Assembly (NCBI RefSeq): GCF_006345805.1
Contig: NC_043019.1
Location: 14,197,360-14,261,359 of the forward strand
From: Octopus sinensis
Taxonomy: Eukaryota
Direction of reading: 5' to 3'
Length of the DNA stretch: 64,000 nucleotides
Positions within the stretch are counted from its first letter, which is position 1. Each line of letters opens with the position of its first letter. A program made the position numbers and the translations under genes. Below the pieces are notes generated by a model. That model saw only the letters and a program-made list of their open reading frames with translations. It did not search any database and was not told the DNA's origin. Positions 1 through 64,000 of this stretch are shown here, piece after piece.

Positions 1-298
1 CCTTCCTCTATCACTCTTCCCCTCCTTCCTCTATCACTCTTCCCATATCATCCCTTTCTTCTCTCTCCATTTCCCCCCTCCCCTTCTACCCCTGTCCTTC
101 CCCATCCCGTTCCCCTTCTCCCCATCCCGTTCCCCTTCTCCCCATCCCGTTCCCCTTCTTCCCTGTAGCTGCCCCAATCTCTCCCACATCCCTCTCCCGC
201 CCTCCCTCCCTCCACCACCACCTCCACCCACTCTCTTTTTTTTTCCCTCTTCTCTCATCACCCTTTCTTTCTTCATCACCATTCTCCCATTTTCCCAT
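1..298. repeat. Polypyrimidine (CT-rich) low-complexity tract with a ~19-bp tandem unit cccatcccgttccccttct
   Basis: Almost purine-free + strand; unit repeated about 3x at 101-158. Confidence 0.85.
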
Positions 299-695
299 AG
301 ATGTATTCTACTAGAAATATCCTGAAAGCCTACCTGTAGATTTTCATATTTGCATAACACATTATTATTTATTACTTTCTAACCTGACAGATTCCTTTGA
401 ACATGTCCTTTGAGACAATATAGGACAATTACATAAATAGAAGCTGCTTGCCAACCCAATATATTTCCTGGATAAACCACTGATGCATAACGCAGCTGAA
501 GTGCAAGTATTGCTACAGGCTGCAATTATGCATTAGAAACACAATTATTCCACGGCTTTCTTCTCTCTTTTCTAAAATGCTGGCAATTTAAATATTTCCA
601 AATTTTCCTGCTGTCAAATAAGATCTTAACCAAATAGCCATCGACTCATAATCAATCAATCACTATTTAACTTACCTATTAATTGATGTAATCAT

Positions 696-790
696 CTTTT
701 CTGCTCTAGGCACAAGGCCCGAAATTTGGTGGGGTAGGGGGCAAGTTGATTGAATCGACCCAAGTGCGCAACTGGTACTTAATTTATCAA
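696..790 (-). mobile_element. SINE family A fragment, tail type ii
   Basis: Reverse complement of the body motif ...taagtaccagtt-cactggggtcgat... followed by ccccaaatttc-ggccttgtgcctagag tail. Confidence 0.7.
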
Positions 791-794
791 CCCT

Positions 795-1084
795 GTCTTC
801 ATGTTCTGAGTTCAAATTCCGCCGAGGTCGACTTTGCCTTTCATCCTTTCAGGGTCGATTAAATAAGTACCAGTTACACACTGGGGGTTGATATAATCGA
901 CTTAATCTGTTTGTCTGTCCTTGTTTGTCCTCTCTGTATTTAGCCCCTTGTGGGTAGTAAAGAAATAGGTATTTCGTCTGCCGCTACATTCTGAGTTCAA
1001 ATTCCGCCGAGGTCGACTTTGCCTTTCATCCTTTCGGGGTTGATTAAATAAGTACCAGTTACACACTGAGCAATAAAGAAATAA
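795..1084 (+). mobile_element. SINE family A head-to-tail dimer (tRNA-derived)
   Basis: Two units with B box gagttcaaattcc and body gtcgactttgcctttcatcctttc-gggtcgat, joined by aaagaaatag|gtatttcg. Confidence 0.85.
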
Positions 1085-1204
1085 ATATTACCTTGCTTAG
1101 AAACAGGTGAGGGTTACGAACAAGAAGGGTATTCAGTCATAGGAAATCTGCCTCGATTAAATTATGTCTAACCCATGCAAGCATGGAAAAGTGGATGTTA
1201 AACC

Positions 1205-1436
1205 TATTTCTTTACTACCCACAAGGGGCTAAACACAGAGAGGACAAACAAGGACAGACAAATGGATTAAGTTGATTATATCGACCCCAGTGCGTAACTG
1301 GTACTTAATTTATCGACCCCGAAAGGATGAAAGGCAAAATCGACCTCGGCGGAATTTGAACTCAGAACGTAACGGCAGATGAAATATGGCTACGCATTTC
1401 GCCCGGCGTGCTTAACGTTTCTACCAGCTCGCTGCC
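1205..1436 (-). mobile_element. SINE family A, full length, inserted into the tail of a family D element
   Basis: Complete unit from the gcgagctgg head to the gtagtaaagaaata tail; taaaacc duplicated on both sides. Confidence 0.85.
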
Positions 1437-2172
1437 CCTAAACCATCAATATGATGATGATGATGGTGTTCACTCGTATGTTTTGCTTGTGAAAACCATA
1501 CTAGATAAACTTCTCTTGTATGCTGAGAAGAGATTGTCTGCAATTTCTCCAAGAATGGCATATTTACTTCGAATAAAAAAAATATCTATGTACTTTCTAT
1601 TAAGTTCTCTTAAGTTTATATGTAACGTTGCATCAATGATGCTGATGATATAAATATTGTAGTTTGCTGCATCCGTCATTGAAGCTGATATTCAACCTGT
1701 TCACCATATGGTGTAATTATAATCCAAACTTGAGAGGCTGGGCCTAATAATCGGCAGCTGGCTATCATTAGAATTTTATTGTCAGCAATCTGCTATTTTC
1801 TTCCGGTGGTCATCTCTGCAACTGGTAGTTTACTCTTTAACCAGTGGTTAGGAATGGTTCTGTGGTATTCTTTGGTTTTTGTTCGATCGATGGACTTTTT
1901 TTGAGTTGGATGTATATTATTAGATGGACGGAATTTGGTTGGAACGTCTTACTTGAGAAAGAACTATTGGTAAGGAGAGAGAGAGAGAGAAAGAGACAGA
2001 TAGACAGGCAGATACAATTAGATAGAAACAAACTGACAAGTGGGGAGTGAAAGGGAGAAAGAATAAGACTTACATAAAAAGACATTGAGGGAGATAAATA
2101 GATAGATAGATAGATAAGGAGACACACAGACAGATACAGAGGGAGAGAGAGAGAGAGAATAAGAGAATTAAA

Positions 2173-2396
2173 TATATTTCTTTACTGCCCACAAGGGGGC
2201 TAAACATAGAGGGGACAAACAAGGACAGACAAAGAGATTAAGTTGATTACATCGACCCCAGTGCGTAACTGGTACTTTATTTATCGACCCCGAAAGGATG
2301 AAAGGCAAAGTCAACCTCAGCAGAATTTGAACTCGGAACGTAATGGCAGACGAAATACCGCTAAGAATTTTGCCCGGCGTGCTAACGCTTCTGCCA
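2173..2396 (-). mobile_element. SINE family A, near full length
   Basis: Same head, body and type-i tail as the other copies. Confidence 0.85.
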
Positions 2397-2475
2397 GAGA
2401 AAATACAGACTGATAAACAGGTAAAAAAAAAAGGAGAAAAAAAAGAATAAAGCTTAAAAAAAAAGACATCAATGG

Positions 2476-2516
<41 letters not shown>

Positions 2517-2844
2517 TGTAGAGAAAGGGAGAGATGATTAGATAGATAAGAGATGAACTGATGAGAAGGGAATGTGACAGAGAGAGAAAGAGTCAGAGAG
2601 AAAAATATAGAGAAAGAGAGGAGGAGGAGGAGAGAGAGACGGAGAAAGTCAGATGAAAGAGACGAAAGAGAATGTGGGCAAGATGGGGGCAGAAATGGGG
2701 TGGGGGGAAATCTAATTGTCGATGTGGTGAGATAATTTAAGAGTGTTGTTTAATTGTTATTTAATGTGGAATCTGTTCCTGATTTAACGATCTCAATTGT
2801 TAAATTGATGGTCTGGTCTGCGGTAGATGGCAGGTTCTTTTTTA

Positions 2845-2999
2845 TTAATCATCATCATCACCACCATCATCGTCATCATCATTATTATTATTATTGTTAT
2901 TATTATTATTATAAACGTCATCATCATTATTTTGTTATTATTATTATTATTATTATCATCATCATTATTATTATTATTGTTATTATTATTATATTATTA

Positions 3000-3039
<40 letters not shown>

Positions 3040-3114
3040 CATTATTACTATTATTATTATTATTATTATTATTATTATCGTTATAATTATTATTATTATT
3101 ATTATCATTATTAC

Positions 3115-3147
<33 letters not shown>

Positions 3148-3152
3148 TACTA

Positions 3153-3185
<33 letters not shown>

Positions 3186-3226
3186 CATCATTATTATTAT
3201 TATTGTTATTATTATTATTATTATTA

Positions 3227-3257
<31 letters not shown>

Positions 3258-3301
3258 CATTATTACTATTATTATTATTATTATATTATTATCATTATTA
3301 C

Positions 3302-3335
<34 letters not shown>

Positions 3336-3412
3336 GTTATTATTATTATTATTATCATTATTATTATTATTATATTATTATCATTATTATTATTATTATT
3401 ATTATTGTTATA

Positions 3413-3447
<35 letters not shown>

Positions 3448-3479
3448 TACTATTATTATTATTATTATCATTATTACTA

Positions 3480-3511
<32 letters not shown>

Positions 3512-3556
3512 CATCATTATTATTATTATCATTATTATTATTATTATTATTATTGA
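2845..3556. repeat. ~700-bp (ATT)n/(ATC)n microsatellite
   Basis: Direct trinucleotide repeat; explains the poly-I/L/Y ORFs. Confidence 0.97.
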
Positions 3557-4287
3557 TGCTGTTGTTAATTTTATTATGAAATTAAAATGGCTAATTAGTG
3601 GAGTTGATTTGGTTAAATTAATAAGTGGCAATTTCAGAAAATAATAATAGCACATATTTCCCAAAAAAAAAACAACAAAAGAATAAATAAAAGCAAAACC
3701 ACCGCAGCAACAACAACAACAACAACAACAACAAAGAGATAACATCCACTCGTTTGACATGATGCAGTGTCATGGTTCCAAGCCGAACATTGATTCCATA
3801 CATAGCCATGAGGCTTCGGATCTAAATACAGAAAGTGAGATTTGTACCTTTTCTCAAGAGCTTTCTTCTGTGTAATTCTAATTTGTGCGCAGGCAGCAAA
3901 TTGGCAGAGGTCATTAGAGTTTTGTTGCATTCGCTCCAGCTCTCTCTCTCTCTGTTCTGAGTTCAAATCCTGCTGAGGTCAACTTTGCCTTTCAGCCTTT
4001 CGGGGTTGATTAAAAAAAAAAGGGAAAAGAGTAGCGATCCGAGGTAGTGGATTGGTGGGACTTTAAGAACACCAGACCGGGTACCTTGTGGTATTTGTTC
4101 CTACTCTCTGCATTCCATGTTCAAATCCCACCATGGCCTGCCTGAGAATTAGACTTCAGCCATTGCCTGGATTAAAACCATCTGGTCCCCTAGTTATCTT
4201 TAGTGAAGAAGTCCACTCCGTTGGACTTGGGGCCAGGTCTGTTATTTGGGAATACTTTCCTTCATCCCTCCCTCTCTCCCCACGATA

Positions 4288-4341
4288 GGGACAAGGCAGT
4301 GCCCATAACTCTATTGAGGGTCATGGGCACTGCCTTATCTC
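4288..4341. other. Near-perfect ~25-bp-stem hairpin
   Basis: aaggcagtgcccat pairs perfectly with atgggcactgcctt; loop about 4 nt. Confidence 0.7.
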
Positions 4342-4443
4342 CTGACTATAAGGCTTTAGTCAGCTCAGGGCTATATTACTAGAAAAAAAGGATCACTTGC
4401 TTGATAGGCATAAAATCCCTCACAGACCCACTCTGACTTTGGC

Positions 4444-4515
4444 CAGCACTGGATTAACCATTAAGCCAAATAAGCACATGCTTAGTGCATCAAGGAAAAA
4501 GGGGCACCACAGAAA
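4444..4515 (+). mobile_element. Possible left end of a hAT-like DNA transposon
   Basis: cagcactggattaaccattaagc...gcacatgcttag resembles CAG-starting hAT termini; no right end found. Confidence 0.3.
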
Positions 4516-4524
4516 TGGTAAATG

Positions 4525-4843
4525 CTTTTCATCCTTTCGGGGTCGATAAATTAAGTACCAGTTACACACTGGTGTTCATGTCATTGACTTAATCCGTTTG
4601 TCTGTCCTTGTTTGTCCTCTCAGTGTTTAGCCCCTTGTGGGTAGTAAAGAAATAGGTATTTCGTCAGCCGTTACGTTCTGAGTTCAAATTCCGCCGAGGT
4701 CGACTTTGCCTTTCATCCTTTCGGGGTCGATAAATTAAGTACCAGTTACGAACTGGCGTCGATGTCATCGACTTAATCCGTTTGTCTGTCTTTGTTTCTC
4801 CTCTCTGTGTTTAGCCCCTTGTGGGTAGTAAAGAGATAGGTAT
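4525..4843 (+). mobile_element. SINE family A dimer (5'-truncated)
   Basis: Two bodies and tails joined by aaagaaatag|gtatttcg at about 4646-4663. Confidence 0.85.
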
Positions 4844-5868
4844 ATATGTTTGTGGAGTGTTTAACCACCTGCATGTTAATTTCAAGAGCAGGGCTGTTCC
4901 ATTGTTCGGATCAACTGGAAACCTCGTCGTCGTTATAAGCGACGGAGTGACAGATTATTTGCTTTCGCTTGTAATCCGTACCTCCCCATTTGGCTTATTT
5001 ACACACTGCTAAAGTAGCCACAAAGCCGCAGTTTCTGAATGTAATCTTAAATGAAGAGACATTGAGTAGGTAGTGACAACATGGAATGAAGAGAGAGAGA
5101 GAGAGAAAGGGAGAGAGAGAGAGAGGAAGTCAGTGAGGACAGGAGAACAATGAGTACAGCAGCTCTGCAACAGTTGTTACAATAACAGAAGCAGCAGAAA
5201 ATAGACTCGGCTTTCAATTGATTGCTCTTGAAGCCTTTCACGAACAATGTATTTCGTTATCTCATTTACCGACAGTTTTATTTTCAATTATAAGTTAATA
5301 CTAGTCTTTCCTACTAACTGCTATAATAGACTCTCAAAACTGTTTTAGATATTTAACACTTTGACCTCTTAGAGCCAGACACAGACAGACACAGAAACGG
5401 AAAATAGCTGTGGAAAATATTTTAATTTCTCTCCTCTAAATAATAAAGAATATTGAGAATTAATGCTGTTTAACTGTACCATGTTTTGCATTCAGCTGTT
5501 TTTAGATGTTAACAAACTTTTAATCTGTTTAGACAAAGCACTGGCTTATATGCTAGTAGCGTTAAATTGAAAGTGTTAATTCTTTCTGTTTTGTCAAGCA
5601 GAAGAAATGCTTCAGGCGAGATGGCAATTTAAGTGAAATTATGTAAATTTAGACAAGTTTTTTTTATTTATTATATTGTTTTTTTTTTTGGTTTTTTTTT
5701 TTGAAGTGGTCAGTAAACAAGAGATAAAGTTTTGTGAAACTTAGCTTTTAATTTGTCTTGCTTTTGCTTTTCTTCGGGGTCCGCAATTCCTCGATGGAGT
5801 CATAAGCGTGCCATGGCACAATTGTGACATACGAGGTGTATCTCAAGCGTTTTTTTTTGTGTTTTTAG

Positions 5869-5947
5869 ATTGGCAGACCTCATTCCTCTCCAAACTTGAT
5901 TACTGCCAATTTCTTCTAGAAGAAAAACAGACATACAGGCAGAAAGC
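5869..5947 (+). CDS. Weak candidate internal exon (79 nt; WQTSFLSKLDYCQFLLEEKQTYRQK)
   Basis: Strong polypyrimidine acceptor tttttttttgtgtttttag, one open frame, donor gtgaga. No homology recognised. Confidence 0.15.
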
Positions 5948-6559
5948 GTGAGAGGAACGGAAGGGATCTCAGTAAAAAGGATTGGTTCTTTGTGACTGAC
6001 GGGTCATAGATCTCATCACAAACTGATGAAACTTGCAATAGGGAACCATGGAAACCAGTACTGACTGTTCCATGGTTGAGTGGTCAGTGACTAAACCTCC
6101 ACTTGAATAGCTTGCTATCCTTGTGAAAAGGGTGTCTGGACACCCAGCAGGACTAAAAACAATACCTATTTCTTTACTACCCACAAGGGGCTAAACACAG
6201 AAGGGACAAACAAGGACAGACAAATGGATTAAGTCGATTATAACGACCCCCAGTGAAGGGAGGCACCTTTGCATCTGTTGTATGAGCCAGTACTGGGGCA
6301 AAGGTCAGTGGGTGTGAAAGCAAAGTTTGGGGCCACTCCAGGCAGCACACCGTCTAGCTACACTTCTGGCAACCCCATCGGCAACTTAAAGCTGGGTCAT
6401 CTTCACCTTTGAGAGCAGAATGTCTTATCTATAAACACACGTAATGTCTTTAACTGGATATGAAGTGAGAACTGTTCAGTTGTTAAGTGCAATGTCGTCT
6501 TAAATCTTAGAAGCTTATCAAATATTAAATGCTTCCTCAATGACCTGACTAATGTCCTG

Positions 6560-6722
6560 TATGCGTAGCTGCATGGTAAGAAATCTGCTTCCCAACTACA
6601 TGGTTCCGGGTTCAGTCCCACTGTGTGGCACTTTGGGTGCTATCTACTATAACTTCAGGCTGACCAAAGCCTTGTGAGTGGATTTGGTAGACAGAAACTT
6701 TAAGAAATCCATCATGTGTATG
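6560..6722 (+). mobile_element. SINE family B 5' part
   Basis: tRNA-like head (ggtaag...ggttccgggttcagtcccactg) and ccaaagccttgtgagtggatttggtagac body. Confidence 0.75.
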
Positions 6723-6784
6723 TGTGTGTGAACATGTGTGTATGTGCGTGTATGTATGTATAATATATGTGCACGTGTGTAAAG

Positions 6785-7110
6785 GTACATGGCTCAGTGG
6801 TTAGAGTGCATAGCTAGTGAGCTCGATTCCTGGACCGGGCTGTGTGTTGTGTTCTTGAGCAAGACACTCTATTTCACATTGCTCCAGTTCACTCAACTGT
6901 AAAAATGTAGAAATGTGTTGCAACATCGCTGGTGCCAAGCTGTATCGGCCTTTCTCCTTTCCTTTGGATAAGATCAGTGGAGTGTAGAGCGGAGAGGCTG
7001 ATATGCATGGGCGACTGCTGGTCTTCCATAAAACAACCTTGCCCGGACTTGTACCTCAGGGAGGAACTTTCTAGATGCAATCTCATTGTCTTTCATGACC
7101 GAAAGGGAAC
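6785..7110 (+). mobile_element. SINE family C (tRNA head plus gtgttgtgttcttgagcaagacac central domain)
   Basis: A box tggctcagtggttag, B box-like gagctcgattcc, conserved body and tail. Confidence 0.85.
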
Positions 7111-7122
7111 TTATAGTATATA

Positions 7123-7354
7123 TATTTCTTTACTACCCACAAGGGGCTTAGCACAGAGGGGACAAACAAGGACAGACAAATGGATTAAGTCAATTAAATC
7201 GACCCCAGTGCATAACCGGTACTTAATTTATCGACCCCGAAAGGATGAAAGGCAAAGTCAACCTCAGCGGAATTTGAACTCAGAACGTAACGGCAGATGA
7301 AATATCGCTAAGCATTTCGCCCGGCGTGCTAACGTTTCTGCCAGCTCGCCGCCT
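7123..7354 (-). mobile_element. SINE family A, full length
   Basis: Complete ggcggcgagctggcagaaacgttagc head to the type-i tail. Confidence 0.9.
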
Positions 7355-7934
7355 TTTAATAGTGTATAATAAATATATATATATGTGTGTGTGTGCATGT
7401 ATATATATATATAGTTGGTAGGCTGTTCCTCTCATGATCAGAAGATCATGGTTTCAATTCCCAGACTGACTTTGTGCTGTGTTCTTGAGGAAAAACACTT
7501 AATTTTATGTTGCTCCAGTCCACTAAACTGTGAATAAGTAACCCCGCAGTGAGCTGGCATTCAATTCAGGGGGGAATGTTTTGGTTTTGATTCCACGGAA
7601 ACTGGGTAACTGTCCCTATGAATCTCAGAACTTGAGACAGTAATGTTCAAGCATTGTTGTTGTTGATGATGATGATGATGATGACAATGAGGAAATTGTA
7701 TGAAAGCTCTAATTGGCTTGTTTCAACTAATTTCATATATCTAAAGTCATTCAATCTTTTTTTTTTTTGTTGTTTTTGTTTTAAAAATAGTTCTTTTGTT
7801 GTAATGTAACCAAATATTTTGATGTTTGAGACATCACATGGTTGCTTTTATTGAATTTGTTTTGTCTAAAGTGAAGACAAAGACTTGAAGCAGACAAAGG
7901 ATGTCATTGATGAGGTCTCTGATAATGTCGAAAG

Positions 7935-8055
7935 CAGAGTTGTGGAGTCAGAGTCACAAACAATTAAGGGATAGCAGGAGTCGGAGTCGGAGTCGGAGGT
8001 GCCAATACTAGAGGAGTCAGAGTCAAGGTTTTTTTGTTTCGACTCCACAGCCCTG
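7935..8055. mobile_element. hAT-type MITE (121 bp) with 8-bp TSD
   Basis: TIR cagagttgtggagtc / gactccacagccctg; flanks gtcgaaag and gttgaaag (one CpG transition); internal ggagtc repeats. Confidence 0.85.
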
Positions 8056-8619
8056 GTTGAAAGAACTTTGACGAACCTAACTTCTCGGTTGATTGACCAA
8101 ACAATTTGTGAAGCAATCAGTTAATTGGATAAATGATTAACCAGTTGACTAATAATGATGACTTCAAATTTTGGCTCAAGGCTAGCATGACCCTGGTATT
8201 CAACTGGTATTTATTTTATTGACCATGAAAGGGAACCTGGTGCAGCAATCTGGTTTGCCAGTCTTCAGTCAAATTGTCCAACCCATACTAGCATGGAAAG
8301 CGGATGTTAAACAATGATGGTGATGATGATGATGATAACCATGAAAGGATGAAAGGCAAAGTTGATTTCAGTAGTGTTTGAACTCAGAACATAAAAACAG
8401 ATGAAATGCTGCTAAGCATTTGCTTGGCATGGTAATGATTCTACCTGTTAATAATAATAATAACGAGCACTCAGAGAACCCAAACCTCCGCCAAGGCAAC
8501 ACCAACGTCCTCTCAACGATTGGCCAGAGATGGTTTTTAAAATGAGAATCTCTGAAACCAACTCGATTGCTCTCACAAACGAGAATACTGAAAATGAACC
8601 CAACTGCTCTTTTACTCTT

Positions 8620-9012
8620 TTTTTACTCTTTTACTTATTTCAGTCATTTGACTGTGGCCATGCTGGAGCACCGCCTTTAGTCGAGCAAATTGACCCCAGG
8701 ACTTATTCTTTGGATGCCTAGTACTTATTCTGTCAGTCTCTTTTTGCCGAACCACTAAGTTATGGGGACGTACACACACCAGCATTAGTTGTCAAGCGAT
8801 GTTGGGAGGACAAACATAGACACAAACACACACACACATATATATACATATAAATATATACGGCGGGCTTCTTTCAGTTTCCATCTACCAAATCCACTCA
8901 CAAGGCTTTGGTCGTCCCGAGGCTATAGTAGAAGACACTTGTCCAAGGTACCACACAGTGGGACTAAACCCAGAACCATGTGGCTGGTAAGCAAGCTACT
9001 TACCACACAGCC
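8620..9012 (-). mobile_element. SINE family B, full length
   Basis: Reverse complement of head, central (TG/TA)n and ggcggtgctccagcatggccacagtcaaatgactgaaa tail. Confidence 0.85.
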
Positions 9013-9030
9013 ATTCCTGAATCCTTGCCC

Positions 9031-9064
<34 letters not shown>

Positions 9065-9365
9065 TAAGTGAAATAGAACCAGTGTGGGTGTTTATTATTG
9101 GCATAATGACCCTCCCAAGATTCAGTGAAATCTGTTTCAACATATGGGTTCACATTAAGAATCTTGCAAACCAAATACAAATGATAGATGCTAGCCACTA
9201 CACATTCTTTATTTTCTCTCCTTGTTTCTTTCTGTGGAAGAGCGTAGGCTTGAAACGTTAAAGACTTTTTCACTTCCCGAGCGTTATACTAATACATTTG
9301 TTTGTTATCTACACCACCTGTCTTCGTCTTTTTTTTTTTGTTTTTTTGTGAATTCTCCACAAAAA
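9065..9365 (+). mobile_element. Penelope-like terminal repeat fragment with a degenerate hammerhead-like motif (9227-9264)
   Basis: tcttt-ctgtggaa-gagc gtag gctt-GAAA-cg-tt-aaaga; shares tttcaaca...cacattaagaatcttg with 17450-17490. Confidence 0.4.
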
Positions 9366-10879
9366 TAGTAACTTGGATAAACTTAATTTCCTACCAAAAT
9401 TCTTTCCTCCATCAATCCCAAGACTCACATTATTTTCTTAGTTCTATTGTTTTCTCTTTTACAATGGATTATATTTACGCAGAATAAATTTATCGTTGCA
9501 TGCAAAAAACAGTGGGTGTTAAAGAGACATTTTGTTTTATGTTCTCTTTTGTTTTGCATCAAACTTTTTCGATGAAACAAATATTTTTTTTCTCTGCCAA
9601 GTATAACCTAAAAAGTAGGATTAATAGTATTGTGTTCTTGGGGGAAAACTCCTACAGTTTGTTATAAACTTAGAATCATTGACGACTGCTATACAAAACC
9701 ATATATGTTCAGTACAAAAAAAAAAAAATCTGCTAAAATTATTACTTACTGTAGAATTGTGAGAGATTTAATATCCAGATAAATACCTTAGCCTAGAGTA
9801 AAAACATCAATTATTTATCGTACCTAGACTGTACTTTTCTTCCTCTACCATAGCAACCTGCATGCCATCATCTTAGTGATGCTTATCTCATTTTTTTAAC
9901 TATATGATTGACGTTGCTTGAAACATCTGTTTTCTCTTTGCCCATGGTGCAATGGGCAAACTTTCTAGTGTCTTCTGCTTTAACCCCTGACCAACAAATT
10001 GTCTTGTGAGTGAATTTGGTAGATGGACACAACCTGCTTACCATCACCTCGGTGATGGCTTGTTTCTTTTTCCATTCCTATGTGACTGACATCACTTGAA
10101 AACAACTGATACAGTCTATAAAGAGGTTGCCATTAGGAAGGGCATACAGCCACAGAATCCATACTAAAGCAGACATTGTAGCACATTACAGTCCTCAGAC
10201 GTATTGAATCCTGTCAAATCATTTTACTCATGCTAGCTTTGAGCATGGACATGAAAAGATGATCATCGTCATCATCATGATGTCTGTAGTGATCAGAAAA
10301 TTGTAAAGAAGATACACAGATATATTGATTTAATATTTATAAAAGTTCAGTAAATGCCATTTAGCATTTACGCTTTAAATCTGTCTCAGAATAAAATTCT
10401 TCAAAATCATTAAATTATCTCCCGACTTCATATGATAGAAATTAAAATCCATTAGCAATAATCAGAACCATATAAGTCTTCTTTTAATCTTGTAGATTCT
10501 ACTTCTGCGTGTTTCTTAAGTGCTACATTTTATTAACCGTTCTTGTGGTTTGTGTTTCCTGTATCAAACGAGAGAGATAGAGAGAGAAGGAAAGAGAGAT
10601 AGAGAAAGGAGAGAAGAGAGAGAAAAGATCATTCACTTCAAAAGATTCCCTACATACCAAATAATAATAATACATAAATAAAAATATCCAAATTCGCAAT
10701 TCCAGGAATATATTTCTTTAATTTGTTCTGACTTGCTCAAAACTAAAGTGGAATAACTGGTTTATCATTTGCTATGTATGTCAGTGAAAGTAATGCCAAA
10801 ACCATATCCGTCTCTTGCAAGACAGACAGTAAGAGACGGCAGCATGAACCATACTTTTGCTAGTCATTTTTGGTGCCTG

Positions 10880-11185
10880 AGCATCTGGCTCACAATCATG
10901 AGGTTGTGAGTTCGATTCCCAGACCTGGCTGTGTGTTGTGTTCTTGAGCAAGGTACTTTATTTCGCATTGCTCCAGTTCACTCAGCTGTAGAAATGAGTT
11001 GCGACGTCACTGGTGCCAAGCTGTATCGGCCCCTTTGCCTTTCCCTTGGATAACATTGGTGGTGTGGAGAGAGGAGGATGGTATGCATGGGTGATTACTG
11101 GTCTTCCATAAACAGCCTTGCCCAGATCTGTGCCTTTCTAGGTGCAATCCCATGGTCATTCATGACTGAAGGGAATCTTTACCCT
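10880..11185 (+). mobile_element. SINE family C
   Basis: B box gagttcgattccc, central domain and terminal-type tail ggtcattcatgac...ctttaccc. Confidence 0.85.
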
Positions 11186-11384
11186 TTATCCTAGTTGTAA
11201 CCAGTCTTAGACACCTTCTCAGAGCCACTGCCCCACTTCCCCACCTTGATTCAGTTCACCATCAAGGGTGTGGGCACAGAAAAGAAGAGAGGTAACATGA
11301 ACGGTGCTGCTAGTATTACAGTGACACTTGTTTACGACTATCACATGATATCAAGACAAGAAGATGGATATGCACTTATCATCT

Positions 11385-11912
11385 TCATGTAACATCCATC
11401 CACCTTCCATGCTTGCATGGGTCGGGTAGTTTCATTGGAGCTGACAGAACAGAATACTGCACCAAGCTTCAATGTCTGTTTTTGGCATGGTTTTTACTGC
11501 TGGATGCCCTTCCTAGTACCAGCTACCCTACAAAGTGGACTGAGTACTTTTTACGTGGTACCAGCACAGGTGAGGTCACTTTCATCATCGTTTTTACTGC
11601 TGGAAGCCCTTCTTAACACCAACCACCCAACAGAGTGGACTTTTTACATGGCACCCGCACAGGTGAGGTAACTTTTGAAAATGGTTTTTACTATTGGACA
11701 CCTTCTTAATGCCAACCAAGCCACAGAGTGGAGTGAGTGCTTTTTTCGTGGCACAAGCACAGGTGAGTTAGTTTTAGCATGGTTTTTATGGCTGGGTGCC
11801 CTTCCTAACACCAACCACCCCACAGAATGAAAAGAGTACTTTTTATGTGGAACCAGCATATGTAAGGTCACTTTTGGTATGGTTTTTACTGCTGGACACC
11901 TTCCTAACACCA
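11385..11912 (-). repeat. Tandem array (about 5 units of 75-95 bp) derived from the family D body
   Basis: Repeated ggtttttactgctgg-cccttcctaacaccaaccac-cacagagtgga-tttttacgtggcac-agcacaggtgag. Confidence 0.75.
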
Positions 11913-11959
11913 GGCGTAATCGTTACCTGCGTCACCTGCATGATCGTTACCTGCGTCGC

Positions 11960-12296
11960 CTTACTGGCACTTGTGCTGGTGGCACATGAAAAAACATTTG
12001 AGCGAGGTCGTTGCTAGTGCTGCTAGACTGGCTTCTGTGCAGGTGGCACATAAAAAGCACCATTTGAGCATGGCCGTTGCCAGTACTGTCTGACTGGCCT
12101 TTGTGCCGGTGGCACGTAAAAGCACCCACTACACTCTCGGAGTGGTTGGCATTAGGAAGGGCATCCAGCTGTAGAAACTCTGCCAGATCAAGATTGGAGT
12201 CTGGTGCAGCCATCTGGTTTGCCAGACCTCAGTCAAACCGTCCAACCCATGCTAGCAAGGAAAGCGGACATTAAATGATGCTGCTGATGATGATGA
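11960..12296 (+). mobile_element. SINE-like family D with (GAT)n tail
   Basis: Repeated ggtggcac-taaaagcac units, then ggcattaggaagggcatccagctgtagaaac...ccaacccatgctagc...gatgatgat. Confidence 0.85.
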
Positions 12297-12929
12297 TTCA
12301 TTATTCTCAAAATTAAATGAAACAAAAGCAGTGTATTTAGTCAGGAATATGGTAACAAAAGGGTTAAAGTGACCTATATTTAAAGTTAAAACATCAAAAT
12401 TTCATTCTAATTTCTCTTCCAAACATTCACTCAATAATGGCAGACGTTTTAGTAAATTCTTCATCATTTTCGAAATTTATTGAAACAGAAGCAGTATATT
12501 TCAATAGAAATTTATTAGCGAAATGGTTAAACATACAAAATGTGACAAAATATCACTAAACCAACAATTCTTGTAATCTTTATTGGCAAACACCTTGAAC
12601 ATTTCAGTTTAGTAATTCCTATGTATATATATAAACTTAGCCAAGCTCATTAGTATAAACACAATTCGGTGAGTACTGGAGATGGAAAAGAGAAGGTGAA
12701 ATATTTTTGAAGAAATTACTTCCTTTTACAATTTGGCAAAAATCAATACGGTGCAAGAATAGCAATTTGTTTGTGACAGTTCATTATAGTCATTTTTACT
12801 TTCGCTCATAAATATCAAGTTGGTTTGATGGAATTTAGACAGAAGGAAACATTTCGTTCATAATACATTTATTTATTGAAATGTGTGTGTGTGTATATAT
12901 ATATATATATGAGTGAATCATATAAACAA

Positions 12930-12994
12930 GACAGATTGCATAACTGCCAGTTTCACACAAGCTGCCAAACTGGCTGACAATCTTCAGATCTGTC
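12930..12994 (-). ncRNA. Degenerate type I hammerhead-like motif
   Basis: Minus strand gacagat-CTGAAGA-[gcca gtt tggc stem]-GAAA-ctggcag-tt-atgca-atctgtc; 7-bp stem I, imperfect stem II base, 5 extra nt. Confidence 0.4.
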
Positions 12995-13719
12995 TGTTTG
13001 AATTTGAAAAAGGCCTTTGGAAAAATGGCTATGGAGGAAGTTTTACTTAATTGTAACAATAACAAAACTTAGAAATTTTTTTTTGTTTTAAACTGAGAGG
13101 GGGAAAAAAAATTAGTGCTAGGGAGATAGCTCAAGGGCCCTTGCCCAGTATGTTATGTGCCTGGGGATGAGATTTAGTTTTAAAAAAAACACAATTGGGA
13201 GCAAGATATAAAGCTTGTATAGAAAGATATAGAAAAATGAAAAGAGATGAAGTATAAATAGAGAAGGTTAAAGAGGAAGGGAAAAGAAGCATGAAGAAAA
13301 CAGAAATGTGGTATACCAAGGGCAGACAATTGGAAGTGAGATAGATGGAGCAATGGTGACTACAATTTCAGCCATCATACAATGTATTAGACCACTACAG
13401 GAGGATGAATTTTCTCTCGTTCAAACCATTGCCCTAGTGGCAAGCAGGTTCAAGGAGAATAATATTTACTCACTCAATTCTGGGCCTCTAAAAAGAGAAT
13501 ATCCTAAAGTCATTTGGTTCATACCCACTTTCTTGTTAACCATTAAGTTTAGCATAAAACCTTCCTTTAATGAGTTGGTAAGCATTTCCCTCCACCCATA
13601 AGTATTAAAAACTATTTCATAGGATGCATAAACGTTTTTTCAGTTGCACAGCTAACATTAAAGAGAACTTTTCACACAACTCAGTTTTTAGCATTCAGAC
13701 TGATTGGTTGTTTATATAG

Positions 13720-13880
13720 ATATACCACATGGCTACTCAGTAGCCATTGTAACACAGGTCATTTATACAGGGCAGAAATCAAACCCAGGGAGCTGAATAA
13801 TGCACTGTGTCTGGAAAGCTACATCATGTTACTGGAGAGCCTGAAGAGACACCTGCACAAGCAAACTGCCATATTAGGTG
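13720..13880 (+). pseudogene. Possible decayed LINE C-terminal fragment
   Basis: Translates NTGHLY...GEPEETPAQANC, reminiscent of the TGH plus zinc-knuckle region of non-LTR elements; heavily degraded. Confidence 0.2.
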
Positions 13881-14689
13881 GAGATTATTGAAAAAAATGT
13901 AATTCTTGCTATAACATCAAAAGATGTTAGTTGTGTACAGCAGAAAAGAAGTTGCTACAAAAGAACTTGCTTAGACCAGGACCATACCTGTTAAACCTGA
14001 GGCTTCCATGTCTTGCTTGCATAAGAAGAAATATATCCTCTAGTAGTGGTCTAAATCACTATAAAATGGTTACTACTGTGGACAACATTGCTCCATCTAT
14101 TCCACTCACTTCTTGCTGATTTTTTTGTACTCAATTATTTCCTTTCTATTTTTCCTCTCTCTCTCTTTCCCCTTATTTCTCTTCTTCTTCCCTATCTTTT
14201 TTTCCTGTCTTTCCTTCTAACTTTTTCTTCCATTCTTTCCTCCCCATATCTTTCTCTTTATCTTTCTATTTCTTGCTCTTTATCTCTTTAGTTTAATCCC
14301 AATTTTTTTTTTCATCCCCTCTCTTACCAGCCGTAACTCATTGAGCCTGATCCCTGTATCATTGTCCTTGCAATAAAAACATCTTTTCCATAGATTAAAG
14401 AAAACATAAATAATCTTTATTTTTCTTTCCCATCATGCTTAGCAAGTACACCTATAACTTCCTCCATGGCCATTTTACAGAAGCCATTTCCAGTCCTGAA
14501 CAGACACATCTAATGATCATAAATTTATAGGCAGCTTGCATCAAAATTGACAGTTATATAGTCTGTTTTCTTAATACCATTATTATTATTATTAATATTA
14601 TATGAACCCCTTCATCTCCATTTTGTATATTGAGCTCTCCTTACCTTACATTGTACAGCAAATGACTTTTACTGTAGTAACTAGCTTTA

Positions 14690-15320
14690 TGAGTGAATGT
14701 GGTAAAAGGAAACTATACAGAAGCCTCGTTGTGTGTACATATGTGTATGTGTGTTTGTATGTGTATTTGTTTTTATATATGTATATACTTATGTATGTGT
14801 GTGTCCTTGTATATGTATGCATGTAGGTATGTATGTGTATATGTGTATGTATTCATGCATGTGTGCTTGTATGTGTGTTTGTTTGTATATGTGCATATAT
14901 GTATACATGTGTATGTCTATGTATATGTTTACATGTCTATATGCATATGTATGAGTGAATTTGGTGGAAGGAAACTATGCAGAAGCCTCATTGTGTGTGT
15001 GTTTGTATATATATGTGTGTGTGTGTATTTATGCCTGTGTGTTTGTATATGTATGCGTGTGTGTTTGTATGTGCATATATGTATGCATGTGTACATTTAT
15101 GTATATGTTTGTGCATCTCTGCATGCATGTGTATGTGTGTCTATGTTGCCACTTTACAACCAGTGTTGGTTTGTTTATGTCTCTGTAACTTAGCCATTCG
15201 ACAAGAGGAAACCAATAAAATAAGGATCAGACTCCAAATAACAACCAAAGTTATGGACTAAAACCACTCGTGATAATGCTCCAGCTTGGCCACAATCCAT
15301 TCACTGAAACTAGTAAAACA
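14690..15320 (+). mobile_element. Degenerate family B SINE with an expanded internal (TG/TA)n microsatellite and partial duplication
   Basis: gagtgaat-tggt-aaggaaactat-cagaagcctc occurs twice; family B tail at 15160-15320. Confidence 0.65.
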
Positions 15321-15789
15321 AATATACAGGACTATATGATTCATGTCTTGTAAGGTTTCCATCTTCGGAAATTCGTAATAGATGGTATGGCGCTAGTGGT
15401 TAAACCTTGCAGATTGCATTGTATCACTGCCATCAAAGCTGACATTTTAAAACTGAGAACAGGAATGGATTCAGAGTTTTTTATGTTCTCTGCAAGTTTT
15501 TTCATCTCTTATCTTACAAAGCTTCAAAAATAGCAGAATAGTTTGTTTTTTGGGTTTTTGGGTTGGTTTTTTTTTGGTAAAAAAATACATTGATATTTTT
15601 AAGTATCTACATAGAAATGCTTTTAATTCTGTTTTACATCTATTGTCAATAAATCTTTTTTATTTTTATTTTTTAATTTTCTGTTTTCCTGCTGCAACAA
15701 AATTTGTAAGAATTTCATTGGTTGAATGCATAAGATATGACACTCTCATGATGGTGATGATCATCATCATCGTCATCGTCATCATTATA

Positions 15790-16132
15790 TATCCATTTTC
15801 CATGCTAGCATGGGTTGAATGGTTTGATAGCAGCTGGTAAATCTGGGAGCAGCACTAGGTTCCATTGTCCTGTGCTGGCGGCACATAAAAGGCATCATCC
15901 AAACGTGGTCAATGCCAGTTCCGCCTGACTGGCTCCCATACCAGTGGCACATAAAAAAGTACCCACTACACTCTCAGAGAGGTTGGCATTTGGGAGGGCA
16001 TCCAGCTGTAGAGACCTTGCCATATGATATTGGAGCCTGGTGCAGCCTACTGGCTTGCCATTCTTCAGTCAAACCATCCACCCATGCCAGCATGGATAGC
16101 AGATGTTAAACGATGACGATGATGATGATGAT
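15790..16132. mobile_element. Family D fragments (- then +)
   Basis: ccatgctagcatgggttg on the - strand; gggcatccagctgtag...(gat)n on the + strand. Confidence 0.7.
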
Positions 16133-16254
16133 TGTATTATAATCTAGATCATTCTCAGGCAGAATTAATACTGAAACGGTTAAGAAATTAAGTAGTGGAT
16201 GTTGGTGGTGGTGTATGTGTGGGGGAGTCAACTTGTCCTAATTTGTGAGTATGA

Positions 16255-16560
16255 AGGCACATGGCTTAGTTTATTTCGATATTTAACTCATGATTGAAAG
16301 TTTGTGAGTTCAATTCTTGAGCAAGGCATGTTATTATTTCATGTCGCTCCAGTCAACTCAGTTGGCAAAAATCAATTGTATCTGTATTTCAAAAGGCCAG
16401 CCTTGTCACATACTGTGTCACAATGAATCTCCCTGAGAGTTACATTAAGGATACGCATGACTGTGGAGTACTCAACCACTTTCTTGTTAATTTCATGAGC
16501 AGGTTGTTCTGTTGATTTGGATTAGCTGAAATACTCCCCTTTATAACCAACAGAATGCCA
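16255..16560 (+). mobile_element. Further tRNA-derived SINE (family F); related tail at 4845-4950
   Basis: ggcacatggcttag head, gagttcaattc, cttgagcaag domain; tail gtggagt...ttaatttca-gagcagg shared with 4851-4895. Confidence 0.55.
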
Positions 16561-17054
16561 GGTTAATATCTGAGAATTAAGATCAGTGGGGACAGGTGTG
16601 TATAAAATTTGAAATATCACATACCAGTTATTTTCTTTTGGCTGGAAGATTCCAGGTTTGTTGATATATAATTGCTAGGTGACCTGCTGTGAGTTCAATC
16701 TCTGGTGCAGGCAGTTTAGTGTATATTTATTCAGCATTTTTTTTTTTTTTTTTTTTTTACATATAATTGTAGGAATAGGTCCTGCTAGTCTGTAAGTCTG
16801 TCTCAATCACAATGTTGGCTTTAAATTTATTTGTTTTCAGATATTGAGTTTTGCTCTGCAAAATTACCTCATTATTAATATTATTATTATTATACTCGTC
16901 AACATCATTGCTTTTGAGCCTGGTGCAGCCATCTGGTTCGCCAGTCCTCAGTCAAATCGTCCAACCCATGCCAGCATGGAAAGCAGACATTAAACATTCA
17001 CCAACAGAATCCAAAAGACTAAGTTTGCATCATTTTTATTATATTTCTATATAA

Positions 17055-17450
17055 TTGTTTATATTGTTGTTATATTTTGGGATGGTCATTCTTTTTTCTT
17101 TATTTTTGCCAAATAAACGCAAGCACTATCTATTCATTCACTTGTTTATTGCTGTTCTTACTTTAACTGATGTCGCTTGTCTGGAAATCTTTCGTCACAC
17201 ATCTGTGACCTCTTCCGTAACACTTTCCATCCTCGTGTGTGCTCCTGCTCCACATAGTCCATTCTGTTAGAAGCATACACGGGGACAGAAAGAGATCACA
17301 GATGTGTGATGAAAGGTTTCTGGAAAATGGACACCAATTAAAATAAGAACAGTAATAAACGAGTGAATAACGAATACATACTGCGTGTGTCTATTTGGCA
17401 GAAAAAAAAAGGAAAAAAAACAGGACCATCTTGAAATACAACAATATTTG
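17055..17450. mobile_element. Inverted pair of Penelope-like terminal repeats with degenerate hammerhead-like cores
   Basis: 17055-17218 is a diverged reverse complement of 17285-17450; inner ends carry cggaagag-gtcac agatgt gtgac-GAAA and cagaaagag-atcac agatgt gtgat-GAAA. Confidence 0.6.
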
Positions 17451-17529
17451 TTTCAACACATGGTTCCACATTAAGAATCTTGTAACACAAATTCATTATC
17501 ATTTATATTATATTTCCATGTAATATAAT

Positions 17530-17990
17530 ACTTTCTTCAGTTAAATTTTGCTCCTAGAATCATTCTTCACCCTCCTTAACATCTTGGTATATGTTCCGTT
17601 TATACATTTTCCTTTTACTTTTGTCAGTGTTCAGCAGTTAGATCCACTTACCAATATAATTTCTAAAGTCACTCCAAAGATTCTGTATTTCCAAATTATT
17701 AAATTAGATTTCACTTCCATATTGCAGACATCTTGTTCATTACTGATCATAGCAATTGAATTCTTACTTCACTGTTCATCTTTGAGCTTTCCAGCCACAA
17801 TCTCAGATATTTGAAGCCATTTACACATTCCTAGTTCTCACCTTTTGATAATTTAATGTCTTCTTTTGGTTGACTGAAAACCATAAACTCAGACTTATCG
17901 TCATTGGTGTATAGTCCAATCTGCTTTACGGCTTCCTCTGCTCATTGAAGAAGTAGATGAATTTCCTTTGATAGTGTTTGCAATCTTTTC
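17530..17990 (-). pseudogene. Decayed non-LTR retrotransposon reverse-transcriptase C-terminal fragment (RTE/RTEX-like)
   Basis: Minus translation QIGLYTNDDKSEFMVF...ECVNGFKYL and ILVSGSNC*TLTK...NGTYTKMLRR match RT GL.iN..K / FKYLG and RTE LLYGsEtWtLT...YtrmLR motifs; contains stops. Confidence 0.75.
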
Positions 17991-18278
17991 ATCTTTTGCC
18001 GCATTACTACACCACAAATACACTGTCGGAAACAAAAGTCAAATGTTTCAGAAGTTTGCTGTGCAGTCACGAGATCAGAATCCAATCTCATTGTATTTAT
18101 TTTGGGTAAGTGACTTCTATTAAAGCCTCGAGCTGTTTTAGATGTTTCTTTTGCAATCATGAGATCAGGAATCCAATCTCACTGTGTGTATTTTGGGCAA
18201 GTGACTTCTGTTAAAGCCTCAGGCTGATCAAAGCCGTGTGAGTGGATCTGGTTGACAGAAACTGAAAGAAGCCCATCC

Positions 18279-18313
<35 letters not shown>

Positions 18314-18476
18314 ATATATATGTATAGAACAAAACAGGAAATTGAAATTTTTTTGGTATTGTTTATTCATCATTACAGGTGATGAATTGAAGGGCTGAGT
18401 GGAGAGGGTGTACATTCTATTGCTGGACAGGAGTGCTAAATACCTTGGTGCCAGCCTTGATCTAAGTTTATTTAAA

Positions 18477-18517
<41 letters not shown>

Positions 18518-18604
18518 ATCATATCAAAGGGAAATGGAAATTAATTAAAATTTTCATTTCCCGTAGCCTAACATATAAAAATTTAGTCCAAAAGGCTATA
18601 TATT

Positions 18605-18894
18605 AGTCATATGATATAGTGTACATTTAAACACATAAGGAATCCACACGTTGGATTCAACATGCTAGAAAGAACAGCTAGGTTCTATAACCACAAAAAA
18701 ATTAGGGATAAAATTCGACAGGAATGAAATGAAAAAATAAAAACTAGATGGTAAAATGTTCTTATATTTTCATTCCGTTCCTGTCAAATTTTATCCCTAA
18801 TTTTGTGGTTATAGAACCTAGCTGTTCTTTCTAGCGTGTTGAATCCTATGAGTGGATTCCTCATGTGTTTAAATGTACACTATATCGTATGACT
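18605..18894. repeat. Inverted repeat (arms ~135 bp, spacer ~20 bp); same family at 47700-48050
   Basis: gtgtacatttaaacaca...ctaggttctataaccacaaaa-attagggataaaatt is mirrored in 18762-18894. Confidence 0.85.
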
Positions 18895-19911
18895 TATATA
18901 TATATATAAAGGAAGAAGAAAATGGAGATTGTGAAGTTAGGGCTGAAGGAGTGCATACATTGTAGGGGTGCAAACATTGTAGGGCTGGTAGCTAGGGCTG
19001 TGTACATTATTGGGCTGGCAAAAGCAGGTGTTTATTGTATTGCTGCCTCGGGGTGCTAAATACCCTAGTGCTGACCCTGATTTTGGTTTATTTGAAGAAT
19101 AGGTATGTGGTTTCCACAAGGGCTGATAACAATTATATCATTGTTAAAAAGTGGGAAGATTTGAGATGATTAAGGACTGAGATGGTGTTAGCAGTGTTGT
19201 AGGGTTTTTTTATCCCTTAGAACTATCATTGTTCATTGTTGATGAAGTTTTAAAGGAAATGAAAGTGTCAAAACCTCATTAGGAGATGTTTCTTTGATAG
19301 TAATACATTGTATGAAGTACTTATACAACTAAATGGAATTAAAGATAATGAAAGGATTGACAATTTATGGTAGTTTCGGTGCCAGATTTTACGTTTCTGG
19401 GGGTTTTTTTTTTGCTATTCTTTGAGAGTAATTTGTTATTCACACACTCTTTTATCAAATTCATTTCGACAGTTACTAATCAACATAATTAATTTTAAGA
19501 GCAGCACTAATTGCTTATTGTTTCAGTGACTTCTCAGACTAAGAATATTTCACTAATGAGAAATGAAAGTAATCGAATTGATTAAATGTTGCTTTGGCTG
19601 CTAAATGTTAGATAAACGGTTGCTGTTTGTGAATCAAGCATCGTAAGAGAGAAACTAACGTGCAAAATAATTTCTTGAAAAGGCACCAAATTAGCAGAGT
19701 CATCAGAACTTTGGATAGACTTACAGACTACCTTGTAATAGACTTATAGACTACTTTGTAATATCCATTCCGACTCTCTTAGTTCAGATCCCACTGAAGT
19801 CGACTTTGACTTCCAATTTTCCTTTCTTGCTTGAACCCTTTGTGCTCTGTGGAGCACAGACTATCAAGAACTTTTCTCCACTATTCTCAGCTGTCTTTTA
19901 TGGGATCTTTA

Positions 19912-20366
19912 CCTTTTGACCGACAGATTTAGGAAATAATTTTTTGTAACTAAACACTTTTAAACTTCGTATACTGGTAGAATGTGTCACATAAAACATA
20001 TTTTACTCTTGGTGTTGCTGAGAAAAGTTTATATTTATGAAGTTATTTCGTGTTAGAGTTGTCGTATTTCGGTAATTTCAACCAATCATTGACGTGTATT
20101 CAGCTGAATAAAATGACTACGTTGTTTGTCAACAACAACTTCCAGCGGTGTATATTTCGTTTGTCACTGTTATTTATGACATATTTAATCTTAGTTACGT
20201 TTGTATGAAAACCGAGTGTATCTGAAGCATGTTTACTTCATGGCACCACCACAATCGTTTGTGCTTCATTTTTCATTTTTTTCCGTAACTCTAACCCTAA
20301 AACCTTTAGCCTAACCCTAAAACCTTAAAGCTAAAACCAGTACAAACGCACAAACAATGTCATAAA
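19912..20366 (+). mobile_element. Left arm and (TAACCC)-rich core of a long-TIR non-autonomous DNA element
   Basis: ta|ccttttgaccgacagattt is the inverse of aaatctgttggtcaaaagg|ta at 26411-26431. Confidence 0.7.
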
Positions 20367-20921
20367 AGGGTAAAGGGTAAAAAAAAAAAAAGGGACAAGC
20401 AGCAACAATGAACCAAGTCAAGAAAGATAGCAGTGATAGGCAAAAGTGCATGTATAGAAAGATAAGGATAAAACACAAAAAGACAGAAAAGGGACTAGTA
20501 AAAGAGTTACAAAGAGAAAAGGGTGCATGGGTACTCCAGAGGAGTAGCATTGGTAAATTTGGGGAAGCATGGAATTTTTGAAGGGTGCAGTATTCTGAGA
20601 GCTAACAGTTGGAAGCTGGTTGTTTATTCCATGCTTCAGCCATTCTGAGAATGGAAAATATCTTCATTAAAAATATTTTCCAAGTAAGAGAAAAGAATCT
20701 TTTGAACACAGCAGAACATTAATATCTTCCATTTATGAATTCAGAGAGGTAGATATTCAAATTTGTAGGTTGTAAGCAAAAATGAATTATGTATCCCATG
20801 ATGTTATTTCCATTAAGCAATGTCAGAAATCTGTTAAGGTATTTTAATGAAGCCATAAATTATTCTCGTAACATTCATCTTTCTTTCACAGCCATTAACC
20901 CTTTTGTTACCATATTTCTGT

Positions 20922-21219
20922 GGTGGAGGCACATGGTCTAGTGGTTAGAGCAGATTATTCGCGGTCGAGGGATCGCGGGTTCAAATCTCAGACTGGGCGA
21001 TGTGTGTGTTTATGAGCGAAACACCTAAACTCCACGCGGCTCTGGCAGAAGGTAATGGCGAACTTCTGTTGACTCTTTCGCCACAACTTTTTCTCACTCT
21101 TTCCTCCTGCATCTTGCAGCTCACCTGCGACAGACCGGCATCCCGTCCAAATGGGGAACCGATACGCCAAGGAAACCGGGAAACTGGCCCTTATGAGCCA
21201 GGCATGGCTCGAGAAGGAA
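20922..21219 (+). mobile_element. SINE family E (tRNA-derived), full length with 11-bp TSD
   Basis: A box tggtctagtggttag, B box gggttcaaatctc; TSD catatttctgt (20911-20921 / 21220-21230); inserted in a TTAA-type MITE. Confidence 0.9.
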
Positions 21220-22405
21220 CATATTTCTGTTGAAATACATTACCTATAATCAGGATCATCATTTTTTAACAACCGTTTTCCATGTTGGCATGGGTTGGAT
21301 AGTTTGACAGGAGCTGGTAAGCCTGGGGACTGGAGCAGGCTCTACTGTCTATGGTCTCCATGATTGGGTGCCCTTTCTAATGCCAACCACTTTACAGAGT
21401 GTACAGGGTGCTTTTTACATGGCACCTGCAGCTTGAATTTGATTAATTTTGCAAATTTACGAAGCTCTAGACAGCTTATGCAGTATATTGTCTTTCTATG
21501 TCCAAATGTACACAGATATGTTAAATATAACTGTACATAACTATATTTCACTCAATACAGTTGAGTGTACTTCTAATTTATTTTTGTGTTCTATATTGAT
21601 CTTATCTACAAGTTTCTCAACAGTCACCAGGGTAAATAATCCAGATTATTCTGTCAAATGTAATGTGGATTACTCCTGCATTATCATGTATCCTTAAAAT
21701 TTCAGTGATGCAATTATTTATTTTTCCCATGACATTGTAGGGTAGGTGTGAGAAGTCAGCTCTGGCCAATTTGAACATAAAACAGGAAAAATATTTTATG
21801 TTGATCTGGGTACTTTAAATTCCAAAGGGTTAAAAAAAATGGTGGTACCAGTTTTTGACAGTGTCGGTTCCTGTATACGTTTCTTTTTCTGCTTTGTAAT
21901 TTGGTTGAATTTAGTAACTGAGAAAAGTATGGCACAAGCTTACTGTTTTGATTAAAACTAGCCTCAATGGTGGCCTTAAAGGCACCGATTCCGATGATAA
22001 ATTGTAAATGTTCTTCTACTTTAACCTTGATAGATTCTCTAAAAGCCATTCTGAATCCACTGATTGTAGTTCTGTTCTCCTTTGAGAACAGAAACCAAGA
22101 ATTAATTAGACACCTTATCCTTTCAAAGAAACAAGGAATCCTCTGGGAATAATAAGCAAATGGAATCGTAATGCAAGATAAGGATTAGTTATGAATAGGC
22201 TTGCGCATATCTTTAAGTAGGATTAGAACATAATTTACAAAGGCTGATTTGATTAGTTTGTGGCTGAGTGGTAAGAAGCTCACTTCCCAACTGCATGGTT
22301 CTGGGTTCAGTTACACTGCATGGCATTTTAGGAGTCTTCCACTGGAGCCTTGGGCCAACCAAAGCCTTGTGAGTGGGTTTGGTAGAAGGAAACTGAAAGA
22401 ATCTT

Positions 22406-22460
<55 letters not shown>

Positions 22461-22859
22461 AAAATAAAATTATAATTAAGGGTATCTAATAGATACCCTA
22501 AATTATAATTTTAATAATAATATTACCTATGAGGTAATTTTAATAATAATTATTACCTATGAGACCCATGCTAGCCACTTGATATGATCGGTATTTTATG
22601 GCTGGATGCCCTTCCTAATGCCAGCCAACCACTCTACAGAGTGTACTGGGTGTGTTTTACATGTCATCAGTACAAACCTTTACTACTTTAACTTTGAGGC
22701 CTTTTAGTTCCAGGTTTTGCTTCCATCTCTTGAATTTCCTTTCTGATAGTTACAGTTTCAACTATAAGGATGAAGTTATCAACATATGAGTTCCTACAGG
22801 TACCTCGTCTTAAATGAACAGGGGGGAACTGAAGACTGAGCCTTGGTGAACCCCTAAAC

Positions 22860-23620
22860 TTCATGCTAAATTCACCACTGTGCTCATTACTGACTCACTT
22901 TATTAACTGCGTTGTTAAGCCTAACCTGTAAAGTTCTCCCAAGTCCTTCATCTACTCCTAGTAACTATAGCCTGATTACAAGGTGTAGCACTTTGTCAAA
23001 GCCTTCTTCAAGTTGACGATTGTTATAGTGGCTTGTGTTTAAGCTAATTACTTCTGCAGTCACCTCACTACAATGATGGCATTTGTGGTTCATCTTCCAC
23101 GCATAAAGCTGAACTGCATCTCATTCAAATTAATTCTGTTGCCGATCAATTGTGCTAAGACTTTTTCCATGACCTTCAATTGCTTGATCCAACAATCTGC
23201 TACCTCTGTAATTACCTCTCTCTCTAATGCATCTTCTTTGTCCTTGTAACGGTTTACCTTAATAATATTGCTACAGCAATCATTAGATGTGACGACTGCA
23301 AATAAATAAACGTTACATTTCACAGACTAAACTGAATGCTAAAGGGTTAAGCATCTCAGAAACTATCCCTGATGGGCCCGGTGCTTTCCCTACCTTTATA
23401 TCTTAAATCTTTCTGTCTACCAAACTGCTGCCAACTTGAATAACCAGTCCCTCTGTTGGGTCAGTTTCAAGTAGGGCCTCTTTCTTCCATGCGTTCTCAT
23501 TCAGTAACCTCTCATAAAAGTACTTCTAAGCCTCTTTCTTTCCATCAGTTGAAAGGACGAGTGTACCTCCATCACTTGCCATACAGTTCTCCCTAATGAC
23601 AAAGTACTTGTCTTCCTCTA
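22860..23620 (-). pseudogene. Decayed RTE-clade LINE reverse-transcriptase fragment
   Basis: Minus translation GKAPGPSGIVSEML, YKDKEDALER, KVMEKVLAQLIGNRINLNEMQFSFMRGR, TTNAIIVVR*LQ, VNLKKAFDKV match the early RT subdomains; frameshifts and stops. Confidence 0.85.
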
Positions 23621-23636
23621 GTACTAGAACATGTGC

Positions 23637-23672
<36 letters not shown>

Positions 23673-23837
23673 GTTCACACATATATGCACATACACCTTT
23701 ATATACACACACGTACATGTGTGTGTATGTTTGTATGTATGTGTATATATGTTTGTATGTGTGTGTATATATACGTGTGTCTGTGTACATGTGTGAATGT
23801 ACGTATATGTGTGTGTATATGTATATATCCATGCATA

Positions 23838-24082
23838 TCATCATCATCATTTAACGTCCATTTTCCATGCTGGTATGGGTTGGACAGTTCAACCGAGGTC
23901 TGGGAAGCCAGGAGGCTGCACCAGGCTCCAGTCTGATCTGGCAGTGTTTCTACAGCTGGATGCTCTTCCTAACGCCAACTGCTCCATGAGTGTAGTGGGT
24001 GCTTTTTATGTGCCACCGGCAAAGGTGCCAGGGGAGGCTGGCAACGACCACGATCAGTTGGTGCTTTTTAAGTGCCACCGGC
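23838..24082 (-). mobile_element. Family D element
   Basis: (CAT)n, tttaacgtccattttccatgc, ctggatgc-cttcctaacgccaac. Confidence 0.8.
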
Positions 24083-24125
24083 ATATATGCACACATATGC
24101 ATATATAGTGTGTGCATCATGTATG

Positions 24126-24157
<32 letters not shown>

Positions 24158-24314
24158 GTACAAAGTAAGATAGGAGTTATGGGATATCATTTATCCAATA
24201 TACTGTTGATACAGTACCCAAATTCATAATACATAAATGTTTTTAAATGCAATGCAATTAAGTCATTATTGTATTAAACGGGTGAAGGTAAAGAAATATA
24301 TTTACCGTAAATTT

Positions 24315-24316
24315 AT

Positions 24317-24348
<32 letters not shown>

Positions 24349-24501
24349 ACATATATATATATATATATATATAACATATATATATATATATAACATATAT
24401 ATATATATATAACATATATATATATATATATATATAATATATATATATTATATATAACATATATATATATATATATAACATATATATATTATATATATAA
24501 C

Positions 24502-24533
<32 letters not shown>

Positions 24534-24541
24534 TATATATA
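24315..24541. repeat. (TA)n microsatellite with taac interruptions
   Basis: Direct observation. Confidence 0.95.
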
Positions 24542-25208
24542 AACTCATACACACAAACATGCATACATGCATGTGTACCTATGTAAATACATTAACACAC
24601 ACACACACACACATATACATGGCCATAATTAAATCTACATCCAAAATTAAAATATTAATAGATACTATATATTCAAATAATCATCTCAATTTTCTCATGA
24701 TGGCATCTGCAAAAAGAATTCTACAAATTTCGATTTTCGCATATTGCCAGAGCAATTATTTTTACATGTTGCTGCACTTTTAGAGCCGTTCTCTACCCAA
24801 CTGTGAAGCAGGAACGGAGCTTGACATCCAGATTGACTGAGGCAAAACGGCCCTTGATTAAAGGTTGAATCAATCAGAAGTTGATTCGAATCTCCCCTTC
24901 CTCACATTACAAACATATTTTATAATTTACTCTAGCTTAATTACTTTCTAGTTTAGTTAACTTTATCAAAGGAAGGTAAAATTAATCCAATTAGATGTAT
25001 TATAAGATTTTCTGCATTCTTTCAATTCTGACAAATTTTATTTTTTTTTTTTACCTTTTTTCTGAATGATAATTTGGTCTTTCTTCTTTCTTTTCGTTTT
25101 TTTTTTTCTTGTACAGTTTTACAATTTCTATATCTAATTATTTTCCAATTATCAAAGGATTCCATAGCTATATATTTATGCTACAATTCAATTATTTTAA
25201 ATTCCATT

Positions 25209-25242
<34 letters not shown>

Positions 25243-25679
25243 CATCATCATTATTATTATCATGCTTTCATTTGAATATTTTATTGATCTTTTCTCTTGG
25301 GAATATTTTTACTCTTCAAAAGTTATTCCACTGAATATATTTAGTTTTTCTTCTACTTTTCCACTGATATGAGTTGGCAGAAGGCCAAATTTTTGCAGGG
25401 TTAGGCATAATCAATTAAATTAACAGTATTTTATTGATGGACAAAAAAGCAAAATAATAAATATATAAATATAAGAAATGTCTGCAAGATTTTATACTTG
25501 GAACCAAGATGTTTAAAATTAAATACAAAACTATATATTTTTCATCATCGTTATCATCATCATCGTTATATCATTTACTTTTCTAGGTCTGCATGCATCA
25601 AATGAAACTCATTGAGGCAAAAATCTTTTTACTGTGCCAGTGCAGCGTAAAAAGCAGTTGTGCTGGTGCCACATAAGAG

Positions 25680-26429
25680 CACCTAACCTTAACCCCCTAA
25701 TCCAAACCCTAAAACCTTAAAGCTAATACCAGTACAAACGATGTCATAAATAACAGTGACAAATGAAAAATACACCGCCGATAGATGTTGTTGACAAACA
25801 AAGGCAAAGTCAGTCAGTCACCGGCTGACACTCGCTGACGATACATCAAAGAGGCCAGGGAACAGAAGAAAGACGAAGAAAGAAGACATGCACCCAACAC
25901 CAGAGCTGAAGACACCTCCGAAAGGGAGGGGCCCACCACGTCCAAATGGTAGAGATGTAGGGACTGAAACTGGACGTGGTTCCTCCTGATGATGTCTTGA
26001 GCTAACTGGATCCTATAAAGGAGCTGTTGTGATAGCAGACCACGAAACACGGTTGTAATTCCCATGTCATTGATTGGTTGAAATTACCCAAATAGGACTA
26101 CTTTTTCTCAAAAATGCTAACAGTAAAAGATGTTTTATATAACACATTCTACCAGTGTCTGAAGTTTGAAAGTGTTTAGTTACAAAAAATTAATTTTTTA
26201 AATCTGTTCAGGCAGCGTCGATTTGATGACGAGAGTGGGCTAATGTGTGGCACATACATTCGATCACTATAAACAGATCGTTTGTGCAGATCATTAGGCA
26301 AAAAGCTGAATGCTCATACATCGTCATCGACGGGTGAGTCCATTATTATTCTGACACATTCTACCAGTGTCCGAAGTTTGAAAGTGTTTAGCTACAAAAA
26401 ATTATTTTTTAAATCTGTTGGTCAAAAGG
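25680..26429 (+). mobile_element. Core and right arm of the long-TIR element seen at 19912, interrupted by two insertions
   Basis: accctaaaaccttaaagctaa-accagtacaaacg core; arm reverse-complementary to 19912-20180; foreign inserts at about 25801-26065 and 26210-26345. Confidence 0.65.
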
Positions 26430-26907
26430 TAAATATCCAAGGTAGTAAGCTGGCAGAACCATTAGCATGCCAGGCAAAATACTTAGTGGCATTTTTGGTA
26501 AATATCCAAAATTATTACTGGAATAACCTTGAAATTTAATTTTGGAGTGAAAGGGTTAAATCAAACCCCTTTTGTTATCACACCTTTGTTGAGAGAAATT
26601 ATCTTCGTTTCAATATATTTTGAAAATAACTAAGAATTTAATTAAATAACTTTGTGTGGTTATTAAGGCCAGTGTTTGATTTGAACGTAAATTAACATCA
26701 AATATTAATGGAAGTTTTGATTTTCGGTCACCTTTACCCTTTAGCATTTAATCCAGTTATATCTGGCCAAGATATTTTAACTCTTTAATGTTCAAACTGA
26801 CCAAATCCAGCTTCTCACACCTTCCCTGCAATGTCATTCTAAAAATAAACAATTACATCATCAAAATCTCACAGCTACAAGATTCAAAACAATGTGAATA
26901 AAATACG

Positions 26908-27300
26908 CACAGGTATGGCTGTGTGGTAAGAAGCTTTGCTTCCCAACCACATGGTTCTGGGTTCAGTCCCACTGCATGGTACCTTGGGCACTACTATATC
27001 CTTGGGGCTGACCAAAACCTTATGAATGGATTTAGTAGACAGAAACTGAAAGAAGCCCATCGTGTGTGTGTGTGTGTGTGCAACTGTATTTGTCCTCCCA
27101 TCACTACTTGACAACCAGTGTTGGTGTGTTTATGTTCCCGTAACTTAGCAGTTCAGCAAAAGAGACCAATAGAATAAGTACTAGGCTTGCAAAAATAAAT
27201 CTTGGAGGTCGATATGTGTGACTAAAAAAAAAAAAACTCCTTCAATGTGGTGCTCCAGCATGGCCACAATCAAATCACTGAAACAAGTAAAAGAGATAAA
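26908..27300 (+). mobile_element. SINE family B, full length
   Basis: Head tggctgtgtggtaag, B box gggttcagtccc, tail gtgctccagcatggccaca...gaaacaagtaaaag. Confidence 0.85.
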
Positions 27301-27817
27301 AAAGAGTATTACATTTGACAGAAGAATCAGAATGCAGAAAACAGTTAGAACTGGAAGTTTGTATCATAGGATCAAGGGCTGTATCAGGTGGGGTTCAGAA
27401 AAACTGCAGCCCCTTTCAGAAACAAGCCTCGCAAGGTGGTGAAGCCGCTGCACCAAGTGCTGCTGGCTATTTTCCACAGCAATGTGTTTGCAATCATGTC
27501 CGCAAGGCGTGGCTGAACACGCCCTTTGGTCTGAGGTGCACAGCCCATTACTTCCTCCTTCTGCTGATTAATTCCTCCCCCCTATTTTTTTCTTTTTTTC
27601 TTTATTTCCTTGGTGAAATAGTTAGTGATTTTTTTTTTTTGATAATTTGATAAAAAATACCATCGTTTTGATGGTATTTTTTTCCTTTCTTTTCTTCCAG
27701 TAAAAATGTTGTTAATAAAATGGTGTTTTTAATTTGTCTTTTATAAAAAAAAGATAAAATGTCAGAAATGTTAAATTCTCAATGATAATGGCATTAATAA
27801 AGTGAAACTAATAAGCA

Positions 27818-28340
27818 TGGCTCTATGGTAAGAAGTTTGCTTCCCAACTACATGGTTCTGGGTTCAATCCCACCTTGGGCAGGTGTCATCTATAGTCTTG
27901 AGTGAATTTGCTAGATGGAAACGGAAAGAAGCCCGTTGTGTATGTGTGTGTTTGAGTGTATCTCCCGTCACTGCTTGACCAAAGTCTTGTGAGTGGATTT
28001 GGTAGGTGGAAACTGAAAGAAGCCCATTGTGTATGTGTGTGTTTGAGTGTGTGTCTCGCCACTGCTTGACCAAAGCCTTGTGAGTGGATTTGGTAGATGG
28101 AAATTGAAGGAATCCCATGGTGTGTGTGTGTTTGTTTGTTTCCTCCTCCACTGCCACTTGACAACCAGCATTGGTTTGTTTACATCTCTGTAACTTAGCA
28201 GTCCAGCAAAAGAGACCGATAAAATAGGTATCAGTCTTAAAAAAATTTTTTTAAAAAGTAACTGGAGTCAATTCAGTCAACTGAAAAAAATTCTTCGAAG
28301 TGGCGCCCCAGCATGGCCACAGCCTAATGACTGAAAGAAG
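27818..28340 (+). mobile_element. Family B SINE with an internal ~90-bp segment triplicated
   Basis: gagtggatttggtag-tggaaactgaa...tgtgtgt...cactgcttgacc recurs at about 27898, 27987 and 28078. Confidence 0.8.
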
Positions 28341-30047
28341 CCAAATTACGAAAGACACAATTACATCAGCCGCCGTTTATTATATATGGTAACAAGTGGT
28401 TACCAAAATAATTTCCAGACTAGAATCAAACAATGTTGATGCAATTGTTAACATTTGAGCCTGCATACATTACTTCATCACGATTAGCGGAAGATGAAAA
28501 AAGAACAAAAAAAGAAAGAAAGAAACAAGAAAATCTTTGCAATGACATTAACAGAAACATTATAATATTCACAAAATCTAACGCCTATAATGTAGGTGTG
28601 TTGCCATCTGATATAAGATATAGGTATGTCGTCAACTAATATTATGTGGGTGGACTGTATCTCTTGCGTAGTTTACGTAGGTACGTAAGTATTGTTGTGA
28701 GCCTGTTAACACTTGAGTACCATTCAATGGCTATTATGCTAATGTACTATTGACTATCAAAGAAAATAATGCTTGATTTCATTTTTTTTTTATTCTATTA
28801 TATTTTTTTTTTTTGTTTTTTGTTTTTTTGTTTTAATAATTGCGATTAATTCTATGAACAATTTTGTGCTTCCCTCTATCATGACGTATACATTTTTTCT
28901 CAGAAAAAAAAATCATATATCTAAAAACTATTATAGCTTATTTGTGGTGGTTTGGTTGTTTGGTTGATAGCTAATAACTGTCTGAATCTAAACGGAGAAA
29001 GGGCTGTCGTATGAAATATTACAGCCGTCTTTCATTGTACAGCGTTGGTGAACATTGCAGATTTATACTTACAACCCATGGACAATGGGCATGAAAAGGT
29101 TTCAAGTTTTGGCACAAAGACAGCAGGCTTGGTGAAGGGTCTAAGTCGATCATTATCTACACCCCAGTGTTCAACTGGTACTTATTTATTGATCTCAAAT
29201 GGATGAAAGGCAAAGTGGACCCCAGCAGAATTTGAACTCAGAATGTAAAGACAGATGAAATGCCGCTAAGCTTTTTGCCTGGTGTGCTAATGATTCTGCC
29301 AGCTCACCACCTTACAACAGACATTCAATGTTGATGATGATGAACAATGCACACACACACATACCTTTCACTTGCTTCAGTGATTGGACTGTGGCCATAC
29401 TGGGGCACCACCTTGATGAGTATAGTCAAACTAATCAACACCAGTACTTTCCTTTTTAAAGTCTTTTACTTATTCCATCAGTCTTGTTTTGCTGAACCAC
29501 TAAGTTATGGGGATGTGAAGAACACACACACACACACACACACACACACCAATGTCTTCCACTCATTTTCCATCCATTTCTAGAAATTCATTCACAAGGT
29601 GTTGATCAGTGCAGGGCTATAGTAGAAAGCACTTGTTGCCAAAACTACCAAGATACAGAGATGTGAACAAACCAACACTGGTTGGAAAGCAATGGTGAAA
29701 GACATACACACACACACACACACACACCAAGATCTTCCACTTGGTTTATCAAATTTATTCACAAGGTATTAACCAGCCCAGGGCTATTGTAGAAAGCACT
29801 TATGAATAGAAAACCTTCACACTAATGATTGTCTCCCTTTTAATAATGTAACCCTGGGCTGCTCTTATTACACTCATCAACACCACCAGTAAGGCAGATA
29901 ACCCAAATATGGCCACTATATTAAACTTTGGTGCAGAATAAACAGTAAACTCAAGCGAAAGACTGACCAGTATGGAGAAAGCTTATCAAGTCATGCCAAA
30001 GCCATGAAGAGCCATTGTGTGACAACTGACTGCAGATTATATATATA

Positions 30048-30791
30048 CTAGCATTAAAGACCCGTCGTTGCCGGGTCATAGTGCTAGTGCATGTATATAT
30101 GTGTATATATATGTGTACATATTACATGTACATCTATATATATATATATATATATATATACATCTACACATAAAATGCAAAATACAAAGTTATATCTTGA
30201 TATGGCTAGTGATAACAATACTCAAAATATATAACAGACTGGAATTGTTAGCTCTTCTTTTTTCTCTACATTGTATACTTTATAGACAATAGTCTTTTCT
30301 TTAATTTAATTTTTTATTATCCATCTGGACTATTCCATTTCTGCACGCTAATTTTATTTCTAATTTATTCCCATTCATGTGAAACCACTTACTCAAGTTC
30401 AAATCATTGATGCAATTTTATACCAATTGCTATTTTTACTTTTGTATGTTACGATTATATTATACTTTAGTTTGATTTTAATTATTACTTACTACATATA
30501 ATTCAATTGTTATTATTATTTTTATTGTTAAAGTGAAAGCATCTGACATAAAATAGAGAAGTATTTTTGTTTCACTTTTAACACGTAATACTGAAATAGT
30601 GGAGAAGATATGATATTGCTATGGGCTCGCCCTAGGCAAGAAGTTGAACATTTTTTTGCCCCTGAAACTACATGGACCCTAAGTAAGGCATGTGTAAAAT
30701 TTGAATGAAATTGGTTGTGTAGTTCTCAAGTTTTAGGGAAACACACAGACAGACAGACAGACACACATTCTCAGTTTTATATATATAAAGA
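30048..30791 (-). mobile_element. Non-autonomous Helitron (complete)
   Basis: Minus strand starts A|TCTTTATATATATAAAA followed by (CTGT)n and ends with hairpin gacccg-gcaacga-cgggtc a few nt before CTAG|T; A/T insertion site, no TSD. Confidence 0.85.
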
Positions 30792-31112
30792 TATATATAT
30801 ATGTTCACACACACACACACCACTCACACATACATATAGCTGCTCATTTGTTTTATTATGCTAGAATGGCCCAGGCAGGATTATATTTCAGGTAGGACTT
30901 TTACAACCAAATGCCCATCCTGTCCCCAACTCTTAATCATTTTTCAAGTAATAATCTGCTATGAAAACAAATGCTTGTTGAAACTGTTTATTTAGATCAT
31001 TACCTAATTAAAAATCCTTAAACTCAATTTCCAAATTTTCATCTTTATTTTATTTATTTATTTATTTATCTATTTATATATTTATTAATGTATTATTTTT
31101 GATCTTTTCCAG

Positions 31113-31208
31113 AGTCCAAATCGGAGTGAAACGAATAAGTCAGATCTGAGCCCGACCAGCGCTAGCATATCTGACACACAAACTTGGGAAAAAGACAAGA
31201 AATATGTT
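31113..31208 (+). CDS. Candidate 96-nt symmetric internal exon (SPNRSETNKSDLSPTSASISDTQTWEKDKKYV)
   Basis: Acceptor ttttgatcttttccag, open phase-0 frame of exactly 32 codons, donor gtaagg, several CpGs retained in a CpG-poor unique context. No homology recognised. Confidence 0.35.
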
Positions 31209-31754
31209 GTAAGGAGAAAAAACATGTTTTTACCATTTCTTCTGAAAATTCTGGCAATTGATTTTTTCCCTGCTGCTAAATTTTGAAATGCAGCACAAAA
31301 TTCTAATTCATTCCAAAGTTTTACCATTTTTTTTTTTTATATTATTGTTATTCATGTCTAACGATTTGTAAATACATAATAATATCTCAAGAAGCTCTCG
31401 ACTTTATTTCTCGTTGAAATATAAAATTTACTTTAGAATTATAATTAATATAGGTGACTTTATGATGAGCTGTAATAATTTATGTATTTAATTAAGCAAA
31501 AATTATTCAGGTATATTATATTCAAACGAATAATAGGTTTTGTCTACAGCTTTTTTTGTGATTTCTTTTCCAAATTTAATTCTATTTTATTAATGGAAAA
31601 TGGCTTGGCTTGTAAGTCTCAAGATGTGTAACATTGTATACAAATAAATGTGAAATATAAAGCCAATGAGTTACAGCCATGTTCACTTTCAACATCAGCA
31701 GTTTATAGTACAATTTGCCCCCGTGATTATTATCAAAATCCACAGGCTGGTGGC

Positions 31755-32415
31755 CCGTGAGGGGCACATGTGCCAGTGACAAGTAGGAAATATTCATGCT
31801 GGAGACCTGTAAAACCAGTCGTGCCTGTGACATGTAAAAGGCACCTGTGCCTGTGACATATTAAAAAAGGCATCCATGCCTGTGATACATAAAGGACACC
31901 TGTGCCTGTGACATATGAGGCACCTGTGCTAGTGACATGTAAAAGGTGCCTGCGCTGGTGACCCATAAGAGGCACTCATGCTGTTGACACGTGGGCGGAA
32001 CTTGTGCTGGTGACACGTGGGAGGCACTTGTGCTGGTGATACGTGGAAGCACCCATACAGATGACACATGGGAGGCACCTGTACCAGTGACATGTAAGAG
32101 GCACCTGTGCCAGTGACACATGGGAGGTACTCATGCCAGTGACACGTAGCAGACACCTGTGCAGGTGACACATGAGACACACCCATGCCAATGACATATA
32201 AGAGTCATTCGTGCTGGTGACACTATAGGAGGTACCCATGCCAGTGACACGTGAGAGGTACCCAGTACAATAGAGAGTGGTTGGCATTAGGAAGGGCATC
32301 TAGCAGTTGAAACCAAGCCAAAACAGCTTGTAGCCTGGTGCAGGACACTGGCTGACCAGTTCCAATCGAACCATCTGACCCATGCTAACATGGAAAACGG
32401 ATGCTAAATGATGAG
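31755..32415 (+). repeat. ~27-bp minisatellite (ggcacctgtgccagtgacacatgggag-like) running into a family D tail
   Basis: About 18 degenerate units at 31755-32265, then gagtggttggcattaggaagggcatc...gatg. Confidence 0.85.
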
Positions 32416-32659
32416 GATAAGGGCAGACTCTACAAAAATGTTGGTTTAAACATTAGGAACATAATATTTACTCCGGGGCCCCTGGGTGCTGCATTGTCTA
32501 GCAAGAAGTATTGCGGCAGCTGGCATCATTATAATTAGTGTCAGACAAGATCGTAATTATCATTTATAATGAGGTGTTTCCTGAGTAATCTGTGAAGAAT
32601 TCTCTTTCAGATCAAAGATGATAATTTATTTATTTATTTAGTGGTATGTCCTTTGTCTT

Positions 32660-32882
32660 TTTTACTTGTTTCAGTCATTTGACTGTGGCCATGCTGGGGC
32701 ACCGTCTTGAATTTTTAATTGAAGGAATCGACCACAGTAATTTTTTTTAAAGTCTAGTACTTATTCTATTCTATCAGTCATATTTGCTGAACCACAAAGT
32801 TACAGGGGTGTAAACACACCAACACCAGTTGTCAAGCACTGGTGAGGAACAAACACAGACACATAACCACACACACGTAGAT

Positions 32883-32920
<38 letters not shown>

Positions 32921-33535
32921 CCTATGTATGTGATGATGGGCTTCTTTCAGTTTCCATCTACCAAATCCACTCACAAGGTTTTGGTTGGCCTGAAGCTATG
33001 GCAGAAGATACTTTCCAAGGGGTCATGTAGTGGGAGTGAACCTGGAACCATGTTGTTAGGAAGCAAGCTTCTTATTTCTTTATTGCCCACAAGGGGCTAC
33101 ACACAGAGGGGAAAAACAAGGACAGACAAATGGATTAAGTCAATTCTATCGACCCCAGTGTGTAACTGGTACTTATTTAATCAACCCCGAAAGGATGAAA
33201 GGCAAAGTTGACCTTGGCGGAATTTGAACTCAGAACATAACGGCAGACGAAATATCGCTAAGCCTTTCACCCAGCATGCTAACATTTCTTATTTCTCTAC
33301 TGCCCACAAGGGGCTACAAAGAGGGGACAAACAAGGACAGACAAATGGATTAAATCGGTTATATCAACCTGCAACTGGTACTTAATTTATCGACCCCGAA
33401 AGGATGAAAGGCAAAGTCGACCTCGGCGGAATTTGAACTCAGAACGTAACGGCAGACGAAATACGGCTAAGCATTTCACCCGGCGTACTAAGGTTTCTGT
33501 CAGCTCGCCACCTTACCACACAGCAACTCCGGCAC
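32660..33535 (-). mobile_element. Family B SINE interrupted by a family A dimer (33073-33514)
   Basis: The B head resumes at ttaccacacagc after the A dimer; dimer junction is type 2 (agaaataagaaatgttagc on the - strand). Confidence 0.85.
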
Positions 33536-33592
33536 CTATAACATTTATTTTTCCAGTAAGCAGCCTTTATCTCATTCCGAAATAATTATAAT

Positions 33593-34020
33593 TCTTTCTA
33601 ATTTTGGCACAAGGCCAGCAATTTTGAGAGGAGGCACAAGTTGATGGCATTGACCTCAGTACATGACTGGTACATTATTTTATTGATCCAAATGAATGGA
33701 AAGGTAATGTTGATCTCAGCAGTGTTTGAGTTAAGAATGTAGAATTTGGAAGAAATGTCATGAAACAGGGAATCCGACGCATTAACAATTCTCTCATCAT
33801 ATCACCCTAATAATGGTTTCAAATTTTGCCACAAGGGCAGCAATTTTGGGGGAGGGGATCAGTCGATTACATCAACCCCAGTGTTCAACTATTTTATCGA
33901 CCTTGAAAGAATAAAGGCAAAGTCAACCTTGGTGGAATTTGAACTCAGAACATAGCGAAGGGCGAAATACCACTAAGCATTACATCCAGTGTGCCAACGA
34001 TTCTGCCAGTTCACCACCTT
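33593..34020 (-). mobile_element. Two family A type-ii-tail SINEs
   Basis: Reverse complement of the body and cccctcccccaaaattgctg(g/c)ccttgtg tail. Confidence 0.7.
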
Positions 34021-34831
34021 AATAATAATAATAATAATAATAATGCAGTACCAGGCAGTGGCTCTCGTGGCTTCTGACCTTAACTAATTTGAAGTGTTAT
34101 CATGTACATTGTTTTGTTTTGGTATAAAAGATGGGCTACAGCAAATACTCTTCTCAGTGCCACAGATCTGCTTGTTTGATTCCTGGGCCGGGCTGTGTGT
34201 TGTGTGCTCGAGCAAGACTCTTTATTTCATGTTGCTCCAGTTCACTCATCTGTAGAAATAAGTTGCAACATCACCAGTACCAAGATGTATCGGCCTTTGC
34301 CTTTCCCTTGGATAGCAATAGTGGCAATGAGAGGGGAGGCTGGTATGCATGGGTGACCACTGGTCTTCCATATACAGCTTGCGCCTTGGAGAAGTTTCTC
34401 CTTTTCCCTTTAATTCAAAGCAGATTTAGCTGCCATTTCTAGCATGCTGAGCAATTACAAGAAAAAAAGTACCTTGGTGGCTCCTAGTGCTGAGGTACAT
34501 TCAGGAGGAAGAATTCTAGAAGAGACGAGATTTCCTTTAATTAACTATCTCTCCAGACTTTGTTGATCATATTAAAAGTCAAGTAGCGAAAAAGGAAAAA
34601 CTTGACCTTTTGAATGTGTATCTTATCATCATCATCATCATCATTATTTTAATTGTTAATTTTCCATGAGGGTTGGCTATGTTTGTAGCATATATAACAC
34701 ACTGAATCTTCATGATCCTACATTGTAATCTTATCTTGCGAGACCCACCATCTGCACATCTGACCTCTGCCATCTCTTTCAATGTCTTTAACTGTTTTGA
34801 ATGATGATGATGATGATGATGATAATCGTAA

Positions 34832-35727
34832 CCTTTCTACTTTGGGCACAAGGCCTGAAATTCGTGGGGGTGGGGGGTGATTACTTATTTTATTGACCCC
34901 GAAAGGATGAAAGTTGTGCCCAGCAGAATTTGAACTCAGAATGTAAAGACAGATGAAATGCCAACAAGCATTTTGACTGGTATGCTAACCATTCTGCCAA
35001 CTTGCCACCTTAATAATAATAATGATAATAATAATAATAATAATAATGATAACAATAATAACAACAACAACAATAATAATTATAATGATAATAATAACAA
35101 TGACAATGATATCAGCATTATAATTATTATTTATTTATTTATTGCCCACAGGGGGCTAAACATTGAGGGAACAAACAAGGACAAAGGGATTAAGTTAATT
35201 ACATTGACCCCAGTGTGTAACTGGTACTTATTTAATCGACCCCGAAAGGATGAAAGGCAAAGTTGACCTCAGCAGAATTTGAACTCAGAACATAACGATA
35301 GACGAAATACCTATTTCTATATTGCCCAAAAGGGGCTAAATACAGAGAGAACAAACAAGGACAGACAAATGGATTAAGTCGTTTATATTGACTCCAGTGT
35401 GTAACTGTCTTTCATCCTTTCAGGGTCGATTAAATAAGTACCAAAGTCGAACTCAGCAGAATTTGGACTCAGAACGTAGCAGCAGACGAAATACCTATTT
35501 CTTTACTACCCACAAGAGGCTAAACACAGAGAGGACAAACAAGGACAGACAAACGGATTAAGTCGATTATATCGACCCAGTGCGAAACTGGTACTTAATA
35601 TATCGACCCCGAAAGGATGAAAGGCAAAGTTGACCTCGGCAGAATTTGAACTCAGAACGTAGCGGCAGACGAAATACCGTTAAGCATTTCACCCGGCGTG
35701 CTAACGATTCTGCCAGCTCACCACCTT
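34832..35727 (-). mobile_element. Family A type-ii copy, (AAT/AAC)n tract, and family A trimer (35135-35727)
   Basis: Three units joined by cgaaatacctatttc junctions at about 35303 and 35487; internal inversion at 35408-35442. Confidence 0.85.
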
Positions 35728-36288
35728 AATAATAATTATTATTAATGAAAAAGATAGAGGAAGGAAGGGTTAGGGTTAGGGAAAAGAGTAAAGGAATTAA
35801 AAGGACATTCTTTAATTGCATGTGCTTTGACAATTTCAGTAATCATCATCATCATCATCATCATCATAATTATCCCTCTGTCTACAGAAAAGTGTTTTTG
35901 TTAGAAAACCTTGTCTCAAGAGTTTTTGTATGAAGGTCATATCTTTTTAATCTCCCATGCCACACTTCGTTTCAAATTTACATTCATATGCCATGGACTT
36001 TCTGGATCAGTGATTAAACTCGACCTCCACTTCCCCCACCCCCCAGCAGGAACACCACCACCACCACCACCCATAGCAGATTTTTGGTTTTTGCCCACCA
36101 CATCAAACACACCTTTCCCCCTCTCACCTATAAAAGTTTCATTCAGTGTTTTTGTTTTTCAATTTTATTCTAATCATACCTCGTGTTTATTGCTGCCAGA
36201 AGATTCTTGGCATTTTAGCATTTATATCCCTAGAAATTGTTTTTCCCAAACCTGAACAGTAAAGATCAGATATTTATTGGTTTGGCAG

Positions 36289-36323
<35 letters not shown>

Positions 36324-36919
36324 AGTTTTGCTCTTTTTTCTTTTTTTCTTTTTTTTTGTTTGGTTTTAACATTTCAATTTTATTTAAGCATTAAAATAAA
36401 TTTTATCAGTCGTGTTGCTTTCAGTCAAATATTAAAATTTTTTTCTTTTTTCAAATTCTATGAACTAACTGATAAAGCAATCATCATCTGATGCCATGAT
36501 GAATATTTGCAGGATTTTCTTTAATTTTTCTTCTTATTAATCATTATTGCTTTATTTCTCATCTCATATTTAATAGCAAACTTGTTAGGATACAGAGCAA
36601 CATTTTCATGTATTATAATGAATTAAATTTCTACCTCAAGTATTTTAGGTCGTCTTGGGACAAGACATTCCATTTGTAACATTTGGACTTGGTTATTAAA
36701 TGATTTCCATCTTGTAGAATTGTGAAGGTAGCTAGCTTACTGGTTAGGGTATTTGGTTGATGATTGTAAGGTTGTGAGTTCAATTCCCAGTTGCATGTTG
36801 TGTCCTTGAGCAAAGCACTTTACTTTGCTGTGCTCTGGTTCACTCTTAGGGTAGCAGTGGTTATAAGCTGTACAACAGACTGAGTCAAGCCTTATCAGCA
36901 TAGGAATAGAGATATTTAA

Positions 36920-37086
36920 CCATTTCGTTACCAACTTGGCTGAAACCAGCTCTGGCTCTGAGTACAAATGTCTTGTTTTCATAAGTTTTGAATTAAAATC
37001 TTAGTCACAATTTATGTTCCTAACACTAGCTTAATGACTGCAAAAAAAACACAGAGCATCTCCACAGAAATAAGGTAACAAAAGGG
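36920..37086. mobile_element. piggyBac-type MITE (TTAA TSD); second copy begins at about 37111
   Basis: ttaa|ccatttcgttacc ... ggtaacaaaaggg|ttaa. Confidence 0.75.
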
Positions 37087-37477
37087 TTAAAGTCACCATG
37101 ATATTTTTAACCCTTTCAATACCAACCTGGCTGAAACTGCCTCTGGCTCTGTAGTACAAATGTTTTCATAAGTTTTGAATTAAAATCTTCCACCAAACCT
37201 CAGTCACAATTTATGTTCCTAACAGTAGCTGAATGATAGCTACATTATTTTACTAATTTCTTTGTTATATTTCTAATGAATTGAAAGAAACACAGAGCAT
37301 CATCATCATAATCATTTAACGTCCATTTTCCAAGCTAGCATGGGTTGGACGGTTTGACCGGGGTCTGGGAAGCCAGGAGGCTGCACCAGGCTCCAGTCGG
37401 ATCTGGTGTTTCTACAGCTGGATGCCTTTCCTAATACCAACCACTTTAGTAGTAGTAGTAGTAATAATAATAATAAT

Positions 37478-37687
37478 CCTTTCTACAGGAAGCACAAGGC
37501 CTCAAATTTGGGGGAAGGGATTAAGTCAATTACATGAACCTCAGTGCATAACTGGTACTTATTTAATCGACCCCAAAAGGATGAAAGGCAGAGTTGACCT
37601 AGGCAGAATTTGAACTTGGAACGTAGCAGCAGACGAAATATCACTAAGCATTTCGCCCAGCGTACTAACGATTCTGCCAGCTCTCTA

Positions 37688-37690
<3 letters not shown>
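37478..37690 (-). mobile_element. Family A SINE, type-ii tail, flanked by (AAT)n
   Basis: Full head and body on the - strand. Confidence 0.8.
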
Positions 37691-37721
<31 letters not shown>

Positions 37722-37802
37722 CTAACTTGTTGTCTCTTGAAGTCTCTGGGTGAGACTTGGAGCCAACTTGTACAAGTGTAAAGCAAAAGTCAAACATAGA
37801 AT

Positions 37803-37839
<37 letters not shown>

Positions 37840-38361
37840 CTTTCTATTAAGAGATATAAATTTGAGTTCAAATAGATCGTTGAAAAAAATAACATAGAAA
37901 TCTATATCTGACTAAAACAAATGTTAGGGTGTCATGCATGATAAAGAAAACTTTCTTGCAATTTTTTAATGGGAAGAAAATGTTCGTGCATTTATTATTA
38001 TAATTATAATGACGTCACATGTATGTTTGTGCGTATGAGCTCACTTCTGTCTCTACTACCATATGCTGTTATTGTCTCTGTTTAATCACCTAAATCTATC
38101 AAATAAATCCTTTTCACTATCTTCTCTCCATAAACTTAGCTTTTGTATTTAGTTTTTTTTTTATATTTGTCTTTGTATTTCTATTTTACTTATAAAAAGC
38201 AAGTTTATATGTTGATCGCTAATTTCACTAGATAAAATTGGTAATAAGTTAGTTTCTATTTTTTTTTTTTTTTTATCAAGTTTTCTTTGTGTGTGTGTTT
38301 TCAATTAATCTGACCTCTGCCATGCTCGCTATGGACTTTTTTTTCCTGAGAACAAGTTTAA

Positions 38362-38580
38362 CCCTTTAGTATTTAAACTGGCCATATCCGGCCAAAATAG
38401 TTAATCTGTTTTATGTTCAAACTGACCAGATCCAGGCCCTCACACCTACCCTACAATGTTATTCTACATCAAGTAATTACACCATCAAGGTCTTGAGAAT
38501 ATGAGATAATGCATGATTAATTCAAATCAATGGGAATCAATAGGCATTATATTTGATGGAATAATCTGAACACTAAAAGG
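38362..38580. mobile_element. piggyBac-type MITE, second family (TTAA TSD); relatives at about 21690-21833, 26737-26885 and 48836-49140
   Basis: ttaa|ccctttagt ... actaaaagg|ttaa; internal ctcacacctaccctacaatg shared between copies. Confidence 0.8.
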
Positions 38581-38854
38581 TTAAGAGTTGGGGTTAAATT
38601 AACTTTACAACTTCCACACTTCCAAGATTGAAATTGTAAAGATAATTTATGGACACCCTTGTATCTTGTTACTTTTAATTTCCATTCAATCTGTTTTCTC
38701 CTTGATATTTTCTATCCAAATTTCTTACTTTTGTTCTGGGAGGAAAGAAGAAACCCCACAACCTTACAGCTTTTGATCATCATTTAACATACACTTTTCC
38801 CATGCTTGCATGGCTGGGCTAGACAGAATTTCTTGAGGCAGATATTCTCATTAC

Positions 38855-39250
38855 ATCCTCCTTAAATCAACTATATCCGTCTTCACTCATCTATATCCTC
38901 CTTCAGTCATCTCTAACCTTTATCAATCAACTTTATACCCTTTCAATCAACTCTCTATTTTTACTCATCTATATCTTCCTTCATTCACCTATATCTATCT
39001 TTACTCATATTTATTCTCTTTCAATCATCTGTATCCCCATTACTCAGCTTTATCCCCTTTCAATCAACTTTACTCGTCTATATTCCCCACTCAATCAAAT
39101 GCATCTCACCCTCAGTTCCCTCCGTCTTTGACATTTTCCCTTCAACTATACCCACCAATCTTTACTCATTACATCCTTTTTAAATCAACAATATCCATCT
39201 TCACTCATCTATATACTCCTTCAATCATCTCTATCCCTATCAATCACCAC
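38855..39250. repeat. Degenerate pyrimidine-rich minisatellite (ttcaatcaactctatatcc / cttcactcatctatatcc)
   Basis: Recurrent ~20-nt motifs. Confidence 0.6.
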
Positions 39251-39372
39251 TACTACCACCAGCGGTACTCTCTCCTTCCCTACCTTATAAATCTGTATTC
39301 TACCTGTGACAAAGTTATCTATCACTCAACACTTTGATTAACTTTGTAATCAATGAAACTCTAACATGCACA

Positions 39373-39434
<62 letters not shown>

Positions 39435-39764
39435 ATTTGAGACAGTTCTAATGCTCCATTTCGCCTACTTAACATGTCAGGTGTCAATACGTTTGGAGTT
39501 TAATTCATTCTGATGCAGCCAAGAGTACCAAGAAACATTAGCATGTTGTAACAACTCACCCAGCTGTTAATATATTCTGTATCATGAATGTATGTATATT
39601 GTTCAGTAATTTACATGTCTGGCGTATGTTGTAGATTCCATATCAGGTAAACATCAAGTAGAAATTGTAGGAGAATGTTATTCCATATTATCATATGAAG
39701 AACAGGCTACCAGTTCTTTATTTTCATAGAAATCTGAAGATTTAAGAAAGACTATGAAATATAT

Positions 39765-40120
39765 TGGTAAGTAGCTTGCTTACAAACCACATGGTTCTGG
39801 GTTCAGTCCCACTGTGTGGCACCTCAGGGGCAAGTGTCTTCTACTATAGCCTCGGGCCGACCAAAGGATTTGGTAGATGGAAACTGAAAGAAGCCCGTCG
39901 TGTATGTGTATGTATATGTTTATGTGTCTGTGTTTGTCCCCCCAACATCGCTTGACAACCGATGGTGGTGTGTTTACGTCCCCGTAACTTAGCGGTTCGG
40001 CAAAAGAGACTGATAGAATAAGTTCTGGGCTTACAAAGAATAAGTCCTGGGGTCGATTTGCTCGACTAAAGGCGGTGCTCCAGCATGGCCACAGTCAAAT
40101 GACTGAAACAAGTAAAATAA
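39765..40120 (+). mobile_element. SINE family B
   Basis: Near-complete copy with CpGs retained. Confidence 0.85.
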
Positions 40121-40333
40121 TAAAGATTATATTAAAGAGCTAGCCATCATCCATGAACAAGTACAGTTTCATAATATACACTATGCTTTTGTTAGTTCTT
40201 TTAGATGCTTGCGTAGTCGCAAACAGGTGTACTGTTCACCTGTATTTGCAGGATGGGTCAAGCAAGCTCGAATCAATGAGTCCACCATGTTCCTTACAAA
40301 TGCTAACCATGACTGACAGTCAGCCCTAACATT

Positions 40334-40641
40334 GTTGTTTGTTTGTTCCTTCTTGAGCCACACCTGGCTCATAAGGGCCGGTTTCCCGGTTTCCTTGGCA
40401 TATTGGTTCCCCATCTGGACGGGACGCCAGTCCGTCGCAAGTGAGCTGCAAGATGCAGGAGGATAGAGTGAGAGAAAGTTGTGGCGAAAGAGTCAGCAGA
40501 AGTTTGCCATTACCTTCTGCCGGAGCCACGTGGAGCTTAGGTTTTTCGCTCATAAGCACACACATCGCCTGGTCTGAGATTCAAACCCGCGATCCCTTGA
40601 CCGTGAGTCCGCTGCTCTAACTACTAGGCCATGTGCCTCCA
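40334..40641 (-). mobile_element. SINE family E, full length with 13-bp TSD
   Basis: Reverse complement of 20922-21219 plus an (AAC/AAAC)n tail; TSD cagccctaacatt (40321-40333 / 40642-40654). Confidence 0.9.
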
Positions 40642-40910
40642 CAGCCCTAACATTCCAGCAGGCAAAGTGATGTTTCTGTCTGTGGCCCAAAAATCCAGTT
40701 TGTAATTTTGACAAATGCCCCCACTGGAAGAACAAGTGTGTTGGATAGCATGGACACATGGCTGTCATTTGTTGTTGAAGTGTTCATGCTCGGAGTTTCA
40801 GTGAGAATAGAAATTCACATGCGGTTCCTGGAACATGTGCATAAACAGGCATAGACACCGTCCAGAGTCACATTTACTTTAACCCAGAGACACATACAGG
40901 ATATAACAAA

Positions 40911-41310
40911 AGGCAGCAAGCTGGCAGAAACATTAGCACGCCGGGCGAAATGCTTAGCTGTATTTCACCCGTCGCTATGTTGTGAGTTCAAATTCCGCTG
41001 AGGTTGACTTTGCCTTTCATCCTTTCAGGGTCAATTAAATAAGTACCAGTTACGCACTGGGGTCAATGTAATCGACTTAATCCGTTTGTCTGTCCTTGTT
41101 TGTCTCCTCTGTGTTTAGCTCCTTGTGGGTAGTAAAGAAATGGGTATTTCGTCTGTTGTTACGTTCTGGGTTCAAATTCTGCCAAGGTTGACTTTGCCCT
41201 TCACCCTTTCAGGATCGATAAATTAAGTAGCAGTTGTATACTGGGGTCAATCTAATTGACTAGCCCTCTCCCCCAAAATTTCAGGCCTTGTGTCTAGAGT
41301 AGAAAAGGAT
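40911..41310 (+). mobile_element. Family A dimer: type-i unit followed by type-ii unit
   Basis: Junction aaagaaatgg|gtatttcg at about 41134-41151; second unit ends ccccaaaatttcaggccttgtgtctagagtag. Confidence 0.85.
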
Positions 41311-42245
41311 TGCCCCAACATTCAGCTGGTGCTCATTTTCAGCTGAGTTGACTCACCTGTTGTAAATGACAGGTAAGGGTTCAGCAACTTCTTACCGTGC
41401 AAGGTGATTTGCTTATAGTGATCAAATGTTTGTCTTGTACATTAGCTCCCTCTCTCCATCAAGTCAACATTACCTGAACAGGTGCACAGTGTCCCACACA
41501 TCAGGTGCCAAAGTGATCACAGTGTTACATGAAACAAAGTGTTTTGCTCAAGAGCACAACACACCACCTGGTCTGGGAATTGAAACCACGACCTTGCTAA
41601 TCATTAGTGCAACACCTTAATCATTAGGCCACATACTTTCACTGCCTTTTATATCACTACTATTACCAAAATCCACTCACAAGGCTTTGGTCAGCCCGGG
41701 ACTATAGTAGAACATACATGCCCTAGGTGCCACACAATGGGACTGAACCCAGAGCCATGTGGTTGGGAAGCAAACTTCTTACCACACAGCCATGCTTGTT
41801 GTCTGTCTGCTAAATTCACTCACTAGGTATTCGCCTGCTCAAGGCTGTGTTAAAAAAAATATTTATCCAAAATACCATACAATGAGATTGAACTCGAAAC
41901 CTCATGGTTACAAAGCAAGCTTCTTAACTACACAGCCAAGCCCTGCACCTGTGTTTTGTATAAAATTCATTATTTTTATTTATTTATTTATTTATTTTTT
42001 TGTATCTGTTTTTGTGACGATTCATGTTATCAAGTTTGCCAAATTATCAGCTGAGGTGAGGCTAAGATAGCTACCGGTGTTTAGGGAGATGAGGTGATAG
42101 AACTGAGGCGAATCTGCTGACCGAATAGTAGTTCACAATCAAAACAGAAATCATTTTCCTGTTTTAATCACATCACATCGTTAACAGTCATTACGTCTCA
42201 ACGCTTTGCTTCGGTACACAGTAAGATCTCGCTTATGTTTCAAAG

Positions 42246-42311
42246 ATGTTTTCTCTTGGAGAATTTTTATCAAGAACTCCTAGTTCAAAGAGCAAAAAGG
42301 GCTTCCAGCAG
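42246..42311 (+). CDS. Weak candidate 66-nt symmetric exon
   Basis: Acceptor tgtttcaaag, donor cag|gtaaat, two open frames (MFSLGEFLSRTPSSKSKKGFQQ or CFLLENFYQELLVQRAKRASS). Confidence 0.18.
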
Positions 42312-42480
42312 GTAAATACATGAATTAATTTTTAAAACAGTTACCATCTATACATATTAATTGCTGTAATTATTTCTTCTTTTTATTGGTTTTTTTAATT
42401 ATACAAAGATTTGGTAGATAAAGGTGTTACAGTTAAAACTGGGTCTGTTTTAGTCGGAGAATATATATCTTACTTGGGAA

Positions 42481-43007
42481 GGTGCATGGTGTGTCAGGCT
42501 TACAATTGTGAGGTTGTGAGTTCGATTTCTAGACGAGGCTGTGTTGTGGCAGTGGTTAGTGTGTCAGGCTTACAATTGTGAGGTTGTGAGTTCGATTTCT
42601 AGACGAGGCTGTGTTGTGGCAGTGGTTAGTGTGTCAGGCTTACAATTGTGAGGTTGTGAGTTCGATTTCCAGACGAGGCTGTGTTGTGGCAGTGGTTAGT
42701 GTGTCAGGCTTACAATTGTGAGGTTGTGAGTTCGATTTCCAGACCAGGCTGTTTTGTGTTCTTGAGCAAGACACTTTATTTCATATTGCTCCAGTTCACT
42801 CAGCTGTATAATGAAGTTGCAATGTCACTGGTGCCAAGCTGTATTGATCTTTATTTTTCCTTTTTTCCTTGGACAACACCAGTGGCATGGAGAGGAGACT
42901 GGTACGCATGGGTGACTTGGTCTTCCACAAACAGACTTGCACTTAGGAGGGTAACTTTCTAGGTGCAATCCCATGGTCATTCTTGACTAAAGGGGTCTTT
43001 ACCCTTT
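42481..43007 (+). mobile_element. Family C SINE with its tRNA head tandemly repeated (70-bp unit, about 4 copies)
   Basis: Near-identical 70-bp period at 42489-42750, then a single body and tail. Confidence 0.9.
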
Positions 43008-43566
43008 AATATTTCACCAATTTTCTTCCTAGCTGTTTATTTCCCGGCACTAAATCTGATAATTTACAAATAATCTACACCCCTTTGCTTAGTTAACAGC
43101 CTTCTAATACACACTCTCTCTCTCTCTCCTGCCTGCAGTCTCTATCTCTCTTCTATACTTCAGTGAATCTGTCCATATGTTAGACAATCTGTATAATTCT
43201 GTTAAAAGTGTTAGCCTTCAGTCAAGCGTTTATTAGTGCTGATGGTTGCTTAAATACTGTACACTGTGGCTTTGTGTTTTGTTGAAACAGTTGGCAGCTC
43301 TCCTTCATTATATTGTCTCTGTTATATTTTGGCAGACAATGCAAAAAAAAAAAATCCAACCACTTTTCAATCTGTGTGTGTGTGGTTAAAAGGTGTAGGC
43401 TTGGCTAGTGTTTAAGAAGCTTGCTTTCCCAAAATATGGTGTTGTGTTCAGTCCTACTGCGTAGCATCTACAACTGTCTTCTACTGTAGCCCCTGGCTGA
43501 CCAAAGCCTGTTGTGTGTGTGTGCACGCACACACACAGAGATAGATAGATATGCCTATATATTTAT

Positions 43567-43627
<61 letters not shown>

Positions 43628-43819
43628 ATGTGTATATATATATATATAAATACAGATGAGTGGTACAACAAGGCACCAATATTTACTGGAAAATAGCAGT
43701 TGATACAAATGCAATGCTATTGTAAAGTTTCACTGCGTATTTACTGGCAAAGACATGTGTGTGCAACAAACATGAAAAATTTGTCTTACCTCCCAGGAAG
43801 ATAAATGTACAATTCCTAA

Positions 43820-44280
43820 TTTTCTATAGGAATTAAAGCCAGCGCTAAAAGTTACATTTCATATATGAATACATCTAAATAAACAATATGATCAAAGATA
43901 GAAAATTAAGAAATGGGTGTCTGTTGCATATTTCAGGAGTTCTTGCTCTTTCTTCAGCACTGCATCTCCTGAAATATGCATTTGGTCCTGATGAAGCAAC
44001 AATAAGTCCTGAAATATGCATATACACCAATTTCTTATTTTCCTTTTCCTCAATCACATTATTTACAAAGCACCCACTACACTCGCGGAGTGGTTGGTGT
44101 TAGGAAGGGCATCCAGCTGTAGAAACACTGCCAGATCAGACTGGAGCCTGGTGCAGCCCTGGCTTCCCAGACCCCAGTCGAACCGTCCAACCCGTGCTAG
44201 CGCGGAAAACAGACATTAAACGATGATGATATTCATATGCAAAATATAACTTTCAGTGTTGACTCTAATTTCTATAGAAA
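43820..44280. mobile_element. Inverted pair of Penelope-like repeats with hammerhead-like motifs (43917-43960 -, 43984-44028 +); family D SINE inserted at 44067-44230
   Basis: Minus gtg-CTGAAGA-aagag caagaa ctcct-GAAA-tatgc; plus ggtc-CTGATGA-...gtcct-GAAA-tatgcata-TA-cacc; outer arms 43820-43870 and 44231-44280 are also inverse. Confidence 0.7.
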
Positions 44281-44910
44281 ACCTGTAGAGATTACTTAAA
44301 AAAGAAATAATGATGATGGTATTTTTAATCGTATATAACTCAACTTTAATTAGAAAGACTTGGAAGCAATAACAACACTTCACTTAACTTTCCAACTATG
44401 AGACCCATGAGAATCCAGAGTCCCAGTCTTTGAGTAAAGCAGTCATACTAACTATGCTAATATAACAGAATGCATAAATAAGTTTGCTTTAAACTACCGA
44501 CATTTGAAAGTTTTCGTATATTAAACTTTAACTTACCAATGGCTGAAGGCTTTGATATAAACTTTTAGCTGATGGCGTTCAAACTGTTTTTGTTAATTGA
44601 TCTGTCATCAAAGCAAGTGTTTGAGATAGGTTAATGACCAGATCGTGGAGTGAAGGAGTTAGAAACATCTCTTGTCAAGGTAAGAAAAAAATAAAAGAGG
44701 CTAACGATAGGATGTAACTGTCCACTGTTGACATATTCCTTATCAAGCTTGGAGGTCTATGACCATACTGCAGGCTCATTAATGCTGACTGGATGCTCTG
44801 CTGTCTTTAACCCTTCACCTAACCAAAACATTTTTCATAAGTTTGTCCTAAATGTCCATGTTTGTTTTCAGACTTTTTAAGTCAGCTTCTTTTGACAATT
44901 CTGAACAGTA

Positions 44911-45090
44911 TAAGACAAAGTCGACCTCGGCGAGTTCAAATTCCACCGAGGTCAACTTAGCCTTTCATCCTTTCGGGGTCGATAAATTAAGTACCAGTTA
45001 TGTACTGGGATCGATGTAATTAACTTAATCCGTTTGTCTGTCCTTGTTTGTCCCCTCTGTGTTTAGCCCCTTGTGGGTAGTAAAGAAATA
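44911..45090 (+). mobile_element. 5'-truncated, 5'-inverted family A SINE with 14-bp TSD
   Basis: TSD aattctgaacagta (44897-44910 / 45091-45104); aaagtcgacctcggcg inverted at the 5' end. Confidence 0.85.
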
Positions 45091-45184
45091 AATTCTGAAC
45101 AGTAGAAAGCTTTCCTTTCATAAATCCTCAGAATTTACGAAAGGAAAGCTTTATTCTTTTATAAAAGCTTTATACTTTTATAAT

Positions 45185-45900
45185 CCTTTCTGCTCATGAA
45201 ATTTGTTGGGAGGGAGCTAGTTGGTTTTTATCAACCTTAGTGCTCGACTGGTACTTATGTCATCGACCCCAAAAATTTATACAGTAATGGATGAAAATAA
45301 TCGGGTATGTCCATCAAAATTCCAGGTTTATTTATAGCTAACCCCAGCATTATAATTGCTTTAAATTTTGACAAAAGGCCAGTAATTTTAGGATAGGAAG
45401 CAAGTTGATTGCATCATCCCCAGTACATCACTGGTACTTTTATTTATCAACCCTGAAAGGATAAAAGACAAAGTTGACATTGGCAGGATTTGAACTTGGA
45501 ATGTTAAGAGCCAGAAGAAATGCTGTCCACTGCTCTAATGATTCTGCCAGCTCACTGCCTTAAACCCCAGCATAATAATCCCTTTATGTAATCGGTACAA
45601 GACTTGAAATTTTGGAAGAGGGGGTTAGTCAATTCCATCAGCCCCAGTGCTTCACTGGTAATTATCTGATTGACCCTGCAAAAAAAAAAATGAAAGTCAA
45701 AGTTAACCTCAGCAGGATTTGAACTTAGAACATGAAGACGAAGGCAATACCACTAAGCATTTTGTCAGGTGTGCTAATGATTCTGCCAGATGCCACCTTA
45801 GCAATAATAATAATAATAATAATCCTTTCTACTCATTAAATTTTGGGGGAGGGAGCTAGTTGGTTATATCATTAAAAACGGACTAAATGCTGCCAAGCAT
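45185..45900 (-). mobile_element. Cluster of old family A type-ii SINEs
   Basis: Three to four degenerate copies. Confidence 0.65.
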
Positions 45901-45917
45901 TTGGCCCAATGTGTACA

Positions 45918-45948
<31 letters not shown>

Positions 45949-46120
45949 CACTTAGCATCCATGTTCCATGCTGATATGAGACTATTTGACAGGATTCAAC
46001 AGGTCCAAGAATCAGGTGAGGATTGGTGACAGGAGGGGCATCCAACCATAGAAAATCAGCCTCAATAAATTCTATCCAACCCATGCAAGCATGAAAAAGA
46101 GAATGTTAAAACACTGATTA

Positions 46121-46159
<39 letters not shown>

Positions 46160-46219
46160 GTCATCGTCTTCTTCTTCTTCTCATCATCATTATCATAATC
46201 ATCATCATCATTATTATTC

Positions 46220-46497
46220 AGCACCGCCTCGTCTGGCTTCCGTGCCGGTGGCACATAAAATACACCAATCCGACCGTGGCCATTGCCAGCCTCGCCTGGC
46301 ACCTGTGCAGGTGGCACGTAAAAAGCACCCACTACACTCACGGAGTGGTTGGCGTTAGGAAGGGCATCCAGCTGTAGAAACACTGCCAGATAAGACTGGA
46401 GCCTGGTGCAGCCTTCTGGCTTCACAGATCCCCGGTCGAACCGTCCAACCCATGCTAGCATGGAGAACGGACGTTAAACGATGATGATGATGATGAT
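46220..46497 (+). mobile_element. Family D element, young copy
   Basis: CpG-rich; ends ggacgttaaacgatgatgatg. Confidence 0.85.
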
Positions 46498-47375
46498 ATT
46501 ATTATTATTATTATAAACTGATTGGCCCCAAGAATTCTCTTGGCTTCCACAATGGTGCAGAAGTGGCAGACTCATTAATGGATTGAATTTTCTCATCAAA
46601 TGGCTAAAAAAATTCCATTCCAGTCAATGATATATATATATATATGCTTGAAGAAAGAAAGAAAGACAAAGAAGAAACTGTTGCAAATTGGCTGAGAACA
46701 ACCAATAAAAACGGTTATAAAAACAATCACATGACATACATCTGAAAAACGATTCCCACTTTGTTGGGGCAATGGAGTAAGAGAGCATTCCTGCTGGCAC
46801 TGGAATTAAGGCTTTGTGCTAATCTGGGTGAAGAGGTCATGTGACAATTAAAAAGGTGCAGCAGAATTAAGATTTATGATAATGGCAAGTGACGATGACA
46901 GTGAGTCATGTGACTGTATGTATGTGTATATGTATATCTGTCAGTGAGAGAGAGAGAGAGAGAAAGTGAGAGACAGGAGTTAGTATGGAAGAACAACGGG
47001 GTAATAATCACTTCAAGCCGAGCTGTTTATTGCTGGAAACTTCATTTAACATCGATAAACAAAGCCGTAATTATTCAAATGTATTTCAACTGCGAATGGC
47101 TTCTGGAAGCAGGCAAACAAAAGCAGCCATTTCAGTGCTTATGAACAACACAAGACTAAAACAGCGACAGCAGTTATTATTATCATTATTGTTAATGTTT
47201 ACAATTTTTCTTTGAAGTCCTCTAAATTCATTGAAATTTTGTGATTCTTTTTTTATTGACATTGTTACAGACTCATGCATTCCTCAAAACAATTCCATCT
47301 GACCCATGCAAGAATAGAAAAGTGGGCATTGAATGGTGATCGTGTCTCATAGGACACACATGTTGTGGTTTAGAG

Positions 47376-47460
47376 CAGTGTTTCTTAACCTTTTTACCCT
47401 TGCGCGACCCTTAAAATAAATTACATGTCTCGAGGAACCCCTGCACAAGAAAAAAAAATT
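47376..47460 (+). mobile_element. Left end of a hAT (Charlie-like) DNA transposon
   Basis: cagtgtttcttaacctttt preceded by gtttagag (NTCTAGAN-like target); no right TIR found. Confidence 0.5.
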
Positions 47461-47699
47461 ATATACCATATCTTTCTCATATTTTTTCATCATAGTTCAC
47501 ATGGTAAATATATATATATATATATATACTCAAAATAAGCAACAAGAATATCTTCGGTAATTTGGTACGATCGTTTCATGCTAATTCATTTTATTAAACA
47601 TTGTAAGTATTACAACAGTTTTAAAATGTTGAGCAATCATCAGCCATTTATAGAGGTTTTCCATCAATACATATACTTATTATATATATATACACATAT

Positions 47700-48050
47700 A
47701 TAATACAGTGTACATTTAAACACATTGTTTCCATCATAGGAATCCTTTATGCTAGAAAGAATAGCTAAAGTCCAAACCACTAATTAGGGATAAATTCTCA
47801 AAGGGAATGAAGAATAAAAACATTTACCATCTCTTTCCTAGACCATGGTTTCTGACTTCTTTTGGCAAATAAAATAATTTACCAGGCGAAGTCTTCATCA
47901 ACAGGGACCCCAAAGATTAAATATATAAACGAGGCCAAACCTCTTAATGTGTTTAAATGTACACTGTATTTTATGTGAATAATATACAGTCTATTGACTA
48001 TATTTTTCTATACGCTAGGCCACTGGTTGTAAAAATTTCTAAAATCTTTA
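47700..48050. repeat. Second locus of the 18605-18894 repeat family, in an inverted arrangement
   Basis: Perfect 25-bp inverted repeat 47702-47726 / 47946-47970; tgctagaaagaatagcta...attagggataaatt shared. Confidence 0.7.
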
Positions 48051-49144
48051 TTACCCAGATATTATCAATTATTATCAACATCATCGTTTAATGTCTGCTT
48101 TCCATGCTAGCATGGGTTGGATGAATGACTGAGGGCTGGCGAACCAGATGGCTGCAACAGGCTCCAGTCTTGATCTGGCAGAGTTTCTACAGCTGGATGC
48201 CCTTCCTAACGCCAACCACTCCGAGAGTGTAGTGAGTGCTTTTGGACTGGAGCAATGAGAAGTGAAGTGTTTTGCTCAAGAATGCAACAGACCACCTAGT
48301 ACAGGAATCAAAAACCATAATCTTAGGATTGTGAGTCCAACACCCTAACCACTAAGCCATGTGACTCTCCACTCACACACATGATTACAGACTTTTCCTA
48401 AATCATTAGATTATCTATTTTCTTCATGGCAGATGCAAAAGATGATAGTGGTGAACTTGTGGTTGGTGTAGGGGTCTGTTTTATCCTTTCAACAATATTT
48501 AGGTCAAAAGTATGTCAAGAAGACTTAGTGTTGTTAGTTGTAACTAAATGCTCCATTTTTTCTATTTAGACTTTTTAAAGACTGTTTACCAAGATACATT
48601 GCTGATAAATGGAAGCTGGAACGAGTTGATTTCAAAGATTTTAGCATATTCCTGATTACAGGCTAATTAGCAGTGACATTTACGTATAACATTACAGGGC
48701 ATTTGTATTTGTTAGGATGGGAGTGGGGCAGAAACACCATTGAATCAACCCCTCACCCAACCTGGCCAACTGTGGTCATTTGACCTACTAGAAATAGCAG
48801 TTAAATCTCCTTCAAATCACATCGTAATCTCGTAACCCTTTAGCATTTAAAATGACGATATCTTGCCCGAATATTCCAGCTGTTTTATGCTCAAATCTGC
48901 CAGATCTGGCCCCTGGCATCTACCCTACAATGCCATTTTAAAAATAAATAAATACATCACTGAAATCTCAAAGCTGCAAGACGATGTGGATAAATAAGCA
49001 TAATACTTGACAGTAATCTGAAAGCTAAAGGATTAGATTAGCCATATCTGGCTCAAATGTTCCACCTATTTTATATTCAAACAAACCAAATCCAGCCCCT
49101 CACACCTACCCTACAATATCCTTCCAAAAATAAACAATCAGTAA

Positions 49145-49690
49145 GCATAGGAGTGACAGTGTGGTAAGTAGCTTGCTTACCAACCACATGGTTCCGGGTT
49201 CAATCCCACTGCGTGGCACCTTGGGCAAGTGTCTTCTACTGTAGCCTCAGGCCGACCAAAGCCTTGTGAGTGGATTTGGTAGACGGAAACTGAAAGGCGG
49301 CGAGCTGGCAGAAACATTAGCACGCCAGGCAAAATGCTTAGCGATATTTCATCTGTCTTTACGTTCTGAGTTCAAATTTCGCTGAGGTCGACTTAGCCTT
49401 TCATCCTTTCGAGGTCGATTAAATAAGTACCAGTTACACACTGGGGTCGATATAATCGACTTAATCCCTTTTACTGTCCTTGTTTGTCCCCTCTATGTTT
49501 AGCCCCTTGTGGGCAATAAAGAAATAAGAAACTGAAAGAAGCCCGTCATATATGTGTGTGAGTGTCTTTGTGTCTGTATTTGCCCCCCACTTGAAAACCA
49601 GTGTTGGTTTGTTTACATCCTGGGGTTCATTTATTCAACTAAAAATTCTTCGAGGCAATGACCCAGTATGGCTGAAACAAGTTAAAGGTA
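49145..49690 (+). mobile_element. Family B SINE with a nested full-length family A SINE (49296-49527)
   Basis: TSD gaaactgaaag at 49286-49296 / 49528-49538. Confidence 0.9.
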
Positions 49691-50050
49691 AAAGATAAGT
49701 AATGATAAAAGATATGTCGACTCAAAACTGGACTGACCCGGGGTTAAACAGACAACAATAAAGAAGCACATTTGACTACCATGTCTTACACACACACACA
49801 TACACATGAAATAAGTGCTATAGGAGTCAGTACTTTAGTGGCATGATAAGGTATCTTGCTGAATCTGTCCATGTGAAAACTGTTTCTTAGTCTTCTGTTA
49901 AGCGTGGTCTTTGTACACTTGCAACAGATGTTCAGTCGAGGACACCAAACAGATTGTAGGTTGTTTGTTAATTTTAATATTTCAATCTCCTGATTTAACC
50001 ATCAACTCTGTCACCTTCTATTTTTCTCTACATTTCTTGTGTGACGATAG

Positions 50051-50115
50051 AAGAAGAAGAAGAAGACTATGTCCCACTGATTTCGTCTGGGAAGGTCTGC
50101 AAATGCTGTCACAGG
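50051..50115 (+). CDS. Weak candidate exon (EEEEDYVPLISSGKVCKCCH)
   Basis: Polypyrimidine tract plus gatag acceptor and an open frame; donors gtctgc and gtggtg are weak. Confidence 0.12.
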
Positions 50116-50238
50116 TGGTGGAGGAAATTTTTCCTTCTCTCTTCCTCTGACTAAACGAAAAGGACCGAAAGACTCACACACGTTATCACAATGAGTCTCT
50201 CTCATATAGACGAAGATACACATTTCCTCGTATATTAC

Positions 50239-51142
50239 ACATGTGTAGCTCAGTGGTTAAAGCATTGGGCTCACAATCATGTGATAGTGAGTTCGATTCC
50301 CAGACCAGGCTGTGTGTTGTGTTCTTGAGCAAGACATTTTATTTCACTTTGCTCCAGTTCACTCAACCGTAGAAATGTGTTGTGATGTTATTGATGCCAA
50401 GCTGTATCGGCCGCTTTGCCTTTCCCTTGGATAACACTGGTGGCGTGGAGAGGAGAGGCTGGTATGCATGGGTGACTGCTGTCCTTCCATAAACAACCTT
50501 GCCTGGACTTGTGCCTCGGAGGGTACCTTTCTGGGTGCAATCCCATGGTCTCTCCTGACCAAAGGAGATCTTTGTGAGTTCAAATCCCAGACCGGGCTGT
50601 GTGTTGTGTTCTTGAGCAAGACACTTTATTTCACTTTGCTCCAGTTCACTCAACCGTAGAAATGAGTTGTGATGTTATTGATGCCAAGCTGTATCGGCCC
50701 CTTTGCCTTTCCCTTGGATAACACTGGTGGCGTGGAGAGGAGAGGCTGGTATGCATGGGTGACTGCTGTCCTTCCATAAACAACCTTGCCTGGACTTGTG
50801 CCTCGGAGGGTACTTTTCTGGGTGCAATCCCATGGTCTCTCCTGACCAAAGGAGATCTTTGTGAGTTCGATTCCCAGACCTGGCTGTGTGTTATGTTCTT
50901 GAGCAAGACACTTTATTTCACGTTGCTCCAGTTCACTCAGCTGTAGAAATGAGTAGCAAAGTCACTGGTGCCAAGCTGTATCGGCCCCTTTGCCTTTCCC
51001 TTGGATATCATTGGTGGTGTGGAGAGAGGAGGCCGGTATGCATGGGTGACTGCTGGTCATCCATAAACAACCTTACCCAGATTTGTGCATGGAGGGTAAC
51101 TTTCCAGGTGCAATCCATTGGTCATTCATGACCAAAGAGGAT
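50239..51142 (+). mobile_element. Family C head-to-tail trimer (287-bp period)
   Basis: Units 1 and 2 are nearly identical; junction aaaggagatct|ttgtgagttc at about 50570 and 50857. Confidence 0.92.
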
Positions 51143-51223
51143 CCTGGGTTTCCTGGGCTTAGTGGTTAGGGGTGTTCTGCTTTTACTCGGCTAAAAATTA
51201 GTACCACTTGTGTGTTGTTGCAA

Positions 51224-51256
<33 letters not shown>

Positions 51257-51434
51257 CCCCTTTACCTCTCCAGCCATCCCAAATATTCTACTGGCTCAAT
51301 ACTAGGAAAGATAAGAGGGTATCCATGTCTGCTTGTAATTACATTGGCATCTAAAGCAAGTATTTAAAGCATGGTCGACCATGCCAAGCCATACTTGCGA
51401 CAGACAGCCATACTAATAGCTCTGTAATATCTCT

Positions 51435-51692
51435 TTTACCCTTTTACTTGTTTCAGTCATTTGATTGTGGCCATGCTCGAGCATCACCTTTTAGTCGAGC
51501 AAATCGACCCCAGGACTTATTCTTTGTAAGCCTAGTACTTATACCATTGGTTTATTTTGACGAACCGCTAAGTTACGGGAATTAAAGACACCAGCATTGG
51601 TTGTCAAACGATGTTGGCGACAACAAACACAGACACACAAACATATACACGCACACACGCACACACACACACACACACACACTCACACACAC

Positions 51693-51741
<49 letters not shown>

Positions 51742-51908
51742 ATACATATATACAAGTTTTTTTCAGTTTCCATCTACCAAATCCACTCACAAGTCTTTGG
51801 TCGACCCGAGGCTATAGTAGAAGACACTTGCCCAAGGTGCCACACAGTGGGACTGAACCCGGAACCACCATGTGGTTGGTAAGCAAGCTACTTACCACAC
51901 AGCCACTC
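51435..51908 (-). mobile_element. SINE family B, full length with internal (CA/TA)n
   Basis: Reverse complement of the complete unit. Confidence 0.85.
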
Positions 51909-52378
51909 TCAGCTTCATTTTATTTTTGTTTTTGCTAATACAAAGAGGAAAACAGCTCCCATAACTTTTGGGGATTTTGTCCTCAGCTGGGAATTTCGCC
52001 ATAAATTGAGTGATGTCAGCATGGAGCTAATGGTCAGTTTGAATTACCACGAAATAATTGCTGGGAAAAACAGATGTTGGTAGGAATCTTGTTACAGATA
52101 TGCAATGAATTCTTGGAAAGTAACATTATGAAAAATATTAAATATGGAATGTCAGATATGAAATGGTACGAGTGAGATTTAGGTGTATTAAGTGGGTTTG
52201 ATCATGTGACACAGCTACCTTATCCAGTTATTTCTAATCTACACTTAAGGAATGTATCATCATCATCACCATCGTCATTTAGCGTTTGTTTTCCATGCTT
52301 GCGTAGGTAAAACGGTTTGACTGAAGCTGGTAAGCCAGAGAGCTGCACCGGGTTCCAGTCCGTTTGGGCTTGGTGTCT

Positions 52379-52610
52379 TATTTCTTTACTGCCCACAAGG
52401 GGCTAAACACATAGAGGACAAACAAGGACAGACAAACGGATCAAGTCGATTATATCGACCTCAGTGCGTAACTGGTACTTAATTTATCGACCTCGAGAGG
52501 ATGAAAGGCAAAGTTGACCTCGGCGGAATTTGAACTCAGAACGTAGCGGCAGACGAAATACCGCTAAGCATTTCGCCCAGCATGCTAACGATTCTGCCAG
52601 CTCGCCACCT
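52379..52610 (-). mobile_element. Family A SINE nested in a family D element
   Basis: cttggt(g/t)tct duplicated on both sides; D sequence resumes at 52611. Confidence 0.85.
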
Positions 52611-52679
52611 TGGTTTCTATGACTGGTTGCCTTCCCTAATGCCAACCGCACCAGAGAGTATACTTGGCATCTTTTATGC

Positions 52680-52925
52680 ATCACATCACTACCACAACCC
52701 CACATCACTTCCACAACCTCACATCACTTCCACAACCTCACATTACTCCCGCAACCCCACAATACTCCCGCAACCCCACAATACTCCCACAACCCCCACA
52801 TCACTCCCACAACCCCACATTGCTCCCACAACCCCACATTACTCCCACGACCCCACATCACTTCCACATTCCCACATTACTCCCACAACCTCATATCACT
52901 CCCACAAATCCTCATCACTCCCACA
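52680..52925. repeat. 19-bp minisatellite ccacaaccccacattactc (about 12 copies)
   Basis: Direct observation. Confidence 0.9.
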
Positions 52926-52944
52926 TGGTTCTTTCTCATCAATT

Positions 52945-53137
52945 TTTTTCTACTCTAGGCACAAGGTCTGATATTTTGGGGGAAGGGGCCAGTCGATTAC
53001 ATCGACCCCAGTACGCAACTGGTACTTAATTTATCGATCCTGAAACGATGAAAGGCAAAGTCAACCTCGGCAGAATTTGAACTCAGAACGTAACAGCAGA
53101 GGAAATACCGCTAAGCATTTCTGCCAGCTCTCCGCCT
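52945..53137 (-). mobile_element. Family A SINE, type-ii tail
   Basis: Body and head on the - strand. Confidence 0.8.
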
Positions 53138-53795
53138 TTTCTCTTCAATTCTTCCATCAATTGCTGCCTCAAAACTCAAGTGACAACATTACTTTCCCTG
53201 CAACTCCTACACGCTCCCCCCCCCGCCCTCCATCCCTCTCTGTCCTCAGACAAAGGTCAAGAGCCTGAAACATTAGATTCTTCACGCCTCAATGACCGTC
53301 GAGCATATCCACACTTCTCTAGAATTCTCCTGTGTATCACGAAAAGGTCATGACCTTTTTTTGCACTTATAGCTCAAGAAGGAAATATATGTGGATGCAG
53401 GCGTGGCTCTGCACACACACACACACACACATGAAGGCCAGGGAAATACAAACCCACTCACACACACACACACACACATGCAGATACACGCGCAAGCATT
53501 TCTCTGCCAATATCATTGAGAAGGGAGGGAACTCTACATCTCTTTTTCTTCTGATCATTAAAGCCACCTGACTTGATATCTCTCTCCCTTCCCCTCTCTC
53601 TCCCTTTCCCTCTCCCTCCCCCGCCTCCAGCCCTGGGTCGTTCCCTTTACAAATACTTTCAGGAAGTATCTTTGCCATAGTCTTCGATTATCAAATAACT
53701 TTATTCATTTAATACTGGCCTCACCATGCTATCTTGGGTTGCACAGGGGACTTGGCTGACACAAGGTTTTACAGCTCAGTGTTCATTCTGTTGTG

Positions 53796-53885
53796 AATCT
53801 GAGGGGAATATGTTGTATGAAAACATTAACTGAACCTCCTGTATTTTCTTTTACCCAAAGCCAGGAACTTTTCAGTGTCCCCTCG
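53796..53885 (+). mobile_element. Right end of a mariner-like MITE
   Basis: aaagccaggaacttttcagtgtcccctcg|ta; homologous to 54513-54609. Confidence 0.65.
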
Positions 53886-53891
53886 TATAAA

Positions 53892-54328
53892 TCATCATCA
53901 TTATTGTTTAACATCCGCTTTCCATGCTGACATGTGTTGAACAGTTTGACTGAGGACTGGCGAACCAGATGGCTGCACCAGGCTCCGATCTGATCTGGCA
54001 GAGTTTCTACAGCTGGATGCCCTTCCTAATGCCAACCACTCTGCGAGTGTAGGGGGTGCTTTTACATGGCTCCGGCACGAGAGCCAGTCAGGTGGCACTG
54101 GCGACAGCCACACTCAAAATGTGTTTTTTATGTGCCACCTGCACAGGAGCCAGTCCAGCGGCACTTGCAACGACCTCACTTGAATGTTGCTTTTCACGTG
54201 CCAGTAAGGTGGCGCTGGTAACGATTATGCTCGAATGGTGCTTTTTATGTGCCACCAGCATGGGAGCCAGTCAGCAGCCCTGACAATGATCATGCTTGGA
54301 TGGTGCTTTTAATGTTCCACTGGCACAG
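53892..54328 (-). mobile_element. Family D element with repeated ttttatgtgccacc units
   Basis: Reverse complement of 11960-12296. Confidence 0.85.
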
Positions 54329-54329
54329 G

Positions 54330-54365
<36 letters not shown>

Positions 54366-54388
54366 ATATATATATACACATATATTTA

Positions 54389-54609
54389 CAGGTGGGGGGG
54401 GCTGAAAAGTTCCTGGCTTTAAGGGTATTACGAAAGGTTTGGTTGGTGGCCCAACCTTCCGAGTTCTTGTACAGGGCTTAGAAAAACTGAAGGACTGGTG
54501 CAATAAGTGTGGAAATCTGAGAGGGGAATATGTTGAATAAAATCACAGTTAACTGATCCTCCTGTATTTTCTTTACAGCCAGGGCCAAAAACCTTCCAGC
54601 ACTTCCTTG
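54389..54609. mobile_element. Mariner-like MITE (~220 bp)
   Basis: Left TIR ...gctgaaaagttcctggcttt after TA; degenerate right TIR. Confidence 0.6.
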
Positions 54610-55244
54610 TGTGTGTGTGTGCATGCATCTGCACAAACACATAAAAGAATGCACGTATATGGTTAAATATTGTGCAAAAGACAAGTCAGAAACAGGTGAG
54701 GGAACATCAAATAAGGTGTAATAAGTTTGACGCTCAGGAAAAATGGAAAAGACTTTGTTGTGTTGAGCCTATGTTCTTCTACAGAAAGGAATGAGGAGAG
54801 AAAACAGATAGAGCGAGGGGAAAAAAAGAAAAACCAGAAAGCATCTGGATTTACCATTACACATACATACATACATACATTGCGTGTGTAGGAGTGGAAT
54901 TTTGTTGACAGAAATAACAAACTTTTTTGTATCATCATCATTATTTTAATATCCACTCTTCTCTACTTGCATGGATCAGATGGAGTTTATTGCGGTTAAT
55001 TTTCTATGGCTGGATACTATTCCTGTCACCAACCTTTGCCTGTTTCCGAGCAAGGTAATATTTCTCCATGGCCAGATATGTTTTCGCAGAGTATTGGGAA
55101 TGGATGACATTCAATAATAACAACCATGTGATGCCAAAACAAGAATACACACACGCACACACACATCTATATATGAGAGGGTTCATTCTGAGTTTCTGTT
55201 GACCAAATCTACTTACAAGGCATTAGTTGACCCAGGATCATAAT

Positions 55245-55693
55245 AGGTGGTGAGCTGGCAGAAACGTTAGCATGCCAGGCGAAATGCTTTGTGGTAATTC
55301 ATCTGCCGCTTCGTTCTGAGTTCAAATTCCACCAAGGTCGACTTTGCCTTTCATCCTTTCGGGGTCGAAAAATTTAGTACCAGTTGCATGTTGAGATCGA
55401 TGTGATCGACTTAATCCCTTTGTCTGTCCTTGTTTGTCCCCTCTATGTTTAGCCCCTTCTGGGCAATAAAGAAATTAGAAACGTTAGCATGCAGGGTGAA
55501 ATAATTTGTGGTATTTTGTCCGCCACTACGTTCTGAGTTCAAATTCTACTGAGGTCGACTTTGCCTTTCATCCCTTCAGAGTTGATAAATCAAGTACCAG
55601 TTACGCACTGGGGTCAATGTAATTGACTTAATCCCTATGTCTGTCCTTGTTTGTCTCCTCTATGTTTAGCTCCTTGTGGGCAATGAAGAAATA
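55245..55693 (+). mobile_element. Family A dimer (type-2 junction gaaattagaaacgttagc)
   Basis: Two type-i units. Confidence 0.85.
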
Positions 55694-56039
55694 AGAATTG
55701 TAACCCATGGTGTCATGCTGTGGGACTCTAACAAAAACCATGCAGATGGGAAGCAAACCACATACCCATGCCGCCTGCACCCGTGGGTTTCAAGACTCAA
55801 TACAACAAAAACCCCACCAACAAAACCCCAGAAGCATGTTTATATTTTGAATCTTACTAGATAAATACTTCTTTCACTCTTTAGTGCAATGAATACTTTA
55901 TTGATATTTCGTGCTTTGCTGTATCTCACAGTGCGAGATAAGCCTAGCCGGCTTTAACGACCGCTTCAATGAGAGCTGTAGAGTTCCCTCCCTTCTCAGA
56001 GATATTCACAGGAAAAATATATTATTATTATTATTATTA

Positions 56040-56660
56040 AGGCAGTGAGTTGGCAGAATTGTTAGCGTGTTGGACAAAATGCTTAGCAGTATTTCACTTG
56101 TCGCTACGTTATGGGTTCAAATTTTGCCGAGGTCGACTTTGCCTTTCATACTTTCGGGGTCGATTAAATAAGTACCAGTTATGCACTGGGGTCGATATAA
56201 TCGACTTAATCTGTTTGTCTGTCCTTGTTTGTCCTCTCTGTGTTTAGCCCCTTGTGGGTAGTAAAAAAATAGGTATTTCGTTTGCTGCTACATTCTGGGT
56301 TCAAATTCTGCCGAGGTTGACTTTGCCTTTCATCCTTTCAGGGTTGATTAATTAGATACCAGTGATGCACTGGGGCTGATGTAATCGACTTAATCCCCTC
56401 ACCCAAGCTGCCCTTGTGGCAAAAATTTGGAATCATTATTATTATTATGGTAAGCTGGCAGAATCATTAGCACACCAGGCAAAATGTTTAGCAGTATTTC
56501 TTCTGTCTTTACATCCCGAGTTCAAATTCCACTAAGGTTGACTTTACCTTTCATCCTTTCATGGTCAATAAAATAAGTACCAGTTGAGGACTGAGGGTCA
56601 ATGTAATCGACTTACTCCCTCCCCTAAATTTGTTGACCTTGTGCCAAAATTTGAAACCAT
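56040..56660 (+). mobile_element. Family A dimer (type i + ii) followed by a type-ii copy
   Basis: Junction aaatag|gtatttcg at about 56267-56280. Confidence 0.85.
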
Positions 56661-56666
56661 TATTAT

Positions 56667-56813
56667 TATTATTATTTAAAACAGTTTGATTTGACCCTAT
56701 GTTACTTAAAGTGTCATAGGCTTCTTACTGAAACCCAGCCCTTTCAAGCTGAATAAACTATGAAACTTTTAAGTTGCATGGGGCTGAATCAAACTGCTTT
56801 AAATAATAATAAT
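56667..56813. mobile_element. Small foldback/MITE
   Basis: tattatttaaaacagtttgatt...cttaaagtgtcatag is mirrored by ctatgaaacttttaag...aatcaaactgctttaaataata. Confidence 0.65.
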
Positions 56814-56816
56814 ATA

Positions 56817-57339
56817 CCGTAAATCCTCGAGTATAATCCGCATTTTTTCCCCAAAAATTTAAAGGTCAAAATCCCTAGTGCGTTCTATATACGAGGTTAA
56901 AAATGAAAAATATTTTCTAAGCAATGTCCAAGTCTCTATTTGCTGTCCAGCAATGTTTATTCAGACGCATTTTGAGATGTTGGGCGTGAAAATACCTTAA
57001 GCTAAGCCTGAAAGCAATGAAGTCATAAAAGAATCATCCATAACTTGCAGTAAGCAACATTTATCAAAATAAAAGTATTCAGAACACAGAATAACATGTA
57101 ACAAAAACAGTTTGCAAACATATTTACATTCCCATATAACAGTTAAGAACATCACCATTATTGTATTACGCATGCGCAGAAGTGTTTGTTCGACTAAGTG
57201 ATGCTGGCTTAATTATGCACAATTCAAGTTAGAGAAGGGGTGTGTATTATACACAAGGTTTAGGTTTTTCAGAGGTACAGCCTCCTAAAAATCCCCTGCG
57301 TATTATACTCAAGGGCGGACTATACTCGAGGATTTACCG
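56817..57339. mobile_element. Non-autonomous Tc1/mariner-superfamily (Tc2/pogo-type, CCGTA TIR) element with TA TSD
   Basis: ta|ccgtaaatcctcgagtataatccgc ... gcggactatactcgaggatttaccg|ta. Confidence 0.88.
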
Positions 57340-57756
57340 TATATATATATAATGTGTGAATGTGCATGGCCTAGTGGTTGGGGTGTTGCGATCGTGAAAT
57401 CGTGGTTTCAATTCCTAGACTGTTGTTTTCCTTTCTTTCACTTTGCTCTGAGATCATTTCAACATCTGACATGTGGCACATTTATGCACCTGTGGAGGCA
57501 ATATCGATTTAATGGAGGAAGCAAGCTAATGTATGGCACATGCATTTGATCACTATAAACAGAACCATTTGTACAGATTCTTCAGCAAGAAATAATGGCC
57601 CCCTTGTCCATCATCCAACAACAGAAGAGTCCATAACACACACACTATATATATATATATAGAAAATATTATTAGAGACAAAACCACTATTTTGCAAAAC
57701 AAACAAGGAAAGACTTAATCAATACATAAAATTTTAATAAATAGTAAAAAAAACCG

Positions 57757-57799
57757 CCACTACAATTGTTTCTTGTCTTGATCGACAATCTTCAGGTGG
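57757..57799 (-). ncRNA. Minimal type I hammerhead ribozyme
   Basis: ccac-CUGAAGA-uuguc gaucaa gacaa-GAAA-c aauu g-UA-gugg. Confidence 0.8.
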
Positions 57800-58180
57800 A
57801 CTTCCAATATTACACACAGTCTCATTGACATCATAGAACTGGAATAGCACGCCAGAAAAAAAGCATAACAGAAGTGAAATTGACGGTAAACACACAGTTG
57901 TGACTGCAAAACGGGCAAAGGAGATTCGGATAAGGGCGCAGTCCTCGGCCGTTCGCTCATTCTTCATGGTTATTTCGTTATATATATATATATGTGTGTG
58001 TGTGTGTATAATATATATATATATACTTTTATATTTTTAAGGTAGGTTTTGAGTGTGAGCCTGTCTGACCAAGCTTTGGTTTGGTGTAAAGTGGACGCTT
58101 GTTGGGTGAGCAAGTGCTGGGCCAACAAAAGCAGGTAGGGGTTTCAGATGGGTAAAGATATCCGTCAGTTGGTAATGTAG

Positions 58181-58213
<33 letters not shown>

Positions 58214-58647
58214 CAAGTATAAACACTCACTCAGTCACTCATACATACACACACAGGTCCGTTGAGTGTCGTCTCCAAGCAGTAGTAATAATCCTAACGG
58301 TTATATGTGTGTGTGGAGAATGTGGGACTTGGTTTCCGATGGTATCTGGACCGGAGGAAGTTGGTTCTTCCTTCCCACTTTTCACTACGAGTATTTTCGC
58401 CCGAAACAGCTGTGGGAGGCAGTGGCGGCGGTGGTGGTGGTGGCAATAAGTGGGGGTGGTGATTGAGCCCATGCGCCCCCACTTTTAGGCCTCATCCACT
58501 CCTCTTGGCTGCTTTTTCTTGTTTCTTCCCTCCTGACACCAAAAATGTCAGACGTGAGAATAGCGACAAAGGTAGAGAGGAGGAGGAGGAGCAGTTGTGA
58601 TGGTGTTGGTGATGATGATGGTTATGATGCTTGTGGCTGTGATAAGT

Positions 58648-58690
58648 CCACCTGAAGATTGTCGATCAAGACAAGAAACAATTGTAGTGG
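58648..58690 (+). ncRNA. Minimal type I hammerhead ribozyme (predicted cleavage after GUA at 58686)
   Basis: Stem I ccac/gtgg, core CTGAAGA 58652-58658, stem II ttgtc/gacaa, GAAA 58675-58678, palindromic stem III ACAATTGT. Confidence 0.8.
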
Positions 58691-58866
58691 CGGTTTTTTT
58701 TACTATTTATTAAAATTTTATGTATTGATTAAGTCTTTCCTTGTTTGTTTTGCAAAATAGTGGTTTTGTCTCTAATAATATTTTATAATATTTTACTATA
58801 AAATTGGATTTAATCCTAAATCTGATTTTTTCCCTGTAAATTTGGATTTATTCCCTAATATTTATT

Positions 58867-58909
<43 letters not shown>

Positions 58910-58911
<2 letters not shown>

Positions 58912-59065
58912 CACTCTCGGAGTGGTTGGCGTTAGGAAGGGCATCCAGCTGTAGAAACACTGCCAGATCTGACTGGCCTGGTGCAGCCTTCGGGCTTGCC
59001 AGACCCCAGTTGAACCGTCTAACCCATGCTAGCATGGAAAGCGGACGTTAAATGATGATGATGAT
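58910..59065 (+). mobile_element. Family D 3' part
   Basis: ggcgttaggaagggcatccagctgtagaaac...(gat)n. Confidence 0.85.
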
Positions 59066-59171
59066 ACATACATACACACATGCATATACAATATATATAT
59101 ACACATACACACATATATACACACACACACATATACAATATATATATATGTATACACATGCACACATATAG

Positions 59172-59206
<35 letters not shown>

Positions 59207-59486
59207 CATCATGTGTGGGTGTAAAGCAAGGTTAGAAATACCAATTATGTTTTCTGCGTCTCTTTATCAATACGTAATGCGGTTTCAACTACACAGTGTA
59301 GTCAGTACAAAAGTATAATGGCTTTTGTCATAACATGGGAGAGTATCGGAGTGGAGTGTGGGACCGTTTACCAAGCCCAAAACCGTTTTGGTAATGTCTC
59401 TTGTCTTCCATTATGCTTTTGAATTATACACACACAAGTATGTATGTATATGTGTTTGTGTTTGTGTGTGTATGTATGTATGTGTG

Positions 59487-59527
<41 letters not shown>

Positions 59528-59597
59528 TGTATGTATGTATGTATGTATATATAGTCTAACCATGCCAGCATGGAAAACAGTTGTTAAATGATGATAT

Positions 59598-59623
59598 CTA
59601 TATATGTGTATGTATGGTTGTAT

Positions 59624-59693
<70 letters not shown>

Positions 59694-59739
59694 TATGTAT
59701 ATATATATATTATATATATATATATGTTATATATATATG

Positions 59740-59818
<79 letters not shown>

Positions 59819-59825
59819 GTATATA

Positions 59826-59860
<35 letters not shown>

Positions 59861-60019
59861 ATATATGTATATGTATATATATGTATATGTATATATATGT
59901 ATATGTATATATATGTATATGTATATATATGTATATGTATATATATGTATATATATATATATGTATATATATATGTGTATATATATATGTATATATATAT
60001 ATGTATATATATATATATG

Positions 60020-60066
<47 letters not shown>

Positions 60067-60067
60067 G

Positions 60068-60098
<31 letters not shown>

Positions 60099-60147
60099 GT
60101 ATATATATTATGATAATATATATTATATGTATATTAATATATATATG

Positions 60148-60178
<31 letters not shown>

Positions 60179-60527
60179 GTATTATATATATATATGTATT
60201 ATATATATGTATATATATATATATGTATATATATATATGTATATATATATATGTATATATATATATGTATATATATATATGTATATATATATATGTATAT
60301 ATATATATATGTATATATATATATGTATATGTATATATGTATAGATATATATATATATGTATATATAATATATATGTATAATGTGTATATATGTTATATA
60401 TATGTATATGTTATATATTGTATAGTATGTATAGTCTGTTATGTATATGTATATTATGTATATATGTATATATTATATATAGTATATATATATGTATATA
60501 TATATATATGTATATATATATAGTATG

Positions 60528-60565
<38 letters not shown>

Positions 60566-60590
60566 GAAGAGAGAGAGAGAGAGAGAGATA
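59598..60590. repeat. ~1-kb (TA)n/(TATG)n microsatellite ending in (GA)n
   Basis: Direct observation; explains the YI-repeat ORFs. Confidence 0.97.
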
Positions 60591-60790
60591 TGGATATCAC
60601 TAAAGTGACAGAGGGTACAAAGTGGTACTGGCATTGCTAGAAATAAGAGTGAAAATGACTCATTAGCCACAAGAGCACTCTCTTAATAAGCTGACAAGAT
60701 TGTGCTCTTGTGGCTAATGAGTTGTTTTGACTCTTATTTCTAGCAATACCCGTACCACTTTCTACCATCTGTCACCTTAGTGACATCTAT
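60589..60790. mobile_element. Foldback MITE (arms ~95 bp)
   Basis: gatatcactaaagtgacaga...ctcattagccacaagagcac is mirrored by gtgctcttgtggctaatgag...tctgtcaccttagtgacatc; TA flanks. Confidence 0.8.
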
Positions 60791-60830
60791 AAATTTGCCT
60801 CTAGGTTGTTAAATTGCTAATAAGCCACCC

Positions 60831-60870
<40 letters not shown>

Positions 60871-61070
60871 TATCATCAGTAAATCATAAATCTGAAAGAG
60901 AAGTACATTCTAACTTCTAGAGCAGTAGAGTATTTAGATATGGTTATGACCAATCTATGGGGTTGCCCAGGGTTTTGCATACATGAAGCACTTAGCTTTA
61001 CGGGTGTGAAACCCTTGGTAACTCCATAGATCAGTCATAACCATTTTTGTCTAAATATGTATATATATAT

Positions 61071-61380
61071 AGGTGCAGGAGTGGCTGTGTTGTAAGTAGC
61101 TTGCTTACCAACCACATGGTTCCAGGTTCACTCCCACTGCATGGCACCTTGGGCAAGTGTCTTCTACTATAGCCTCGGGCCGACCAAAGCATTGTGAGTG
61201 GATTTAGTAGATGGAAACTGTGGCCATGCTGGAGCACTGCCTTTAGTCAAGCAAATCAAGCCCAGGACTTATTCTTTGGAAGCCTAGTACTCATTCTATC
61301 AGTCTCTTTTGCCAAATCGCTAAGTTACGGGGACGTAAACACACCGGCATCAGTTGTCAAGCGATGTTGGGGGGACAAAC

Positions 61381-61434
<54 letters not shown>

Positions 61435-61590
61435 TTACATATATATGACGGGCTTCTTTTAGTTTCCATTATCTGAAAGCCAAATCTCTTCAGAGGTAGT
61501 TTAAGATATACGAAATAGGTGTTCAATTCCTGCATGTTGAATATACAGTTGCAAACTGCTATATATATATATATATATATAATCATACAC

Positions 61591-61636
<46 letters not shown>

Positions 61637-61850
61637 TTGTGTGTCTGTGTTTGTCTCCCTAGCATTGCTTGACAACCGATGCTGGTGTGTTTACGTCCCC
61701 GTCACTTAGCGGTTCGGCAAAAAGTGACCGAAAGAAAGTACTGGGCTTACAAAGAATAACTCCTGGGGAGTCGATTTGCTCGACTAAAGGCAGTGCTCCA
61801 GCATGGCCACAGTCAAAAGACTGAAACAAGTAAAAGAGTAAAAGAGTAAT
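61071..61850. mobile_element. Family B pieces: + head (61071-61220), inverted 3' part (61220-61470), + tail (61625-61850)
   Basis: The strand switches at gaaactg|tggccatgc. Confidence 0.75.
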
Positions 61851-61910
61851 ATAAAATCATACACATGCAAACATATATATATATAAACACACACCTACAC
61901 ATACATACAA

Positions 61911-61941
<31 letters not shown>

Positions 61942-62526
61942 TTTTCACACATACATACATACATACATATACAAACAAACATGTATGCGAAAGCAATTTG
62001 TTGCAGCCTTTGGTTTGTTGGTTTTTTTATCTGCCATGAATCGTTTGTTATTTCATCTCTCAACAATGCAGTAACAGTATCTACTCTAAGCTTATTTTAC
62101 GATGTTTTAATGGTAAACAATACCGTCTCTTGGCTGCAGTCACTACTGCAGTAAAATAAACACTATCCACATCCGAGCAGTTCAGAAGAGACAAACTAGT
62201 CAATTTACCATTACTGTTGTTGTTATTGTTGTTGTTGGTGGTGGTGTTACCACTGTCGTCGTCTTGGCTCAGGGTTGGTTTTATTCCTTGTGGAATTTAT
62301 ATGGGTGTCGGGTTACTCACTGTAACTTTAGATGTCCACATGATTTCAATAAGGCATCAAGTGCTCAAAACCCTTGTGATGTTCTTTCCTGTTCCTAATT
62401 GAGGCGAACCATCTCTAGAAGCTCTACAAGACATTCCATTCCAGTCTCCTTTTTGTATTTGTGTATTTCATCACTGACAGGCCCTAATGCACCAATTACC
62501 AATTATCATTATTATTAATATTATTA

Positions 62527-62565
<39 letters not shown>

Positions 62566-62709
62566 TATTATTATGCCAAGGAAGTTGACTTGGTCTTTCA
62601 TCATTTTGGGGTTGATAAAATAAGTACCAGTTAAACACTGGGGTTGATGTAATCAAAATTGCTGTACATTTAGAAACAGTCAGTTATAGGTTTTCAGCAC
62701 TTTTTTGTA

Positions 62710-63293
62710 AGACCCCCTTCAGTCATGAAAGTTACCCTCCCAGGCACAAGTCTGGGCAAGGTTGTTAATGGAAGACCAGCAGTCGTCCATGGATACCACG
62801 CCACTGATGTTATCCAAGGGAAAGGCAAAGGGGCCGATACAGCTTGGCACCAGTGACACCGCAACTCAATTCTACAGCTGAGTGAACTGGAGCAACGTGA
62901 AATAAAGTGTCTTGCCCAAGAACACAACACATAGCCCAGTCCAGGAATTGAACTCACAAAGATCTCCTTTGGTAAAGAGAGACCATGGGATTACACCTAG
63001 AGAAGTACCCTCCGAGGCGCAAGTCCAGGTAAATTTGCTTACGGAAGACCAGCAGCCGCCCATGCATACCAGCCTCCACTCTCCACATCCCTGATGTTAT
63101 CCAAGGGAAAGGCAAAGGGGCTGATACAGCTTGGCACCAGTGACATTGCAACCCATTTCTACAGATGAGTGAACTGGAGCAACGTGAAATAAAGTGTCTT
63201 GCTCAAGAACACAACACAAGCTTAGTCTAGGAATCGAACTCACTATCTCATGATTGCAAGCCTGACGCTCTAACCACCAAGCCATGTGCCTTC
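62710..63293 (-). mobile_element. Family C head-to-tail dimer
   Basis: Minus-strand junction aaaggagatct|ttgtgagttc at about 62950-62970, the same as in the 50239 trimer. Confidence 0.88.
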
Positions 63294-63943
63294 ACTAAGG
63301 TTTACAGCACTAAACCTACCATATTCCATTCTGGTATTAGACCATAATCCACACTCAGCTACATGGTGCTTTTTTCTGAACATGGTGTAATATGGAGGTC
63401 AAGGCATGTTTCAGTTTGCCATCTGATTTATCTGGTATTTTTTTGTTTTTTTTCGTAAATCTGTGTGGGCGGGTTATTTGGAAAAGAGATTAGTAAGTTG
63501 GGTTTAGCTTTCTGAGTTTTATATATTTATCTATATATCCATTGCACATCCGTATCTGCTGTAAGCCTCTCCTTGTCTTTCTCTTTCTCTCTCTTTCTAT
63601 CATATTTCTGTCTCTCTATCTAGTGTATGTCTAATCTTTCCTTATTATATTCCTATCTCCATATCATATCATTCTTACTCTTAATTCTTCCTTTAGTGTC
63701 TGGTTTTAGCTATGATGTATATCTATCTTTCTGTCTGTCATTCTACTCTCTCTCTCTCTCTCTCTCTCTTGTCTGTCTCTCTATCATATCTTTCTTTTAA
63801 TTCTTCCTTCGGTGTCTAATTCCGGCTATAATGTCCATCTGTTTCTCTCTGTCTTTCACTCTAATCTCTTTCTCTTTCCTCCTATTCTTTCATACTATGA
63901 AAATCCTTGAACACTCTTTACGACTGTTTCAAGCAATTTTCTA

Positions 63944-63946
<3 letters not shown>

Positions 63947-64000
<54 letters not shown>
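63947..64000. repeat. (CT)n microsatellite
   Basis: Direct observation. Confidence 0.95.

Follow-up and report, generated by a model that had tools for sequence, protein, structure and literature searches.

Inverted pLTRs, tails and hammerhead motifs are standard components of Penelope-like elements (PMC8557442, Craig et al. 2021). The Hydra-clade members described there combine a C-terminal GIY-YIG-type region with the motifs RxKWK and DKT, a CxCx5C linker, CxxC and CxH but no GxKF/Y, and they have a hammerhead in the pLTR, (TA)n targets, an inverted 5'-truncated copy and a tail of 30-40 bp; a 5'-UTR intron is recorded for Penelope and Chlamys-3. In vitro work on the Poseidon element of Anolis (PMC11167929, Frangieh et al. 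2024) pointed to two internal starts of reverse transcription that define the tail, to extension of both target strands and to an uncleaved RNA as template, with a predicted dimer.

Capture of a host gene by a Penelope element has been reported from Adineta vaga (PMC3846280, Arkhipova et al. 2013), where the introns were kept and an antisense template was proposed. Host exons also become joined to retroelements of other types. Exon trapping, together with retroposition, is known for SVA (MAST2-SVA_F1; PMC4859970), and trans-splicing has been proposed for 17 mRNA/LINE-1 chimeras (PMC11838501, a preprint). Non-LTR retrozymes carry a type I hammerhead of PLE origin in tandem ribozyme units (bioRxiv 10.64898/2026.07.22.740005).

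Here we analyze a window of 64,000 nucleotides of Octopus sinensis DNA, in which a first inspection of the letters (the original prediction) had flagged two inverted arms with a hammerhead ribozyme in each. These arms and ribozymes are ordinary Penelope anatomy, but what they enclose is not: a host exon has been spliced onto the element there, and this main point had been missed. A search of the literature, with subscription papers mostly outside its reach and supplements excluded, found no spliced host capture by a Penelope-like element.

The family found in the window shares with the Hydra-clade elements all the protein and insertion features listed above and, with Penelope and Chlamys-3, the intron in the 5' UTR; compared with the published Hydra-clade description it has a long pLTR, an intron of 1.8 kb, a tail of 82 instead of 30-40 bp, about two thirds of the sampled arms in spliced form and host exons spliced on (PMC8557442). 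Its pairing of a short with a long 3' end matches the two reverse-transcription starts of Poseidon, but those lie inside the ORF, whereas both points lie upstream of the ATG here, and the Poseidon account, in the part available to us, describes no host capture, whereas a host exon is captured in the window (PMC11167929). In the A. vaga capture as in ours, pLTRs enclose host sequence that has been moved in trans, and the junctions are head-to-head palindromes; unlike there, the host introns have been removed here and the junction is a sense-strand splice (PMC3846280). As in SVA, an upstream exon is spliced to an acceptor of the retroelement and retroposed as its 5' extension, and the joining of an exon donor to the element acceptor holds for 10 of 10 captures with a located source. 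SVA depends on LINE-1 machinery, poly(A) priming and a single cDNA (PMC4859970), whereas the captures here have twin arms, no poly(A) and the acceptor of the element's own intron. With the LINE-1 chimeras they share exons that end at donors before long introns and source genes devoid of an intronic element (15 of 17 in LINE-1); those chimeras are old events with varied or missing acceptors (PMC11838501), in contrast to the fixed acceptor, the young family and the share of at least about 1% of arms seen here. The type I hammerhead of PLE origin is shared with the non-LTR retrozymes (bioRxiv 10.64898/2026.07.22.740005), but at this locus an inverted pair surrounds unique host sequence and no tandem ribozyme units are present.

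Structure of the insertion

The stretches 57663-57803 and 58644-58784 are perfect reverse complements over 141 bp, exactly as had been claimed, and the repeat can be extended by 0 bases at both ends. Its limits (57663..58784) had been taken for the ends of the whole element; yet element sequence continues on the right to 58866, 82 bp past the repeat, and on the left inward to 57808. The insertion as a whole spans 57663-58866 and lies inside (TA)n. Its arms, which are two head-to-head copies of exon 2 of the 5' UTR of a Hydra-type Penelope-like element (Table 1), differ in length (146 bp on the left, 223 bp on the right), the left arm having the short 3' end of the element and the right arm the long one. 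The left junction is also found, as a loose end, in contigs of one DNA-like public run; this argues against an assembly artefact, although the run may be the assembly's own source.

Elsewhere in the window, two long near-perfect hairpins (60640-60740 and 60940-61045) give weak matches to microRNA models and are likely small inverted-repeat elements. Short inverted ends at 56839-56880 and 57290-57340, recognized by eye, flank about 500 bp and likely delimit a small insertion of the DNA-transposon type.

Table 1. Features of the insertion and its flanks (positions within the window).
Feature	Positions	Strand	Basis
(TA)n target, left flank	57646..57661	.	sequence; family copies terminate in (TA)n
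Left arm: element exon 2, beginning with its first base at 57808 and ending at the short 3' end	57663..57808	-	
Minimal type I hammerhead, predicted cleavage after 57761	57757..57799	-	
Splice junction, host donor/start of element exon 2	57808..57809	-	source reads on GTGAGT; element intron ends TTTTAG here; donor used in RNA-like contigs
Captured 3' part of host Frag1/PGAP2-like exon 1 (5' UTR + 53 codons)	57809..58643	-	source C13:68963179-68964025(+)
Predicted 77-codon fusion reading frame (53 host + 24 element codons)	57734..57967	-	
Right arm: element exon 2 minus its first 5 bases, to the long 3' end	58644..58866	+	
Minimal type I hammerhead, predicted cleavage after 58686	58648..58690	+	
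Tail: element sequence between short and long 3' ends; in full copies it precedes the ORF start	58785..58866	+	
(TA)n target, right flank	58867..58911	.	

Hammerhead motifs

Each arm contains stem I (CCAC/GUGG), CUGAAGA, stem II (UUGUC/GACAA), GAAA, the palindromic ACAAUUGU and a GUA site. The core CUGANGA/GAAA/NUH together with stems I and II was confirmed in both arms, in line with the two minimal type I hammerheads announced for them, and these two were the only matches when the entire window was scanned on both strands with a loose motif. Among 221 arms examined in the genome, 190 are intact. The palindromic stem III allows a double hammerhead. In secondary-structure prediction the dimer fold is the co-fold minimum (-22.0 kcal/mol), and the monomer ribozyme fold (-5.4 kcal/mol) lies above the monomer minimum (-6.5 kcal/mol); the suggestion of a dimer-type minimal hammerhead thus agrees with the predicted optimum. 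In the commonest stem III variant (127 of the 190 intact arms), all 8 pairs would be retained via G-U. The hammerhead model search that had been proposed as a check gave no hammerhead family in Rfam at E<=10. We did not accept this silence as a refutation, because such scans frequently miss minimal ribozymes whose stem III has 2 bp.

Sister subfamilies were retrieved with a search pattern that left stem II unfixed (361 matches; e.g., L325:5100-5380). They have a CUGAUGA core and another loop II, occur in head-to-head pairs too, and differ in the length and sequence of loop II but retain the stem II core of 4 bp.

A Penelope-like family with an intron in its 5' UTR

The 20-nt start of exon 2 has 2,988 exact matches in the 2.7-Gb assembly. 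When 40 of the 636 candidates from a search with the arm were scored, 42 full-length matches at 98-100% were obtained, a result that sustains the view of the arms as young Penelope-like pLTR sequence. The arms thus turned out to be common, and the locus is without a tandem array. Copy L043 displays the pLTR-ORF-pLTR partial tandem organization, with the RT followed by a C-terminal endonuclease. Copies terminate in (TA)n at either of two points: 93 of the arms examined have the short 3' end, 90 the long one, 22 run into the ORF and 4 end otherwise. The (TA)n target, the tail at one end and the inverted 5' copy are all found in the family.

The 5' UTR of the element consists of a short leader, GTAAGT, about 1.8 kb of further sequence, TTTTAG, and then exon 2 with the ribozyme. 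This GTAAGT..TTTTAG intron measures 1806-1833 bp in eight of nine copies with a leader (the figure for the ninth spans two copies), and it ends exactly at the inner end of the arm. We sampled the leader in 82 arms near 70 loci of a subtype with 129 matches, omitting 3 arms known to be foreign. The leader was spliced in 51 of them, 28 had kept the intron and 3 had altered leaders; hence, spliced sense RNA is a common template of the family.

Motifs place the family, putatively, in the Hydra clade. Natural pieces of the ORF (L294, L043) contain RIKWK, DKT, YRDD, CxCx5C, VYIG, CxxC and CxH and no GxKF/Y, which are given as Hydra-clade features (PMC8557442). Pfam searches with the element proteins gave no RT or GIY-YIG match, and 20 ORF-linked copies contained no unbroken ORF (the longest has 491 codons), so that the assignment is one by motifs. 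Homologues of the element protein number 84, mostly of about 700 aa, and the named ones come from octopods.

Two other families were seen along the way. At L045:6785-8587 (-), an open stretch of 601 codons belongs to another Hydra-like element, with 40% identity over 339 aa to the RT region of the element studied here. A separate young family with tandem units of about 403 bp occupies (TA)n at L274-L277 and many other places; a loose scan found no hammerhead in it.

The interior of the insertion is a host exon

Genome searches with the 835-bp interior gave 106 candidates, 40 of which were scored, the remainder being simple repeats. The sole other match among those scored is at C13:68963179-68964025, and no second insertion with this interior was found among them. 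Interior and C13 source are identical at 820 of 859 alignment positions, the differences being 3 substitutions and 36 gap columns in simple repeats, and the source locus is without arms. The interior has no long ORF. A His-rich frame within it was considered as a 3' coding end and rejected after exon 2 had been located.

On the sense strand, the copied part of the C13 source ends right before GTGAGT; in the window, this end of the host exon adjoins the first base of element exon 2. Contigs from three sequencing runs (two guessed to be RNA, one unlabelled) leave the genome at the same C13 donor. Their continuation, the next host exon, lies 123 kb downstream, behind AG, and carries an in-frame Frag1/PGAP2-like domain, with a match to Pfam Frag1 at E 1e-16. 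In a fourth, DNA-like run, element sequence is found at the C13 donor point. Since the donor is used in contigs and the acceptor of the element's intron falls at the same base, the junction is a splice between a host donor and the element acceptor. It follows that a spliced RNA served as template, in which the first exon of a host gene from another chromosome preceded the element sequence. The chimeric junction was not seen in the RNA-like contigs; as contigs drop rare forms, this absence carries no weight.

Spliced captures elsewhere in the genome

We screened the genome for [ACG]AG directly before the exon-2 start and recovered 30 arms from 22 insertions; the same letters 2 bases further in occurred once. 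Foreign sequence is present in 20 of these 22 insertions with an exon-end-like junction. Set aside were L091, a plain inversion junction, and L092/L093, where the element's own ORF is joined. Source searches with 10 of the 20 foreign-junction insertions located 8 last exons, all of which end at GT; with the window and one further capture this makes 10 out of 10, at a GT background of 5.8% per site. The rhodanese-like coding piece joined to exon 2 in L094 (L094:1030-1503) had no second match in the assembly, and for L113 an internal exon but no last exon was located. Five captures consist of several exons with the introns removed, namely L103 (six pieces across 27 kb), L120, L099, L096 and L101; these multi-exon sequences are processed host RNAs. 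In total, the genome holds at least nine further such captures besides the window. The 30 arms amount to about 1% of the 2,988, in a screen that covers AG-ending junctions only, and 3 foreign arms are known among 100 listed for the 129-match subtype.

Several of these loci have peculiarities of their own. In L099, a GT-type boundary connects 138 nt of the ~403-bp tandem family with the first host exon. The source last exon in L304 differs from L096 by a 26-nt indel and several substitutions, with the preceding exon 98% identical. L115 and L119 carry, as judged by eye, the same fragment resembling LTR-retrotransposon pol at the exon-2 start, and their partner arms keep the intron. The L092/L093 insertion (C2:66799900-66801050) is a retrozyme-like multimer with three tandem 408-nt units of exon 2 plus ORF start, each with a hammerhead, and an inverted arm. 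There is no GT at the site of its self-junction in 21 ORF-linked copies, and its interpretation as a back-spliced circle is therefore unsupported.

Probable twin priming on a single RNA

We have high confidence that the window contains a spliced host-element chimera in a twin-primed insertion of a Hydra-type Penelope-like element, irrespective of how the chimeric RNA came about. This reading draws on direct observations: the identity of the arms, the element intron, the host source, the splice boundaries, the pairing of short and long ends and the recurrence elsewhere. In the RNA, the donor of the host first exon is spliced to the acceptor at which the 5'-UTR intron of the element ends. A (TA)n site was likely cut by the element enzyme, and each of the two DNA ends then likely primed a cDNA on the chimeric RNA. 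The cDNA of the left arm would have started at the short site and run through the ribozyme and 835 nt into the host exon, while that of the right arm would have started at the long site and halted 5 nt before the junction; the 3' ends of both cDNAs would then have been joined head to head. The ribozyme left this template RNA uncut.

Head-to-head pairs are the routine insertion shape of the family, with interiors from 11 bp to >1 kb. A long and a short end are combined in 46 of 50 pair entries, a set in which two insertions recur, some ends are cut by the locus edge and short interiors are over-represented; two of the exceptions are such edge cases. All seven pairs from the [ACG]AG screen have the same host exon in both arms, at differing lengths, and share their subfamily letters. 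No pair mixing a leader with an intron was found among the pairs examined, a sample that favours short interiors. Because both arms share the same rare chimeric junction, the inverted pLTRs likely stem from two primings on one RNA, and the joining of their cDNA ends head to head is the simplest reading. L115 and L119, with one foreign and one intron-keeping arm each, run counter to a single template there. Fold-back self-priming was rejected as the sole source of inversion, since the longer arm is the short-ended one at this locus as well as in L103 and L095, while the long-ended arm has extra 3' sequence. At the right junction of this locus, 3 bases are missing relative to a simple annealing at 5 nt of microhomology.

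Alternative readings of the insertion

The original prediction had interpreted the locus as a retrozyme or a non-autonomous element in which the terminal inverted repeats are functional and their ribozymes would cut the transcripts of either strand. We consider this highly improbable. Both ribozyme motifs are intact and their dimer fold is the predicted optimum, but the interior is a host exon that is single-copy among the 40 of 106 candidates scored, its one other genomic copy being the host source; the arms are unequal and tandem units are absent from the locus. Nor do the outward ribozymes point to a design for both strands, given that inverted repeats of this kind are the ordinary head-to-head product of insertion in the family. 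Equally little probability attaches to a joining of host mRNA and element RNA by template switching of the RT or by RNA ligation, with no splicing at the junction. Template jumps are common at inversion junctions of element copies, L091 is such a junction at the very same base, and the self-junction of L092/L093 lacks a GT. Jumps of this kind, however, fail to explain ten GT donors in ten captures together with the exact position of the acceptor, and the captures stop at internal exon ends, not anywhere in the mRNA.

How the spliced RNA arose is the more evenly balanced question. Exon trapping in cis, the trap being an element copy within the first intron (123 kb) that has been lost or is unassembled here, is in our judgment the most likely route, favoured by a little over even odds, and trans-splicing, in which the host 5' splice site would be linked to the acceptor on an independent element RNA and the product then retroposed, follows closely as a credible, somewhat less probable origin of the RNA. 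Scans of 60-320 kb downstream of seven source genes (320 kb for the C13 gene, 60-215 kb for six others; two more genes were scanned for 10 kb only) found no matching acceptor-bearing copy in any of the seven, so that the cis source element of an SVA-type exon trap is missing from these genes in this assembly and the cis route must invoke loss. The 320 kb downstream of the C13 gene, including all of intron 1, contain two truncated remnants, neither with the acceptor. A same-strand acceptor copy 27 kb downstream of the donor on C26 was discarded as a trap for its other subfamily letters and its lack of a long end. The same goes for a copy on C10 (83%, 45 kb downstream), which belongs to an older subfamily without the acceptor.

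These absences speak for trans-splicing, and so do others: none of the 57 exact ORF-linked acceptor copies lies on the same strand within 2 Mb downstream of nine source genes, no downstream position on C13 is held by any of the 23 exact acceptor-bearing copies that share the subtype of the window, and the 5-kb flanks of the three unplaced ones among them do not match the C13 region. One C14 gene was captured three times, with different exon ends and arms of two subfamilies. The downstream introns span 123 kb and 94 kb where measured; the element's own intron is frequently left unspliced, and the host 5' splice site waits in a 123-kb intron. Trans-splicing has likewise been proposed for LINE-1 (PMC11838501). 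Against it, two captures of the C14 gene share a variant (129 matches versus 2,988 arms), as if from a single trap, and the scans reach 60-320 kb with exact patterns that miss altered copies. About 1-3% of arms is, moreover, a high rate for unspecialised trans-splicing. Traps that disrupt genes would be rare, heterozygous and purged; their absence from one haploid assembly is to be expected, and for this reason we place the lost cis trap ahead of trans-splicing. It is accordingly a tentative proposal that host pre-mRNAs with long introns are regularly trans-spliced to the 5'-UTR acceptor of this family, accounting for about 1-3% of its insertions, and that the products are retroposed, with a single sense RNA copied twice to give palindromic retrocopies.

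Implications

The template at this locus was a sense, spliced and uncleaved RNA, which speaks against the idea of an antisense template put forward for A. vaga (PMC3846280). Penelope-like elements make intron-less retrocopies of host genes, whereas the literature, in the parts consulted, stresses the retention of introns. With a fixed acceptor, a young age and dozens of cases, the family makes the choice between trapping in cis and trans-splicing directly testable. Should trans-splicing prove true, these insertions would document in the genome that trans-splicing takes place in the germ line, and they would reveal a new way in which chimeric retrogenes can form.
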